Assembly (NCBI GenBank): GCA_033764315.1
Contig: JANRJA010000219.1
Location: forward strand, 1-41,834
Length of the DNA: 41,834 nucleotides
Reading direction: 5' to 3'
DNA from: Oculatellaceae cyanobacterium bins.114
GTDB taxonomy: Bacteria; Cyanobacteriota; Cyanobacteriia; Elainellales; Elainellaceae
Part shown: positions 1-41,834 of the stretch, in pieces
Numbering within the stretch: the first letter of the stretch is position 1
How the letters are laid out: every line of letters starts with the position of its first letter
Notes under the pieces: model-generated
What the model was told of the DNA's origin: nothing
Seen by the model: the letters and a program-made list of their open reading frames with translations, nothing else
The model's database searches: none
Made by a program: the position numbers and the translations under genes

Positions 1-373
1 CATTAGGGACTCCAACTGCCGTAAATTGAGTGACGTAGATTAAATAGGCAAAAACCAAGTTAGCAATGACGCCAGCACTAATCACGATCGCCCGATCTAA
101 AATAGGTCGGTTTTTTAAGAGATCGGGATCGTTGGGAGGAATTTCGCTATCTGGATCATCGTCTGGAAAGCCAACAAATCCACCCAGTGGAATGGCTCTC
201 AAAGCATATTCTGTTTGAGGGCCTTGATACTTCCACAAAACTGGACCGAACCCAATGGAAAACCGATTGACATGAATTCCTTGGAGACGAGCCGCGAAGA
301 AGTGCCCCATCTCGTGCACCACAATCAGAATAGCGAGAGCTGCGATTGTTGCTAAGGTCGCCGCAAAAGTCAT
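1..373 (-). CDS. rseP: RIP/site-2 metalloprotease RseP (M50 family), 5' part; runs off the window
   Basis: Not in the ORF track; translated by hand from ATG at 373: MTFAATLATIAALAILIVVHEMGHFFAARLQGIHVNRFSIGFGP...RAIPLGGFV...AGVIAN. Contains the HExxH, FSIGFG and IPLGGFV motifs of RseP. Confidence 0.93.
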   Translation of the reverse strand, partial: MTFAATLATIAALAILIVVHEMGHFFAARLQGIHVNRFSIGFGPVLWKYQGPQTEYALRAIPLGGFVGFPDDDPDSEIPPNDPDLLKNRPILDRAIVISAGVIANLVFAYLIYVTQFTAVGVPN

Positions 374-601
374 AAGTCTCGAACATTGCTTAATATGTTC
401 TTACTATTCTAAGGTGCATTTTCTCTAGACAGCCTGAACTGTAGGGAAGGTTTTGTCGCAGAGAGAGAAGAAAGAAAACAGAGGAGAGAGGGTGAGAGAG
501 TAGGAAAGGGGTGGGGAGAGTTTTGAATCATTAGGGTTGAATTCCAAATTATCCAAATTAAAAGATTCCCCTAAAAACTCAAAACTTAGCCCTTCAAATT
601 C

Positions 602-1930
602 TTACCGATTGGCAATGACAGCATTTTGAGGGGGCATGGGATCCACGGCTACCCATCCTTCAGTCGTTGGGGTTTGCACCTCAAAGTGCAGGTGAGGTCC
701 GGTGGAGTTGCCCGTGCTGCCAACCCAACCAATAACATGACCTTGCTCGATTTGAGTACCGGGTTCTACTGCGATTCCTGATAAGTGAGCATAGAGAGTG
801 CGTTGACTGGAGTTGTTGTGTTCTAAGACAATGGTCAATCCATACCCGTTCATGAAATCAGCGGATACGACTCGACCCGTGAGTGCGGCTAACACTGGCG
901 TGCCATAGGGTGCACCCAGGTCAACTCCTGCATGGAAACGGCGATCGCCTGTAATGGGGTGAATGCGCCACCCAAAACGAGAGGTGATTTCAGCCAACAG
1001 GGTCAAGGGATAGGTCATTGTCAATCCTTGAACTGCTTGCATCAAAAGGGGTTGATCATTAAACGCGATCGCGGTTGGACTAGCCGCCACACATTTAGCA
1101 ATATTCCTCTGTACGCGATATTGCTGCGATCGCTCAACTAGGCTATACAACATGTCAGGATATTGCCGTTGCATCGTCAACAGCGGTGTTGCAATCTGGT
1201 CAATCTCAGTTTTGCAAATTTGGGCAGGGGCAGCTTGAAATCGCTGCAAATAATCAACCGGAATTTGATCTCGAACAGTTAACGGAGTTGGGGTAGTGGT
1301 CTCAGATGAAGCCATGTCTGGTCTCTCTGAAGCATTTGCAGCAGAGATTTGCCCTTCTAAAGCATCAATTTGAGCCAGGAGTCCTGCTTGAGACTCTGCC
1401 GACAGAGCCGGGTTTTGAGCAGTACGGCGGGCTTGCCCAAACTCACCCACGTGAGCATAATACAAGGCAGATTTGGTTAAATTGTCACGCAGACGGGCTT
1501 CTCGTTCAGGTCTTTCTTGTTCTACGATGGTGGCGAGGCGATCGCTGAGACTCAGAGGTAAAGCGATTGAGGGGGATGAAGCAGCAGGTGACGTAGCTAA
1601 CGGGTCAGATGTTGCAGTCTCATCCGAAGCCGATTGAGGGAGTTGCTCTGATGGTTCTAACGGAGGCAGCTCACTGGCTGCATTGTCAGTGGATTGAGCC
1701 TGAGGCGGTTGAGAAAACTCTTGCATAGTCGTGCTTTCTGGAGCCGCAATGCTAGCTTGAGCAGGAGTGGGAGTTACCTGTGCATCAGCCTCTGAACGAG
1801 AGCCTTCCGATAGGGTTAAGGGATCAGAGGTGGGATTGGCGATCGCCACGGGAGCAATATAATCCAGAGCAATCGAACTTAGGGCAGCTGTCATTAAAAG
1901 CTGTCCAGCAGGTTTGAGCACACGCTTCAT
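602..1930 (-). CDS. M23 family metallopeptidase (peptidoglycan endopeptidase-like) with signal peptide and low-complexity N-terminus
   Basis: C-terminal ITSRFGWRIHP..HAGVD (HxxxD), YAHL and STGPHLHFE (HxH) motifs. Confidence 0.9.
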   Translation of the reverse strand: MKRVLKPAGQLLMTAALSSIALDYIAPVAIANPTSDPLTLSEGSRSEADAQVTPTPAQASIAAPESTTMQEFSQPPQAQSTDNAASELPPLEPSEQLPQSASDETATSDPLATSPAASSPSIALPLSLSDRLATIVEQERPEREARLRDNLTKSALYYAHVGEFGQARRTAQNPALSAESQAGLLAQIDALEGQISAANASERPDMASSETTTPTPLTVRDQIPVDYLQRFQAAPAQICKTEIDQIATPLLTMQRQYPDMLYSLVERSQQYRVQRNIAKCVAASPTAIAFNDQPLLMQAVQGLTMTYPLTLLAEITSRFGWRIHPITGDRRFHAGVDLGAPYGTPVLAALTGRVVSADFMNGYGLTIVLEHNNSSQRTLYAHLSGIAVEPGTQIEQGHVIGWVGSTGNSTGPHLHFEVQTPTTEGWVAVDPMPPQNAVIANR

Positions 1931-2076
1931 AGGAGGTCGGAACCCTTAAGGGAAATAACAAACAGGATGTCTCCGACACATTACGAATGACATGCATCCC
2001 CATCCGGACAGACAAATTCCTTTAGAGCGAGTTTCAAACAGCATTAATGTTCTGTGAAAGACCCTTAAAACCAGAT

Positions 2077-3357
2077 CTAAAGTACGTTGCGCTTGAGATA
2101 AGGTTGCAACGCTTCCGGAACACGAATGGTGCCATCCGGTTGCTGATAGTTTTCTAAAATCGCTGACATCGTCCGCCCGATCGCCAATCCAGACCCGTTT
2201 AACGTGTGCACCAGTTGAGTGCCCTTTTTGCCTGCTTCTTTAAATCGAGTATTACCCCGTCGGGCTTGAAAATCGAGGCAATTGGAGCAACTTGAGATCT
2301 CGCGATACTTTCCGGCAGAGGGTAACCACACTTCTAAGTCGTAGGTTTTGGTTGCCGAGAACCCCAAATCACCTGTACACAACTCAATCACCCGATAAGG
2401 CAACTGGAGGGCTTGCAAAATACCTTCGGCACTGTGAGTCAGCGTTTCTAACTCTGCCATTGACGTGTCGGGATGGACAAACTTAAACATCTCGACTTTG
2501 TTGAATTGATGCAAACGAATCAAGCCACGGGTGTCTCGTCCATAACTACCTGCCTCCCGCCGAAAACAGGGGGTGTAGGCGCAGTAATAGAGGGGCAACT
2601 CTTCAAGGGTTAACGTTTCGTCGCGATGAAAGCTGTTGATCGGAACTTCAGCCGTGGGGGTTAACCACAGATCATCGTTTTTGCACTGAAAGCTTTCTTC
2701 TGCAAATTTGGGTAGCTGTCCAGAGGCGGTTAAGGATGCTGTGTTGACCAAAATTGGAGGCAATACTTCGGTGTATCCGGCCTGGATATGCTGGTCGAGC
2801 ATGAATTGAATCAGTGCTCGTTCTAACGCAGCACCTGCTCCAATCAAGGTAACGAAGCGGCTTTGAGCAATTTTAGCCGATCGCTCAAAGTTGAGAATAC
2901 CGAGTTTTTCGCCAATTTCCCAATGTGGCAAAATATCAGGATTTTGAGGGATATATTCATCGCCCCAACGTCTCACCTCAACGTTCTCTTCCTCGCTCTT
3001 GCCAACGGGAGTAGACTCGCTGGGCAGATTGGGAATCGCCAGCAAAATCGTCTCAATTTGAGCCTTCAATTCTTTTTCTTGAGGCTCTAACTCACCCAGT
3101 TGGGCTTTGATCTGGTTGCCCTCATCGCGTAATGCTTGAATCTCTGGATCTTGAGGATTTGTGCCAGATTTCATTTTTTGCCCGACCAGCTTACCGATCT
3201 CATTGCTGCGGGCTTGCAGTTGCGATCGCTCAACCTCTAGCGATCGCTGTTGTTGATCCAGCTCTAAAATCGGCTGCAAATCATACCCACCCCCACGCAA
3301 ATTCAACCGTTCTTGAACCTGCTTTGAGTTTTCGCGGATCAGTTTGAGATCAAGCAC
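2077..3357 (-). CDS. serS: Serine--tRNA ligase
   Basis: MLDLKLIR start (GTG), coiled-coil arm, [35 protein letters not shown] and [12 protein letters not shown] motifs. Confidence 0.98.
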
Positions 3358-3446
3358 AATACATCCTCAGTTGCTCAGTTACCATCTATTCTGCCAACTG
3401 ATCAAGATATCATCTCACGATGATTTATGCGGCAGGGTTCGTTATT

Positions 3447-5681
3447 CTAAGGCACATTTACGGGGATCAACGCATTCTCAGGGATATGCCCAACAAACCG
3501 CCCTTCCTCGACTAACATCACCACCAGCCGCAATGACCAATCGGGACCGATCCCATTTAGATCTGCCCACGGAATGGCCACTTCTAAGCACAACTCAAAG
3601 CAGACTTGAGCACCGTGATTTAAGGTTTTCCACTGGAAGTGTTCTCCCGCCTCCTGAAACCACACCTTTTGAGTCAACAAGTTGATCCCCAGGTGATGAT
3701 GGAACAAGTAATTCATTGGAGCATCATCGGGCAGATCAGCGATCGGGGCAGGGCTGTTGTGCATGGTGCGATCGGGGTAGAACCACAACAAATGCAACTC
3801 AGCCGGGAAATCAATACCTGGTCGTGATCCGGCTTTGAAATCGACCCGCAAATACAGATTTAAGTGGTCAACCCCATACCAGATGCGTTGAATCACGCTG
3901 CTCTGGTGCATCGTACCTCGTGCGCCCCCAATTTCAATGCGACCTGCCTTATCCCAATCTTGCTCATCACCGCGACCATCAATCACAGGGTGAATAAAGC
4001 TTTGAGGTTGGTGATCCCCTTGTCCAGTGTGCTCTTCAACGGGACGACGCACATCTGCCGGAACAGGCTCATTTAGTGCCCCGTAGAGGGCTGTGAGATG
4101 TTCTCGAAAGAGCTGATCAAACATGGCGTCTTGGTTAGAAGAGTGCCCCTCACCAAACCACCAAAACCAATCTGAGCCTTCTGCGGCATAGAGTGCCTCC
4201 CACGCTTCAGGATTGTTTTCTTCCGTTGCTTCGGGGTGATTGGCTAAGACCAACCGAGCTTGGGTTAACAAATCCCAGGCCCGGTTTTTAGCGGGGTCGC
4301 CAATCCAGGTTGTAAAGTTGCCATCTACCCAAGAGCCACTGTGCAACTGCTCAGTTGGCAGAGTCGCTGTCGGAGGAAACTGTTCGATGAACTCTGAAAC
4401 CGTCACTAACCGAATGTCTGAGTGTTCGCTCAAGCGTTCATACAAATTCTCCAGGAAGGGTTTTCCATCTAGAGAATAATATTCCCAACAGTTTTCACCA
4501 TCCAGAGCAATCGTCACTAGCCAGGGCTGTTCTAGGGCGGTGGTTTTGTTAGTCTGATGAGATTTAAGAGTCTGGGCGATCGCCTCTAAATGGCCTACTA
4601 AGTCTTTAGCCGCAACAGCAGGCTCCATTGCGCCATAAGTAAAGCCGATCAAATCAGACAAGCGGTGATCGCGAAAGACGATCGCCAAATCGCCCTGCGG
4701 CGTTTCTAAGCGATAGGGGCGATAAAGCAACTCTGGCTCCGAAACGTTGCCACGTCCATCGCGATGAAAGAAATGTTTGATCGTCCAGCCCAAAACGGCT
4801 TCATCTGAGCACAACCAGTTAAAGCCTTGCTCAGCCACATAGGGCAATATCGTTGGACTCACCGATTGCTCTGAGGGCCATAAACCACGAGGAGCACAGC
4901 CAAACCGCTCTTGATACATCTGTTTAGATTTGTGCAGATGCCGGGGAATATCTTCGGCCCATTGAAAACGAGCCTTTGGCAGATTCATTTGGGGAACCGC
5001 CACTCGCCCTGCATTTGTGTCAGCCAATAACGGCAGGATGGGATGGGTATAGGGTGTCGTTGTCACCTCTAGCTGCCCTGCATCTTGCATCTTGCGGTGT
5101 TGGGGAATGATGCGGCTGAGAATGTCACGCTGCTTTGAAAAGATACGCTGGCGATCGCTTAGAGTAAACCCACGGTCTTGTTTGAGCCATTGGGCAACCT
5201 CAGGATCATCCCAAAACAGGGGATCAATCCAGGACAGGTTATGCCATGCCAGCAAGTCGCTATACTCCTGATTGTCCCAGTGCAACAGGCACCACTCTTG
5301 CCCCTTTTCCTGGCGTTGATAGTACAACTCGGCATAGCGAGGATGGGGATCTATCAGCGTGCGATGATTGCCGTCAAAAAAGTGTTGAACTGCAAATTCT
5401 TTTTGTTCTAGGGTCAGTTGTTCGGTAGCGGTCAGAGCAACTGAAAGGTAGGGATCAATCGCCGTTCCAGCAACGTAATCTTCAATTTGCAGAATCAGGG
5501 AAGGCACCAAGTTTACAGTCTGATGCAACTTGGGATATTGCTCTAGCAGCAGCACCAAATCGAGGTAGTCTTTTGTGCCGTGTAGCCGTACCCAGGGCAG
5601 GCGATATTGACGGGCCGTGCGACTGAGATAGAGCGGTTGGTGCTGATGCCAAATAAACGCAACGTAAAGGGGATGGGACAT
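3447..5681 (-). CDS. Glycoside hydrolase family 57 (amylopullulanase-like)
   Basis: WHQHQP, HPILPLL, GLWPSE (nucleophile), ALDGEN (acid/base) and AEGSDWFWW motifs. Start moved to ATG at 5681 (MSHPLYVAF). Confidence 0.92.
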   Translation of the reverse strand: MSHPLYVAFIWHQHQPLYLSRTARQYRLPWVRLHGTKDYLDLVLLLEQYPKLHQTVNLVPSLILQIEDYVAGTAIDPYLSVALTATEQLTLEQKEFAVQHFFDGNHRTLIDPHPRYAELYYQRQEKGQEWCLLHWDNQEYSDLLAWHNLSWIDPLFWDDPEVAQWLKQDRGFTLSDRQRIFSKQRDILSRIIPQHRKMQDAGQLEVTTTPYTHPILPLLADTNAGRVAVPQMNLPKARFQWAEDIPRHLHKSKQMYQERFGCAPRGLWPSEQSVSPTILPYVAEQGFNWLCSDEAVLGWTIKHFFHRDGRGNVSEPELLYRPYRLETPQGDLAIVFRDHRLSDLIGFTYGAMEPAVAAKDLVGHLEAIAQTLKSHQTNKTTALEQPWLVTIALDGENCWEYYSLDGKPFLENLYERLSEHSDIRLVTVSEFIEQFPPTATLPTEQLHSGSWVDGNFTTWIGDPAKNRAWDLLTQARLVLANHPEATEENNPEAWEALYAAEGSDWFWWFGEGHSSNQDAMFDQLFREHLTALYGALNEPVPADVRRPVEEHTGQGDHQPQSFIHPVIDGRGDEQDWDKAGRIEIGGARGTMHQSSVIQRIWYGVDHLNLYLRVDFKAGSRPGIDFPAELHLLWFYPDRTMHNSPAPIADLPDDAPMNYLFHHHLGINLLTQKVWFQEAGEHFQWKTLNHGAQVCFELCLEVAIPWADLNGIGPDWSLRLVVMLVEEGRFVGHIPENALIPVNVP

Positions 5682-5751
5682 AAAGTTGAGGAAGCAACCT
5701 GTTGAATTCACCCAAGCTGATCGTTAAGCAGGCAAAACTTAGCCCAGCTTT

Positions 5752-5788
5752 AAAAATAAACAGGGAACCCTTTTCAGTTTTCCCTGTT
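5752..5788 (-). terminator. Probable intrinsic terminator downstream of the NifU-family gene
   Basis: On the minus strand: stem AACAGGGAA / TTCCCTGTT followed by TATTTTT. Confidence 0.6.
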
Positions 5789-5836
5789 CAAATCCACTAA
5801 CAGTGTAAAGGCAAAATGCATTTCACTAGAGTCAGC

Positions 5837-6076
5837 TTATAAAACTTGCTCAACTTCAGCAATTTCAGGGATAGATTCGCGCAGTTTGCGTTCGATCCCC
5901 ATCTTTAAAGTCATAGCCGAACTGGGACAGGAGCCACAAGCTCCTTGTAACCGCAGTTTTACAATCGGACCATCCAACTCTACGAGTTCTACGTTGCCAC
6001 CGTCAGACATCAGGTAAGGGCGCAGTTCGTCTAGCACCTTTTCAACGTTGTCATTTGTGAGTTCCATCGTTTGCAT
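5837..6076 (-). CDS. NifU C-terminal domain (Nfu-type) Fe-S cluster scaffold/carrier
   Basis: [25 protein letters not shown] (CxxC) motif in a 79-aa protein. Confidence 0.95.
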
Positions 6077-6146
6077 AATTCACCTTGCGATCGATCGCGA
6101 TACTCTACATTGTAACGGTTTACGAAAGGTAATTAGAGACAAATAC

Positions 6147-6797
6147 CTAAACCACAGCAGGTTGCAGCAATGTGACATTAGAAAATGTAAATTCGGTGGT
6201 AATTTGCTTATCCCCTTCGATCGCCCGAATCACACGTTGCGTCAGGATATAGTAATCATCCACTTGTTCATAATTATCTTCAAACTCGCTTTCACCCTTT
6301 TGTTCACCCGTTTTAGCATCGTGATAAACCGAGTGATAACGGTGCGACAAATAGCCCTCGCTGGTGTGATGGGTGCCAAACGTATTAATCGTCACGACCG
6401 TGCCGTGAATATGGCGATGCACAAAACACACTTCGTTTTTGCGAACTTTGTAGCGATCGCCCTCGGCTTTGCCCCCCATTAAAATCTCTACCGCACCTGT
6501 ATCGTCGGTTTCACCATAGGAGAAGGTGTTTTTGCCGTGCGTTTCTTCAAAACTTCTGCGGATACGGTGAATGGCAATCTCCCAGACCTGCTCTGAAATG
6601 GATTGCTTCACTTTCTCATCGTCAATCTCAGAGACTTCCGTACTGAGATTTTCATTCACTCGAACCTTAGCCGTATGAATTTCAGTACCCTGGCGAACGG
6701 TCACATCGGCGGTGTAGCCTGGAAAATTTTTGTCCCAGGTGTAGCGATTTTCATAGGCCGCTCGAAACAAATCGCGGGCCTCTAGTTGCTCTGTCAT
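6147..6797 (-). CDS. DUF3386 family protein
   Basis: ARDLFRAAYENRYTWD..FPGY N-terminus typical of this cyanobacterial family. ATG at 6797 is preceded by AGAGGA. Confidence 0.8.
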   Translation of the reverse strand: MTEQLEARDLFRAAYENRYTWDKNFPGYTADVTVRQGTEIHTAKVRVNENLSTEVSEIDDEKVKQSISEQVWEIAIHRIRRSFEETHGKNTFSYGETDDTGAVEILMGGKAEGDRYKVRKNEVCFVHRHIHGTVVTINTFGTHHTSEGYLSHRYHSVYHDAKTGEQKGESEFEDNYEQVDDYYILTQRVIRAIEGDKQITTEFTFSNVTLLQPAVV

Positions 6798-6905
6798 GGA
6801 TTGTCCTCTGGTATTCAACTTCTAGTGTAGTGAGATGAGGCAGTGGTGGGGAGAGGGAGAGGGAGGGAGGAGGAAAGGATGAAGGATGAAGGGGAAAAGG
6901 AGGGT

Positions 6906-8276
6906 CTACTCGGCATTCAACACCTTCTTCACAATGCCTGCCAATTTATCAGCGGCTCCTGACTCTCCTCGAACGGCACGCAGGCGATCGCGGATCTGTT
7001 CTAGTTCTTCAGGGTGTTCCAGCCAATTCAGGGCAATCTCAGCCACATCTTGAGGTTTGAGCCTGCCGACTAGCTCTGGCACGATCGCCTCCTGTGCCCA
7101 GATGTTAGGCCACGCCAGCAGTCGTGGCTTGCGCAGAAACCACCAGTTAATGGCAGTTGCAAAGGCAGAGCCAATCCCCGGCAAATTAGCTAATAGCCCC
7201 GGCAGCCCATCCCACGCCCGCATTGCATCAGCCTGTTGCATGGGGATCAGCACGATCATCGGAATCGCCAGCGATCCTAGCTCAGCGGTATTTGCCCCAA
7301 CCGTCGTTAGACAAAACTGGCATTGGGCTAACCGCTCATAGGCCGGAAAGTCTAACCACAGGTCAATTTGCAAACCGTCAGTAGTTTTCAGGTAGGGAGT
7401 CTCTGCGTCGTCAACTAACTTTGCCGTAGCTCCCTCAAAGGCGACAATCCAGGGATTGTGTTGAGGATCTGCAAAACGAGCCAGTTCTGATACCTCCAGA
7501 GTTGGTGCAACGGGAATGACAAACCGGGTTTCAGGACGAGCCGCATGAATGCGTTGGGCGATCGCCAATGACAGCGGCAATCCCTGAGCCAGTTTAGCGG
7601 GCTTAGAACCGGGAAGCAGGCCAATTAAGGCAGAGGGGGGAAGGGTGAAGGATGAAGGATCAAGGATCAAGGATGCAGGATGAGTCGTGCTCTCCTCCAA
7701 TTCCTGGCTCCTGACTGTCGATTCCTCTTCTTTCTCTCTTCCTTCTTTCTTTTTTCTTTCCTCTGCTCTCTTGCCCACATCCGCCATCAAGTCCCCTACC
7801 ACCGTGAACTTATGGGCATAACGAGCCGGGGCACGATCGATCAGATCCGGTTTCATCACACCAAAGTAGTCAATCCAGCCATGCCAGCGAGTATCCCACT
7901 CCCCATAGGTGACAGTGCGATAGCCCAACCGCTTGCCAATCAACACGGTATAAAACTGATCGCCACCCAAAAACAAGACAACACCACGATCGCTCCACTC
8001 CCAGTTGGCCGCCGTTTTGCCCCACAGCAAAAATGGAAAGAAGTGCTCAGCCGCTTGAATCCGATCGAGTTCAGGATAAGTTTGAGCGATCGCCACTTCT
8101 TTGCCACTGGCGTTAGGGCAAGGAGAGAGCACCAGCGAGAGCCGCACCTGAGTGCGATCGTTGCCTAATTGCTTTCTCAATGCCTTCACCACAGGTCTTA
8201 CCCAGGTCGTCACTTCCCCTGGGCCATTTGAGAGGATGAGAACATCCAGTGTTTGAGAGGGGCGGGTTTCAGGCAT
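6906..8276 (-). CDS. Lipid-A-disaccharide synthase (LpxB)-like glycosyltransferase with a repeat-derived in-frame insertion
   Basis: ILSNGPGE, LLPGSK, TVGANTAEL and AWPNIWA..IVPEL motifs; ~45-aa low-complexity insert mid-protein. Confidence 0.8.
   Translation of the reverse strand: MPETRPSQTLDVLILSNGPGEVTTWVRPVVKALRKQLGNDRTQVRLSLVLSPCPNASGKEVAIAQTYPELDRIQAAEHFFPFLLWGKTAANWEWSDRGVVLFLGGDQFYTVLIGKRLGYRTVTYGEWDTRWHGWIDYFGVMKPDLIDRAPARYAHKFTVVGDLMADVGKRAEERKKKEGREKEEESTVRSQELEESTTHPASLILDPSSFTLPPSALIGLLPGSKPAKLAQGLPLSLAIAQRIHAARPETRFVIPVAPTLEVSELARFADPQHNPWIVAFEGATAKLVDDAETPYLKTTDGLQIDLWLDFPAYERLAQCQFCLTTVGANTAELGSLAIPMIVLIPMQQADAMRAWDGLPGLLANLPGIGSAFATAINWWFLRKPRLLAWPNIWAQEAIVPELVGRLKPQDVAEIALNWLEHPEELEQIRDRLRAVRGESGAADKLAGIVKKVLNAE
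7640..7683 (+). repeat. Heptamer tandem repeat (GAAGGAT/CAAGGAT x~6) inside the LpxB-like CDS
   Basis: gaagggt gaaggat gaaggat caaggat caaggat gcaggat. The same unit occurs intergenically at ~6875-6891 and ~36974-36988. Confidence 0.8.
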
Positions 8277-8788
8277 GCAGAGGGAAGAAGGAAGAAGGAA
8301 GAAAAAAAGAAGGAAGAGAGAAAAAGAAAGAGAGAAGACGAAATGGCAGGGTTAAAGGACTGCAATGAACTATCGATGAGCACTGCAAACAAGTTGCTTT
8401 CTATCATCCATCAGCGATCGCCCAATTTATCCATTGTTTTGTATTCAGAGGGTATGTTCAGAATTTTGGGTTAGACAGGCTTTGCCTTCGTACCCTCACC
8501 CGTGACTCAAGCACAGGCTAATAGAGTAAAGTCTGCCAAAGAAGACCAGGAAAGCGTTTCAGCTCACTGGAGTGGACTTTGTTAGACTAGCTCACCTTCA
8601 CATGCGGGTGGGTCAGCAAGACAACAGACAAACTTTAATTTACATATCCTATCCATCCAAGGTGAGACTGCTCCTTTTTATCCCTCTTCCCTCTTCCCTC
8701 TTCCTGACCACTAGACCCCGATCCCAGAATTTGATTGAATTTTCGGGTAGGCTCTTAAAGTCATGACATAACAACAGGGTTAAATCCT

Positions 8789-9271
8789 ATGTCTGATTTC
8801 ATTTCTGCTGCCCAAAATGGGGATCTGGTGAGCTTAATGGCTTTGCTCGACAGTGGAACTCCAGTCAACAGTTGCACCGATGAGGGAATCACTGCCCTGA
8901 GCATGGCGGCAGAAGCAGGACATTTTGACGGAGTAGAGATCTTGCTCGATCGCGGAGCCGCAGTCAACGCTGCCGATCATGAAGGATGGACAGCCCTCAT
9001 GGGAGCCGCTGCCGCTGGACATTACGCCATTGTAGAGCGACTGTTAGACAGGGGTGCTGATGTCAACGCTAAAACAAATTTTGGACTGACTGTGCTCATG
9101 AGTGCAGCCGCTCAGGGACACGCTGACATAGTGCATCTGTTGTTATCGAGAGGAGCCAGGTTGGGCGATCGCGACAACAACAATTGGACTGCCCTGATCT
9201 GGGCGGCAGAAGGGGGGCATCAAGCCGTCGTTGATCGATTAAAACAAGCTCGCACCCAGCAAACAGGATAG
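8789..9271 (+). CDS. Ankyrin repeat protein
   Basis: Four to five G/W-TAL..AA..GH..IV..LL..GA repeats. Confidence 0.95.
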   Translation: MSDFISAAQNGDLVSLMALLDSGTPVNSCTDEGITALSMAAEAGHFDGVEILLDRGAAVNAADHEGWTALMGAAAAGHYAIVERLLDRGADVNAKTNFGLTVLMSAAAQGHADIVHLLLSRGARLGDRDNNNWTALIWAAEGGHQAVVDRLKQARTQQTG

Positions 9272-9279
9272 CAACCACC

Positions 9280-10896
9280 ATGCGAAAAATGAATCGTACT
9301 TCTAGCCCAAGAGTTCGCCTGAGCAGATTTCGATATGTCTGCATTGCACTCTTGCTAGTGGGGATTGTCTTTCGGTTTGTTAATTTAGAGCGCAAGGTCT
9401 ATTGGCACGACGAAGCGTATACCTCAATGGAGATCACAGCCCACACTCGCTCTGAGGTTGTGGCAGACCTGTTCACTGAAAAATCCGTAACTCCAGGCGA
9501 TCTGCTGGCCTATCAACAACTCGACTCTAGCCGCACATTAGGAGACATGATCACCGCAATGGGGCGAGAAGATGTGCAGCACCCCCCGTTGTATTACATG
9601 CTCAGCCGCTTTTGGGCGCAGTTGTGGAGCAGCACCTCTCCGCTTGTGACCCGCAGTATTTCAGCCATTCTCAGTTTGCTCATCTTGCCGCTGATCTATT
9701 GGTTGTGTATTGAGTTATTTGACTCATCTCTAACCGGGTGGATTGCCGTTGCCCTGGTAGCCATCTCTCCGTTTCAAGTGCTGTATGCCCAAGAGGCGCG
9801 GGAATATAGCTTTTGGGGTGCCACCATTCTGTTGAGTAGCATCATGTTGTTACGGGCAATGCGAGTCTCGAACCGGGTCAACTGGGCGATGTATGCCGTT
9901 TCCTTAATTATTGCCTTTTATACCTTCATGTTTTCGGGGTTAGTTGCCATCGGACATGGGCTTTATGTCGTGTTTAACGAACGAGTAGATGCCCTTTCAA
10001 TTGCCGGAATTCGGTTTAGCAAACGGGCGATCGCCTATCTCATTGCCTCTTTGGTGGCTGTTATTGCTTTCATACCCTGGCTTTATTTCTTGGTCGTTCA
10101 TTTTGAAAATCTTCAAACCACAACAGAATGGGCGACTGTTTCACTGCCCTATCTGATTTTGCTAAAACTCTGGACGGTCAACTTTAGCCGCGTTTTTATT
10201 GATTTTGATTTCAATCCATTTGCTGAAAATGACTTTTGGGCATACCTCTTGATGCTCCCCATCTTGATATTAGAGATCTACGCCCTCTATTTTGTCTGTC
10301 GCCATACGCCTAAGCGAACTTGGTTATTTATTGTGACCCTGATAGGGGTAACGGCTCTGGGTTTATTACTGCCTGATTTGATCTTAGGAGGACAACGCTC
10401 AGGCACCACGCGATATCTCATTCCTAGCTATTTGGGCATCCAAATGGCAGTTGCCTATCTCATTGCCCGCTGTTTAGAAGCCAAAACATTTTCGCGGCGG
10501 CAATTTTGGCAAGTCATTGCGATCGCCCTTGCCACGATTGGCATTGCTTCTTGTACGCTGAGTGCGGTTTCAGACACCTGGTGGAACAAAGTCGTGAGTT
10601 ATGACCACCCTAAAATCGCCCGCATGATTAACACCAGCGATCGCCCCGTCTTAATTACAGATGCCTATGGAGTCAACCCTGTCAATGCGATCGCCTTGAG
10701 TTACTTATTAAACCCAGATACCTCTCTCATTCTGTTACCTGAAGTTGGAAAATCGCTCATCATTCCAGAGGTGTCAGACTCGTTTACAGACATTTTTCTG
10801 CTCAATCTGCCTGACGTCTTTAGAACCCCATTTGAAACAAAATATGGAGGCAAAGCGGTGCCCGTGATCGGTGACTTATGGAAGTTAGAACGATAA
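9280..10896 (+). CDS. Glycosyltransferase family 39 / PMT-ArnT-like integral membrane protein
   Basis: YWHDE, HPPLYY and AQEAREY motifs; many hydrophobic helices. Confidence 0.88.
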   Translation: MRKMNRTSSPRVRLSRFRYVCIALLLVGIVFRFVNLERKVYWHDEAYTSMEITAHTRSEVVADLFTEKSVTPGDLLAYQQLDSSRTLGDMITAMGREDVQHPPLYYMLSRFWAQLWSSTSPLVTRSISAILSLLILPLIYWLCIELFDSSLTGWIAVALVAISPFQVLYAQEAREYSFWGATILLSSIMLLRAMRVSNRVNWAMYAVSLIIAFYTFMFSGLVAIGHGLYVVFNERVDALSIAGIRFSKRAIAYLIASLVAVIAFIPWLYFLVVHFENLQTTTEWATVSLPYLILLKLWTVNFSRVFIDFDFNPFAENDFWAYLLMLPILILEIYALYFVCRHTPKRTWLFIVTLIGVTALGLLLPDLILGGQRSGTTRYLIPSYLGIQMAVAYLIARCLEAKTFSRRQFWQVIAIALATIGIASCTLSAVSDTWWNKVVSYDHPKIARMINTSDRPVLITDAYGVNPVNAIALSYLLNPDTSLILLPEVGKSLIIPEVSDSFTDIFLLNLPDVFRTPFETKYGGKAVPVIGDLWKLER

Positions 10897-10915
10897 AGAC
10901 ATAGAGATATTGATT

Positions 10916-11713
10916 TTACTCAATCGCTTCCCAAAATTTTGCGTATAGGCGAGGAAACAAATCTTGTATTTTTGTTTCATCTTCGTTGCCATCATCATCA
11001 CTCCAGTCTGCTAAATTTCCTTTGAGTTCCTTTGACTCTGCGATTCTCTTTTCGCCAAAATCATCCTTCCCCGTCTTCTCCTCATACGCCTCTTGCGCCA
11101 CATACCAGATCTCTTCGCACTGAACGTCCTGATTCTCAATATCCACAACATCTGCGAGACTATCGGGGTTCTCTAAAGCTTGTTCAAAAATGGCTTGACC
11201 CTGTGCAATTAACCAACCTCGAAAGTAATCAAATCCATCATCACTGCACCCTCCGTTAATGATGTATGCGGCTCCCCACAGCCGAGCCTCAAACGACTTA
11301 TTTAGCAAGCGATGGAGAATTGTATCAAAGGAAACAATTTCAGCGTTAGTGAGTTTGCAGAGCTGCGCTTTTAGGGTCTCCAATTGCTCGTAAATATCTC
11401 CTCCACTTTCAGTTTTGCTGGCTTCAATGAGTTGCCAAAAGTCGTCTTCGGTTAACTGTTTTCGGGCGATCGCCTTCTTCTCAGTTTGTCCTAGCGTTGC
11501 GGGTGCATACCCCTTTTTAGTCTTTTCGCGGATCTTGGTTTGGTAGAATTTTTCTGCTTCATCCAGGGTTGAGAAGGTATGAGTTTCTGATCGTCCTACA
11601 CTACCAATCCGTCCAAACCGAATCGTCACCTGAGTTTCAGCGATCGCGATTTCGTAAAATTTATGGGAACCGGCATCACCCTCAGACAATTCAAGGTAAG
11701 TTACCGAGGTCAT
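10916..11713 (-). CDS. WGR domain + DUF4240 domain protein
   Basis: N-terminal SHKFYEI..RFGRIG..EKTKKGY (WGR); C-terminal FWQLIE..LWGAAYIINGGCSDDGFDYFRGWLIAQG (DUF4240). Confidence 0.85.
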   Translation of the reverse strand: MTSVTYLELSEGDAGSHKFYEIAIAETQVTIRFGRIGSVGRSETHTFSTLDEAEKFYQTKIREKTKKGYAPATLGQTEKKAIARKQLTEDDFWQLIEASKTESGGDIYEQLETLKAQLCKLTNAEIVSFDTILHRLLNKSFEARLWGAAYIINGGCSDDGFDYFRGWLIAQGQAIFEQALENPDSLADVVDIENQDVQCEEIWYVAQEAYEEKTGKDDFGEKRIAESKELKGNLADWSDDDGNEDETKIQDLFPRLYAKFWEAIE

Positions 11714-11799
11714 AGTTATACGAGGAGCCTTAAGGTCGAGCCAATTCTAGCCCATCGGTCAAAGAGGGGAAAAACAAGAGAGAAAAATAAAAAGGATGG

Positions 11800-11829
11800 T
11801 TAGTCCTTACTCAATTAGTCCTTACTCAA
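11800..11829 (+). repeat. Perfect 15-bp tandem duplication in the divergent WGR/chlH intergenic region
   Basis: TTAGTCCTTACTCAA x2 (11800-11814, 11815-11829). Confidence 0.9.
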
Positions 11830-12135
11830 AAATCATTACTTTATAGAGGACTACCAAAGGATGAAATGTGAAGTGTTTACTCACATTTTCATGAATAAAT
11901 GTAAAAAAATATCTCAGTTTTTTTATCATTTTGTATCAGATGTAGGGTGGATCTCCCTTCTGTCAAGGGTTTTCTGGTACAACGACACATGTAACACTTT
12001 TTAGGGATGGGTAAAGATAACCCCTCTGAGTCGCAAGCGGAATGGGTTACCGATCACTCACGCCCCATTTCACTGCTGACCATAATCACTGCAAATTGTT
12101 AGTCGCTCATTGCTTTTTGAGAGGAGCACATCTGA

Positions 12136-15100
12136 ATGTTTACTCACGTCAAGCCTGCCATCAGACATATCGTGCCCGATGATCTCAAGGGACGAGTCCT
12201 GATCAAGGTGGTCTATGTCGTGCTTGAACCGCAATATCAAAGTGCGCTATCCGCAGCGGTTCGTACCATCAACCAGACCAACCCCAACCTGGCGATCGAG
12301 ATTAGCGGCTATCTTCTTGAAGAACTTCGTAGCTCTGAAAACTACGAGGCATTCCAGCAGGATGTTGCTCAAGCAAATGTTTTCATTGGTTCCCTGATTT
12401 TCATCGAAGACCTAGCAGAAAAGGTAGTTACGGCTGTCGAGCCGCATCGCGATCGCCTGGATGTTGCCGTTGTCTTCCCATCTATGCCTCAGGTCATGCG
12501 CCTGAATAAAATGGGCACCTTCTCAATGGCGCAATTAGGGCAATCTAAAAGTGCGATCGCCCAATTCATGCGAAAGCGCAAAGAAAAATCTGGGTCAGGC
12601 TTTCAAGACGGCATGTTGAAGTTGCTGCAAACCCTGCCCAAAGTGCTGAAATATCTGCCAATGGATAAGGCACAGGATGCCCGCAATTTCATGCTCAGCT
12701 TTCAATATTGGTTGGGCGGCTCCGCTGAAAACCTGGAAAACTTCCTGTTGATGCTGGCAGATAAATACATTGCCCCTGCCAAAGCAAATGGCAATACGGT
12801 GCAATATCGTGAGCCTGTCACCTATCCCGATATGGGCATCTGGCATCCCCTGGCACCCCAGATGTTTGAGGATTTAAAGGAATACCTCAACTGGCACACG
12901 TCTCGCAAAGACATCTCTGAAGATTTGAAAGATCCTCTGGCACCCACCGTAGGACTGGTGTTGCAACGGACTCACTTAGTCACCGGAGACGATGCCCACT
13001 ATGTCGCGATGGTACAGGAATTGGAGTGCATGGGAGCACGGGTGATCCCCGTCTTTGCAGGAGGACTCGACTTCTCAAAACCCGTAGATGCCTATTTCTA
13101 CGACCCTCTGCTGAAAGGGGAAGTCCCTATTGTAGATGTGGTGATTTCCTTAACTGGTTTTGCTCTGGTAGGGGGGCCAGCTCGACAAGATCATCCCAAG
13201 GCGATCGATGCGTTAAAGCGGATTAACCGTCCCTATATGGTGGCGTTGCCTTTAGTCTTTCAAACCACTGAAGAATGGCAAGACAGCGACCTTGGTTTAC
13301 ACCCCATTCAAGTAGCTCTCCAAATCGCTATTCCTGAACTGGACGGGGCGATCGAGCCGATTGTCTTATCAGGACGCGATGGCACCACTGGAAAAGCGAT
13401 CGCCCTGCAAGATCGAGTCGAAGCCGTAGCTCAACGGGCTATGAAGTGGGCCAACTTGCGGCGCAAGCCCAAACTCGATAAGCGAGTCGCTATCACTGTA
13501 TTTAGCTTCCCTCCTGACAAAGGCAACGTGGGTACTGCCGCCTATCTAGACGTGTTTGGCTCCATCTTTGAGGTGATGCAGGTTCTCAAACACAACGGCT
13601 ACGACGTACAAGACTTGCCCGACTCCCCTGAGGCGTTGATGCAAGCAGTCATTCACGATGTACAGGCACAATACAGCAGCCCTGAGCTGAACATCGCCTA
13701 CCGCATGCCAGTGCAAGAATATGAGGAATTAACCCCCTACCATAAGCGATTAGAAGACTCGTGGGGGCCTGCTCCGGGTCACCTCAACACCGATGGACAA
13801 AACCTGCTGGTGTTTGGCAAATCGTTTGGAAATGTCTTCATTGGGGTACAGCCTACTTTCGGTTATGAAGGCGACCCGATGCGGTTGCTGTTCTCTCGAT
13901 CTGCCAGTCCTCACCACGGGTTTGCGGCTTACTACACCTATCTAGAGCACCTGTGGAAAGCCGATGCCGTTCTCCACTTTGGCACCCACGGGTCGCTAGA
14001 GTTTATGCCCGGTAAACAGATGGGCATGTCGGGCGACTGCTATCCCGATAACCTGATTGGCACGATCCCCAATCTCTATTACTACGCCGCCAACAACCCT
14101 TCTGAGGCAACGATCGCCAAACGCCGCAGCTATGCTGAAACCATCAGCTATCTCACCCCACCCGCCGAAAATGCTGGATTGTATAAGGGGCTAAAGGAAC
14201 TCAGTGAACTGATCGCCTCCTACCAAACCTTGAAGGACACCGGACGGGGGGTGCCCATCGTCAATGCGGTGATCGAGAAGTGCCGTCTGGTTAATCTCGA
14301 TAAAGACATTGAGTTACCGGAACAAGATGCGGCCGATTTGGAGGCTGAGCAACGCGATACGTTGATTGGCAAGGTCTACATCAAGCTGATGGAGATTGAA
14401 TCTCGCCTGTTGCCCTGTGGCTTACATGTGATTGGCAAACCTCCCTCAGCCGAAGAAGCGATCGCCACTCTGGTCAACATTGCCAGTCTCGATCGCCCTG
14501 AAGACGAAGTGATGAGCCTGCCCCGGATCATTGCCAACAGTTTGGGTCGTGACATTGATGATATTTTCAAAGGCAGCGATCGCGGTGTATTGGATGATGT
14601 GCAACTGCTCTATGACATCACTCAGGCAACTCGTCTCGCCGTGACCTCCATGGTCAAAGAAAAAATTGATGCTGAGGGACGAGTCTCACTGGTTTCAAAG
14701 CTCAATTTCTTTAACGTCGGGCGCAAAGAACCCTGGATTGAAGCCCTGCACGAAGCGGGCTACACCAAGGTTGACCCCGACGCTTTAAAGCCGCTATTTG
14801 AGTATCTGGAGTTTTGCCTGAAACAAATCTGTGCCGACAACGAGTTGGGCGCACTGATCAAAGCTCTGGAAGGCGAATACATTCTGCCAGGACCTGGGGG
14901 TGATCCGATTCGTAACCCAGATGTGTTACCCACGGGCAAAAACATCCATGCCCTCGATCCCCAATCCATCCCCACAACAGCAGCGGTGCAGTCGGCACAA
15001 ATCGTGGTCGATCGCCTATTAGCTCGCCAAAAGGCTGAGAATGGAGGCACCTATCCAGAAACGATCGCCTTTGTTTTGTGGGGCACCGACAATATCAAGA

Positions 15101-16122
15101 CCTACGGTGAATCGCTGGCACAGGTCATGTTACTGGCGGGTGTGCGTCCGTTGCCCGACTCATTGGGACGGGTCAACAAGCTAGAACTGATTCCACTGGA
15201 GGAGTTAGGACGACCCCGCATTGATGTGGTGGTGAACTGTTCTGGGGTGTTCCGCGATTTGTTTATCAATCAGATGAATCTGCTCGATCGCGCTATCAAA
15301 ATGGCAGCCGAAGCCGAGGAGCCACTCGAGATGAACTTCATCCGCAAACACGCCCTCAAGCAAGCCGAAGACATGGGTATCAACCTACGTCAGGCTGCAA
15401 CTCGCGTCTTCTCTAATGCGTCGGGTTCCTATTCTTCTAACGTCAACTTGGCGGTTGAAAATAGCACCTGGGAAAGTGAGGCGGAGTTGCAGGATATGTA
15501 TCTAGCTCGCAAGTCCTTCTCCTTTAACTCCGATAATCCGGGGGTGATGGATGAGTCGCGCCAGATTTTTGAGACAACGCTCAAAACGGTAGAGGTCACC
15601 TTCCAGAACCTCGACTCCTCAGAGATTTCCCTTACCGACGTGTCACACTACTTTGACTCTGACCCCACCAAAGTGGTCGCCACACTGCGAGGGGATGGCA
15701 AAACGCCTGCGGCTTACATCGCCGATTCGACCACTGCCAATGCTCAGGTGCGATCGCTCTCTGAAACGGTGCGACTGGATGCCCGAACCAAGATGCTTAA
15801 CCCCAAGTGGTATGAAGGCATGTTGTCTCACGGCTATGAAGGAGTACGGGAACTGTCAAAGCGATTGGTCAACACGATGGGCTGGTCAGCCACCGCCGGA
15901 GCTGTTGACAACTGGGTCTATGAAGATGTCAACACCACCTTCATGCAGGATGAAGAGATGCGGAAACGGCTGCTCAACCTCAACCCCCACTCGTTCCGTA
16001 AAATGGTTGGAACTCTGCTAGAGGTTAATGGTCGCGGTTACTGGGAAACCAGTGAAAGTAACCTGCAACTCTTGCGGGAGCTATATCAGGAAGTAGAAGA
16101 CCGGATCGAAGGGATTGAATAA
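12136..16122 (+). CDS. chlH: Magnesium chelatase subunit H
   Basis: 1328 aa; [19 protein letters not shown] start, [32 protein letters not shown]; ends [17 protein letters not shown] upstream. Confidence 0.98.
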
Positions 16123-16241
16123 AAGAGAAAACTGAAGATTGAAGAAAGAAGATCGAAGAAGAAAAACTGGAATAGCACGATAATATCTATCGAAGCAATT
16201 CCCTTTCTCTCTTCTGTCTTCTTTTTTCTTTCTTGTTACCT

Positions 16242-17630
16242 ATGCCCCTACCCGTCGATCGTGCCAAGACTCTCAAAGATGCCTTTCGGGTGTGTGATGT
16301 TCGTCCGCTCCAAGGAGCAGATATCGAGCGGTATTATGTCGATCTATCGGTAGTTCGGAGCACAGAGGCGATCGCAGGGGTGAGCAGTCGTCTTGATTTT
16401 TTGGAACCCGGTGAATGTACGACGATTCTGTTTACAGGGCATCGGGGTTGCGGCAAAAGCACTGAGTTGCGGCGAATTCAAGCCAATTGGGAAACCGCAT
16501 ATCGGGTCATTTACCTGGAAGCGGATAAAGAGCTTGATGTCAACGATGCTCAATATACTGATATTTACCTTGTGATTATCAAGCGGGTGGCAGAGGAGTT
16601 ACGCAAACTGGGGCTGAAGTTTGACCCGAAGCTATTGAGCAGTTTTGAAACCTGGTTTAAAGATGTAACCCAAGAAACAGAGGAGACCGTTGAGAAGTCG
16701 ATCGCTCTGGAAGCAGGCGTTGAAGCAGGTCTTGAAGTCCCGTTTCTATCAAAGTTATTAACCAAGCTGTTAGCTCAAATTCGCGGTTCTAACAAACAAA
16801 GAACACTAATCCGCAAAACTCTAGAGCAAGATATCTCGCGCCTCAAAACCGATATCAACCTGTTGCTGGGTAATGCTCAACGCCAACTGATGCTCTATGC
16901 TCAGGCAATGCGGCAAATCAAGCCTGACTTCCCCAGCTACAAAGGCTTTTTGATTTTGTTTGACAATTTAGATCGGGTGCCACCAGAGGTCGGGCGGCAT
17001 TTGTTCATTCACTATGCATCGCAGTTGCAAGATCTCGACTGCACCATTATTTACACTGCTCCTATCTCAGTCGTTTATGCCGAGCAAAGCCTGAGCAATA
17101 GCTTTGGTTCGCCGAACACGATCCCCATGATTAACATCTACGGGGGCGATCGCACTCTCTGCAATCTGGACTACAACCCCACCGGACTAGAGGCAGTAGC
17201 CGCAATCATTGAGCAAAGGGTTGAAGTTGAGCAAATTTTTGAGTCACGAGAGCAGTTGCTAGAATTAGCGAAAGCTAGCGGGGGTCGTGTACGGCAATTG
17301 ATGCAACTGATGAATATCGCCTGTGTCACTGCTCACAGTCGAAAACACGCTAAGATTTTGCCAGAGGATGTGTTGTATGCCACCAAGCAGGTGCAGTTTG
17401 ACTTTGAACGGCTCGTGCATAGCCATCATTACCCGATTTTGGCGAAAGTCTGTCTGACCAAACAGGTGGAACGCGATGAGGTGGGGCAACTGATGTTGTT
17501 TAACACCTCGGTATTGGAATATAACGGTCTCGATCGGTGGAATTACATTAACCCGTTGGTGATGCGTAGCCATGCCTTTCAACAAGCTCTTCAAACGCTC
17601 CAACAAGAAGCAAGCAACACCAACGCCTGA
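16242..17630 (+). CDS. P-loop NTPase (AAA+/STAND-like, uncharacterised cyanobacterial family)
   Basis: Walker A GHRGCGKST, Walker B ILFDNLDR, SGGRVRQL motif. ATG at 16242 preferred over TTG at 16233. Confidence 0.85.
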   Translation: MPLPVDRAKTLKDAFRVCDVRPLQGADIERYYVDLSVVRSTEAIAGVSSRLDFLEPGECTTILFTGHRGCGKSTELRRIQANWETAYRVIYLEADKELDVNDAQYTDIYLVIIKRVAEELRKLGLKFDPKLLSSFETWFKDVTQETEETVEKSIALEAGVEAGLEVPFLSKLLTKLLAQIRGSNKQRTLIRKTLEQDISRLKTDINLLLGNAQRQLMLYAQAMRQIKPDFPSYKGFLILFDNLDRVPPEVGRHLFIHYASQLQDLDCTIIYTAPISVVYAEQSLSNSFGSPNTIPMINIYGGDRTLCNLDYNPTGLEAVAAIIEQRVEVEQIFESREQLLELAKASGGRVRQLMQLMNIACVTAHSRKHAKILPEDVLYATKQVQFDFERLVHSHHYPILAKVCLTKQVERDEVGQLMLFNTSVLEYNGLDRWNYINPLVMRSHAFQQALQTLQQEASNTNA

Positions 17631-20109
17631 CGCAACGCCATCTGAGCCGAGTCTGGCAAAACTGCCGCCGCCGCTGATCGCCCAAAATCAAGACACCTTT
17701 GAAGAGTTAGTCACATTTCTTGATTTTGTGGAAGGGTTCAAAATCGGTTTTGTGGAGGTCAACTTTGGTCAAGACTCCACCACGTTGCTAGAGGCGTTGC
17801 AAACCCATCCCCAGTGTCAAACAATTCAATTTGCCGTCTTCAATTTCTCCAATCCTGACCTGCGCTATCTGCGAGATGAGTTGGTGAAGGCATTTGCCAC
17901 AGTTGCAATTGAGCCAGACAAAAAGCTAGTGCTAGTGATTCAAGGGTTAGAGAACACGATCGGCATGACAGGCGATTATCCACCTATGCTGGTCGATCTC
18001 AACTACATCCGGGATGCCTTTCCAGAAAGCCTTCCTCACCCCCTGCTGTTTTTCTTGCCGGATTATGCCCTGACTCGTCTGGCGCGGTTTGCTCCCGACT
18101 TTTGGGATTGGCGATCGGGTGTGTTTCGCTTTCGCACGACTCAAAACTCTCAAGATGCCGCCTTTTTTCAAACACTGAATCGCCCCTGGAATTCCGGTAG
18201 AGCGACGTGGCTGGAGTGGCAAGATCGGATTGACACCTTGCAACGATTGGCAATGGAATACCGCCCCCTGATGGAACAGGGGGTCAAAGGCGACCTGAAG
18301 AACTACGTCCTTATCCTGACTGAGTTAGGGGAGGCTTACCGTCACCTTGGTGAGGTCCATAAAGCCAAAGAGCAATTTGACATCGCGATCCTGGTTTCTC
18401 AAGATCAACCGAACCTGGCACAATATAAAGCGGGTGCATTGCATGAATTAGGAATTCTCAAAACCCAGCAAGGGGAAATTGAAGGGGCGATTGCCCTCTA
18501 TTATCAAGTTTTAGCTCTTGACGAGCAGATGGGGAATTTGAAGGGCAAAGCCACCACTTTGTGCCAGTTAGGAAATCTCAAAGCGGAGCAGGGAGAAATT
18601 GAGGAGGCGATTGCCCTCTATCAGCAGTCCTTAACCCTCCACGAGCAGATGGGGAATTTGAAGGGCAAAGCCACCACTTTGCACCAGTTCGGCATCCTCA
18701 AAATGGAGCAAGGAGAGATTGAAGAGGCGATCGCCCTCTGTCAGGAATCTTTAGCCCTCCACGAGCAGATTGGAGATATACGGTGTAAAGCTGCTAACCT
18801 GCATCTGTTGGGCAGCCTCAAAGCAGAGCAGGGAGAAAATGAAGAAGCACTTGCCTTTTATCAGCGGTCTCTAGCCCTCGACGAGCAAACTGGAAATTTA
18901 CGGAATAAAGCCGACACCTTGCATCAGTTGGGTATCCTCAAAGCGGAGCAAGGAGAGATTGAAGAGGCGATAGCTCTCTATCAGCAGTCCTTAGACCTTA
19001 AGGAGAAGATTGGGAATGTGCAGGGGAAAGCAGCCACCTTGGGTCAGTTGGGCAGCCTCAAAGCCAATCAGGGAAAAATTGAAGAGGCGATCGCCCTTTT
19101 TCATCAAGTGTTGGAGCTTCAGGAGAAATTTGGTGATGCTCACGGCAAAGCCATAACTTTATCGTGGTTAGGGTATTTAGTAGAGAAACAAGGTAATTTG
19201 ACTACTGCGTTAAATCATTTGCAGCCATCATTGGAGATTTTACAACGACTTCAATTACCTCACATGGCGCGAGTGCAGGCGATCTACAATCGGGTAAGGG
19301 TAAAAGCATTACAGGAACTGGCAACACTCAAAGCCAATCAGGGAAAAATTGAAGAGGCGATCGCCCTTTTTCATCAAGTGTTGGAGCTTCAGGAGAAATC
19401 TGGTGATGCTTATGGCAGAGCCATAACTTTATCGTGGTTAGGGTATTTAGCAGAGAAACAAGGTGATTTAACTACTGCGTTAACTCATTTGCAGCCATCA
19501 TTAGAGATTTTACAGTCACTTCAATCACCTCACGTATCACAAGTACAGGCAATCCATGATCGAGTGAGGGTAAAAGCATTACAGGAACTAGCAACACTCA
19601 AAGCCAATCAGGGAGAAATTGAGGAGGCGATCGCCCTTTATCAGCAGTCGTTAGAAATTGATGAGCAGATTGGTAATGTACAAGGTAGAGCTACTACCCT
19701 ATATGCATTAGGTGCTTGCAAAGTTAATCAGGGAGAAATTGAAGAGGGGAGCACTTTGCTTCGTCAAGCGTTAGATCTTACAGAGCAGTCCGAGGATGTA
19801 AAAGGTAAAGTTATGGCCTTGAATTGTCTTGGAATGCTCAAAGCCATCCAGGGAGAGGTTGAGGAGGCGATCGTCCTCTATCAGCAATTGTTAACTCTCG
19901 CAGAGCAGGCTAGGGATATGCAGAGCAAAGGCGTGACGTTATTGTGGTTAGGTGTTTTAGCTGAACTGCAAGATGATCTGACTACTGCCTTGACCTATGC
20001 ACAGCAGTCCTTAGAGATTTTGCAACAACTCCAATCACCAGAGGCAGCAAAAGTTCAAGAAATGCGCGATCGCCTTCGGGCAAAGCTCAGTTCAGAGGAA
20101 CCAGGTTAG
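17572..20109 (+). CDS. TPR-array protein with N-terminal alpha/beta domain (LN..RD...APDFWDWRSGVFRF)
   Basis: About 12 repeats of ~40 aa (LG.LKAEQGEIEEAIALYQQSL); overlaps the upstream ATPase gene by 59 nt. Confidence 0.88.
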   Translation: MPFNKLFKRSNKKQATPTPDATPSEPSLAKLPPPLIAQNQDTFEELVTFLDFVEGFKIGFVEVNFGQDSTTLLEALQTHPQCQTIQFAVFNFSNPDLRYLRDELVKAFATVAIEPDKKLVLVIQGLENTIGMTGDYPPMLVDLNYIRDAFPESLPHPLLFFLPDYALTRLARFAPDFWDWRSGVFRFRTTQNSQDAAFFQTLNRPWNSGRATWLEWQDRIDTLQRLAMEYRPLMEQGVKGDLKNYVLILTELGEAYRHLGEVHKAKEQFDIAILVSQDQPNLAQYKAGALHELGILKTQQGEIEGAIALYYQVLALDEQMGNLKGKATTLCQLGNLKAEQGEIEEAIALYQQSLTLHEQMGNLKGKATTLHQFGILKMEQGEIEEAIALCQESLALHEQIGDIRCKAANLHLLGSLKAEQGENEEALAFYQRSLALDEQTGNLRNKADTLHQLGILKAEQGEIEEAIALYQQSLDLKEKIGNVQGKAATLGQLGSLKANQGKIEEAIALFHQVLELQEKFGDAHGKAITLSWLGYLVEKQGNLTTALNHLQPSLEILQRLQLPHMARVQAIYNRVRVKALQELATLKANQGKIEEAIALFHQVLELQEKSGDAYGRAITLSWLGYLAEKQGDLTTALTHLQPSLEILQSLQSPHVSQVQAIHDRVRVKALQELATLKANQGEIEEAIALYQQSLEIDEQIGNVQGRATTLYALGACKVNQGEIEEGSTLLRQALDLTEQSEDVKGKVMALNCLGMLKAIQGEVEEAIVLYQQLLTLAEQARDMQSKGVTLLWLGVLAELQDDLTTALTYAQQSLEILQQLQSPEAAKVQEMRDRLRAKLSSEEPG
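19057..19596 (+). repeat. 270-bp (90-codon) tandem duplication within the TPR gene
   Basis: Units beginning CTCAAAGCCAATCAGGGA at 19057, 19327 and 19597; the first two are near-identical at DNA level. Confidence 0.9.
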
Positions 20110-20329
20110 AAATTTGGACTGGGGCGATCGCAGAGTAGGAATGATTGCAGTCTGCTGGAGAGCAGTTGGATTACAGTAGATTGGATTAAAGTAGAAAAGT
20201 TGAGACGTATCAGAATCAATAGCCTTATCAGGTGATTTACTGCCTGCTTTAAAGACTACTTTTCTTTTACAGCCTCTCTACAATCTCTCTCCCTCATCTC
20301 TTCAACACTTCTCCCAGCTCTGAATCACC

Positions 20330-23125
20330 ATGCCTTTTCCCTCAAAGTTGCGCCCAGTTTTACTCGTGGGTCTGTTCTTCAGCATTCTATTGGGTATTGT
20401 GCTGATATCTCCTAGCAAACCAACCATCGCACTACCCGCTGACCAAGCGATGACTGAGCTATCCGTGACTCAGGGCACCCAAAAGACCGTTCTCAGCAAT
20501 GGCTTAACGGTGCTAACCAAAGAAATCCATACAGCACCCGTAGTTAGTGTGCAGATCTGGTATCGAGTTGGATCACGCAATGAACCGAGCGGACAAAACG
20601 GCATTTCTCATCAGCTAGAGCACTTGATGTTTAAAGGCACAAGCGATCGCCCCATTCAGTTTGGTCGCTTGTTTAGTGCTTTAGGCAGCCAATCCAACGC
20701 GTTTACCAGTTACGACGAAACCGCCTATTATGGCACCGTTGAGAAAGAGAAGCTAGAGGCACTGCTCACGCTAGAAGCCGATCGCATGAAGCAAGCCACG
20801 ATTGGGGAGAGCCAACTCGCCAGCGAAAAACGAGTGGTGATCTCAGAGCTACAGGGCTACGAAAACAACCCCCGCTATCGTCTTGAACGAGAGGTCATGC
20901 GAGCAGCATTTCCCGATCGCCCCTATGGGTTGCCCGTAGGAGGAACTCGCGCCGACGTGCAAAATTTTACGCTAGAGCAAGTTCGGAGCTATTACCAACG
21001 CTATTACAGCCCTGAAAATGCTGTTTTGGTCGTGACCGGCGATTTCACTACAGAGCCCACTCTACAACGCATTCGTGAGATTTTTGAGCCGATCCCCCAG
21101 GGTTCAACGACTCCCACAGCTGCAACCGCTCCTAGAGTCGCTCCGAGCAGTCACCCCGCCCCTACCGTCACTCGTCAACCTGTGGTGTTGCGAGAACCAG
21201 GCACGACGGCTCTCATCCATATGATTTATCCTCTACCCGAAATAACGCACCCCGATGTCACTGCCATTGATTTGATGGACATGATCTTGACTGGAGGACG
21301 CAGTGCCCGTCTCTATCAGTCGCTGGTGGAATCGGGTTTGGCTAGTTCGGTTGGGGCTTATCCGGCAGAAATGATTGAGCCAGGATGGTATGAAATTACG
21401 GCGATCGCTGCCCCCAACAAGGAACTCTCTCAACTGGCACAAGTCCTTCAACAATCGCTGACTGAGTTGCAACAACAGCTCGTGACAACCGAGGAGTTAA
21501 ACCGAGCCAAAACGCAACTGCGGGCTTTGTTTATTCTCAACAACCAAGACATTACCAGTCAGGCGATGCAACTGGCGTATAACCAGATCGTTACGGGTGA
21601 TTATCAGTTTAGCGATCGCTATTTAGCGGCTCTTGAGAGCGTCACCCCAGAAGACATTCAGCGGGTTGCCCGCACCTACCTTGACCCTGCCAAACAGACA
21701 ATCGGCTTCTTTGAACCCACCTTGGCGAATGGGCAACCTGGAACATCGTCTAACGGTAACTCTGGGCGCACCGTCGAAAACTTCAGTGCTGGCCCTCCGG
21801 TAGATCCGGCTGAGGTCGCTCGCTATCTGCCACCTATCACATCTAGCACTGACACAACCCCACAACCCCTACCCGAAAAAGTCACCCTTCCCAACGGATT
21901 GCGAGTGTTGTTATTTCCCGATCCCAGTACTCCAACCATCAACTTAAGTGGGTGGGTGCAAGCGGGAACCGTGTTGGACCTCGACTATGAACCAGGGACT
22001 GCCAGTTTGACAGCCGCCAACCTGATGAATGGAACGCAGACTAAAACGGCGTTAGAGATTGCCCAAGCTTTAGAAGATCAGGGAGCCAACCTGTCTTTTG
22101 AGGCAAATCGCGAAGGAGTGAGCATTGAGGCAAGTGCTCTATCAACCAGCCTACCTACTGTGATCGAAACGCTGGCAGACGTGTTGCAACAAGCAACGTT
22201 TCCCGCCGATCAATTGGAGTTGAGTCGTCAGCGTGCCCTGGTTCGCTTGCGACTAGAGTTAGACGATCCCCAACAGTTGGGCTGGCGGCTCTTCCGGCAA
22301 GCAGTCTATCCGGCCAACCATCCCTTCCATAGCTTCCCAACCGAAGAGAGCCTGACCCGCATCAATCAAGCCAATATCGAGCAGTTTTATCGGGAGAATT
22401 ATCGTCCAGACTCAACGGTTCTGGCACTCGTGGGCAATTTTGACCCCGCTACTGTGCGTCAGTTGTTAGAGCAGAACTTTGACAATTGGCAAGTTCAGGG
22501 TAGACAACCGAGCCTGCGATTTCCATCTGTGTCACTGCCGCGATCGCAAACTCGACTCAACCAAGCCATGACCGGAAAGTCAGAAGCTGTCACCTTCATG
22601 GGCTATAACGGCATTTCTCGGCGTGACCCTCGGTTTTATGCGGCGATTGTGATGAACCAGATTTTGGGAGGCGACACGTTAGCCAGTCGCTTAGGCACCG
22701 AGATTCGCGATCGCCAAGGCTTGACCTATGGCATCTACAGCTATTTTGTAGCTGGGGTAAATGCAGGTCCATTCTCTATCTCGATGCAAACCTCTCCCAC
22801 CGACGCCAATCAAGCGATCGACAGCACGGTTGCACTGTTGCAACAACTGCGAGAGCACGGCATTACTGCCGAAGAGCTGAGTGCCGCCCAGCGATCGATC
22901 ACCAACAGCTATCCGGTTGATTTGGCGAGTCCGAGCAGCATTGCCTCTGAGATCTTGATGAACGAGGTGTATGGCTTAAGTCAAGATGAGCTTCGCCAGT
23001 TTCCCAGTCGCATCAAAGCTGTGACGTTAGAACAGGTGCAACAAGTGATTCGGGAGCTAATTCATCCTGACAATTTGGTCATTGTCACGGCTGGGCCAGG
23101 AGACGTCACATCAAGTAGTCACTAA
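20330..23125 (+). CDS. M16 family (insulinase/PqqL-like) zinc peptidase with signal peptide
   Basis: HQLEH inverted zinc motif, NAFTS, two-lobed architecture, SRL..EIRDRQGLTYGIYS. Confidence 0.93.
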   Translation: MPFPSKLRPVLLVGLFFSILLGIVLISPSKPTIALPADQAMTELSVTQGTQKTVLSNGLTVLTKEIHTAPVVSVQIWYRVGSRNEPSGQNGISHQLEHLMFKGTSDRPIQFGRLFSALGSQSNAFTSYDETAYYGTVEKEKLEALLTLEADRMKQATIGESQLASEKRVVISELQGYENNPRYRLEREVMRAAFPDRPYGLPVGGTRADVQNFTLEQVRSYYQRYYSPENAVLVVTGDFTTEPTLQRIREIFEPIPQGSTTPTAATAPRVAPSSHPAPTVTRQPVVLREPGTTALIHMIYPLPEITHPDVTAIDLMDMILTGGRSARLYQSLVESGLASSVGAYPAEMIEPGWYEITAIAAPNKELSQLAQVLQQSLTELQQQLVTTEELNRAKTQLRALFILNNQDITSQAMQLAYNQIVTGDYQFSDRYLAALESVTPEDIQRVARTYLDPAKQTIGFFEPTLANGQPGTSSNGNSGRTVENFSAGPPVDPAEVARYLPPITSSTDTTPQPLPEKVTLPNGLRVLLFPDPSTPTINLSGWVQAGTVLDLDYEPGTASLTAANLMNGTQTKTALEIAQALEDQGANLSFEANREGVSIEASALSTSLPTVIETLADVLQQATFPADQLELSRQRALVRLRLELDDPQQLGWRLFRQAVYPANHPFHSFPTEESLTRINQANIEQFYRENYRPDSTVLALVGNFDPATVRQLLEQNFDNWQVQGRQPSLRFPSVSLPRSQTRLNQAMTGKSEAVTFMGYNGISRRDPRFYAAIVMNQILGGDTLASRLGTEIRDRQGLTYGIYSYFVAGVNAGPFSISMQTSPTDANQAIDSTVALLQQLREHGITAEELSAAQRSITNSYPVDLASPSSIASEILMNEVYGLSQDELRQFPSRIKAVTLEQVQQVIRELIHPDNLVIVTAGPGDVTSSSH

Positions 23126-23146
23126 ACGGCACATCTGGTAAGACGT

Positions 23147-23641
23147 ATGGGTGTGGTGAACTCCATTGATTCTGAACAAATTCAATATGCGGTTCATCCA
23201 CCCAGTGCTTACGTTTCAACCCATTTGAGACAGTTGTTACCCGATTGGTCAGTGGCAGCATCTTCTATGGTGCTCGTGTTGCAGCGGAGTCAGTGCACCT
23301 TGTTTGATCGCACGCCCCAAACCGAAGCAGACAAAGACCGATTGCGAAACCAGTTTTTAGCGTTAGGGCTGCGTCTTGCCACTGCACTCAATGACAGTGG
23401 ATATGCCGCAGAGGTTTTTGATCCTAAAACGGGGTTCCCAATCTTGTCATCACCAGGGTCGTTGATGTTAGATGATGTGGCGATCGCTCGAACGGTTTTG
23501 GGCTATGCCAGTCTCAATCATGGCGACTGCTCTATCTTGCTTCACCCAACCTGGGGTAGTGCAGTCTATCCTTCAACACTCATTTCTTCCGCACCCTGTT
23601 ATGTGTTAGCGGAGATCGTCAATCGGTGTGTAGAGGAATAA
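23147..23641 (+). CDS. MMADHC/CblD-like (methylmalonic aciduria and homocystinuria type D) protein
   Basis: DPKTGFP, GDCSILLHPTWGSAVYPSTLISSAP resemble this family (recalled, not searched). Confidence 0.7.
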   Translation: MGVVNSIDSEQIQYAVHPPSAYVSTHLRQLLPDWSVAASSMVLVLQRSQCTLFDRTPQTEADKDRLRNQFLALGLRLATALNDSGYAAEVFDPKTGFPILSSPGSLMLDDVAIARTVLGYASLNHGDCSILLHPTWGSAVYPSTLISSAPCYVLAEIVNRCVEE

Positions 23642-23682
23642 TTGTGGGCATTCGAGTCAAATCAGGTTTATGCCATGCTCTC

Positions 23683-26600
23683 TTAAAATGGCACGTCATC
23701 GTCTGGGTCACCTCCAATAATAGGTGGCTCTGGTAAGGAACCGTTACCCTCTCCACGGGTGGCACTTCCACCGTCGAGATTGACAATTTGACCATTAAAC
23801 ATTTGTGCAAAGCTCTTGGCTGCCTTGGCAACATCATCTTCGTCTTGCCATGCGACTGGATGGCTAGAAGCCATATCCACCGGGGCAAGTGCAGGAGCCG
23901 AAGCCGCTGGAGCAGGCGATCCACCCGGCATTCTTTGACTCGCATCTGGTTGATGAGAGGCTGAATGACGGGTTGGTGAATTGTTAGAGGCTGAATTGCT
24001 AGAGGCTGAATTGCTAGAGGCTGAATGATCGGTCGCTGGGTAACTGGGAGAAGGAGGTGATTTGGCGATCGGCTTGGTTTCTGAGGGTTGAGGTCTAGCC
24101 GCAGGAGCCGCTGAGGGTTCAGCTTGTGTCTCTATTGTTCCTGCTGCCATCACCGCTAGGCTGACTTTAATTTTGCGATCGAGCACTTTTTGAAACGCTT
24201 CTTCTACATCAGGCAATTTGCTCTGAGCAATTTTGAACAGGTTTTGACTGCTGATGCCGATTTCAGCTTGATACTCCTTTAAAGCCAATAGCCGTCCGTG
24301 ATCTTTAAGCAGAGCCTTGCTGAGGGGATGCAAATGCTCAATGATTTGTTGCCAGATGTGCTGCAAATCAGGAGCAAAACTGGGAACTGGAGTCGTCTCA
24401 ACGGGTTGGGCTTGGTCAGGGGGTTCAGCGGCAAGGCTCTCTGCTTCAACCGTTTTAGCCACAAACCCTTGACCGTTGGTCATACTTGACTCAGACTGCG
24501 ATGGCTGAGGGGTTGGAGTGGGCGGTTGAGGACGCGGACTGGGTGCAGGAGAAGCGGTAGGTGCAGGCTGACTGACAGGGGGTGGAGCTTGGCGGGTAGA
24601 AGTTGGGGATTGGGACGGGCTGCGGATTGATATTGCCTGCTCTGGAGCCGCCGTGGCGATCGCCGATGGCAACAATCCCATTAACGTTACTTCTAACCAC
24701 AATCGCGGCTGACTGGTATTCTTAATCTGCGCTTCACTGCTGCGTAAATGCTTTTGCCCTGCCAAAATCCAGGGGATATCTACCGACTGCACAAAAGCAC
24801 ACATCTTAGTCCAGGTCGAAGCAGTAATTGCCACAAGATCTTGGCGATCGGGTGCCGTTTTGGCAATCAGCAAATCTCGATAAAAGCTGGCGAGGTTTTG
24901 CAGCACAATCAACGGCTCCCGTCCTCGATCCATCAAATGGCGGGTTTTGTCGATCACTGCCGTAGGAGCATCCTGGGCGATCGCCACGGCTAGTTCTAAT
25001 AACTCTCGCTCTGGGACTGCCCCGACCAGATCCCAAACTCGCTCAACCGTGATCTCTCCCTCTAACAAGCTCAGCTGATCGAGCAAACTCTCCGCATCCC
25101 GCAATCCTCCCTGTGCGATTTGCGCCACCAGTTGAGTTGCTTCAGGGGCGATCGCGATCGCCTCTTTTTGAGCAATCATTCCTAAATGCTGCACCATGTC
25201 TTGTAAGTCAATGCGCCGAAAGTCAAACCGTTGACAACGCGAAATGATCGTGGGCAAAACTTTCTGTGGGTCAGTTGTGGCGAGAACAAACACAACGCGA
25301 TCGGGCGGTTCCTCCAGGGTTTTGAGCAGAGCATTGAACGCTGCCGTACTTAACATGTGGCAGTTATGGACTAATAGCCCATTAGCCACAAAATTATGGT
25401 TGTCTTCTACTTCAATGTCATAAACCTGTTCAACTCCAGCGAGGTGAACAGATTTGACCGTCTCCAAATTTGTATTCCATTGAGGGAATGGAATAGGGTT
25501 CGAGGTCTGACAGCCATTTTCGTGAGGCGTTTGCTCCCATTCGGAGATAGTAATAGGTCTTTTGTTTAGCGGCTCGAATGTAGGAGTTAGCTGTGGTTGC
25601 ATAACCCATTGACGTAAGCCAATCAGCCATGAGTTGATTTTCTGCCAAAGAATATCCCTCAGTGTGGAATTGGATTTGATGGCTGCCTTGAGGGCTAAGG
25701 TAAAGGGAGCCGTCATCCATGTACCACCAAGCCAGTCCTTCGGGCGTAATTTGTTTAAGCCAATCGAGAGAAACGTATTTCTGTTTCCCGTTGGGTTTGA
25801 CGGTGTCAAAGATTTCTGCCAACTGTGGATGGCAAGCCGTGTTACCACAAACTGATCGTTCTCCATAACCAGCGTTTGAGGTTGCTCTAAAGGTTGGCCG
25901 CAGGTCTGAGAGCCGCTGTGCCTTGTACTCCAACCACTCCTGTTGCGCTGCTCCGTGAGTCCACGCCAACCTTGGAAATCGACTATGTGAGTTGGGGTAG
26001 CCAATGGAACAGTCGCCCAACAGGGTTCCGTAGATAAGTCCCCGTATTTCTGGTGATAGATATTCTGACTCTGCAATAAATTTGGTCGTTCTAAGTTCCC
26101 AGATGCCGTGATTTTTTTGGTAAGGATGTCGTTTCCAATACGATTGAATGCTGCCGATGCCGCGTCCTTTGCGCCGCAAAAAATTTGGGATATCCAGTTT
26201 TTCATGACATCCACAAGCACATAGCAGGCGGAGCGGCTCAGCTTGCTCCAAAATGCTGTCCACACAATAATCTCTTTGCCCGTAGGAATTGCCTTTAAAC
26301 TGGTGCCCTCTGGCAAAGCGGCGAACCCGTCCATCCGTTCCAAATTTAAAGATGGGGGTGCCACATCCACACTCACAGGGGATAGTATCCTCACTCCTTC
26401 TTTGACGTCTTTGACGGCTATCCATCCCTGTTCAGTCCTGATTAGATGGTTCCCTGTACAACAAATCTCACGATTCTCCGTTTTAATGACGTAAGTTTGC
26501 CGCCTCCCCTGGTCTAGCCAGCGAACAACTGGCTTAAACTCCCACTGGTTAGTAGCATCGTTGTAGCTCAAAACTTTTCTGGCTTGAATAGCAGGATCAT

Positions 26601-27039
26601 CGATGCGACACAATCCTTGATCTGTCAGTACTAGGGCATCGCCTGTTAAGCATTCGTCCACCACATAAACTTTATAGCGACACTGCACGGGGGCAAACTG
26701 CGATCGCTCAATCAGTTCCCGAATGTTATCAACCCCGGTGTTGCTGGCAGCGTCAATCTCAATCACATCTAAAGCAGAGCCGTTGGCGATCGCCCGACAT
26801 ACCTCACAGATGCCACAAGGCTGTGCCGTGGGAACATCTCCACTCTGGCAGTTTAAAGACTTGGCAAAAATTCGCGCACTGGAGGTTTTGCCGGTACCCC
26901 GTGCTCCTGTAAACAGATAGGCAGGCGCAATCCGTTGCTGTTGCAGGGCATTGGTCAGGGTTTGCGCGATCGCTCCCTGCCCCACTAGCTCAGCAAACGT
27001 TTGAGGACGATATTTGTGGTGAAGCGGTTCGTACGGCAT
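23683..27039 (-). CDS. dnaX: DNA polymerase III subunit gamma/tau, intein-containing precursor (1118 aa; 688 aa after splicing)
   Basis: MPYEPLHHKYRPQTF start (ATG at 27039, GGAG upstream), GARGTGKTS, Zn module, EIDAASNTGVD, DE|CHML, NALLKTLEEPP, SRCQRFDF; ends DDDVPF. Confidence 0.97.
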   Translation of the reverse strand: MPYEPLHHKYRPQTFAELVGQGAIAQTLTNALQQQRIAPAYLFTGARGTGKTSSARIFAKSLNCQSGDVPTAQPCGICEVCRAIANGSALDVIEIDAASNTGVDNIRELIERSQFAPVQCRYKVYVVDECLTGDALVLTDQGLCRIDDPAIQARKVLSYNDATNQWEFKPVVRWLDQGRRQTYVIKTENREICCTGNHLIRTEQGWIAVKDVKEGVRILSPVSVDVAPPSLNLERMDGFAALPEGTSLKAIPTGKEIIVWTAFWSKLSRSACYVLVDVMKNWISQIFCGAKDAASAAFNRIGNDILTKKITASGNLERPNLLQSQNIYHQKYGDLSTEPCWATVPLATPTHIVDFQGWRGLTEQRNRSGWSTRHSGSQTCGQPLEQPQTLVMENDQFVVTRLAIHSWQKSLTPSNPTGNRNTFLSIGLNKLRPKDWLGGTWMTAPFTLALKAAIKSNSTLRDILWQKINSWLIGLRQWVMQPQLTPTFEPLNKRPITISEWEQTPHENGCQTSNPIPFPQWNTNLETVKSVHLAGVEQVYDIEVEDNHNFVANGLLVHNCHMLSTAAFNALLKTLEEPPDRVVFVLATTDPQKVLPTIISRCQRFDFRRIDLQDMVQHLGMIAQKEAIAIAPEATQLVAQIAQGGLRDAESLLDQLSLLEGEITVERVWDLVGAVPERELLELAVAIAQDAPTAVIDKTRHLMDRGREPLIVLQNLASFYRDLLIAKTAPDRQDLVAITASTWTKMCAFVQSVDIPWILAGQKHLRSSEAQIKNTSQPRLWLEVTLMGLLPSAIATAAPEQAISIRSPSQSPTSTRQAPPPVSQPAPTASPAPSPRPQPPTPTPQPSQSESSMTNGQGFVAKTVEAESLAAEPPDQAQPVETTPVPSFAPDLQHIWQQIIEHLHPLSKALLKDHGRLLALKEYQAEIGISSQNLFKIAQSKLPDVEEAFQKVLDRKIKVSLAVMAAGTIETQAEPSAAPAARPQPSETKPIAKSPPSPSYPATDHSASSNSASSNSASNNSPTRHSASHQPDASQRMPGGSPAPAASAPALAPVDMASSHPVAWQDEDDVAKAAKSFAQMFNGQIVNLDGGSATRGEGNGSLPEPPIIGGDPDDDVPF
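23978..24026 (+). repeat. 15-bp tandem repeat in the dnaX low-complexity linker (SASSN x3)
   Basis: (TAGAGGCTGAATTGC) about 3 copies. Confidence 0.85.
25363..26652 (-). mobile_element. DnaX intein, 430 aa, inserted in Walker B (VVDE / CHML)
   Basis: Begins CLTGDALV (block A), has TGNH (block B), ends VYDIEVEDNHNFVANGLLVHN with Cys+1. Removal restores DECHML. Confidence 0.96.
25430..26425 (-). CDS. LAGLIDADG homing endonuclease encoded in the -1 frame inside the dnaX intein
   Basis: 331-aa ORF with ATG; two LAGLIDADG motifs (IYGTLLGDCSI, LAWWYMDDGSL); N-terminal CECGCG and CACGC repeats; C-terminal PSMEYKF. Confidence 0.9.
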   Translation of the reverse strand: MDSRQRRQRRSEDTIPCECGCGTPIFKFGTDGRVRRFARGHQFKGNSYGQRDYCVDSILEQAEPLRLLCACGCHEKLDIPNFLRRKGRGIGSIQSYWKRHPYQKNHGIWELRTTKFIAESEYLSPEIRGLIYGTLLGDCSIGYPNSHSRFPRLAWTHGAAQQEWLEYKAQRLSDLRPTFRATSNAGYGERSVCGNTACHPQLAEIFDTVKPNGKQKYVSLDWLKQITPEGLAWWYMDDGSLYLSPQGSHQIQFHTEGYSLAENQLMADWLTSMGYATTANSYIRAAKQKTYYYLRMGANASRKWLSDLEPYSIPSMEYKFGDGQICSPRWS

Positions 27040-27340
27040 GGGTTTACTCCTATCCTCTAGGGTAAGCGATCGCCAACCAGGATCTGTCTCATGACAGAAC
27101 AAAGCAATAGGATTTTTGAGTCTCGAATACAATAGAGTGATAAGAAAAAAGAAGAGAGAAAAAAGAGACTGACTCCAGCACGACTAACGGCTGACCCAAT
27201 GTGCAATTTGCCGAGCGTACGACAAAAAGGGAGTCAAGGTAATCAGGCGTCCCCCTCTCTCTTCGTTTATTGCTTTCTTTTCCTCTCATCCTTTAGCCTT
27301 TTTCCTCTCTCTTCTTTTTTCCTTCTTCTTTTTTCCTCCT

Positions 27341-28078
27341 ATGGACAGCATGAACGACATTACTATTCAGGCGTTTTCACTAGCGCAGTTAGTGTTAGAC
27401 ACGTTGCTGCCAGATGACCTAGAGCAAGAGGTGCGTCAGGTGGGGCAGGTGCTGACAGAGCAAGAGTCTGAGGCCGTGACCTGCATCCACCACTTAGTAG
27501 ACCATCATGGCTGTCTTCGCAAACCCTATGAAGTGGTTTACGGCAATTTGCAAGACCATCGTCAACGCTTACAACAAGTCAACTTCAACATTCAAGATAT
27601 TAGCCGTTCTGTAGCACCCCATTGGAAACCCGTCGCGGCTTCCCTGTTGCTGGCCGATAATCCCCGTGAAACGGCTCGATTAGTCACCAAAAAAATGTTG
27701 GCTCAAGTTGATTTTCGCGGAACCTTGAATGGGTTACATGCCTTTTGGTCAACCTTGGTTCAAATCGTGCAAGATTTAGAGTTTCAGGAAACCGCTATTT
27801 TGCGATCGCTGATTCGCCATCCGATGACGATTGAAGACTTGAGCCATACTCTGGGAATGCCGCTCGATCATGTGCAGGCGATCGTGGCTTCTCTCTGGGC
27901 CGCAGGGGCGATCGATGTTACTAGAGGCAACTTACTACACCGACTGTTGCCAACACGCAAGCCTGAATCACAGCTTAAAAAAGAAATTGACCCGGGTGAT
28001 TACTTTACGATGACGATGCGAGGACACTTTCGCCTGCGCCCTCTGGTTAAACTGGCGGAGCCTCAAGGGGTAATTTAA
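27341..28078 (+). CDS. Hypothetical protein with C-terminal winged-helix-like segment
   Basis: 245-aa ORF; ETAILRSL..HPMTIEDLSHTLGMPLDHVQAIVASLW..GAI resembles a wHTH. Confidence 0.65.
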   Translation: MDSMNDITIQAFSLAQLVLDTLLPDDLEQEVRQVGQVLTEQESEAVTCIHHLVDHHGCLRKPYEVVYGNLQDHRQRLQQVNFNIQDISRSVAPHWKPVAASLLLADNPRETARLVTKKMLAQVDFRGTLNGLHAFWSTLVQIVQDLEFQETAILRSLIRHPMTIEDLSHTLGMPLDHVQAIVASLWAAGAIDVTRGNLLHRLLPTRKPESQLKKEIDPGDYFTMTMRGHFRLRPLVKLAEPQGVI

Positions 28079-28782
28079 TGACCTGGCTAGTCGATTGGCT
28101 TCCCTGGATGTCTATAGCCATCATTCCAGGACTCGTAAACACGGTCGTTGCCTTTGGTGAACTCAACGAGCGGTGCAAAGAGCTTCCTTTTTTTGAACCC
28201 TACAAAATTCCGGGAGTGTGGCTGTGGGCCGTGATCGAGTTTTCGTTGCCCGTCGGCATCTTTTTGATTCGAGCCTCGTTGCTGACAAAACCTGCGATCG
28301 ATGCATGGCTGTTGTTTGATGCGGTGCTAATTTATGGCATTGGCTTTACGGCTCTGCTCAACGCCAAGATCAAACTCGGCTCTGGTTTCTACGACATCAA
28401 ATCACTCTATGACGCATTGGTCGGTGTCGCATACGGCATGATCGAAAACAACCAAAAACGCCGAGCCGCCGCCTTTTGGACGGATGTTGAAACAGAACTC
28501 AATGGCTTGCCTGACCTCACCTCTGGGTTGACCTATCTCGCCAACTACTTTGCGATCGAGGTCAAAAACCCCCAACCCGAAAAGAACTACGATCGGCGAC
28601 TGGCAGATGCCGCTACCCTGACACCGCGATCGGAGCAAACGAAAGCGATTCGCACGCTATTGATGGATGTCAATCGCCGCGACCTGATCGATATATTGCA
28701 GCGATTTGGTTGCCCCAATAACTTGTTGCAAACCTATTTCCCTCGTCGCTTTGACCGTTTCATCAAAAGTAAAATAACTTAA
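28078..28782 (+). CDS. Hypothetical membrane protein (about 3 N-terminal TM helices + soluble helical domain)
   Basis: 234-aa ORF translationally coupled to the upstream gene via TAATG; three hydrophobic stretches in the first ~100 aa. Confidence 0.7.
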   Translation: MTWLVDWLPWMSIAIIPGLVNTVVAFGELNERCKELPFFEPYKIPGVWLWAVIEFSLPVGIFLIRASLLTKPAIDAWLLFDAVLIYGIGFTALLNAKIKLGSGFYDIKSLYDALVGVAYGMIENNQKRRAAAFWTDVETELNGLPDLTSGLTYLANYFAIEVKNPQPEKNYDRRLADAATLTPRSEQTKAIRTLLMDVNRRDLIDILQRFGCPNNLLQTYFPRRFDRFIKSKIT

Positions 28783-28883
28783 TTAGATCGTCAATTGCTT
28801 AACGAGCGAGAAGTGAGAATAGATGACAGTTATTAAGTCATTCGGCTAGAGTGTAGCAAACGCTTCTATTCTCAGTTTTAGCC

Positions 28884-29489
28884 ATGATTATTGACTGTAA
28901 TGGATTACTCTTTCAACCCTGGATTGGAACTCAATATGGCGAGCAAAGCCTGTTTCAAATTCCAGTGTTAGTAGTTGGAGAATCTAATTATGGTGAGTCT
29001 CGTGGCAGTCGTGAAGAAGACGCAAAGTTTACACATCAACTAATAGAAAACTTTATTAGCCGAACCTGGAATTTGCGTTTTTTCAACAATATCCAACGAT
29101 GTTTTGTTGAAGAGGCTTACTCAATTGAATCAAGACAAAAATTTTGGAGTTCTATTGCATTCTATGATTACATCCAGGCTTGGCTTCCCAGTCATAGTAT
29201 GCCACCTACTGAAGAAATGTGGACTCAGGCAAAACCTGTTTTTGACAGCTTAATTTCACAATTAAAACCCCAATGTGTTCTATTTGTTTGTAAGCGTTTG
29301 TATTATCGTGTAGCTTGCCATTATCCTGCCGAAACGTCTTTTTTAGTTGATGGAATTAAACACGATGCTTGCTTGATCAACGGTGTTCTATCAACCTCTA
29401 TTCGACACCCTTCTCGAAATGGCTTTAGAAACTCTAGAAGTTGTGTTCGCACTTTGTTGAAAACTGTCAATGGAACGACTTGGGTGTAG
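28884..29489 (+). CDS. Uracil-DNA-glycosylase-superfamily-like protein
   Basis: F.PWIG..Y, VLVVGESNY (motif A-like), FW..IAFYDY, LKPQCVLFV, IRHPS (motif B-like); AT-rich DNA. Confidence 0.6.
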   Translation: MIIDCNGLLFQPWIGTQYGEQSLFQIPVLVVGESNYGESRGSREEDAKFTHQLIENFISRTWNLRFFNNIQRCFVEEAYSIESRQKFWSSIAFYDYIQAWLPSHSMPPTEEMWTQAKPVFDSLISQLKPQCVLFVCKRLYYRVACHYPAETSFLVDGIKHDACLINGVLSTSIRHPSRNGFRNSRSCVRTLLKTVNGTTWV

Positions 29490-29533
29490 AGACTTTTGAG
29501 GGCGATCGCCCCCTTAGCCCCCAAAAACACCCA

Positions 29534-29539
29534 TATAAT
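29534..29539 (+). promoter_or_regulatory. Candidate -10 box for the TIR-GUN4 gene
   Basis: Perfect TATAAT about 42 nt upstream of GTG at 29582. Confidence 0.4.
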
Positions 29540-29581
29540 AGGTGCAAGCAGAATTTAGCTTTACTGAAAGAGACTTGTATC

Positions 29582-31030
29582 GTGACAGTAGAAGCCCTCA
29601 AACTGTTTTACTCTTACTCGCATAAAGATGAAGCACTACGGAATGAACTGGGCAACCACTTAAAAATTCTGGAGTACCAAAACTTGATCGCAAGCTGGCA
29701 CGATCGCAAGATTTTGCCAGGGGATGAGTGGGATCACGAGATCACCGTCAATCAAGATACGGCGGATATCATTCTGCTGCTAATTAGCTCCGACTTCATT
29801 GCCTCCAGATATTGCTGGGATATTGAGATTAAACGGGCAATGGAGTTGCACGAATCGGGTCAAGCCTGCGTGGTTCCAGTGATTTTGAGGCGGGCTGACT
29901 GGACAAATGCCCCGTTTAGTAAGCTACAAGCTGTCCCTAAAAACGCTCAGCCTGTAATGAGTTTTTCTGATCGGGATGAGGCTTTCGAGTTCATTACTCA
30001 ACAGATTCGGCAGGTGGCAACAGGGTTAATCGAACGCCGCAGAAAGCTACAAGAACAGCAGCAAAAAGCCGACGCGATCGCCACCTATCGCCAGCAGTTT
30101 GAAGCCTTTGCAGCCGACGGCGAAATTTCAATGGGTGAGCAATTCTTGCTAGACGATTTGCAGCAACAACTGGGGCTAACTGATGCAGACGTACAGGCAA
30201 TCACGCAAAGCATCCTCAACCCGGTTACCGACCCTCAACAGCTAGAACGCTATCGCCAATTTTTTGTCAAAGCGATCGCTCAACACGGCTATCCATTGAG
30301 CGATAAGATTCGGGCTGATCTAAAACTGGTGCAGACCCATCTAAAACTGAGTGACGCGGACATTGCTCAGGTCGAAGCAGCGATCATTGCCCAAAAACAA
30401 GCTGAACAGCAAGAGCAGCAACGGCAAGCAGAAGCTCTTGAACAGCTTGTGGCAAAACCCAACCCGATCCCTCCGCCTCCGACACCCCCTTTAGAGATCC
30501 CCTCGCCTCCGGCACCTACTTTATCGAAGGGAGTTGGGGGGGAGCTTTCCACTGATGACATTCCTCTAGAATCAGAAAAGGGGATTGACTACACCCAACT
30601 GCGCCACTTGCTGAAAGCAGGCGAATGGGAAAAGGCAAACCGTGAAACCTATTGGCGAATGATGGAAGCCGTTGGACGCAAAGCTGTCGGTTTGATTCGA
30701 GAGAACGAATTGCTAAACTTTCCTTGTAAAGACTTGAAGACGATCGATCGCCTCTGGGTGAGATACAGCAATGGCAAGTTTGGCTTTAGTGTGCAAAAGC
30801 AAATCTATGTCGAGTGTGGTGCCAAGTTAGACGGCAAATACCCCAGTGATAAAATTTGGCAAAAGTTCTGCGATCGCGTGGGGTGGTGCGACCTCAAATT
30901 CAATCCCTCAATTTCTCTGGCAGGAGAGTTACCGTGTTTGGTGGGTGTGTTGGTCGTTTCGTTGCGTCCTGTGTTGTGGGTGGTTCTCTCTTCTCTCGCG
31001 CAGCGACTTGTAAACTGTAGCAGACCCTAG
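29582..31030 (+). CDS. TIR domain + two helical repeats + GUN4-like domain protein
   Basis: TIR: LFYSYSHKD, WHDRKILPGDEW, SRYCWDIE. GUN4-like: SEKGIDYTQLRHLLKAGEWEKANRET, FPCKDLKTIDRLW..YSNGKFGFSVQKQIY. Start likely GTG at 29582. Confidence 0.9.
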   Translation: MTVEALKLFYSYSHKDEALRNELGNHLKILEYQNLIASWHDRKILPGDEWDHEITVNQDTADIILLLISSDFIASRYCWDIEIKRAMELHESGQACVVPVILRRADWTNAPFSKLQAVPKNAQPVMSFSDRDEAFEFITQQIRQVATGLIERRRKLQEQQQKADAIATYRQQFEAFAADGEISMGEQFLLDDLQQQLGLTDADVQAITQSILNPVTDPQQLERYRQFFVKAIAQHGYPLSDKIRADLKLVQTHLKLSDADIAQVEAAIIAQKQAEQQEQQRQAEALEQLVAKPNPIPPPPTPPLEIPSPPAPTLSKGVGGELSTDDIPLESEKGIDYTQLRHLLKAGEWEKANRETYWRMMEAVGRKAVGLIRENELLNFPCKDLKTIDRLWVRYSNGKFGFSVQKQIYVECGAKLDGKYPSDKIWQKFCDRVGWCDLKFNPSISLAGELPCLVGVLVVSLRPVLWVVLSSLAQRLVNCSRP

Positions 31031-31061
31031 ATCTCCGGCTGCTTGAAGCAGCCGGAGATCT
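31029..31061. repeat. Perfect inverted repeat (15-bp stem, 3-nt loop) abutting the TIR-GUN4 stop codon
   Basis: AGATCTCCGGCTGCT-TGA-AGCAGCCGGAGATCT. Confidence 0.92.
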
Positions 31062-31162
31062 GCGCTAAAAAGGGGCGATCGCCTACTAGACAAAACTTAA
31101 GACCAGGAAAAGCGGCTAAGCGATGAGCGATATGCTAGAAGTATGCCATCCAAGGAAGTGTC

Positions 31163-31400
31163 ATGACTATCAAAATCATTGATATCGCTGATGCTCAAAA
31201 TCATTTAGCAGACTTAATTGCTCAGGTTGCACCAGGGGTTGAAATCATTTTGACCCATCAGCAGATTCCACAAGCACGGCTGTTGCCAATTCATCCAGCC
31301 TCTACTCGCCGTAACCCCAGGACTGCATCGGGGCAAAATCACCATCAGTTCAGATTTTGATGCTCCCCTACCCGATCAATTCTGGACGGGTGAACCGTGA
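31163..31400 (+). pseudogene. Frameshifted Phd/YefM-type antitoxin
   Basis: IDIADAQNHLADLIAQV..G.EIIL..PQARLLP. After a +1 shift at ~31313 the typical tail PGLHRGKITISSDFDAPLPDQFWTGEP* ends at TGA 31398-31400. Confidence 0.75.
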
Positions 31401-31450
31401 AACTTCTCTTAGACACTCATGCCTTTATTGGGTGGGATAGCCATCAGTAA
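31397..31450 (+). pseudogene. Truncated VapC/PIN toxin remnant (17 codons)
   Basis: GTGA overlap with the restored antitoxin stop; reads MKLLLDTHAFIGWDSHQ*, the start of a PIN toxin. Confidence 0.75.
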
Positions 31451-31457
31451 GTATTAA

Positions 31458-31694
31458 ATGTTGAAAGTTAGCATTGAAGACGCTGCAAAAGACCTACGAT
31501 CGCTGTTAGAGCGAGTGTCTGGTGGTGAGGCAGTAATTCTGCTTGAACACAACAAGGAAGTCGCTCGTATCATTCCGCCTCCCACTCGTGAGCAGTGGTT
31601 GGCACGCAGACGAACACTGCGCGAATCGCTTCATTCAACTGGAGAAGCCCTCAGTGTAACCATTCTCAAATCACGTCAGGGAGAACGCATTTGA
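31458..31694 (+). CDS. Type II antitoxin, Phd/YefM family (VapB role)
   Basis: VSIEDAAKDLRSLLERVSGGEAVIL....EVARIIP; its stop overlaps the toxin start (TTGA). Confidence 0.85.
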   Translation: MLKVSIEDAAKDLRSLLERVSGGEAVILLEHNKEVARIIPPPTREQWLARRRTLRESLHSTGEALSVTILKSRQGERI

Positions 31695-32131
31695 TCTATC
31701 TCGATACAAGTGTCGTTGCTCCACTTTACTGGTCAGAGGCATTAAGCGATGCTGTTGAGGAGTTAGTGAGAAATGAGGCTGAGTTGGGAATCAGTCAACT
31801 CGTTGAGGTAGAACTGGCTTCGGCTCTATCTCGTCGCGTCAGGATGGGAGAACTTGAGCCAACAGAAGCACAAGCGATCGTAGAACAATTTCAAACCGAT
31901 TTAGACGATGGTTTCTATGTCCTAATTCCCATAGAACCCAACCATTACACTCAAGCACGAGATTGGATTCGCCAATTCTCAACGTCACTACGCACTTTGG
32001 ATGCTTTACATCTGGCGATCGCGGCTACAAATCAGATTCCGCTAGTAACCGCCGATGAGGGATTAATTGACAGCGCAGGGCGGCTTCAGGTTGAAGCGAG
32101 AGCATTAAGACTCGTACCGCAAGAAGAATAA
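31691..32131 (+). CDS. vapC: VapC family PIN-domain toxin
   Basis: Start TTG at 31691: IYLDTS, VEVELASAL, LRTLDALHLA, LVTADE; the PIN acidic residues are present. Confidence 0.9.
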   Translation: MIYLDTSVVAPLYWSEALSDAVEELVRNEAELGISQLVEVELASALSRRVRMGELEPTEAQAIVEQFQTDLDDGFYVLIPIEPNHYTQARDWIRQFSTSLRTLDALHLAIAATNQIPLVTADEGLIDSAGRLQVEARALRLVPQEE

Positions 32132-32209
32132 GATTTGCAGCATTACAATATCGGCAAAGTACACAAATCAGAGTAGGCTTAAAGACTCTCACGTAAGATT
32201 GGATAGTTC

Positions 32210-32839
32210 ATGTTGAAAGTTAGCATTGAGGACGCCGCAAAAGACCTGCGATCGCTCCTAGAGCGTGTCTCAAGCGGCGAGGCCATCGTCCTGATGGATC
32301 AGGATCAAGAAGTTGCTCGTATCATTCCTCCAGAGAGTCATCAAGTCTCTTCTACATCAGTTGACCCAACAAAAGAATCGTCCACCCGTAAAATTCAAAG
32401 CATCTACACCGATGGAGCCTGTTCTGGCAACCCAGGCCCAGGCGGATGGGGCACGGTAGTCTACTTCACCGATGGTACGGTGCACGAGATGGGGGGAGCC
32501 GACTCACAAACGACCAACAACCGCATGGAGATGCAAGCCGCGATCGCCGCTCTCCAGTTCTACAAAGAGTCGGGGCAACCGGAACCGATCACCCTCTACA
32601 CCGACAGCGAGTATGTGATGAAAGGGGCGACACAGTGGATTCAAGGCTGGAAGAAAAAAGGCTGGAAGACAGCGGCAGGTAAGGCTGTCTTGAATCAGGA
32701 CTTGTGGGAAGAGATCGATCGCCTCAACTCTAAGCAAGTCACCTGGAAGTACGTGCGAGGACACAGCGGCAACGTGGGCAATGAGCGGTGTGATGCGATC
32801 GCTCGGAGCTTTTCAATGGGTAAGCCTGTGTTGAATTGA
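32210..32839 (+). CDS. rnhA: Ribonuclease HI with N-terminal Phd/YefM antitoxin-like domain
   Basis: IYTDGACSGNPGPGGWG, TNNRME, YTDS, WKKKGWKT, GHSG..GNERCD; the first 41 aa duplicate the upstream antitoxin. Confidence 0.93.
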   Translation: MLKVSIEDAAKDLRSLLERVSSGEAIVLMDQDQEVARIIPPESHQVSSTSVDPTKESSTRKIQSIYTDGACSGNPGPGGWGTVVYFTDGTVHEMGGADSQTTNNRMEMQAAIAALQFYKESGQPEPITLYTDSEYVMKGATQWIQGWKKKGWKTAAGKAVLNQDLWEEIDRLNSKQVTWKYVRGHSGNVGNERCDAIARSFSMGKPVLN

Positions 32840-32914
32840 TACACACAGCACTCCTGATTTAGGAACAAAACGATACAATCCAGGTGTAGGCGTGCATTGT
32901 TTCAAGTGTTCGCT

Positions 32915-33199
32915 ATGGTAGATTCAGCGATTCCCCCTCCTTCGATTGATGCGTCAGATAATCTACCACGTGAAGTGAGAGTGGCTCAGCTTCGTAACAT
33001 GGTAGACACGCTGCATATGGCAGATGAGATTGCCAATCGTGGCTATTTAATCACCAGTTCAGAATTGGCAGATTTAATGGATGTGAATGCCAGTGCGGTG
33101 ACTAGTCGTGGTGACAATTGGGTTTGGCGAAATTGGGTCGTCTCGCGCGTGCGGCGTGAGGGTAATCAGATTCTCTGGCAACTAGAAAGAGTCGATTAG
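32915..33199 (+). CDS. Conserved cyanobacterial small protein (HTH-like), rnhA-associated
   Basis: REVRVAQLR..ADEIA..GYLITSSELADLMDV.ASAVTSRG..WRNW; ATG at 32915, TACAAT at 32874. Confidence 0.75.
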   Translation: MVDSAIPPPSIDASDNLPREVRVAQLRNMVDTLHMADEIANRGYLITSSELADLMDVNASAVTSRGDNWVWRNWVVSRVRREGNQILWQLERVD

Positions 33200-33246
33200 A
33201 GGGATAGGGAGTGGTTCGACAAGCTCACCAACAGTAGAGGGGAGAG

Positions 33247-33266
33247 AGACGCGATTAATCGCGTCT
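33247..33266. repeat. REP-like 20-bp palindrome
   Basis: AGACGCGATTAATCGCGTCT (perfect); related copies at 38096 and 38153. Confidence 0.85.
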
Positions 33267-33339
33267 TTACTCTTTACAGGCATAGCCTCTTTACATCTTT
33301 ACAATAGAAAAAGAGATACTTTCGGGTGGCGCGATCGCT

Positions 33340-34116
33340 ATGTATTTGACCTGGTTAGATAGCAACTCCTGGCTGATCGAGATGGGAGGGCAACAGATTT
33401 TGCTCGACCCCTGGCTCGTCGGCAATCTGGTTTTTGGCAATATGCCCTGGTTGTTTCAGGGGGTGCGATCGCAGTCTCGCCCCATTCCCGTTAAAATTGA
33501 CCTGATTTTGTTATCCCAAGGCTTAGAAGACCACGCCCATCCGGAAACCTTAAAACAACTCGACCGCACCATTCCGGTAGTCGCCTCGCCTAATGCCGTA
33601 AAGGTGGTGCAGGAGTTGGGCTATACCCAGATCACCAGCTTGTCTCATGGAGACTCCTATACCCTGGCAGATAACGTCACGATTCAGGCGTTTCCCGGTT
33701 CACCGATTGGTCCCTTTTTGACTGAGAATGCTTACCTGTTGCGGGAACACAGCAGTGGTCAGACACTCTACTATGAACCGCATGGCTATCATGCAGAGTC
33801 ACTCCGGGCGATCGCACCTGTGGATGTGATCATCACACCGATGGTCAGTTTAGAGATTCCTGTTTTAGGACCCATTATTCAAGGGCATAAGACTGCATTT
33901 CAGATAGCGCAATGGTTGCAGCCTCAGGTGATGTTGCCAACGGCAGCAGGTGGCGACGTCTCTTTTACCGGATTAATCAACAGCGTGTTACAAGGATCGG
34001 GCAGTAGTGCAGAATTAAGGACTCAATTAGCGGAGAATGGATTAACAACGCAGGTAATCGAGCCAACCCCTGGCGATCGCCTGAAAATTTCCCTACAAAA
34101 CCGAGTCTCGGTTTAA
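33340..34116 (+). CDS. MBL-fold metallo-hydrolase
   Basis: LTWLDSNSWLIE..ILLDPWL, LLSQGLEDHAH, YYEPHG motifs. Confidence 0.88.
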   Translation: MYLTWLDSNSWLIEMGGQQILLDPWLVGNLVFGNMPWLFQGVRSQSRPIPVKIDLILLSQGLEDHAHPETLKQLDRTIPVVASPNAVKVVQELGYTQITSLSHGDSYTLADNVTIQAFPGSPIGPFLTENAYLLREHSSGQTLYYEPHGYHAESLRAIAPVDVIITPMVSLEIPVLGPIIQGHKTAFQIAQWLQPQVMLPTAAGGDVSFTGLINSVLQGSGSSAELRTQLAENGLTTQVIEPTPGDRLKISLQNRVSV

Positions 34117-34126
34117 TGGAGCCAGA

Positions 34127-34246
34127 ATGGAAACTGCTGTCTGGATGGATTGGATTTTGGGTGGAGTGGCGATCGCCGTTCTGCTAGGAGGGTTGTTCTT
34201 ACTCTTTAGTGGTGTCAACTCGATGAACCGCAGCCCCAGAAAGTAA
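34127..34246 (+). CDS. Putative 39-aa single-pass membrane microprotein
   Basis: METAVWMDWILGGVAIAVLLGGLFLLFSGVNSMNRSPRK*; GGAG 5 nt upstream of the ATG; one TM helix and a basic tail. Confidence 0.6.
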   Translation: METAVWMDWILGGVAIAVLLGGLFLLFSGVNSMNRSPRK

Positions 34247-34351
34247 GAGAGAAGAGGAATAAAGGATAAGGGATAAAGGACAAAAGGGTGAGTTAGCAAT
34301 GAGCGATTGACCTTTTATCCTTCATCCTCTATTGTTCGTCCTTTCTTTTTC

Positions 34352-35818
34352 CTATCGCTGCTCAGACACATCCAACCACAACTCATCTGTTCCATGATGG
34401 GCTGTCTTGACCCACTTCAACTGTTTAGGACGGATGGATAAGCGAATCGACATCGAGATGATCACCGGGAACCAGTGGAGCATATATAGCGTGCCTCGCA
34501 CTGCCTCAAAGAACAAACCCCAAGGAGACTGAGAAGACGGGGTTTTAATTGGCGTTGTCTGCCCCGATCGCATGTGCTTTAAGCCAATCATCATGCCTAA
34601 CACAGACATCGTCAGGGTCAGACTGGTCATGGGTGCAAAAATCGGCATCGTGTTGCGGGCGATCGCCATCATCAGGTCAGGCAAGGCAGCCGTTGGCATG
34701 ATGTATTGCATCAACCAAAACACAAACAAGTCAACGGTTTTGCGGGTGCCCAAGCGATTTCGAGCCAGCAATCGCCAATAGTCGAGATATCGCTGATAGC
34801 CACCTTCTGCCCACCGATTGCGCTGGTGCCATAGACCTACAGCACGGGTCACTCCCTCTTCAATGACGGGGGGAGACATCAAAAAATCAATATCCCAGTG
34901 GTCGAGATGCAGGCGCACCGTCAGGTCAAGGTCATCGGTAATGGTTTCTTCGTTCCATCCGCCACAACTCGCAAGGGCTACGCGACGGACAAATTGACCG
35001 TTTCCACGCAATTCACCAATCCCACCCAGGGCGATGCGTTGTTGCTGAAAATAGCTATCAACCGCCATCTCAGCTACCTGACCTTGAATCCAGAAGTTTT
35101 TAGCATCCGGATGGGTGGCAAGCTCGGCTTGCGCAATGGTCTTGCGAACTTGAACCGCACCCACTTCTGGCCGCTCAAACAAGGGCAAAACTTGCCGCAA
35201 TAAATCTTGGGGCACCTGAGCATCGGCATCAAACACGCCTAAGATTTCGCCTCTAGCGCGAGTCCACACTTCGTTTAGAGCACCCGACTTACCGCCTCCA
35301 GCATCAGGTCCCCGATGCACAACCCTCAGTTGTTGATAGTCTTGAACCAGGCGATCGAGCAAAACAGCGGTGCGGTCGGTGCTGTTGTCGTTGATCACCC
35401 AAAGCTCATAACGACTTGCAGGATAGTCCAGATTGCATAACGTTTTGACCAACGAGGGAATGACGGCCTCCTCGTTTTTGGCAGCTACCAAGAGTGACAC
35501 AAAAGGCAGCTTTTCGGGGTCTTGCTCTGTCAAAGGCTGAGGCACAGGCAGCGATCGCGTCATCAACATTCGCAGCAGGTGAATGCCTACAAACGTCGTC
35601 AGACACAACACAAACCAGGAACCCCAAGACACCAGATGAAGGGCGATCGTGCCACTCCAAATGACAGTTAACGCCAGAGCAGCTTTGTGTCTGCGCCCAG
35701 CTAACCCTCGGTAATAGTGAGTATTAATATCATCAATTTCAGATAAGTCTGAGGCGAGCGCACTGATAGGCTCTAGTTCATTATAGGAATCGCTATCGTA
35801 CCAAGTATTTTCCGGCAT
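34352..35818 (-). CDS. mgdA: GT2 beta-monoglucosyldiacylglycerol synthase
   Basis: GRRHKAAL N-terminus, AAKNEE, GGKSGALN, FDAD, GELRGNG, TDDLD and QRNRW (QxxRW) motifs. Confidence 0.8.
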   Translation of the reverse strand: MPENTWYDSDSYNELEPISALASDLSEIDDINTHYYRGLAGRRHKAALALTVIWSGTIALHLVSWGSWFVLCLTTFVGIHLLRMLMTRSLPVPQPLTEQDPEKLPFVSLLVAAKNEEAVIPSLVKTLCNLDYPASRYELWVINDNSTDRTAVLLDRLVQDYQQLRVVHRGPDAGGGKSGALNEVWTRARGEILGVFDADAQVPQDLLRQVLPLFERPEVGAVQVRKTIAQAELATHPDAKNFWIQGQVAEMAVDSYFQQQRIALGGIGELRGNGQFVRRVALASCGGWNEETITDDLDLTVRLHLDHWDIDFLMSPPVIEEGVTRAVGLWHQRNRWAEGGYQRYLDYWRLLARNRLGTRKTVDLFVFWLMQYIMPTAALPDLMMAIARNTMPIFAPMTSLTLTMSVLGMMIGLKHMRSGQTTPIKTPSSQSPWGLFFEAVRGTLYMLHWFPVIISMSIRLSIRPKQLKWVKTAHHGTDELWLDVSEQR

Positions 35819-36071
35819 ATATCACCCAGTATAGTCACACGAGGCTTGTCCATCTCCCGCAAACACCGGAAGCGAGGCACCGCACCTCGCTCATCGACAT
35901 TAAAGTCTGAAAGAAATGCATGACTTAAGTGTGTGCATTCCCAGCAGTAGTTTATCAATTATTAAGCGATTTAAAAAATTTTGAGGTTTTGCAAATCGAT
36001 GTGTTTTAAACATTATCGCTGTGAGTCATCCTCCATAGGGTCAGTTGGCGATCGCCTGACCCAAAATGCCC

Positions 36072-36956
36072 TTAACGGTTAAAGCGAGGATCTAACCCAT
36101 CGCGCAACCCATCTCCTAGCAGGTTAAACGCCAGCACCATGACTGTAATCACCAATCCTGGAAAAATGATCGTCCACGGGGAAGACAGCGAATAGCCCCC
36201 TGTAAACGAGTCAGCTAACATGGTTCCCAACTCCGGCGTAGGAGGTTGAGCACCCAAACCAAGAAACCCTAAACCGGCAGCTTCGAGAGTTGCCGTCCCG
36301 ATAGATAGGGTCGCTTGCACGACCAATGGTGCCAGACTTGCAGGCAAAATATGTAAAAAGATAATGCGAGCAGGGGTTGCTCCAAAGGCTCGTACCGTTT
36401 GCACAAAGTCCTGTTCTCGCAGGGTCAACACCATGCTGCGAGTGAGGCGGATAAAAATGGGAATTTGCACAACCCCAACAGCAATCATGACCCCCGTCAA
36501 ACTTGGACCTAGCACCGTCACAACAGCGATCGCCAACAAAATGGATGGAAACGACAACAAAATATCAGTAAACCACCCAATGAGCATTTCGATCCAACCA
36601 CGAAAATAGCCCGCCAACAATCCCAATAAGGTGCCGATCAATAACCCCAACCCCACTGAAAACAAACTGACCAGCATCGAGATACGCATGCCATACCACA
36701 CCAACGTCAGCATGTCTCGCCCTAACCCATCGGTGCCAAACCAGTGCTCTAGACTGGGGCCAACCAAACGAGAGGCATAATCGCGTGCTGTGGTGGGGTC
36801 ATATGGGTTCAACACTGGGGCTAACAGTGCAACTGCCATCAATGCCACCGTCAAGAATAGCCCAATCTTGCCAGAGAGCGATCGCAATACTCGCCGCCAT
36901 GCCTTGTTAAAAGAAGACTGCGGTGCAACTTGAGGAGCAGGAGAAAGAGTTTCCAT
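36072..36956 (-). CDS. Peptide/nickel ABC transporter permease (DppC/OppC-like)
   Basis: HWFGTDGLGRD, EAA-loop equivalent, EAAGLGFLGLG, FNLLGDGLRDGLDPR; start moved to ATG at 36956. Confidence 0.93.
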   Translation of the reverse strand: METLSPAPQVAPQSSFNKAWRRVLRSLSGKIGLFLTVALMAVALLAPVLNPYDPTTARDYASRLVGPSLEHWFGTDGLGRDMLTLVWYGMRISMLVSLFSVGLGLLIGTLLGLLAGYFRGWIEMLIGWFTDILLSFPSILLAIAVVTVLGPSLTGVMIAVGVVQIPIFIRLTRSMVLTLREQDFVQTVRAFGATPARIIFLHILPASLAPLVVQATLSIGTATLEAAGLGFLGLGAQPPTPELGTMLADSFTGGYSLSSPWTIIFPGLVITVMVLAFNLLGDGLRDGLDPRFNR

Positions 36957-37056
36957 GAGGAAGAGGGAAAAGAGATGAAGGATGAGGGGAATTTGAGGGG
37001 GATCGAAACCTGTATTGATCAATTAGGTGATCTATCAGCTCTCATGACCTATGCCC

Positions 37057-38067
37057 CTACTTATATTGAATCCGTGGATCGAGAAAGGCGTAGGACAGGT
37101 CGGTCAGCAGGTTGAGTAGCACAAAAACGATCGCCACAAATATCACCCCTCCCTGCACCACGGGGTAATCTCGTGCCAGGATACCTTCGTACACCCAAGA
37201 GCCAATGCCAGGCCAGGAAAAGATAGTCTCAGTCAAAATTGCGCCACTTAAAAGGGTGCCAAACTGCAACCCAATAATCGTGATTACAGGTAATAGCGCA
37301 TTCTTGAGGGCGTGTTTTGAGATCACCCAGCGTTCTAACAACCCTTTAGCTCTTGCTGTGCGGATATAGTCTTGCGCCAACACTTCCAACATGGCACTGC
37401 GGGTAATGCGAGCAACGATCGCCAAAGGAATGGTACTTAAGGTTAGAGCAGGCAAAATCAAGTGAGCAATAACATTGCCTAAGACAGGCCAATTAAATTG
37501 CACCAACGCATCAAATGCATAGAACCCAGTCAAAACATTAAAATCAAACCCTTCATTGATGCCCAAACGACCACTAGGAGGAAGCCACCGCAAATTGACT
37601 GCAAACAAATAAATGAGCAGTAACCCCAGCCAATACACCGGCATAGAAACGCCAACCAGTGAGCTTGTCATCGTCAGGTTATCAACCCACCCGTTTTTGC
37701 GAATCGCTGCCAAAATACCAGCAGGAACGCCCAAAAGCACCGCCAATAGCATTGCTGCCACTGATAGCTCAAAGGTAGCGGGCCAACGGAGTCGAATTTC
37801 TTCTGCGATCGGAATCCCGGTAATAATGCTGCGACCCAGATCGAGGTGAAGGATTTGACTCAAAAACGCCAGATATTGCACTGGCAAGGGTTTGTTTAAA
37901 CCCAATGTTTCTCGAATGGCTTCGACTTGCTCTGGAGTGGCTCGTTCACCCCCCAAGACCAATGCCGGATCGCCTGGAATCAGGTGCAAGAACAGAAAAA
38001 CGAGCAGAGTAATGCCAAATAAGACGGGAATCAAACTGAGAATGCGCCTGAGAATATAACGCAGCAT
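37057..38067 (-). CDS. Peptide/nickel ABC transporter permease (DppB/OppB-like)
   Basis: IPGDPA, GLNKPLPVQY, DYIRTARAKGL, ETIFSWPGIG, RDYPVVQG, LDPRI. Confidence 0.95.
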   Translation of the reverse strand: MLRYILRRILSLIPVLFGITLLVFLFLHLIPGDPALVLGGERATPEQVEAIRETLGLNKPLPVQYLAFLSQILHLDLGRSIITGIPIAEEIRLRWPATFELSVAAMLLAVLLGVPAGILAAIRKNGWVDNLTMTSSLVGVSMPVYWLGLLLIYLFAVNLRWLPPSGRLGINEGFDFNVLTGFYAFDALVQFNWPVLGNVIAHLILPALTLSTIPLAIVARITRSAMLEVLAQDYIRTARAKGLLERWVISKHALKNALLPVITIIGLQFGTLLSGAILTETIFSWPGIGSWVYEGILARDYPVVQGGVIFVAIVFVLLNLLTDLSYAFLDPRIQYK

Positions 38068-38083
38068 GGCGTTGAGGGGTGTA

Positions 38084-38190
38084 GGGAATAGGGAGAGACG
38101 CGATTAATCACGTCTGTACGGGCAATGGAAATGGGGAATGGGGAATAGGGAGAGACGCGATTAATCGCATCTGTACGGTAATCGCGTCTC
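38084..38190. repeat. Compound REP-like element between the binding-protein and permease genes
   Basis: 38-bp direct repeat GGGAATAGGGAGAGACGCGATTAATC.C.TCTGTACGG at 38084 and 38141, separated by GGGAATG-type heptamers, plus a half copy TAATCGCGTCTC. Confidence 0.85.
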
Positions 38191-38209
38191 CCTTCCCTCC
38201 TCTACGTAA

Positions 38210-39874
38210 TTAGGTTTTTTCAACTAGCTCAAAGGACTCAGAACCGAGAGGACTTGGCTCCCATCCGTTGATATTGCTACGGGCAGCATTGAGCGGTTGA
38301 GAGTGCACAATGGGAATCCGCAACGCCTGCTCAAACAGGATTTTATCGACCTCGGCATAGAGGGGAATCCGTTCTGCCTCCTCACCTACTTTGCGAGCAT
38401 CGTTAAGCAACTGGAAGACTTTGCTATCCTCCCAACCGCCAATGTCTCTGGTGGCACCCGGTCCAAAGTGGGCGTAGTAGAAGTTATCGGGGTCACCATA
38501 ATCTCCCGTCCAGCCCAGCATAAAGGCTTGATATCCAGGCTCTTTATTGCGATCGTCGAGATAAGCTGCCCAGTCTTTGGTATTGAGTTTGACCCGAATA
38601 CCGACTGCACTGAGATCGGCGGCAAACGCCTCAGCGATCGGTTTAGGGGTGGGGAAGTAAGGACGAGAAACGGGCATGTACCACAGTTCTAAATCAAAAC
38701 CATCGGCATATCCCGCATCAGCTAGCATTTGCTTGGCGGCTTCGGGATCATATTCGTAATCACCAACGTCTTTAGCTTGGAAGTTACCCAACGACTCCGG
38801 TAGGAAGTGGCTATCGACTTTACCCAGTTCGCCCCAGAAGGCTTGGACGATTTCTTTACGGTTAATCGCTTTGGCGATCGCCTGACGCACTTCTACCTTA
38901 GACAGCGGCTCATAACTGGTGTTGAGTCCGAGATAACCGACGTTGAATGACGGACGATAAACCGTTGCCAAATTGGTGTCACTCTGCAACTCATTCAACT
39001 GATCGGGTGCCAGATCAATCGTGAAGTCGATGCTACCTGACCGCAATTCAGCAACTCGTGCCGCAGGCTCGGTGATAAAGCGCAACACAAGTTGTTCTTC
39101 TTTGGGTAAACCCTCATCCCAATACTCAGGATTCTTATCGAGCACAATGCGATCGCCCGAAGTCCACTCTTTCAACACATACGGACCCGTACCAATGGCG
39201 ACAGAGCCAGAAATACCATAATCCGTTCCTGCCTCTTTAATCGCGGTTGGGCTAGCAATGCCAAAATAGCCCGATGAAATCGCTGCCGGAAATGCCGCAA
39301 ATGGCTCTGCAAAGACAAAATCAACCGTGTATTCATCCACCACGTTGACTGCACTCAACGCAGAAGCTTCGTCACCCTTGTAGCCACCAAATAAGCTCTG
39401 CCAGACGGTGTAGGTGCGACCCGCGTTGCGATAGCCCTCAGGATGGTTGGGATCCCACCAGCGTTCGACGTTATACTTCACTGCCTCGGCATTAAAGTCA
39501 GTGCCATCATGAAACTTAACCCCTTCTCGCAGTTTAAACGTCCAAGTTTTGCCATCTTCAGAGGCCGTCCACTCAGTCGCCAAACTCGGTGCTAGATCAG
39601 TGCTTCCGGGGGCATTATCGATCAGTCGATTATAAATCTGTTGCTGAGCATAGATCGAGTTGCCATCTTCGATATTGCCCGGTTCTAAATTAGCAGGTTG
39701 TCCGCCCAGACCAAACACCAGTGCTGTCTGGTCACCTGCTGCCGCAGGACTCGCCCCACTGGGAGAACTGGCAGTATCTGTTGCAGGGGGTGCACCACAG
39801 TTGGTTAACACTACGGTCAGGGCGGCAACCAGTATCAATAGCGTGGTTCGCCACCGTTTTATTTGCCTGAACAT
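38210..39874 (-). CDS. Peptide ABC transporter substrate-binding lipoprotein (family 5, DppA-like)
   Basis: Lipobox-like LTNC, LATEW..SEDGKTWTFKLREGVKFHDGT, GTGPY, GWTGDYGDPDNF. Confidence 0.95.
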   Translation of the reverse strand: MFRQIKRWRTTLLILVAALTVVLTNCGAPPATDTASSPSGASPAAAGDQTALVFGLGGQPANLEPGNIEDGNSIYAQQQIYNRLIDNAPGSTDLAPSLATEWTASEDGKTWTFKLREGVKFHDGTDFNAEAVKYNVERWWDPNHPEGYRNAGRTYTVWQSLFGGYKGDEASALSAVNVVDEYTVDFVFAEPFAAFPAAISSGYFGIASPTAIKEAGTDYGISGSVAIGTGPYVLKEWTSGDRIVLDKNPEYWDEGLPKEEQLVLRFITEPAARVAELRSGSIDFTIDLAPDQLNELQSDTNLATVYRPSFNVGYLGLNTSYEPLSKVEVRQAIAKAINRKEIVQAFWGELGKVDSHFLPESLGNFQAKDVGDYEYDPEAAKQMLADAGYADGFDLELWYMPVSRPYFPTPKPIAEAFAADLSAVGIRVKLNTKDWAAYLDDRNKEPGYQAFMLGWTGDYGDPDNFYYAHFGPGATRDIGGWEDSKVFQLLNDARKVGEEAERIPLYAEVDKILFEQALRIPIVHSQPLNAARSNINGWEPSPLGSESFELVEKT

Positions 39875-40278
39875 ACTTAAATTCTTTCCTTAAAATAGGA
39901 GATTGCACTGAGATAGTGATGTAGCATTCCTAAATCATTTGCGGGGTTTTTATGAGTTTGTAATGTTACTTGCTTTTGCAGCAACATTTTCACTCTACTT
40001 AGAAGTGCTATATCAGTTTATTGAAGTTAGATACTGACTCTTTGAAAACAAAATCAGTGCTATTTGTGAATGATAATGAAATTATTCTCCGATTAGGTTT
40101 TCTTAATCATTTTTATCAGAATATCCCCTCAAAACTACCAATAGTAGTAGATAAGAGATTTTTCTGTGAATTTTGAACCTAAAGATAGAATTAACTTTTA
40201 TCACCAATTATTTGGGGATTGCTCTTTTCTAGACAAACCGCCACAGCAAACAATTTTTCACTGCTTTTAATTTTTGTT

Positions 40279-41834
40279 ATGAACTATCCCATTCTTGATG
40301 TTTGCAATTTGTCAGTTGATTTTCAGACTGAAAATGAGATTGTTCGAGCCGTCAAAGAGGTTTCATTTAGTTTATTAGCCGGAGAAACATTAGCGATTGT
40401 GGGAGAATCAGGTTCTGGGAAATCGGTCACATCTCTCGCCACAATGGGGTTGTTGCCTAATTCCGCGATCGTCCACGGTGAGATTTTCTTTCACCACTCT
40501 CAGCCCTCAAACAAGGTCGTCAACTTGTTGACCCTCTCGCCTCAAGAACGGCGTGCTTACCGGGGAGGCGTGATCTCGATGATCTTTCAAGAACCCATGA
40601 CCTCTCTCAACCCCGTGTTAACTTGCGGCTCTCAGGTCGTGGAAGCGATCTTGTTACACAGCGAGGTGTCACGAGAGGAAGCCCACAAACGAGCAGTCGA
40701 TCTGTTTCGAGAAGTCAAGTTGCCCGACCCTGAAGGAATGATGAACCGCTATCCTCATCAACTTTCAGGGGGACAAATTCAACGGGTGATGATTGCCATG
40801 TCGTTGAGTGGCAATCCGGCAATTTTGATTGCAGATGAGCCAACCACCGCATTGGATGTGACGATTCAAGCCACGATTTTAGATTTACTTAAAGAAATTC
40901 GCGATCGCCGCCAAATGGCAATTCTTTTCATCACTCACGATATGGGCGTTGTCTCTGAAATCGCCGACCGGGTGGTGGTGATGTATCGCGGCAGGATTGT
41001 GGAAATTGCCCCAGTGTATGACCTGTTTGCCAACCCACAACACGCCTACACCAGAGGGTTACTTTCCTGTCGCCCGACACCCCAACAATCGCTCAATCGC
41101 CTCCCTACAGTGGCAGATTTTATGCAAGTGACGACTAATACAGCGGGCGAAACTGAAGTCATTCCCCAACCTGTCAGCTTAATTGAGAATAACCCTCGAT
41201 TTGCACCCGTTTCAGTGGATGAACGGGAATCTCACTCTCGCCAACTGGTTCAACAACAACCGTTGCTCTCAGTTCAAAATCTGACCAAAGCCTTTCCAGT
41301 GCGTCAGGGATTTTGGGGGCGGCAGTCTGAGATTCGCGCTGTCGATCAGGTCAGCTTTGATGTCTATCCGGGTGAAACCTTGGGGTTGGTCGGTGAATCT
41401 GGTTGTGGCAAGTCAACCCTGAGTCGATTGCTGCTGCGGTTGGTTGAACCCACGGCTGGCAAGGTGATGTTTGATGGCAAATCCGTTTTGGAGATGGATG
41501 CCGCTCACATGCGACGGTTGCGACGTGAAATGCAGATCGTGTTTCAAAATCCCTTTGGCTCTATGGATGTTCGTCAGACCATTGGCTCTGCTCTAGTGGA
41601 ACCGATGGTGATTCACCGCATTGGCAACTCCTCAAACGAGCGACGACAACGCGCGATCACCCTTTTAGAACGGGTAGGCCTGGATGCCAGTGCAATGGAA
41701 CGGATGCCGCATGAGTTTTCAGGAGGACAGCGGCAACGCATTTGTATTGCCCGTGCGCTGGTGTGTCAACCCCGCTTCATTATCTGCGACGAATCTGTCT
41801 CAGCCCTGGATGTCTCAGTCCAGGCACAGGTGCT
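40279..41834 (+). CDS. Peptide ABC transporter ATP-binding protein with two fused NBDs (DppD/F-like), 3' end outside the window
   Basis: Not in the ORF track; translated by hand from ATG at 40279: [33 protein letters not shown]; second [22 protein letters not shown]. Confidence 0.95.

Follow-up and report, generated by a model that had tools for sequence, protein, structure and literature searches.

The dnaX gene in the window analysed here (41,834 nucleotides of contig JANRJA010000219.1 from Oculatellaceae cyanobacterium bins.114) very probably harbours a composite selfish element built from two nested genes on the same strand: a self-splicing intein and a separately initiated homing nuclease in the -1 frame. 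The intein would be translated within the DnaX precursor and would have to excise itself to give a working clamp-loader subunit. The nuclease would be initiated at a conserved ATG inside the dnaX mRNA and would cleave dnaX alleles that lack the intein, with the VVDE/CHML codons as its target, after which repair would copy in the whole element. Ribosomes translating dnaX would read the nuclease gene out of frame, yielding a linker of ∼ 280 residues that need only be free of stop codons and that would be discarded together with the intein.

Anatomy of the intein and of the gene nested in it

The precursor ORF of dnaX (DNA polymerase III gamma/tau) lies on the minus strand, as do all features described below, at 23683..27132 (1149 aa counted from the first TTG). 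Its translation matches the Pfam profiles DNA_pol3_delta2 (6.1e-40), DNA_pol3_gamma3, DNAX_ATPase_lid and Intein_splicing; the conserved N-terminus of homologues, MPYEPLHHKYRP, suggests that the true start is likely the ATG at 27039. A class-1 intein of 430 codons (25363..26652) occupies the DE/CH site of Walker B, beginning with Cys1 (26652-26650), ending in His-Asn (25368-25363) and followed by the +1 Cys (25362-25360), such that the dnaX junctions read VVDE/C...VHN/CHML. Inspection of the sequence identifies the class-1 marks CLTGD..., CTGNHLIRT (the TGNH of block B, T-x-x-H) and ...LLVHN/C. The Intein_splicing profile (PF14890) covers residues 183-590 of the dnaX frame (2e-13, 50.9 bits; cut-off 35.8). 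No endonuclease family was found in the Pfam search of the dnaX translation, in agreement with the original prediction of an open 430-aa intein that has no endonuclease in the dnaX frame.

The intein has three parts. The N-terminal splicing domain (approximately codons 1-104, 26341..26652, its extent taken from mini-inteins of 138 aa) and the C-terminal splicing domain (approximately codons 394-430, 25363..25473, kept in the mini-inteins) are constrained in the dnaX frame, where pairwise identity is 0.56-0.73 over codons 1-100 and 0.74-0.97 over codons 401-430. Between them runs a stop-free linker without amino-acid constraint (approximately codons 105-380, 25513..26340), which is the dnaX-frame read-through of the nuclease gene. 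Excision of the intein would rejoin a conserved host motif, V(V/I/L)DE(C/V)HML, which is unbroken at the same place in 19 intein-free relatives; splicing had been held necessary to restore DECH, and intein-free relatives indeed read VVDECHML without a break. The window copy is a class-1 DnaX intein at Walker B, and its splicing is putative; an engineered Ssp DnaX mini-intein is described as splicing efficiently in E. coli (PMC6486613).

The window contains 72 copies of HIP1 (GCGATCGC). Eight of these sites are in the dnaX exteins and none lies between 25162 and 26699, with ∼ 2.2 expected per 1290 bases at the window-wide density. The reported lack of HIP1 in the intein, with sites in the dnaX flanks, is thus correct, and its meaning is only suggestive.

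The nuclease gene (331 codons plus stop, 25430..26425) is offset by +2 (-1) from dnaX. The ORF, Pfam and the alignment agree with the prediction of a same-strand ORF of 331 aa that carries both LAGLIDADG motifs with their acidic residues: LAGLIDADG_2 (PF03161) matches at 1.2e-20 (74.5 bits, cut-off 25), motif 1 (GLIYGTLLGDCSI, 26003..26041) contains the catalytic Asp138 (LIYGTLLGD138), motif 2 (GLAWWYMDDGSLY, 25700..25738) contains Asp237/238 (WWYMD237D238G), and D138 and D237/D238 are invariant among 37 aligned homologues. The AlphaFold2 model (pLDDT 85.8) resembles I-SceI in Foldseek (1r7m, 1.5e-11, TMt 0.76), and profile matches to the PDB give 6x1j at 7.3e-11 and I-SceI at ∼ 1e-7. From these sequence and model comparisons the ORF is a predicted LAGLIDADG homing endonuclease, an I-SceI/I-WcaI-like monomer. 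In fold and two-motif architecture, residues ∼ 107-323 match I-SceI and I-WcaI (1r7m, 6x1j), at 17-20% sequence identity; those enzymes are intron-encoded, whereas that of the window is encoded in an intein.

Unlike I-SceI and I-WcaI, the window nuclease has an additional N-terminal extension of ∼ 105 residues with two Cys-rich modules of the form Cys-x-Cys-Gly-Cys...His. Module 1 (residues 17-41, 26303..26377) has the invariant or nearly invariant columns C17, C19, G20, C21, G22 and H41 among the 37 homologues and is putatively a metal- or DNA-binding module. In module 2 (residues 69-106, 26108..26221), C69, C71, G72, C73, W97, H100, P101 and H106 are conserved in at least 90% of the same set. 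Relatives have three to four such modules; in relatives only, there is a weak match to DUF6527. As predicted, the nuclease gene overlaps the ends of both splicing domains, by ∼ 28 codons of the N-terminal and ∼ 14 of the C-terminal domain.

Conservation of the layout and frame-specific selection

We compared 12 full-length copies of the intein, each from a different cyanobacterial genome, several of these being single-contig. Every copy is exactly 430 codons long and free of stops in the dnaX frame, and every copy encloses, in an intein whose own frame is open, a same-strand +2/-1 nuclease ORF. This ORF stays open for 323-331 codons from an ATG at intein nt 228, so that stops in the -1 frame of homologues, which would have spoken against the prediction, do not occur between the shared ATG and the gene's own stop in any of the 12. 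The third frame has 18-35 stops (19 in the window). The nuclease is on the same strand in all copies examined, two of which reside in single-contig genomes of 3.6-3.7 Mb, and a 516-codon variant of the intein leaves the offset unchanged. Only about a quarter of 62 database homologues of the nuclease are named, mostly as 'hypothetical protein'.

The offset might be an artefact of sequencing or assembly, in which two compensating indels disguise a canonical intein with its nuclease in frame. The assembly that contains the window is indeed a draft in 251 contigs, and the database proteins P0050 and P0056 pass from the dnaX to the nuclease frame in mid-linker, resembling contigs with a single indel. 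However, all 12 independent genomes, some of which are assembled as a single contig, agree in offset, 430-codon length and ATG position, and the 516-codon variant and three phage helicase inteins have the same offset. Because the layout recurs in 12 independent genomes, compensating sequencing errors are excluded; on these sequence comparisons an artefact is effectively refuted and its probability negligible.

The nuclease frame of the overlap evolves with a dN/dS of 0.17 (53 of 66 pairs usable), against 1.06 (66 of 66) for the dnaX frame; these values are clade-wide averages and do not reach the terminal branch, or the continued activity, of the window copy. Amino-acid identity falls from 0.644 in the nuclease frame to 0.416 and 0.407 in the dnaX and third frames, respectively; over the linker region the dnaX frame ranges from 0.35 to 0.47, resembling the third. 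Nucleotide divergence is highest at codon position 3 of the nuclease frame (0.50 versus 0.30 and 0.21). Along the intein, constraint moves from the dnaX to the nuclease frame near codon 81 and back near codons 381-400, and in these two changeover stretches both frames are conserved.

Stops are selected against in the dnaX frame. When the codons of the window nuclease ORF were shuffled synonymously, one of 2000 shuffles left the dnaX frame stop-free (mean 5.0 stops); across the loci, two to eight stops are expected and none is observed. Stop-free frames numbered 0-9 per 2000 shuffles in 10 loci, and 37 and 126 in the other two. The nuclease frame is conserved, and the dnaX frame varies as freely as the third but has no stops; protein-level constraint therefore belongs to the nuclease, whereas in the dnaX reading the overlap is a mere linker that has to stay open. 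The original term 'overprinted' would make the nuclease frame the newcomer, which the data contradict, since this frame carries the amino-acid constraint. A de novo overprinted gene was likewise rejected, the nuclease being the more constrained frame and having free-standing and in-frame homologues. The same frame-dependent pattern of omega is reported for 123 sequences, along with an AF3 model, by Phillips, DeSimone and Gogarten (bioRxiv 10.64898/2026.09.14.751524).

Start of the nuclease gene

The nuclease ATG (26423..26425) is formed by GGA-TGG, the Gly-Trp codons of the intein, and both its position at nt 228 and the GGATGG are found in 12 of 12 full-length loci. A TGA in the nuclease frame stands three codons before it (26432..26434), with ACA GGG between, exactly as had been noted. 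Ten nucleotides upstream of the ATG ends a Shine-Dalgarno-like AGGA (26436..26439), a consensus match only, which 8 of the 12 loci have at -14; it is made of conserved intein codons (Arg-Thr of block B) and may be incidental. A 2.1-kb scan yielded no sigma-70-like promoter upstream of the ATG; its single sigma-70-like site is at 25421-25393 (1.6 expected). We found neither a listed sequencing run nor a publication that names the Synechocystis locus tag sll1360.

The nuclease frame is -1 relative to dnaX, and programmed -1 frameshifting out of the dnaX frame, one of the options in the original prediction, would give a fusion of N-extein, N-intein and nuclease and would resemble the -1 frameshift by which E. 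coli dnaX makes gamma. Several features make this highly improbable: the TGA of the window; the ATG, which all 12 loci conserve; the stretch from the last stop before this ATG up to the ATG itself, which in none of the 12 contains a slippery X_XXY_YYZ heptamer; and a homologue that is encoded by a free-standing ORF and has a start of its own. Judged from the sequences, ribosomes most likely initiate independently at the conserved ATG within the dnaX message to make the nuclease. Such an arrangement could, as originally suggested, uncouple nuclease dosage from DnaX.

Distribution, relatives and known systems

The intein is distributed patchily and at odds with taxonomy. It is missing from 19 of the 20 nearest relatives, including a genome of the same genus (96%/94% extein identity), and the closest relative of the nuclease, at 70% identity, belongs to another family. 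With the nuclease as query we found 11 shortened dnaX inteins (138-339 aa), which are deletion derivatives of the full form. The deletions are in frame, and the natural 138-aa forms keep the dnaX frame open; because they do so and because the engineered Ssp mini-intein splices, the central region is dispensable for splicing.

The shortened inteins indicate that the nuclease is often lost, and one could suppose that the -1-frame ORF of the window is a relic, once working and now silent or inactive but too young to have decayed; the clade-wide dN/dS does not probe the terminal branch on which this would have happened. We regard a relic as unlikely, as the ORF has its full 331 codons, neither catalytic Asp nor any of the invariant columns has been lost, the clade value is 0.17, and the intein-free genome of the same genus fits a recent gain by homing. 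Purifying selection signals function without saying which, and the conserved Cys modules have no assigned role, so the protein might instead have been domesticated for a non-homing task of host or intein, for example as a DNA-binding regulator or a maturase-like helper. This is very unlikely given the invariant catalytic Asp of both LAGLIDADG motifs, a distribution that does not follow taxonomy, and the frequent and tolerated loss of the nuclease. A homing nuclease nested in a self-splicing intein remains our preferred interpretation.

Relatives of the nuclease take free-standing as well as in-frame forms. In phages the same unit of Hint domain and nuclease is inserted at DE/CH of SF2-helicase genes, contiguously or as three ORFs, and three of these helicase inteins have a frame offset like that of the dnaX copies. 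The viral locus L117 has, between the intein halves, a separate ORF that starts on its own and encodes a nuclease homologue, again with the two Cys modules; in Pectobacterium phage Amona three ORFs overlap in frames 0/+2/0; and in Xanthomonas phage FoX3 the nuclease gene was unannotated. The host gene is broken into N- and C-terminal ORFs in L117 and in a second locus, L125, but not in the window. In the database proteins P0062 and P0059 the nuclease is fused to just one intein half.

The layout has precedents. An out-of-frame ('+2ORF') LAGLIDADG nuclease was described for the DnaX intein of Synechocystis PCC 6803 (Ssp) (Liu and Hu 1997; Gorbalenya 1998), and the preprint of Phillips, DeSimone and Gogarten confirms the 430-residue precedent named in the original prediction. 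As far as they are described, the published cyanobacterial DnaX inteins resemble that of the window in host gene, DE/CH site, length of 430 codons, strand of the nuclease and frame offset, and the preprint matches it in frame-dependent selection and I-WcaI/I-SceI-like fold. Nothing essential differs; none of the other nucleases found is more than 70% identical to that of the window. The Synechocystis case is called 'anti-sense' in bioRxiv 10.1101/2025.01.02.630785, in contrast with the copies examined here, which are all same-strand. The actinobacteriophage inteins described in that preprint likewise have a nuclease ORF nested centrally outside the intein frame, and a host-frame read-through without recognizable fold. 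They differ in their enzymes (frame-3 endonuclease VII-like, or antisense LAGLIDADG or Vsr-like) and hosts (phage terminase, polymerase, capsid and thymidylate synthase genes). The fractured form described by Dassa et al. 2009 (PMC2677866) is seen in relatives of the window element, as three separate ORFs in L117 and three overlapping ones in Amona; the nucleases in that account are GIY-YIG and Vsr-like rather than LAGLIDADG, and in the window the host frame is open and the intein contiguous and presumably cis-splicing.

Because the layout has been published for the same gene and phylum, it was already known for cyanobacterial dnaX and no new principle is added. The additions to the printed record are the intein-free congener, the recognition of mini-inteins as in-frame deletions, and the phage SF2-helicase copies at DE/CH. 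We tentatively propose, as a possibility somewhat short of an even chance, that a single mobile composite of a Hint domain and a free I-SceI-like nuclease with Cys modules homes into the DE/CH codons of Walker B/motif II in unrelated P-loop NTPases (dnaX, phage SF2 helicases). Loss or gain of stops in the host frame would be enough to convert it from a fractured form of three ORFs, presumably spliced in trans, to a contiguous form spliced in cis or back again, with P0062 and P0059 as intermediates, and the number of Cys modules might retune target recognition. If so, the out-of-frame layout would be one state of that composite and no oddity of cyanobacterial dnaX.

The element offers a clean natural case in which two frames of the same strand are used over ∼ 1 kb: one is under full protein constraint, and the other need only avoid stops. 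It is of value for annotation, as pipelines miss the nuclease gene, and it bears on models of how inteins gain and lose homing endonucleases. An essential clamp-loader subunit here relies on an arbitrary linker of ∼ 280 residues not disturbing splicing.

Layout of the dnaX intein and its nuclease ORF

The dnaX ORF of the window (23683..27132, minus strand, 1149 codons) matches DNA_pol3_delta2 (6.1e-40), a gamma3 domain and an ATPase lid in Pfam; the N-termini of homologues (MxYxPLHHKYRP) suggest that the true start is the ATG at 27039. An Intein_splicing match (Pfam) covers residues 183-590 of the ORF, and the junctions VVDE/CLTGD...LLVHN/CHML (slashes mark the intein ends) delimit an intein of 430 codons on the minus strand, running from the Cys codon at 26652-26650 to the Asn codon at 25365-25363. 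A 331-residue ORF at +2 (-1) offset (25430..26425, minus strand, as dnaX) matches LAGLIDADG_2 (1.2e-20); translated in the dnaX frame, this DNA has no Pfam match to any nuclease family. Its ATG is formed within GGA-TGG, the Gly-Trp of the intein, three codons after a nuclease-frame TGA. The original prediction of a dnaX intein with a -1-frame LAGLIDADG ORF behind an upstream TGA was correct in all coordinates and descriptions. In the C-terminal third of DnaX (23683-24700, minus strand), a long Pro/Ser/Ala-rich low-complexity tail (e.g. SASSNSASSNSASNNS) comes after a STICHEL-type DnaA_N-like domain (PF23007, 1.5e-12).

GC content is 0.45-0.51 in the intein versus 0.49-0.59 in the dnaX exteins. 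HIP1 sites number 72 in the window, with eight in the exteins and none in the intein, as had been noted from the sequence. This absence hints at a foreign or young intein, a weak signal because only ∼ 2.2 sites are expected there.

When the -1-frame protein was searched against 401 genomes from the phylum, 28 gave matches, of which 12 were full-length copies, window included. Every one of the 12 has an intein of exactly 430 codons that is stop-free in the dnaX frame, and a nuclease frame that begins with ATG at intein nt 228 and stays open for 323-331 codons, up to its own stop; -1-frame stops in homologues, which would have spoken against the prediction, are therefore not seen in this set. 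The third frame holds 18-35 stops. Two matches marked '1 TGA' in the search are earlier natural stops of the nuclease. Compensating sequencing errors, which could in principle have produced the frame offset, are ruled out because 12 independent assemblies have the identical layout.

To compare the open dnaX frame with chance, the nuclease ORF was shuffled among synonymous codons (2000 trials per locus); dnaX-frame stops in the shuffles averaged 2.0-8.3 across the 12 loci. Stop-free shuffles were rare: 1/2000 for the window, 0-9/2000 for nine other loci, and 37/2000 and 126/2000 for the remaining two. This rarity shows that the open dnaX frame through the nuclease gene is selected.

Constraint in the two reading frames

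The nuclease frame has a mean pairwise amino-acid identity of 0.644 over the 322 codons shared by the 12 copies, compared with 0.416 for the dnaX frame and 0.407 for the third frame. Frame-specific dN/dS (Nei-Gojobori) on these aligned homologues, the comparison proposed with the original prediction, gives a median of 0.17 for the nuclease frame (53/66 pairs usable, the others saturated) versus 1.06 for the dnaX frame over the overlap (66/66 pairs usable). The splicing domains outside the overlap have dN/dS values of 0.12 (10/66 pairs usable) and 0.04 (18/66 pairs usable). Among the nuclease codon positions, the third diverges most at the nucleotide level (0.50 versus 0.30 and 0.21).

A 20-codon sliding window maps the constraint along the intein. 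Codons 1-80 and 401-430 are constrained in the dnaX frame and codons 101-380 in the nuclease frame only. Both frames are constrained at codons 381-400 and at codons 81-100, where the end of the splicing domain overlaps the nuclease N-terminus in true dual constraint. Taken together, frame-specific identity, dN/dS and the codon-position pattern indicate that the nuclease is the constrained gene and that the dnaX reading of its DNA serves as a stop-free spacer. The nuclease had been described as 'overprinted'. Around 1 kb is indeed shared by two frames, but the direction implied by that word is reversed, since it is the nuclease frame that carries the constraint.

The nuclease protein and its probable expression

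A profile of 37 homologues finds I-WcaI (6x1j, 7.3e-11) and I-SceI (about 1e-7) in the PDB over residues 107-323. A single-sequence AF2 model had a pLDDT of only 32.7, and an alignment-based model (mean pLDDT 85.8, core mostly > 90) was used in its place; Foldseek matches it to I-SceI and I-WcaI (1.5e-11, target TM 0.75-0.76). The 37 homologues show no variation at D138 and D237/D238 of the two LAGLIDADG motifs. The N-terminal extension (residues 1-106) has two conserved Cys-x-Cys-Gly-Cys...His modules, and such modules number three to four in the database relatives P0034, P0035 and P0045. A Pfam search with residues 1-122 of the window nuclease gave nothing even at E ≤ 1, and a protein atlas search of the extension gave no match above 0.78, lower ones being leads only; the modules are thus without a family assignment. 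DUF6527 matches are confined to relatives, and there to the repeat: in P0035 at 4.3e-08 (33.4 bits, above the cut-off of 23.6) and in P0062 at 0.0012 (19.2 bits, under the cut-off). We infer a metal-dependent DNA-binding role for the modules.

Either internal initiation or a frameshift had been proposed as the route into the nuclease frame. The ATG is kept in 12/12 copies, and AGGA, made of conserved block-B codons, lies 10 nt upstream in 8/12. None of the 12 loci has a slippery heptamer in the interval from the last upstream stop to the nuclease ATG, which in the window spans just three codons, and at the viral locus L117 (see below) the nuclease homologue stands alone as an ORF and has its own start. 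Frameshifting is therefore unlikely, and the conserved ATG, the lack of a slippery heptamer and the L117 homologue make internal initiation the best-supported route, by which the nuclease would be translated from the dnaX message; that it is expressed at all we likewise infer. A promoter consensus scan of 25300-27400 gave one site (25421-25393) versus 1.6 in shuffles, and this lies past the stop codon of the nuclease ORF. A search for sequencing runs over 25000-27200 listed none, and a full-text literature search found no mention of the Synechocystis locus tag sll1360.

Distribution and relatives inside and outside dnaX

dnaX is present in the window genome and in each of its 20 nearest relatives, but it carries an intein in only two, the window (430 codons) and G407, a genome of the same family. 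The G407 intein (L127) has 516 codons and is still open in the dnaX frame; its -1-frame nuclease has 409 residues with three Cys modules (CACGCGE...H) versus two in the window, and appears identical to the database protein P0039. The 19 intein-free relatives include a same-genus genome with exteins 96% and 94% identical to those of the window. Their insertion site reads DECH in 15 and DEVH in four (L129, L131, L132 and L139 in G410, G406, G408 and G402, respectively). By sequence, the DEVH alleles could not host a functional copy, because they lack the +1 Cys needed for splicing; they may also differ at the nuclease target. The nuclease closest to that of the window (70% identity) in the phylum search sits in another family.

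The phylum search gave 18 further loci: five unrelated, weaker LAGLIDADG matches in which the dnaX intein pattern is absent, two duplicates of other loci, and eleven shortened dnaX inteins (138-339 codons), all open in the dnaX frame. The nuclease-frame N-terminus (MD.S...CECGCG) was recovered by script in 10/11, and in most of those 10 it is joined directly to the nuclease C-terminus (...GRICSPRWS). In L019 and L028 an early stop ends the nuclease frame, and that of L016 starts with GTG, not ATG. At the codon of the nuclease ATG the mini-inteins, as recent deletion derivatives, still read GGATGG, with one GGGTGG. The shortened inteins are internal, multiple-of-three deletions of the full element, and the mini-inteins sampled here are therefore derived, not ancestral. 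A dispensable centre fits the efficient splicing in E. coli of an engineered Ssp DnaX mini-intein, as reported in the accessible part of PMC6486613.

Frame-by-frame tblastn and scans of viral contigs and phage records revealed three architectures outside dnaX. In the first, SF2 helicase genes (ResIII/Helicase_C) are interrupted at motif II (DE/CH); the splicing domains share a frame, from which the nuclease is offset by -1. Outside dnaX, both parts have their closest relatives in these out-of-frame helicase inteins, which lie on IMG/VR contigs (L035/L115 and L036/L116) and in gp40 of Xanthomonas phage FoX3 (34-42% identity for the N-splicing domain, 36-40% for the nuclease core). In FoX3 (MT161383) a 252-codon LAGLIDADG ORF, without Cys modules and unannotated in the record, lies inside gp40 (L124 2393-3151) in the +2 frame of the intein of a 'putative DNA helicase'.

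The second architecture is seen in a phage SF2 helicase gene (L117 2007-4677, IMGVR_UViG_3300027896_004357) that is broken at motif II and consists of three ORFs. The first holds helicase-N and the N-intein, the second is a LAGLIDADG nuclease that stands alone and has the two Cys modules known from the window, and the third, which begins right after the nuclease stop, holds the C-intein and helicase-C. L117 is a 'fractured gene' with a LAGLIDADG enzyme. Pectobacterium phage Amona is also fractured: its three ORFs overlap and lie in frames 0/+2/0, and the central ORF carries the annotation homing endonuclease. Four related Pectobacterium phage records, known from the hit table only, match the nuclease and have the same mix of annotations as Amona (homing endonuclease, DNA helicase, hypothetical protein). 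The third architecture comprises many canonical inteins with a more distant, in-frame nuclease core (22-30% identity).

Sixty nuclease cores were placed in an unrooted maximum-likelihood tree, which groups the 12 dnaX rows in one clade (98/92) and 31/35 in-frame rows in a separate clade (100/99); out-of-frame, fractured and free-standing rows fall between both and do not resolve as one group. Rows come from pattern-based scans, and two of the seven labelled mixed-frame (L069 and L122) may be mislabelled, their labels having been set by scan and not by eye. The tree is compatible with an independent nuclease gene that entered a Hint domain but gives no direction, and for these reasons it does not settle the ancestral architecture.

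Some database proteins join the parts in one frame. P0062 comprises a dnaX-like N-extein, the N-intein and the nuclease, at whose end it stops; P0059 comprises the nuclease, the C-intein and a clamp-loader-like C-extein. They look like half-fused intermediates and may represent either halves of a split intein joined to the nuclease or contigs with indels. Their DNA was not found in the viral contigs, where relatives came up instead. P0050 and P0056 open with DnaX and the N-intein, change to the nuclease frame in the middle of the linker and terminate where the nuclease does; both resemble contigs with a single indel, or dead alleles from metagenomes.

The out-of-frame dnaX nuclease is real, correctly interpreted and already known, as the original prediction of a rare but not unprecedented layout had anticipated. 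In the accessible part of their preprint, Phillips, DeSimone and Gogarten (bioRxiv 10.64898/2026.09.14.751524, September 2026) describe exactly the same arrangement in cyanobacterial dnaX, with a LAGLIDADG nuclease in an out-of-frame '+2ORF', Shine-Dalgarno-like motifs, an AF3 model superposed on 6X1J, omega values that depend on the frame across 123 sequences, and a sporadic distribution in which empty, mini and full alleles coexist. They attribute the intein to Liu 1997 and the nuclease in the alternate frame to Gorbalenya 1998, and state that the nuclease source could not be found. PMC3443213 has nothing on the nuclease frame question. The words 'helicase', 'fractured' and 'split' are absent from the preprint text, which makes the phage-helicase and fractured relatives additions. 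The remaining value of the system lies in how the contiguous, fractured and canonical forms are linked, and in the mechanism by which the nuclease would be expressed.

Follow-up and report, generated by a model that had tools for sequence, protein, structure and literature searches.

Results

An RNase HI gene with an antitoxin-like N-terminus

The window analysed here is the whole 41,834-nucleotide stretch of contig JANRJA010000219.1 from Oculatellaceae cyanobacterium bins.114 (assembly GCA_033764315.1; genome G000 below). Within it lies an RNase HI gene whose first codons resemble those of the antitoxin gene in an adjacent toxin-antitoxin (TA) cassette. The features of this locus are:

31163..31451, + strand: decayed older TA pair, recognised by alignment with the sister species G001
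31458..31694, + strand: Phd/YefM-type antitoxin, 78 aa (PhdYeFM on residues 1-55, 31.1 bits, above the cut-off)
31691..32131, + strand: PIN-domain (VapC-like) toxin, 146 aa (Pfam PIN on residues 2-126, E 1.2e-16, 61.9 bits)
32164..32209, + strand: 46-nt conserved block directly 5' of the fusion ATG (1 mismatch in the G000-G001 alignment)
32210..32839, + strand: Phd'-linker-RNase HI fusion gene, an ORF of 209 aa
32210..32332, + strand: Phd/YefM-type N-terminal dimerisation and DNA-binding module, predicted to be complete (codons 1-41)
32333..32392, + strand: Ser/Thr/Pro/Glu-rich flexible linker (codons 42-61)
32393..32839, + strand: RNase HI catalytic core (codons 62-209 plus stop)
32915..33199, + strand: conserved cyanobacterial ORF, part of the context of the RNase HI gene and outside the Phd fusion

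The fusion gene is the sole type-1 RNase H or RNase HI match in the G000 assembly, and its orthologs occupy the syntenic rnhA site in relatives. Residues 64-200 of the enzyme match Pfam RNase_H (E 5.7e-45; 153.4 bits against a cut-off of 25.8), and the protein passes the NCBIfam equivalog model for ribonuclease HI, NF001236 (180.6 bits against a cut-off of 160). The core aligns with residues 6-143 of E. coli RNase HI (E 6.9e-43) and in this alignment retains the catalytic motifs TDG, NNRME, TDS, GH and CD; the catalytic carboxylates and histidine of the E. coli enzyme are D10, E48, D70, H124 and D134. Between G000 and G001, a sister species of the same genus, the core has an omega of 0.009, which argues for a working RNase H enzyme. 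At the other end of the protein, residues 1-42 match Pfam PhdYeFM (PF02604) over profile positions 1-43 of 74, with an E of 4.6e-4 and 20.4 bits, under the cut-off of 29.8. The only further families in the Pfam scan of the enzyme at E ≤ 0.1 were RVT_3 and DUF7393.

Downstream of the fusion come the conserved ORF and then a metallo-beta-lactamase-like gene, with no toxin gene. Among the loci of 19 relatives, the conserved ORF formed one reading frame with RNase HI in 8 and was a neighbouring gene of its own in 6, and a search of the 1.5-kb flank did not find it in the other 5; in many relatives it is a C-terminal domain of RNase HI. It had no Pfam or NCBIfam match, and neither a profile search of the PDB (nothing under E 0.9) nor Foldseek against the PDB (best E 0.42) related it to a solved structure. 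Its AF2 model reached a pLDDT of 77 in one of five models, a wide VIA-align search gave a best Z of 5.0, under the usual noise level, and the Atlas search returned only cyanobacterial clusters without names.

Upstream, the antitoxin at 31458..31694 belongs to a compact 78-aa family and is the closest relative of the enzyme's N-terminal segment. The PIN gene starts with TTG at 31691, overlapping the antitoxin stop codon (31692-31694) by 4 nt, and with these overlapping genes the cassette (31458-32131) has the operon layout of a VapBC-like type II TA module. A sequence-only reading of this DNA had spoken of VapBC; that a TA module is present stands, with the correction that the toxin partner is the PIN-domain gene at 31691..32131. 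The older pair farther upstream consists of a Phd-type antitoxin gene, its frame shifted by +1 near 31314, and a VapC gene truncated to 17 codons (31398-31451). G001 has both genes intact, as ORFs of 78 and 128 aa, and the extra base at 31314 is missing from the metagenome contigs of X1 and X3.

Likeness of the enzyme N-terminus to the adjacent antitoxin

Over codons 1-41, the enzyme and the antitoxin are identical at 33/41 residues (80%) and 96/123 nucleotides, with 13 codons differing only synonymously and 8 carrying a changed residue. Codons 1-21 hold 8 synonymous and 0 non-synonymous differences, and 0 replacements in 8 changes has a probability of 1.5e-5 under neutrality. The codon counts reported in the sequence-only reading were reproduced exactly. 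The within-genome paralogous match has an E of 3e-14, so the likeness is not due to chance. It starts at the ATG, the sequences upstream being essentially unalignable, and ends after codon 41, with weak similarity as far as codon 46 (32347), in agreement with the earlier description of a copy that holds the N-terminal domain and lacks the C-terminal tail. The tail motifs of the 78-aa antitoxin family are absent from the fusion, which has the linker and RNase H there instead; the linker stands in place of both the toxin-binding tail of the antitoxin and the ancestral rnhA start.

Within the N-terminal 41 residues, the fusions share 30-34 with the clade of the adjacent antitoxin (P0004, P0005). 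The figure is 26-29 for P0006 and does not exceed 26 for 19 other family members. The dS between the paralogs is 1.28, as against 0.37-0.46 between orthologs, so the copy event preceded the species split. We propose that the 5' part of the neighbouring Phd-PIN cassette gave rise to the module by copying in place, and that this capture would be older than the divergence of the known members of the genus. Recent gene conversion as the cause of the overall enzyme-antitoxin similarity was rejected on the paralog dS. A short conversion tract may cover codons 36-40, where the two genes share an identical run of 14 nt.

Predicted fold and dimer of the N-terminal segment

The fold was predicted with AF2 for the N-terminal 60 residues alone, using alignment A6; a full-length MAFFT alignment (A5) was discarded, as it placed the short antitoxins within the RNase H core. 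Residues 1-40 were modelled at a pLDDT of 91-93, with a predicted secondary structure of beta1 (2-5), helix (6-21), beta2 (26-30) and beta3 (33-38), while the linker had a pLDDT of 48-55 and no secondary structure. The best Foldseek match was the N-terminal domain of VapB46 (6jqy; TMt 0.83-0.88, rmsd 1.0-1.5 Å, 31-32% identity), one row of which had a TMt of 0.85, an rmsd of 1.0 Å, 41 columns and an E of 3.6e-3; the N-terminal DNA-binding domain of Phd (4zlx) was also among the best matches, followed by Phd-operator and YefM-DNA complexes. The E-values, from 3.6e-3, are weak because the domain is small. The top rows are crystallised stand-alone N-terminal domains of 43-47 residues, and the model indicates that the segment is a complete structural module and not a fragment.

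Prediction of a homodimer gave an ipSAE of 0.42 (best control, 0.00), exactly equal to the pass mark, which was reached by 20/30 proteins solved as pairs and 1/23 solved as single chains. Contact agreement between runs was at least 93%, with a partner pLDDT of at least 69. Since Phd/YefM dimers have already been solved, this pass may reflect memory of known structures. The predicted interface comprises residues 6, 9-10, 13-14, 17, 20-21, 28, 30 and 34-41, its contacts running through beta3 and helix 1.

Distribution of the fusion and selection on its parts

The G001 fusion is 212 aa long and 91% identical, matches query residues 1-209, and lies at the syntenic site; as in G000, the conserved ORF and the metallo-beta-lactamase-like gene come after it. 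A third fusion, P0002 (214 aa), is a protein from a Logan contig. Altogether, the fusion was present in 2/2 genomes of the genus and 0/55 other genomes of the family, and all searches combined brought the known Phd-RNase H fusion proteins to 3. Two global protein searches yielded no others, and an ESM Atlas search with the fusion returned plain RNase H clusters only, none with the Phd family. A metagenome scan using the 60-aa N-terminus found no relative, and a scan using alignment A8 found 21 loci at 36-50% identity, all of them ordinary short antitoxins in open frames of 77-137 aa, none fused. The literature searched contained no description of a Phd-RNase H fusion, and the earlier statement that none had been described is upheld by the protein and literature searches together. 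Confinement to one genus implies that any benefit of the fusion is lineage-specific or small.

Metagenome contigs from three runs of three studies join the end of the PIN gene to the start of the fusion (X2 over 32064-32310; X1 and X3 over 32081-32254), so the fusion is not an assembly artefact. Word shares in the sequencing runs were only 0.05-0.12, with some bins of the fusion gene lacking cover in some runs, and the sole fitting contig from an RNA library, X5, spans 31363-31510, outside the fusion gene.

We calculated the ratio of non-synonymous to synonymous change separately for each part of the fusion. In the Phd segment, G000 and G001 are separated by 15 changes, 5 of them non-synonymous and 10 synonymous (dS 0.46; omega 0.12, calculated over 41 codons and for what is in effect a single pair of species), and the probability of at most 5 non-synonymous changes in 15 is 4.8e-4 under neutrality. 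The linker has an omega of 1.4, and the segment differs from it with a Fisher p of 0.006. Codons 1-21 carry 0 replacements in the paralog and ortholog comparisons alike, and three lineages preserve the reading frame of the segment uninterrupted although linker length varies. With orthologs in G001 and P0002 and this difference in omega, the earlier suggestion of a real fusion under purifying selection is borne out, and on these sequence comparisons we regard the fusion as genuine and kept by selection.

Loss of the native start codon

Ahead of the RNase H core, in-frame ATG, GTG or TTG codons occur in G000 at codons 1, 2 and 29 only; G001 has none beyond codon 35, and P0002 has Thr at position 29, and so lacks Met29. 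In 18/18 relatives outside the genus, RNase HI has its Met 1-8 residues ahead of the core and no Phd segment. The native RNase HI start codon has been lost in this genus; the capture would have displaced it, leaving Met1 of the captured segment as the place where translation has to begin. That the enzyme carries the extension had previously been argued from the lack of a start after Met29, and the lost native start, along with a P0002 protein devoid of Met29, adds to that argument.

It is hardly credible that a non-canonical codon close to the core, such as ATT at codon 62, serves as the start instead, with the segment lying outside the enzyme in a frame left open by descent. Rare-start codons do exist in suitable places (codons 62 (ATT) and 65 in G000, 65 and 68 in G001), but an untranslated remnant would not be expected to show so low an omega at such a dS, nor to stay open in three lineages while the length of the linker changes, and the ATG is conserved together with the 46 nt preceding it. 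Beyond this 46-nt block, G000-G001 homology is lost further upstream. As the upstream neighbour in G001 is a gene on the opposite strand, transcription of the fusion in that genome must start from a promoter of its own, and the block is likely to act as promoter or 5' leader for the fusion; a promoter scan found no sigma-70 consensus site in it.

The missing native Met, present in all 18 outside relatives, also fits another account, in which the rnhA start was destroyed when the DNA next to the TA cassette rearranged, and the captured 5' end of the antitoxin gene supplies a start codon and an initiation region, encoding a functionless peptide. Restriction of the fusion to one genus, and the fact that RNase HI of the other relatives examined does without such a domain, point the same way. 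A leader of this kind would nevertheless be expected to drift as the linker has, whereas the segment has changed far less and holds no replacement in its first 21 codons, and the part that was retained coincides with a single whole module able to fold, not with a random portion. Some of the conservation could come from selection against misfolding of a leader that is translated; overall, we consider this account unlikely.

The fusion without its cassette in the sister species

G001 has no member of this antitoxin family, a search with the N-terminal query matching the fusion alone. An ortholog of the PIN toxin is likewise absent, its best hit there being 29% identical (E 1.5e-4); upstream of the fusion are unrelated TA genes on the opposite strand. 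Since G001 keeps the fusion without antitoxin or PIN toxin, a TA link does not explain why the fusion has been conserved. The sequence-only reading had linked the enzyme to the VapBC-like module through heterodimerisation, recruitment or a decoy effect, and as a conserved role this link does not survive the comparison with G001.

A coupling of RNase HI to the TA module, whereby the domain heterodimerises with the antitoxin and is recruited to the Phd-PIN complex or operator, or titrates the antitoxin, would be in keeping with several features of G000. The residues of the predicted dimer interface are identical between its enzyme and antitoxin at 17/18 positions, as against 16/23 elsewhere (Fisher p = 0.059), and Arg37 and Ile38 are common to the two proteins, in place of the His37 and Leu38 found in the P0002 fusion and in that of G001, which has no cassette. 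The PIN and fusion genes are 78 nt apart on the same strand, with no terminator-like site between them in a terminator scan, and the adjacency of cassette and fusion recurs in the contigs of the three metagenome runs. We nonetheless find this coupling quite improbable, as purifying selection acts on a G001 fusion that has neither an antitoxin family member nor a PIN ortholog, the two upstream regions share no alignable operator-like sequence, and inverted repeats (seed 6, length at least 8) are absent upstream of the antitoxin and fusion genes. The match at residues 37-38 comes from one genome, and a gene-conversion tract, given the identical run in codons 36-40, explains it equally well.

A farther-reaching version, which we hold to be highly improbable, is that the module recognises DNA or pairs with free Phd-type antitoxin, so that the cell's only RNase HI is delivered in dimeric form to particular sites or to the VapBC-like complex and hybrid removal becomes coupled to the TA module. 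The near-perfect interface match in G000 (17/18) would then be its footprint. To our knowledge, coupling of RNA/DNA-hybrid removal to a toxin-antitoxin switch has not been described for any RNase H.

Discussion

We judge it moderately probable that the captured Phd module is an accessory domain for dimerisation or nucleic-acid tethering on RNase HI, acting independently of the TA module. The genus's single housekeeping RNase HI would consist of the module (residues 1-41), a disordered linker of about 20 residues (42-61) and a canonical core (62-209). The module would pair through beta3-beta3 and helix-1 contacts, like the Phd, YefM and VapB antitoxins, and RNase HI would become a tethered homodimer, with an N-terminal dimer able to hold duplex nucleic acid. 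Its service would be substrate tethering and avidity, similar to what the hybrid-binding domain does for RNase H1 of eukaryotes and of Bacillus halodurans. Such an accessory role would need no TA module; VapB dimers bind promoter DNA without VapC (PMC11160731). We infer that the module may dimerise in the cell, bind nucleic acid and affect RNase H activity.

TA modules are usually regarded as selfish or defensive, and not as donors of parts to essential genes. Here, a core housekeeping enzyme appears to have taken a domain from a neighbouring TA cassette and now depends on it for its start codon, in a case that can be dated, and whose scope is narrow (one genus, three known sequences).

Comparison with known systems

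With E. coli-type RNase HI (PF00075; NF001236), the fusion has in common the core, the catalytic motifs and the syntenic rnhA site; it differs in the addition of 61 N-terminal residues and the loss of the usual start, the 18 outside relatives all being without the extension. The cassette at 31458-32131 is an ordinary member of the VapBC-like modules, and the fusion gene is a derivative of its antitoxin gene rather than a part of it.

The module itself has the same predicted beta-alpha-beta-beta arrangement, of some 41-47 residues, as VapB46 of M. tuberculosis (6jqy) and Phd of phage P1 (4zlx, 4zm0). Unlike Phd/YefM/VapB antitoxins, it lacks a neutralising tail, has no toxin gene downstream and forms one polypeptide with an enzyme; in G001 it persists in a genome without a cognate TA pair.

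Eukaryotic and Bacillus halodurans RNase H1 are built from an N-terminal hybrid-binding domain, a flexible linker and an RNase H core. The layout of the fusion, with its small N-terminal module, disordered linker and core, is alike, and so by analogy may be the proposed role in tethering and avidity. The Pfam scan of the fusion enzyme found no hybrid-binding domain, its N-terminal fold matching Phd/VapB instead, and the module, with its Phd/YefM fold, is expected to form a dimer, whereas the hybrid-binding domain needs none. If dimerisation or tethering by the module is real, a bacterium would have evolved its own, independent equivalent of the RNase H1 hybrid-binding domain, and the fusion would offer a compact natural design, of 41 residues and a linker, for making RNase HI dimeric.

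Gene content of the locus

The sole RNase HI gene of the G000 assembly (bins.114; 90.7% complete) encodes a fusion protein and lies 78 nt downstream of the toxin gene of a Phd-PIN toxin–antitoxin (TA) cassette:

31163-31451, +, decayed older TA pair, directly upstream of the Phd-PIN cassette
31458-31694, +, Phd/YefM-type antitoxin, 78 aa (Pfam 31.1 bits, above cut-off)
31691-32131, +, PIN-domain toxin, 146 aa, TTG start, 4-nt overlap with the antitoxin stop
32210-32839, +, fusion, 209 aa, RNase HI at residues 64-200

Judging from its sequence, the fusion core is an ordinary RNase HI (residues 64-200: Pfam E 5.7e-45; NCBIfam equivalog 180.6 bits vs a cut-off of 160), and residues 1-42 match PhdYeFM below threshold (Pfam, 20.4 bits). 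The sequence-only reading had taken this N-terminus for a duplicate of the adjacent antitoxin's Phd domain, and codon-by-codon comparison confirmed both the similarity (33 of 41 residues identical) and the reported synonymous excess (13 synonymous-only and 8 replacement codons over 41; 8 and 0 in codons 1-21). The similarity starts at the ATG and stops at codon 41 (weakly, 46), and the DNA 5' of the antitoxin and fusion genes gave no alignment. The claim that the enzyme must carry at least part of the extension also held, as the canonical starts ahead of the core in G000 are codons 1, 2 and 29 only. Since P0002, a fusion from a Logan contig, has Thr in place of Met29, Met1 is the only start common to all three fusions.

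Just downstream of rnhA lies an extremely conserved ORF (32897/32915-33199, +; 51 of 89 columns invariant among 15 sequences). It matched neither Pfam nor NCBIfam families, and structural comparisons turned up nothing convincing. In 8 of 19 relatives' loci (L003-L021) RNase HI carries it as an in-frame C-terminal extension (proteins of ~300-374 aa); in 6 it is separate and adjacent, and in 5 it was not found within 1.5 kb. It may represent an unnamed cyanobacterial RNase HI partner or accessory domain.

Selection on the captured segment

Purifying selection had been read from the paralogs, a pair that includes a working antitoxin; we replaced that test by a cleaner one, the two orthologous fusions of G000 and its sister species G001, which bore out the conclusion.

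Selection along the fusion gene, G000 vs G001 (few sites, essentially one species pair)
Phd segment, codons 1-41: 10 synonymous, 5 non-synonymous, dS 0.46, omega 0.12
Linker, codons 42-61: omega 1.4
RNase H core, codons 62-209: dS 0.32, omega 0.009

Under neutrality, 5 or fewer replacements in 15 changes of the Phd segment have P = 4.8e-4, and segment and linker differ with p = 0.006, values that again come from few sites in essentially one species pair. The Phd segment is thus constrained as protein, whereas the linker, whose length varies among the fusions, drifts. The same contrast weakens the explanation that the segment is a passenger leader adding nothing to the enzyme, which we regard as improbable.

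Distribution of the fusion

RNase HI matches were present in all 41 genomes searched (G000 and 40 relatives); they covered residues 1-209 only in G000 and its congener G001, and began at query residue 36 or later in the others. At all 18 loci examined outside the genus the Phd segment is absent and an in-frame Met lies 1-8 residues ahead of the conserved core start, (I/L)QxIYTDGAC, an interval that contains no Met in G000 and G001. A family-wide scan with the 46-residue N-terminus (57 genomes, 25 genera) detected the fusion in 2/2 genomes of the genus and 0/55 others, and free antitoxins of this 78-aa family in 2 of those 55. A word search over 5.8 billion clusters, confined to residues 1-60 and lengths of 114-366, returned three proteins, namely the window's own, that of G001 (annotated at source as ribonuclease HI) and P0002, which are all the fusions found in total. 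Searching 1.84 billion representatives exhaustively with HMMER (query residues 1-46, E <= 1e-3) gave 22 matches and no additional fusion. Short antitoxins of 41-89 aa account for 20 of them; another match, of 3343 aa, has no scored stretch, and the last is a 151-aa protein whose annotated start is probably wrong, because the antitoxin part starts only at a Met inside it. The window's own fusion is missing from the 22, its 50% cluster evidently being represented by a segment-less protein, so fusions inside such clusters would be missed by this search. On these sequence comparisons, the fusion is conserved within one genus only.

Origin and local rearrangement

Over 41 positions, the residues shared with the three fusions number 30-34 in the adjacent antitoxin and in P0005, an 87% relative of that antitoxin, 26-29 in P0006, a further family member, and no more than 26 in 19 other members; the segment's nearest known relative is thus the gene next door. 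Because dS is 1.28 between the paralogs vs 0.37-0.46 between the orthologs, the copy is older than the species split, consistent with its occurrence in each of the three lineages.

The two genomes run collinear through codon 15 of the older VapC gene, and collinearity resumes 46-78 nt before the fusion ATG; between these stretches, G000 has the Phd-PIN cassette and G001 the remaining old VapC plus three opposite-strand TA-like genes. The older pair is intact in G001 (antitoxin 78 aa, VapC 128 aa). In G000 its Phd-type antitoxin gene, from 31163, is frameshifted (+1) by an extra base near 31314 that does not occur in contigs from metagenome runs X1 or X3, and its VapC gene ends after 17 codons (31398-31451), approximately where homology to G001 stops, just ahead of the cassette. 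Metagenome contigs 85-99% alike display both arrangements: those from run X2 span 31365-31737 and 32064-32310, those from X1 and X3 span 32081-32254, and one X3 contig proceeds G001-like from 31445. Since the antitoxin family is rare and G000's only free copy immediately adjoins the fusion, we infer an in-place origin, in which the cassette's 5' end would have been partially duplicated onto rnhA and the cassette subsequently lost in the G001 lineage.

From the older TA pair to rnhA, the locus resembles a hot spot of TA-cassette swapping. Upstream, a 529-aa ORF (29441-31030, +) has an unusual domain pairing, a TIR domain at the N-terminus (TIR_2, E 1.7e-12) and a GUN4-like one at the C-terminus (Pfam, E 5.4e-30); the 513-aa ORF at the corresponding place in G001 is similar in its C-terminal part and different in its N-terminal part. 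In G001, the gene with the GUN4 domain and the intact Phd-VapC pair are separated by a 255-aa ORF (L022 2442-3209, -) whose sequence gives only the impression of being transposase-like.

Structure and possible function

The first 60 residues, folded using an alignment of 19 family members, gave a model with pLDDT 91-93 over residues 1-40 (beta1 2-5, helix 6-21, beta2 26-30, beta3 33-38) and disorder over 42-60. The top PDB matches are N-terminal domains crystallised alone, including Mycobacterium tuberculosis VapB46 (6jqy; 43-44 residues, TMt 0.83-0.88, rmsd 1.0-1.5 A, 31-32% identity) and the phage P1 Phd N-terminal DNA-binding domain (4zlx; 47 residues), followed by Phd-operator and YefM-DNA complexes. 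For so small a domain the E-values are weak (from 3.6e-3), but the match list is consistent. The enzyme thus has the entire module and not a truncated remnant. A prediction with two copies scored ipSAE 0.42 (best control 0.00), just equal to the pass mark; among proteins of known structure, 20 of 30 solved as pairs attain this mark, as does 1 of 23 single-chain structures. Contact agreement between runs was at least 93%, partner pLDDT at least 69, and the predicted interface is the canonical beta3-beta3 plus helix-1 contact. As Phd/YefM dimers have already been solved, this pass is likeness rather than proof. A passage in PMC11160731 states that VapB proteins form dimers, which can bind promoter DNA without VapC.

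We lean, if cautiously, towards an accessory domain: the captured Phd module would pair two enzyme copies and, once dimerised, would probably grip duplex nucleic acid, with the flexible linker between module and core. The coupling to the VapBC module proposed earlier fails as a conserved explanation, since the G001 fusion is kept under selection although neither an antitoxin of this family nor a cognate PIN was found in that genome. In addition, the gene upstream of the G001 fusion lies on the other strand and the only upstream DNA conserved between the two species is a 46-nt block with 1 mismatch, making it very likely that the fusion gene has its own promoter.

An enzyme-antitoxin heterodimer in G000 strikes us as distinctly unlikely. 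It would fit the 17 of 18 predicted interface residues that are the same in both proteins, and Arg37 and Ile38 (codons 37-38, 32318-32323), which match the antitoxin in the G000 fusion alone, the G001 and P0002 fusions having His37 and Leu38. This evidence comes, however, from one genome, and the two residues lie in a 14-nt run over codons 36-40 identical between fusion and antitoxin genes (codons 37-41 end at 32332); the likeness could stem from gene conversion over a short tract, or from selection that keeps the interface compatible.

Comparison with known systems

A literature search for a Phd-RNase H fusion found no description of one. RNase H1 enzymes with a hybrid-binding domain are an established architecture, and the role proposed here for the Phd module would be analogous. 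An accessory domain joined through a linker to the core is a known type of layout, but not with a Phd/YefM module as that domain.
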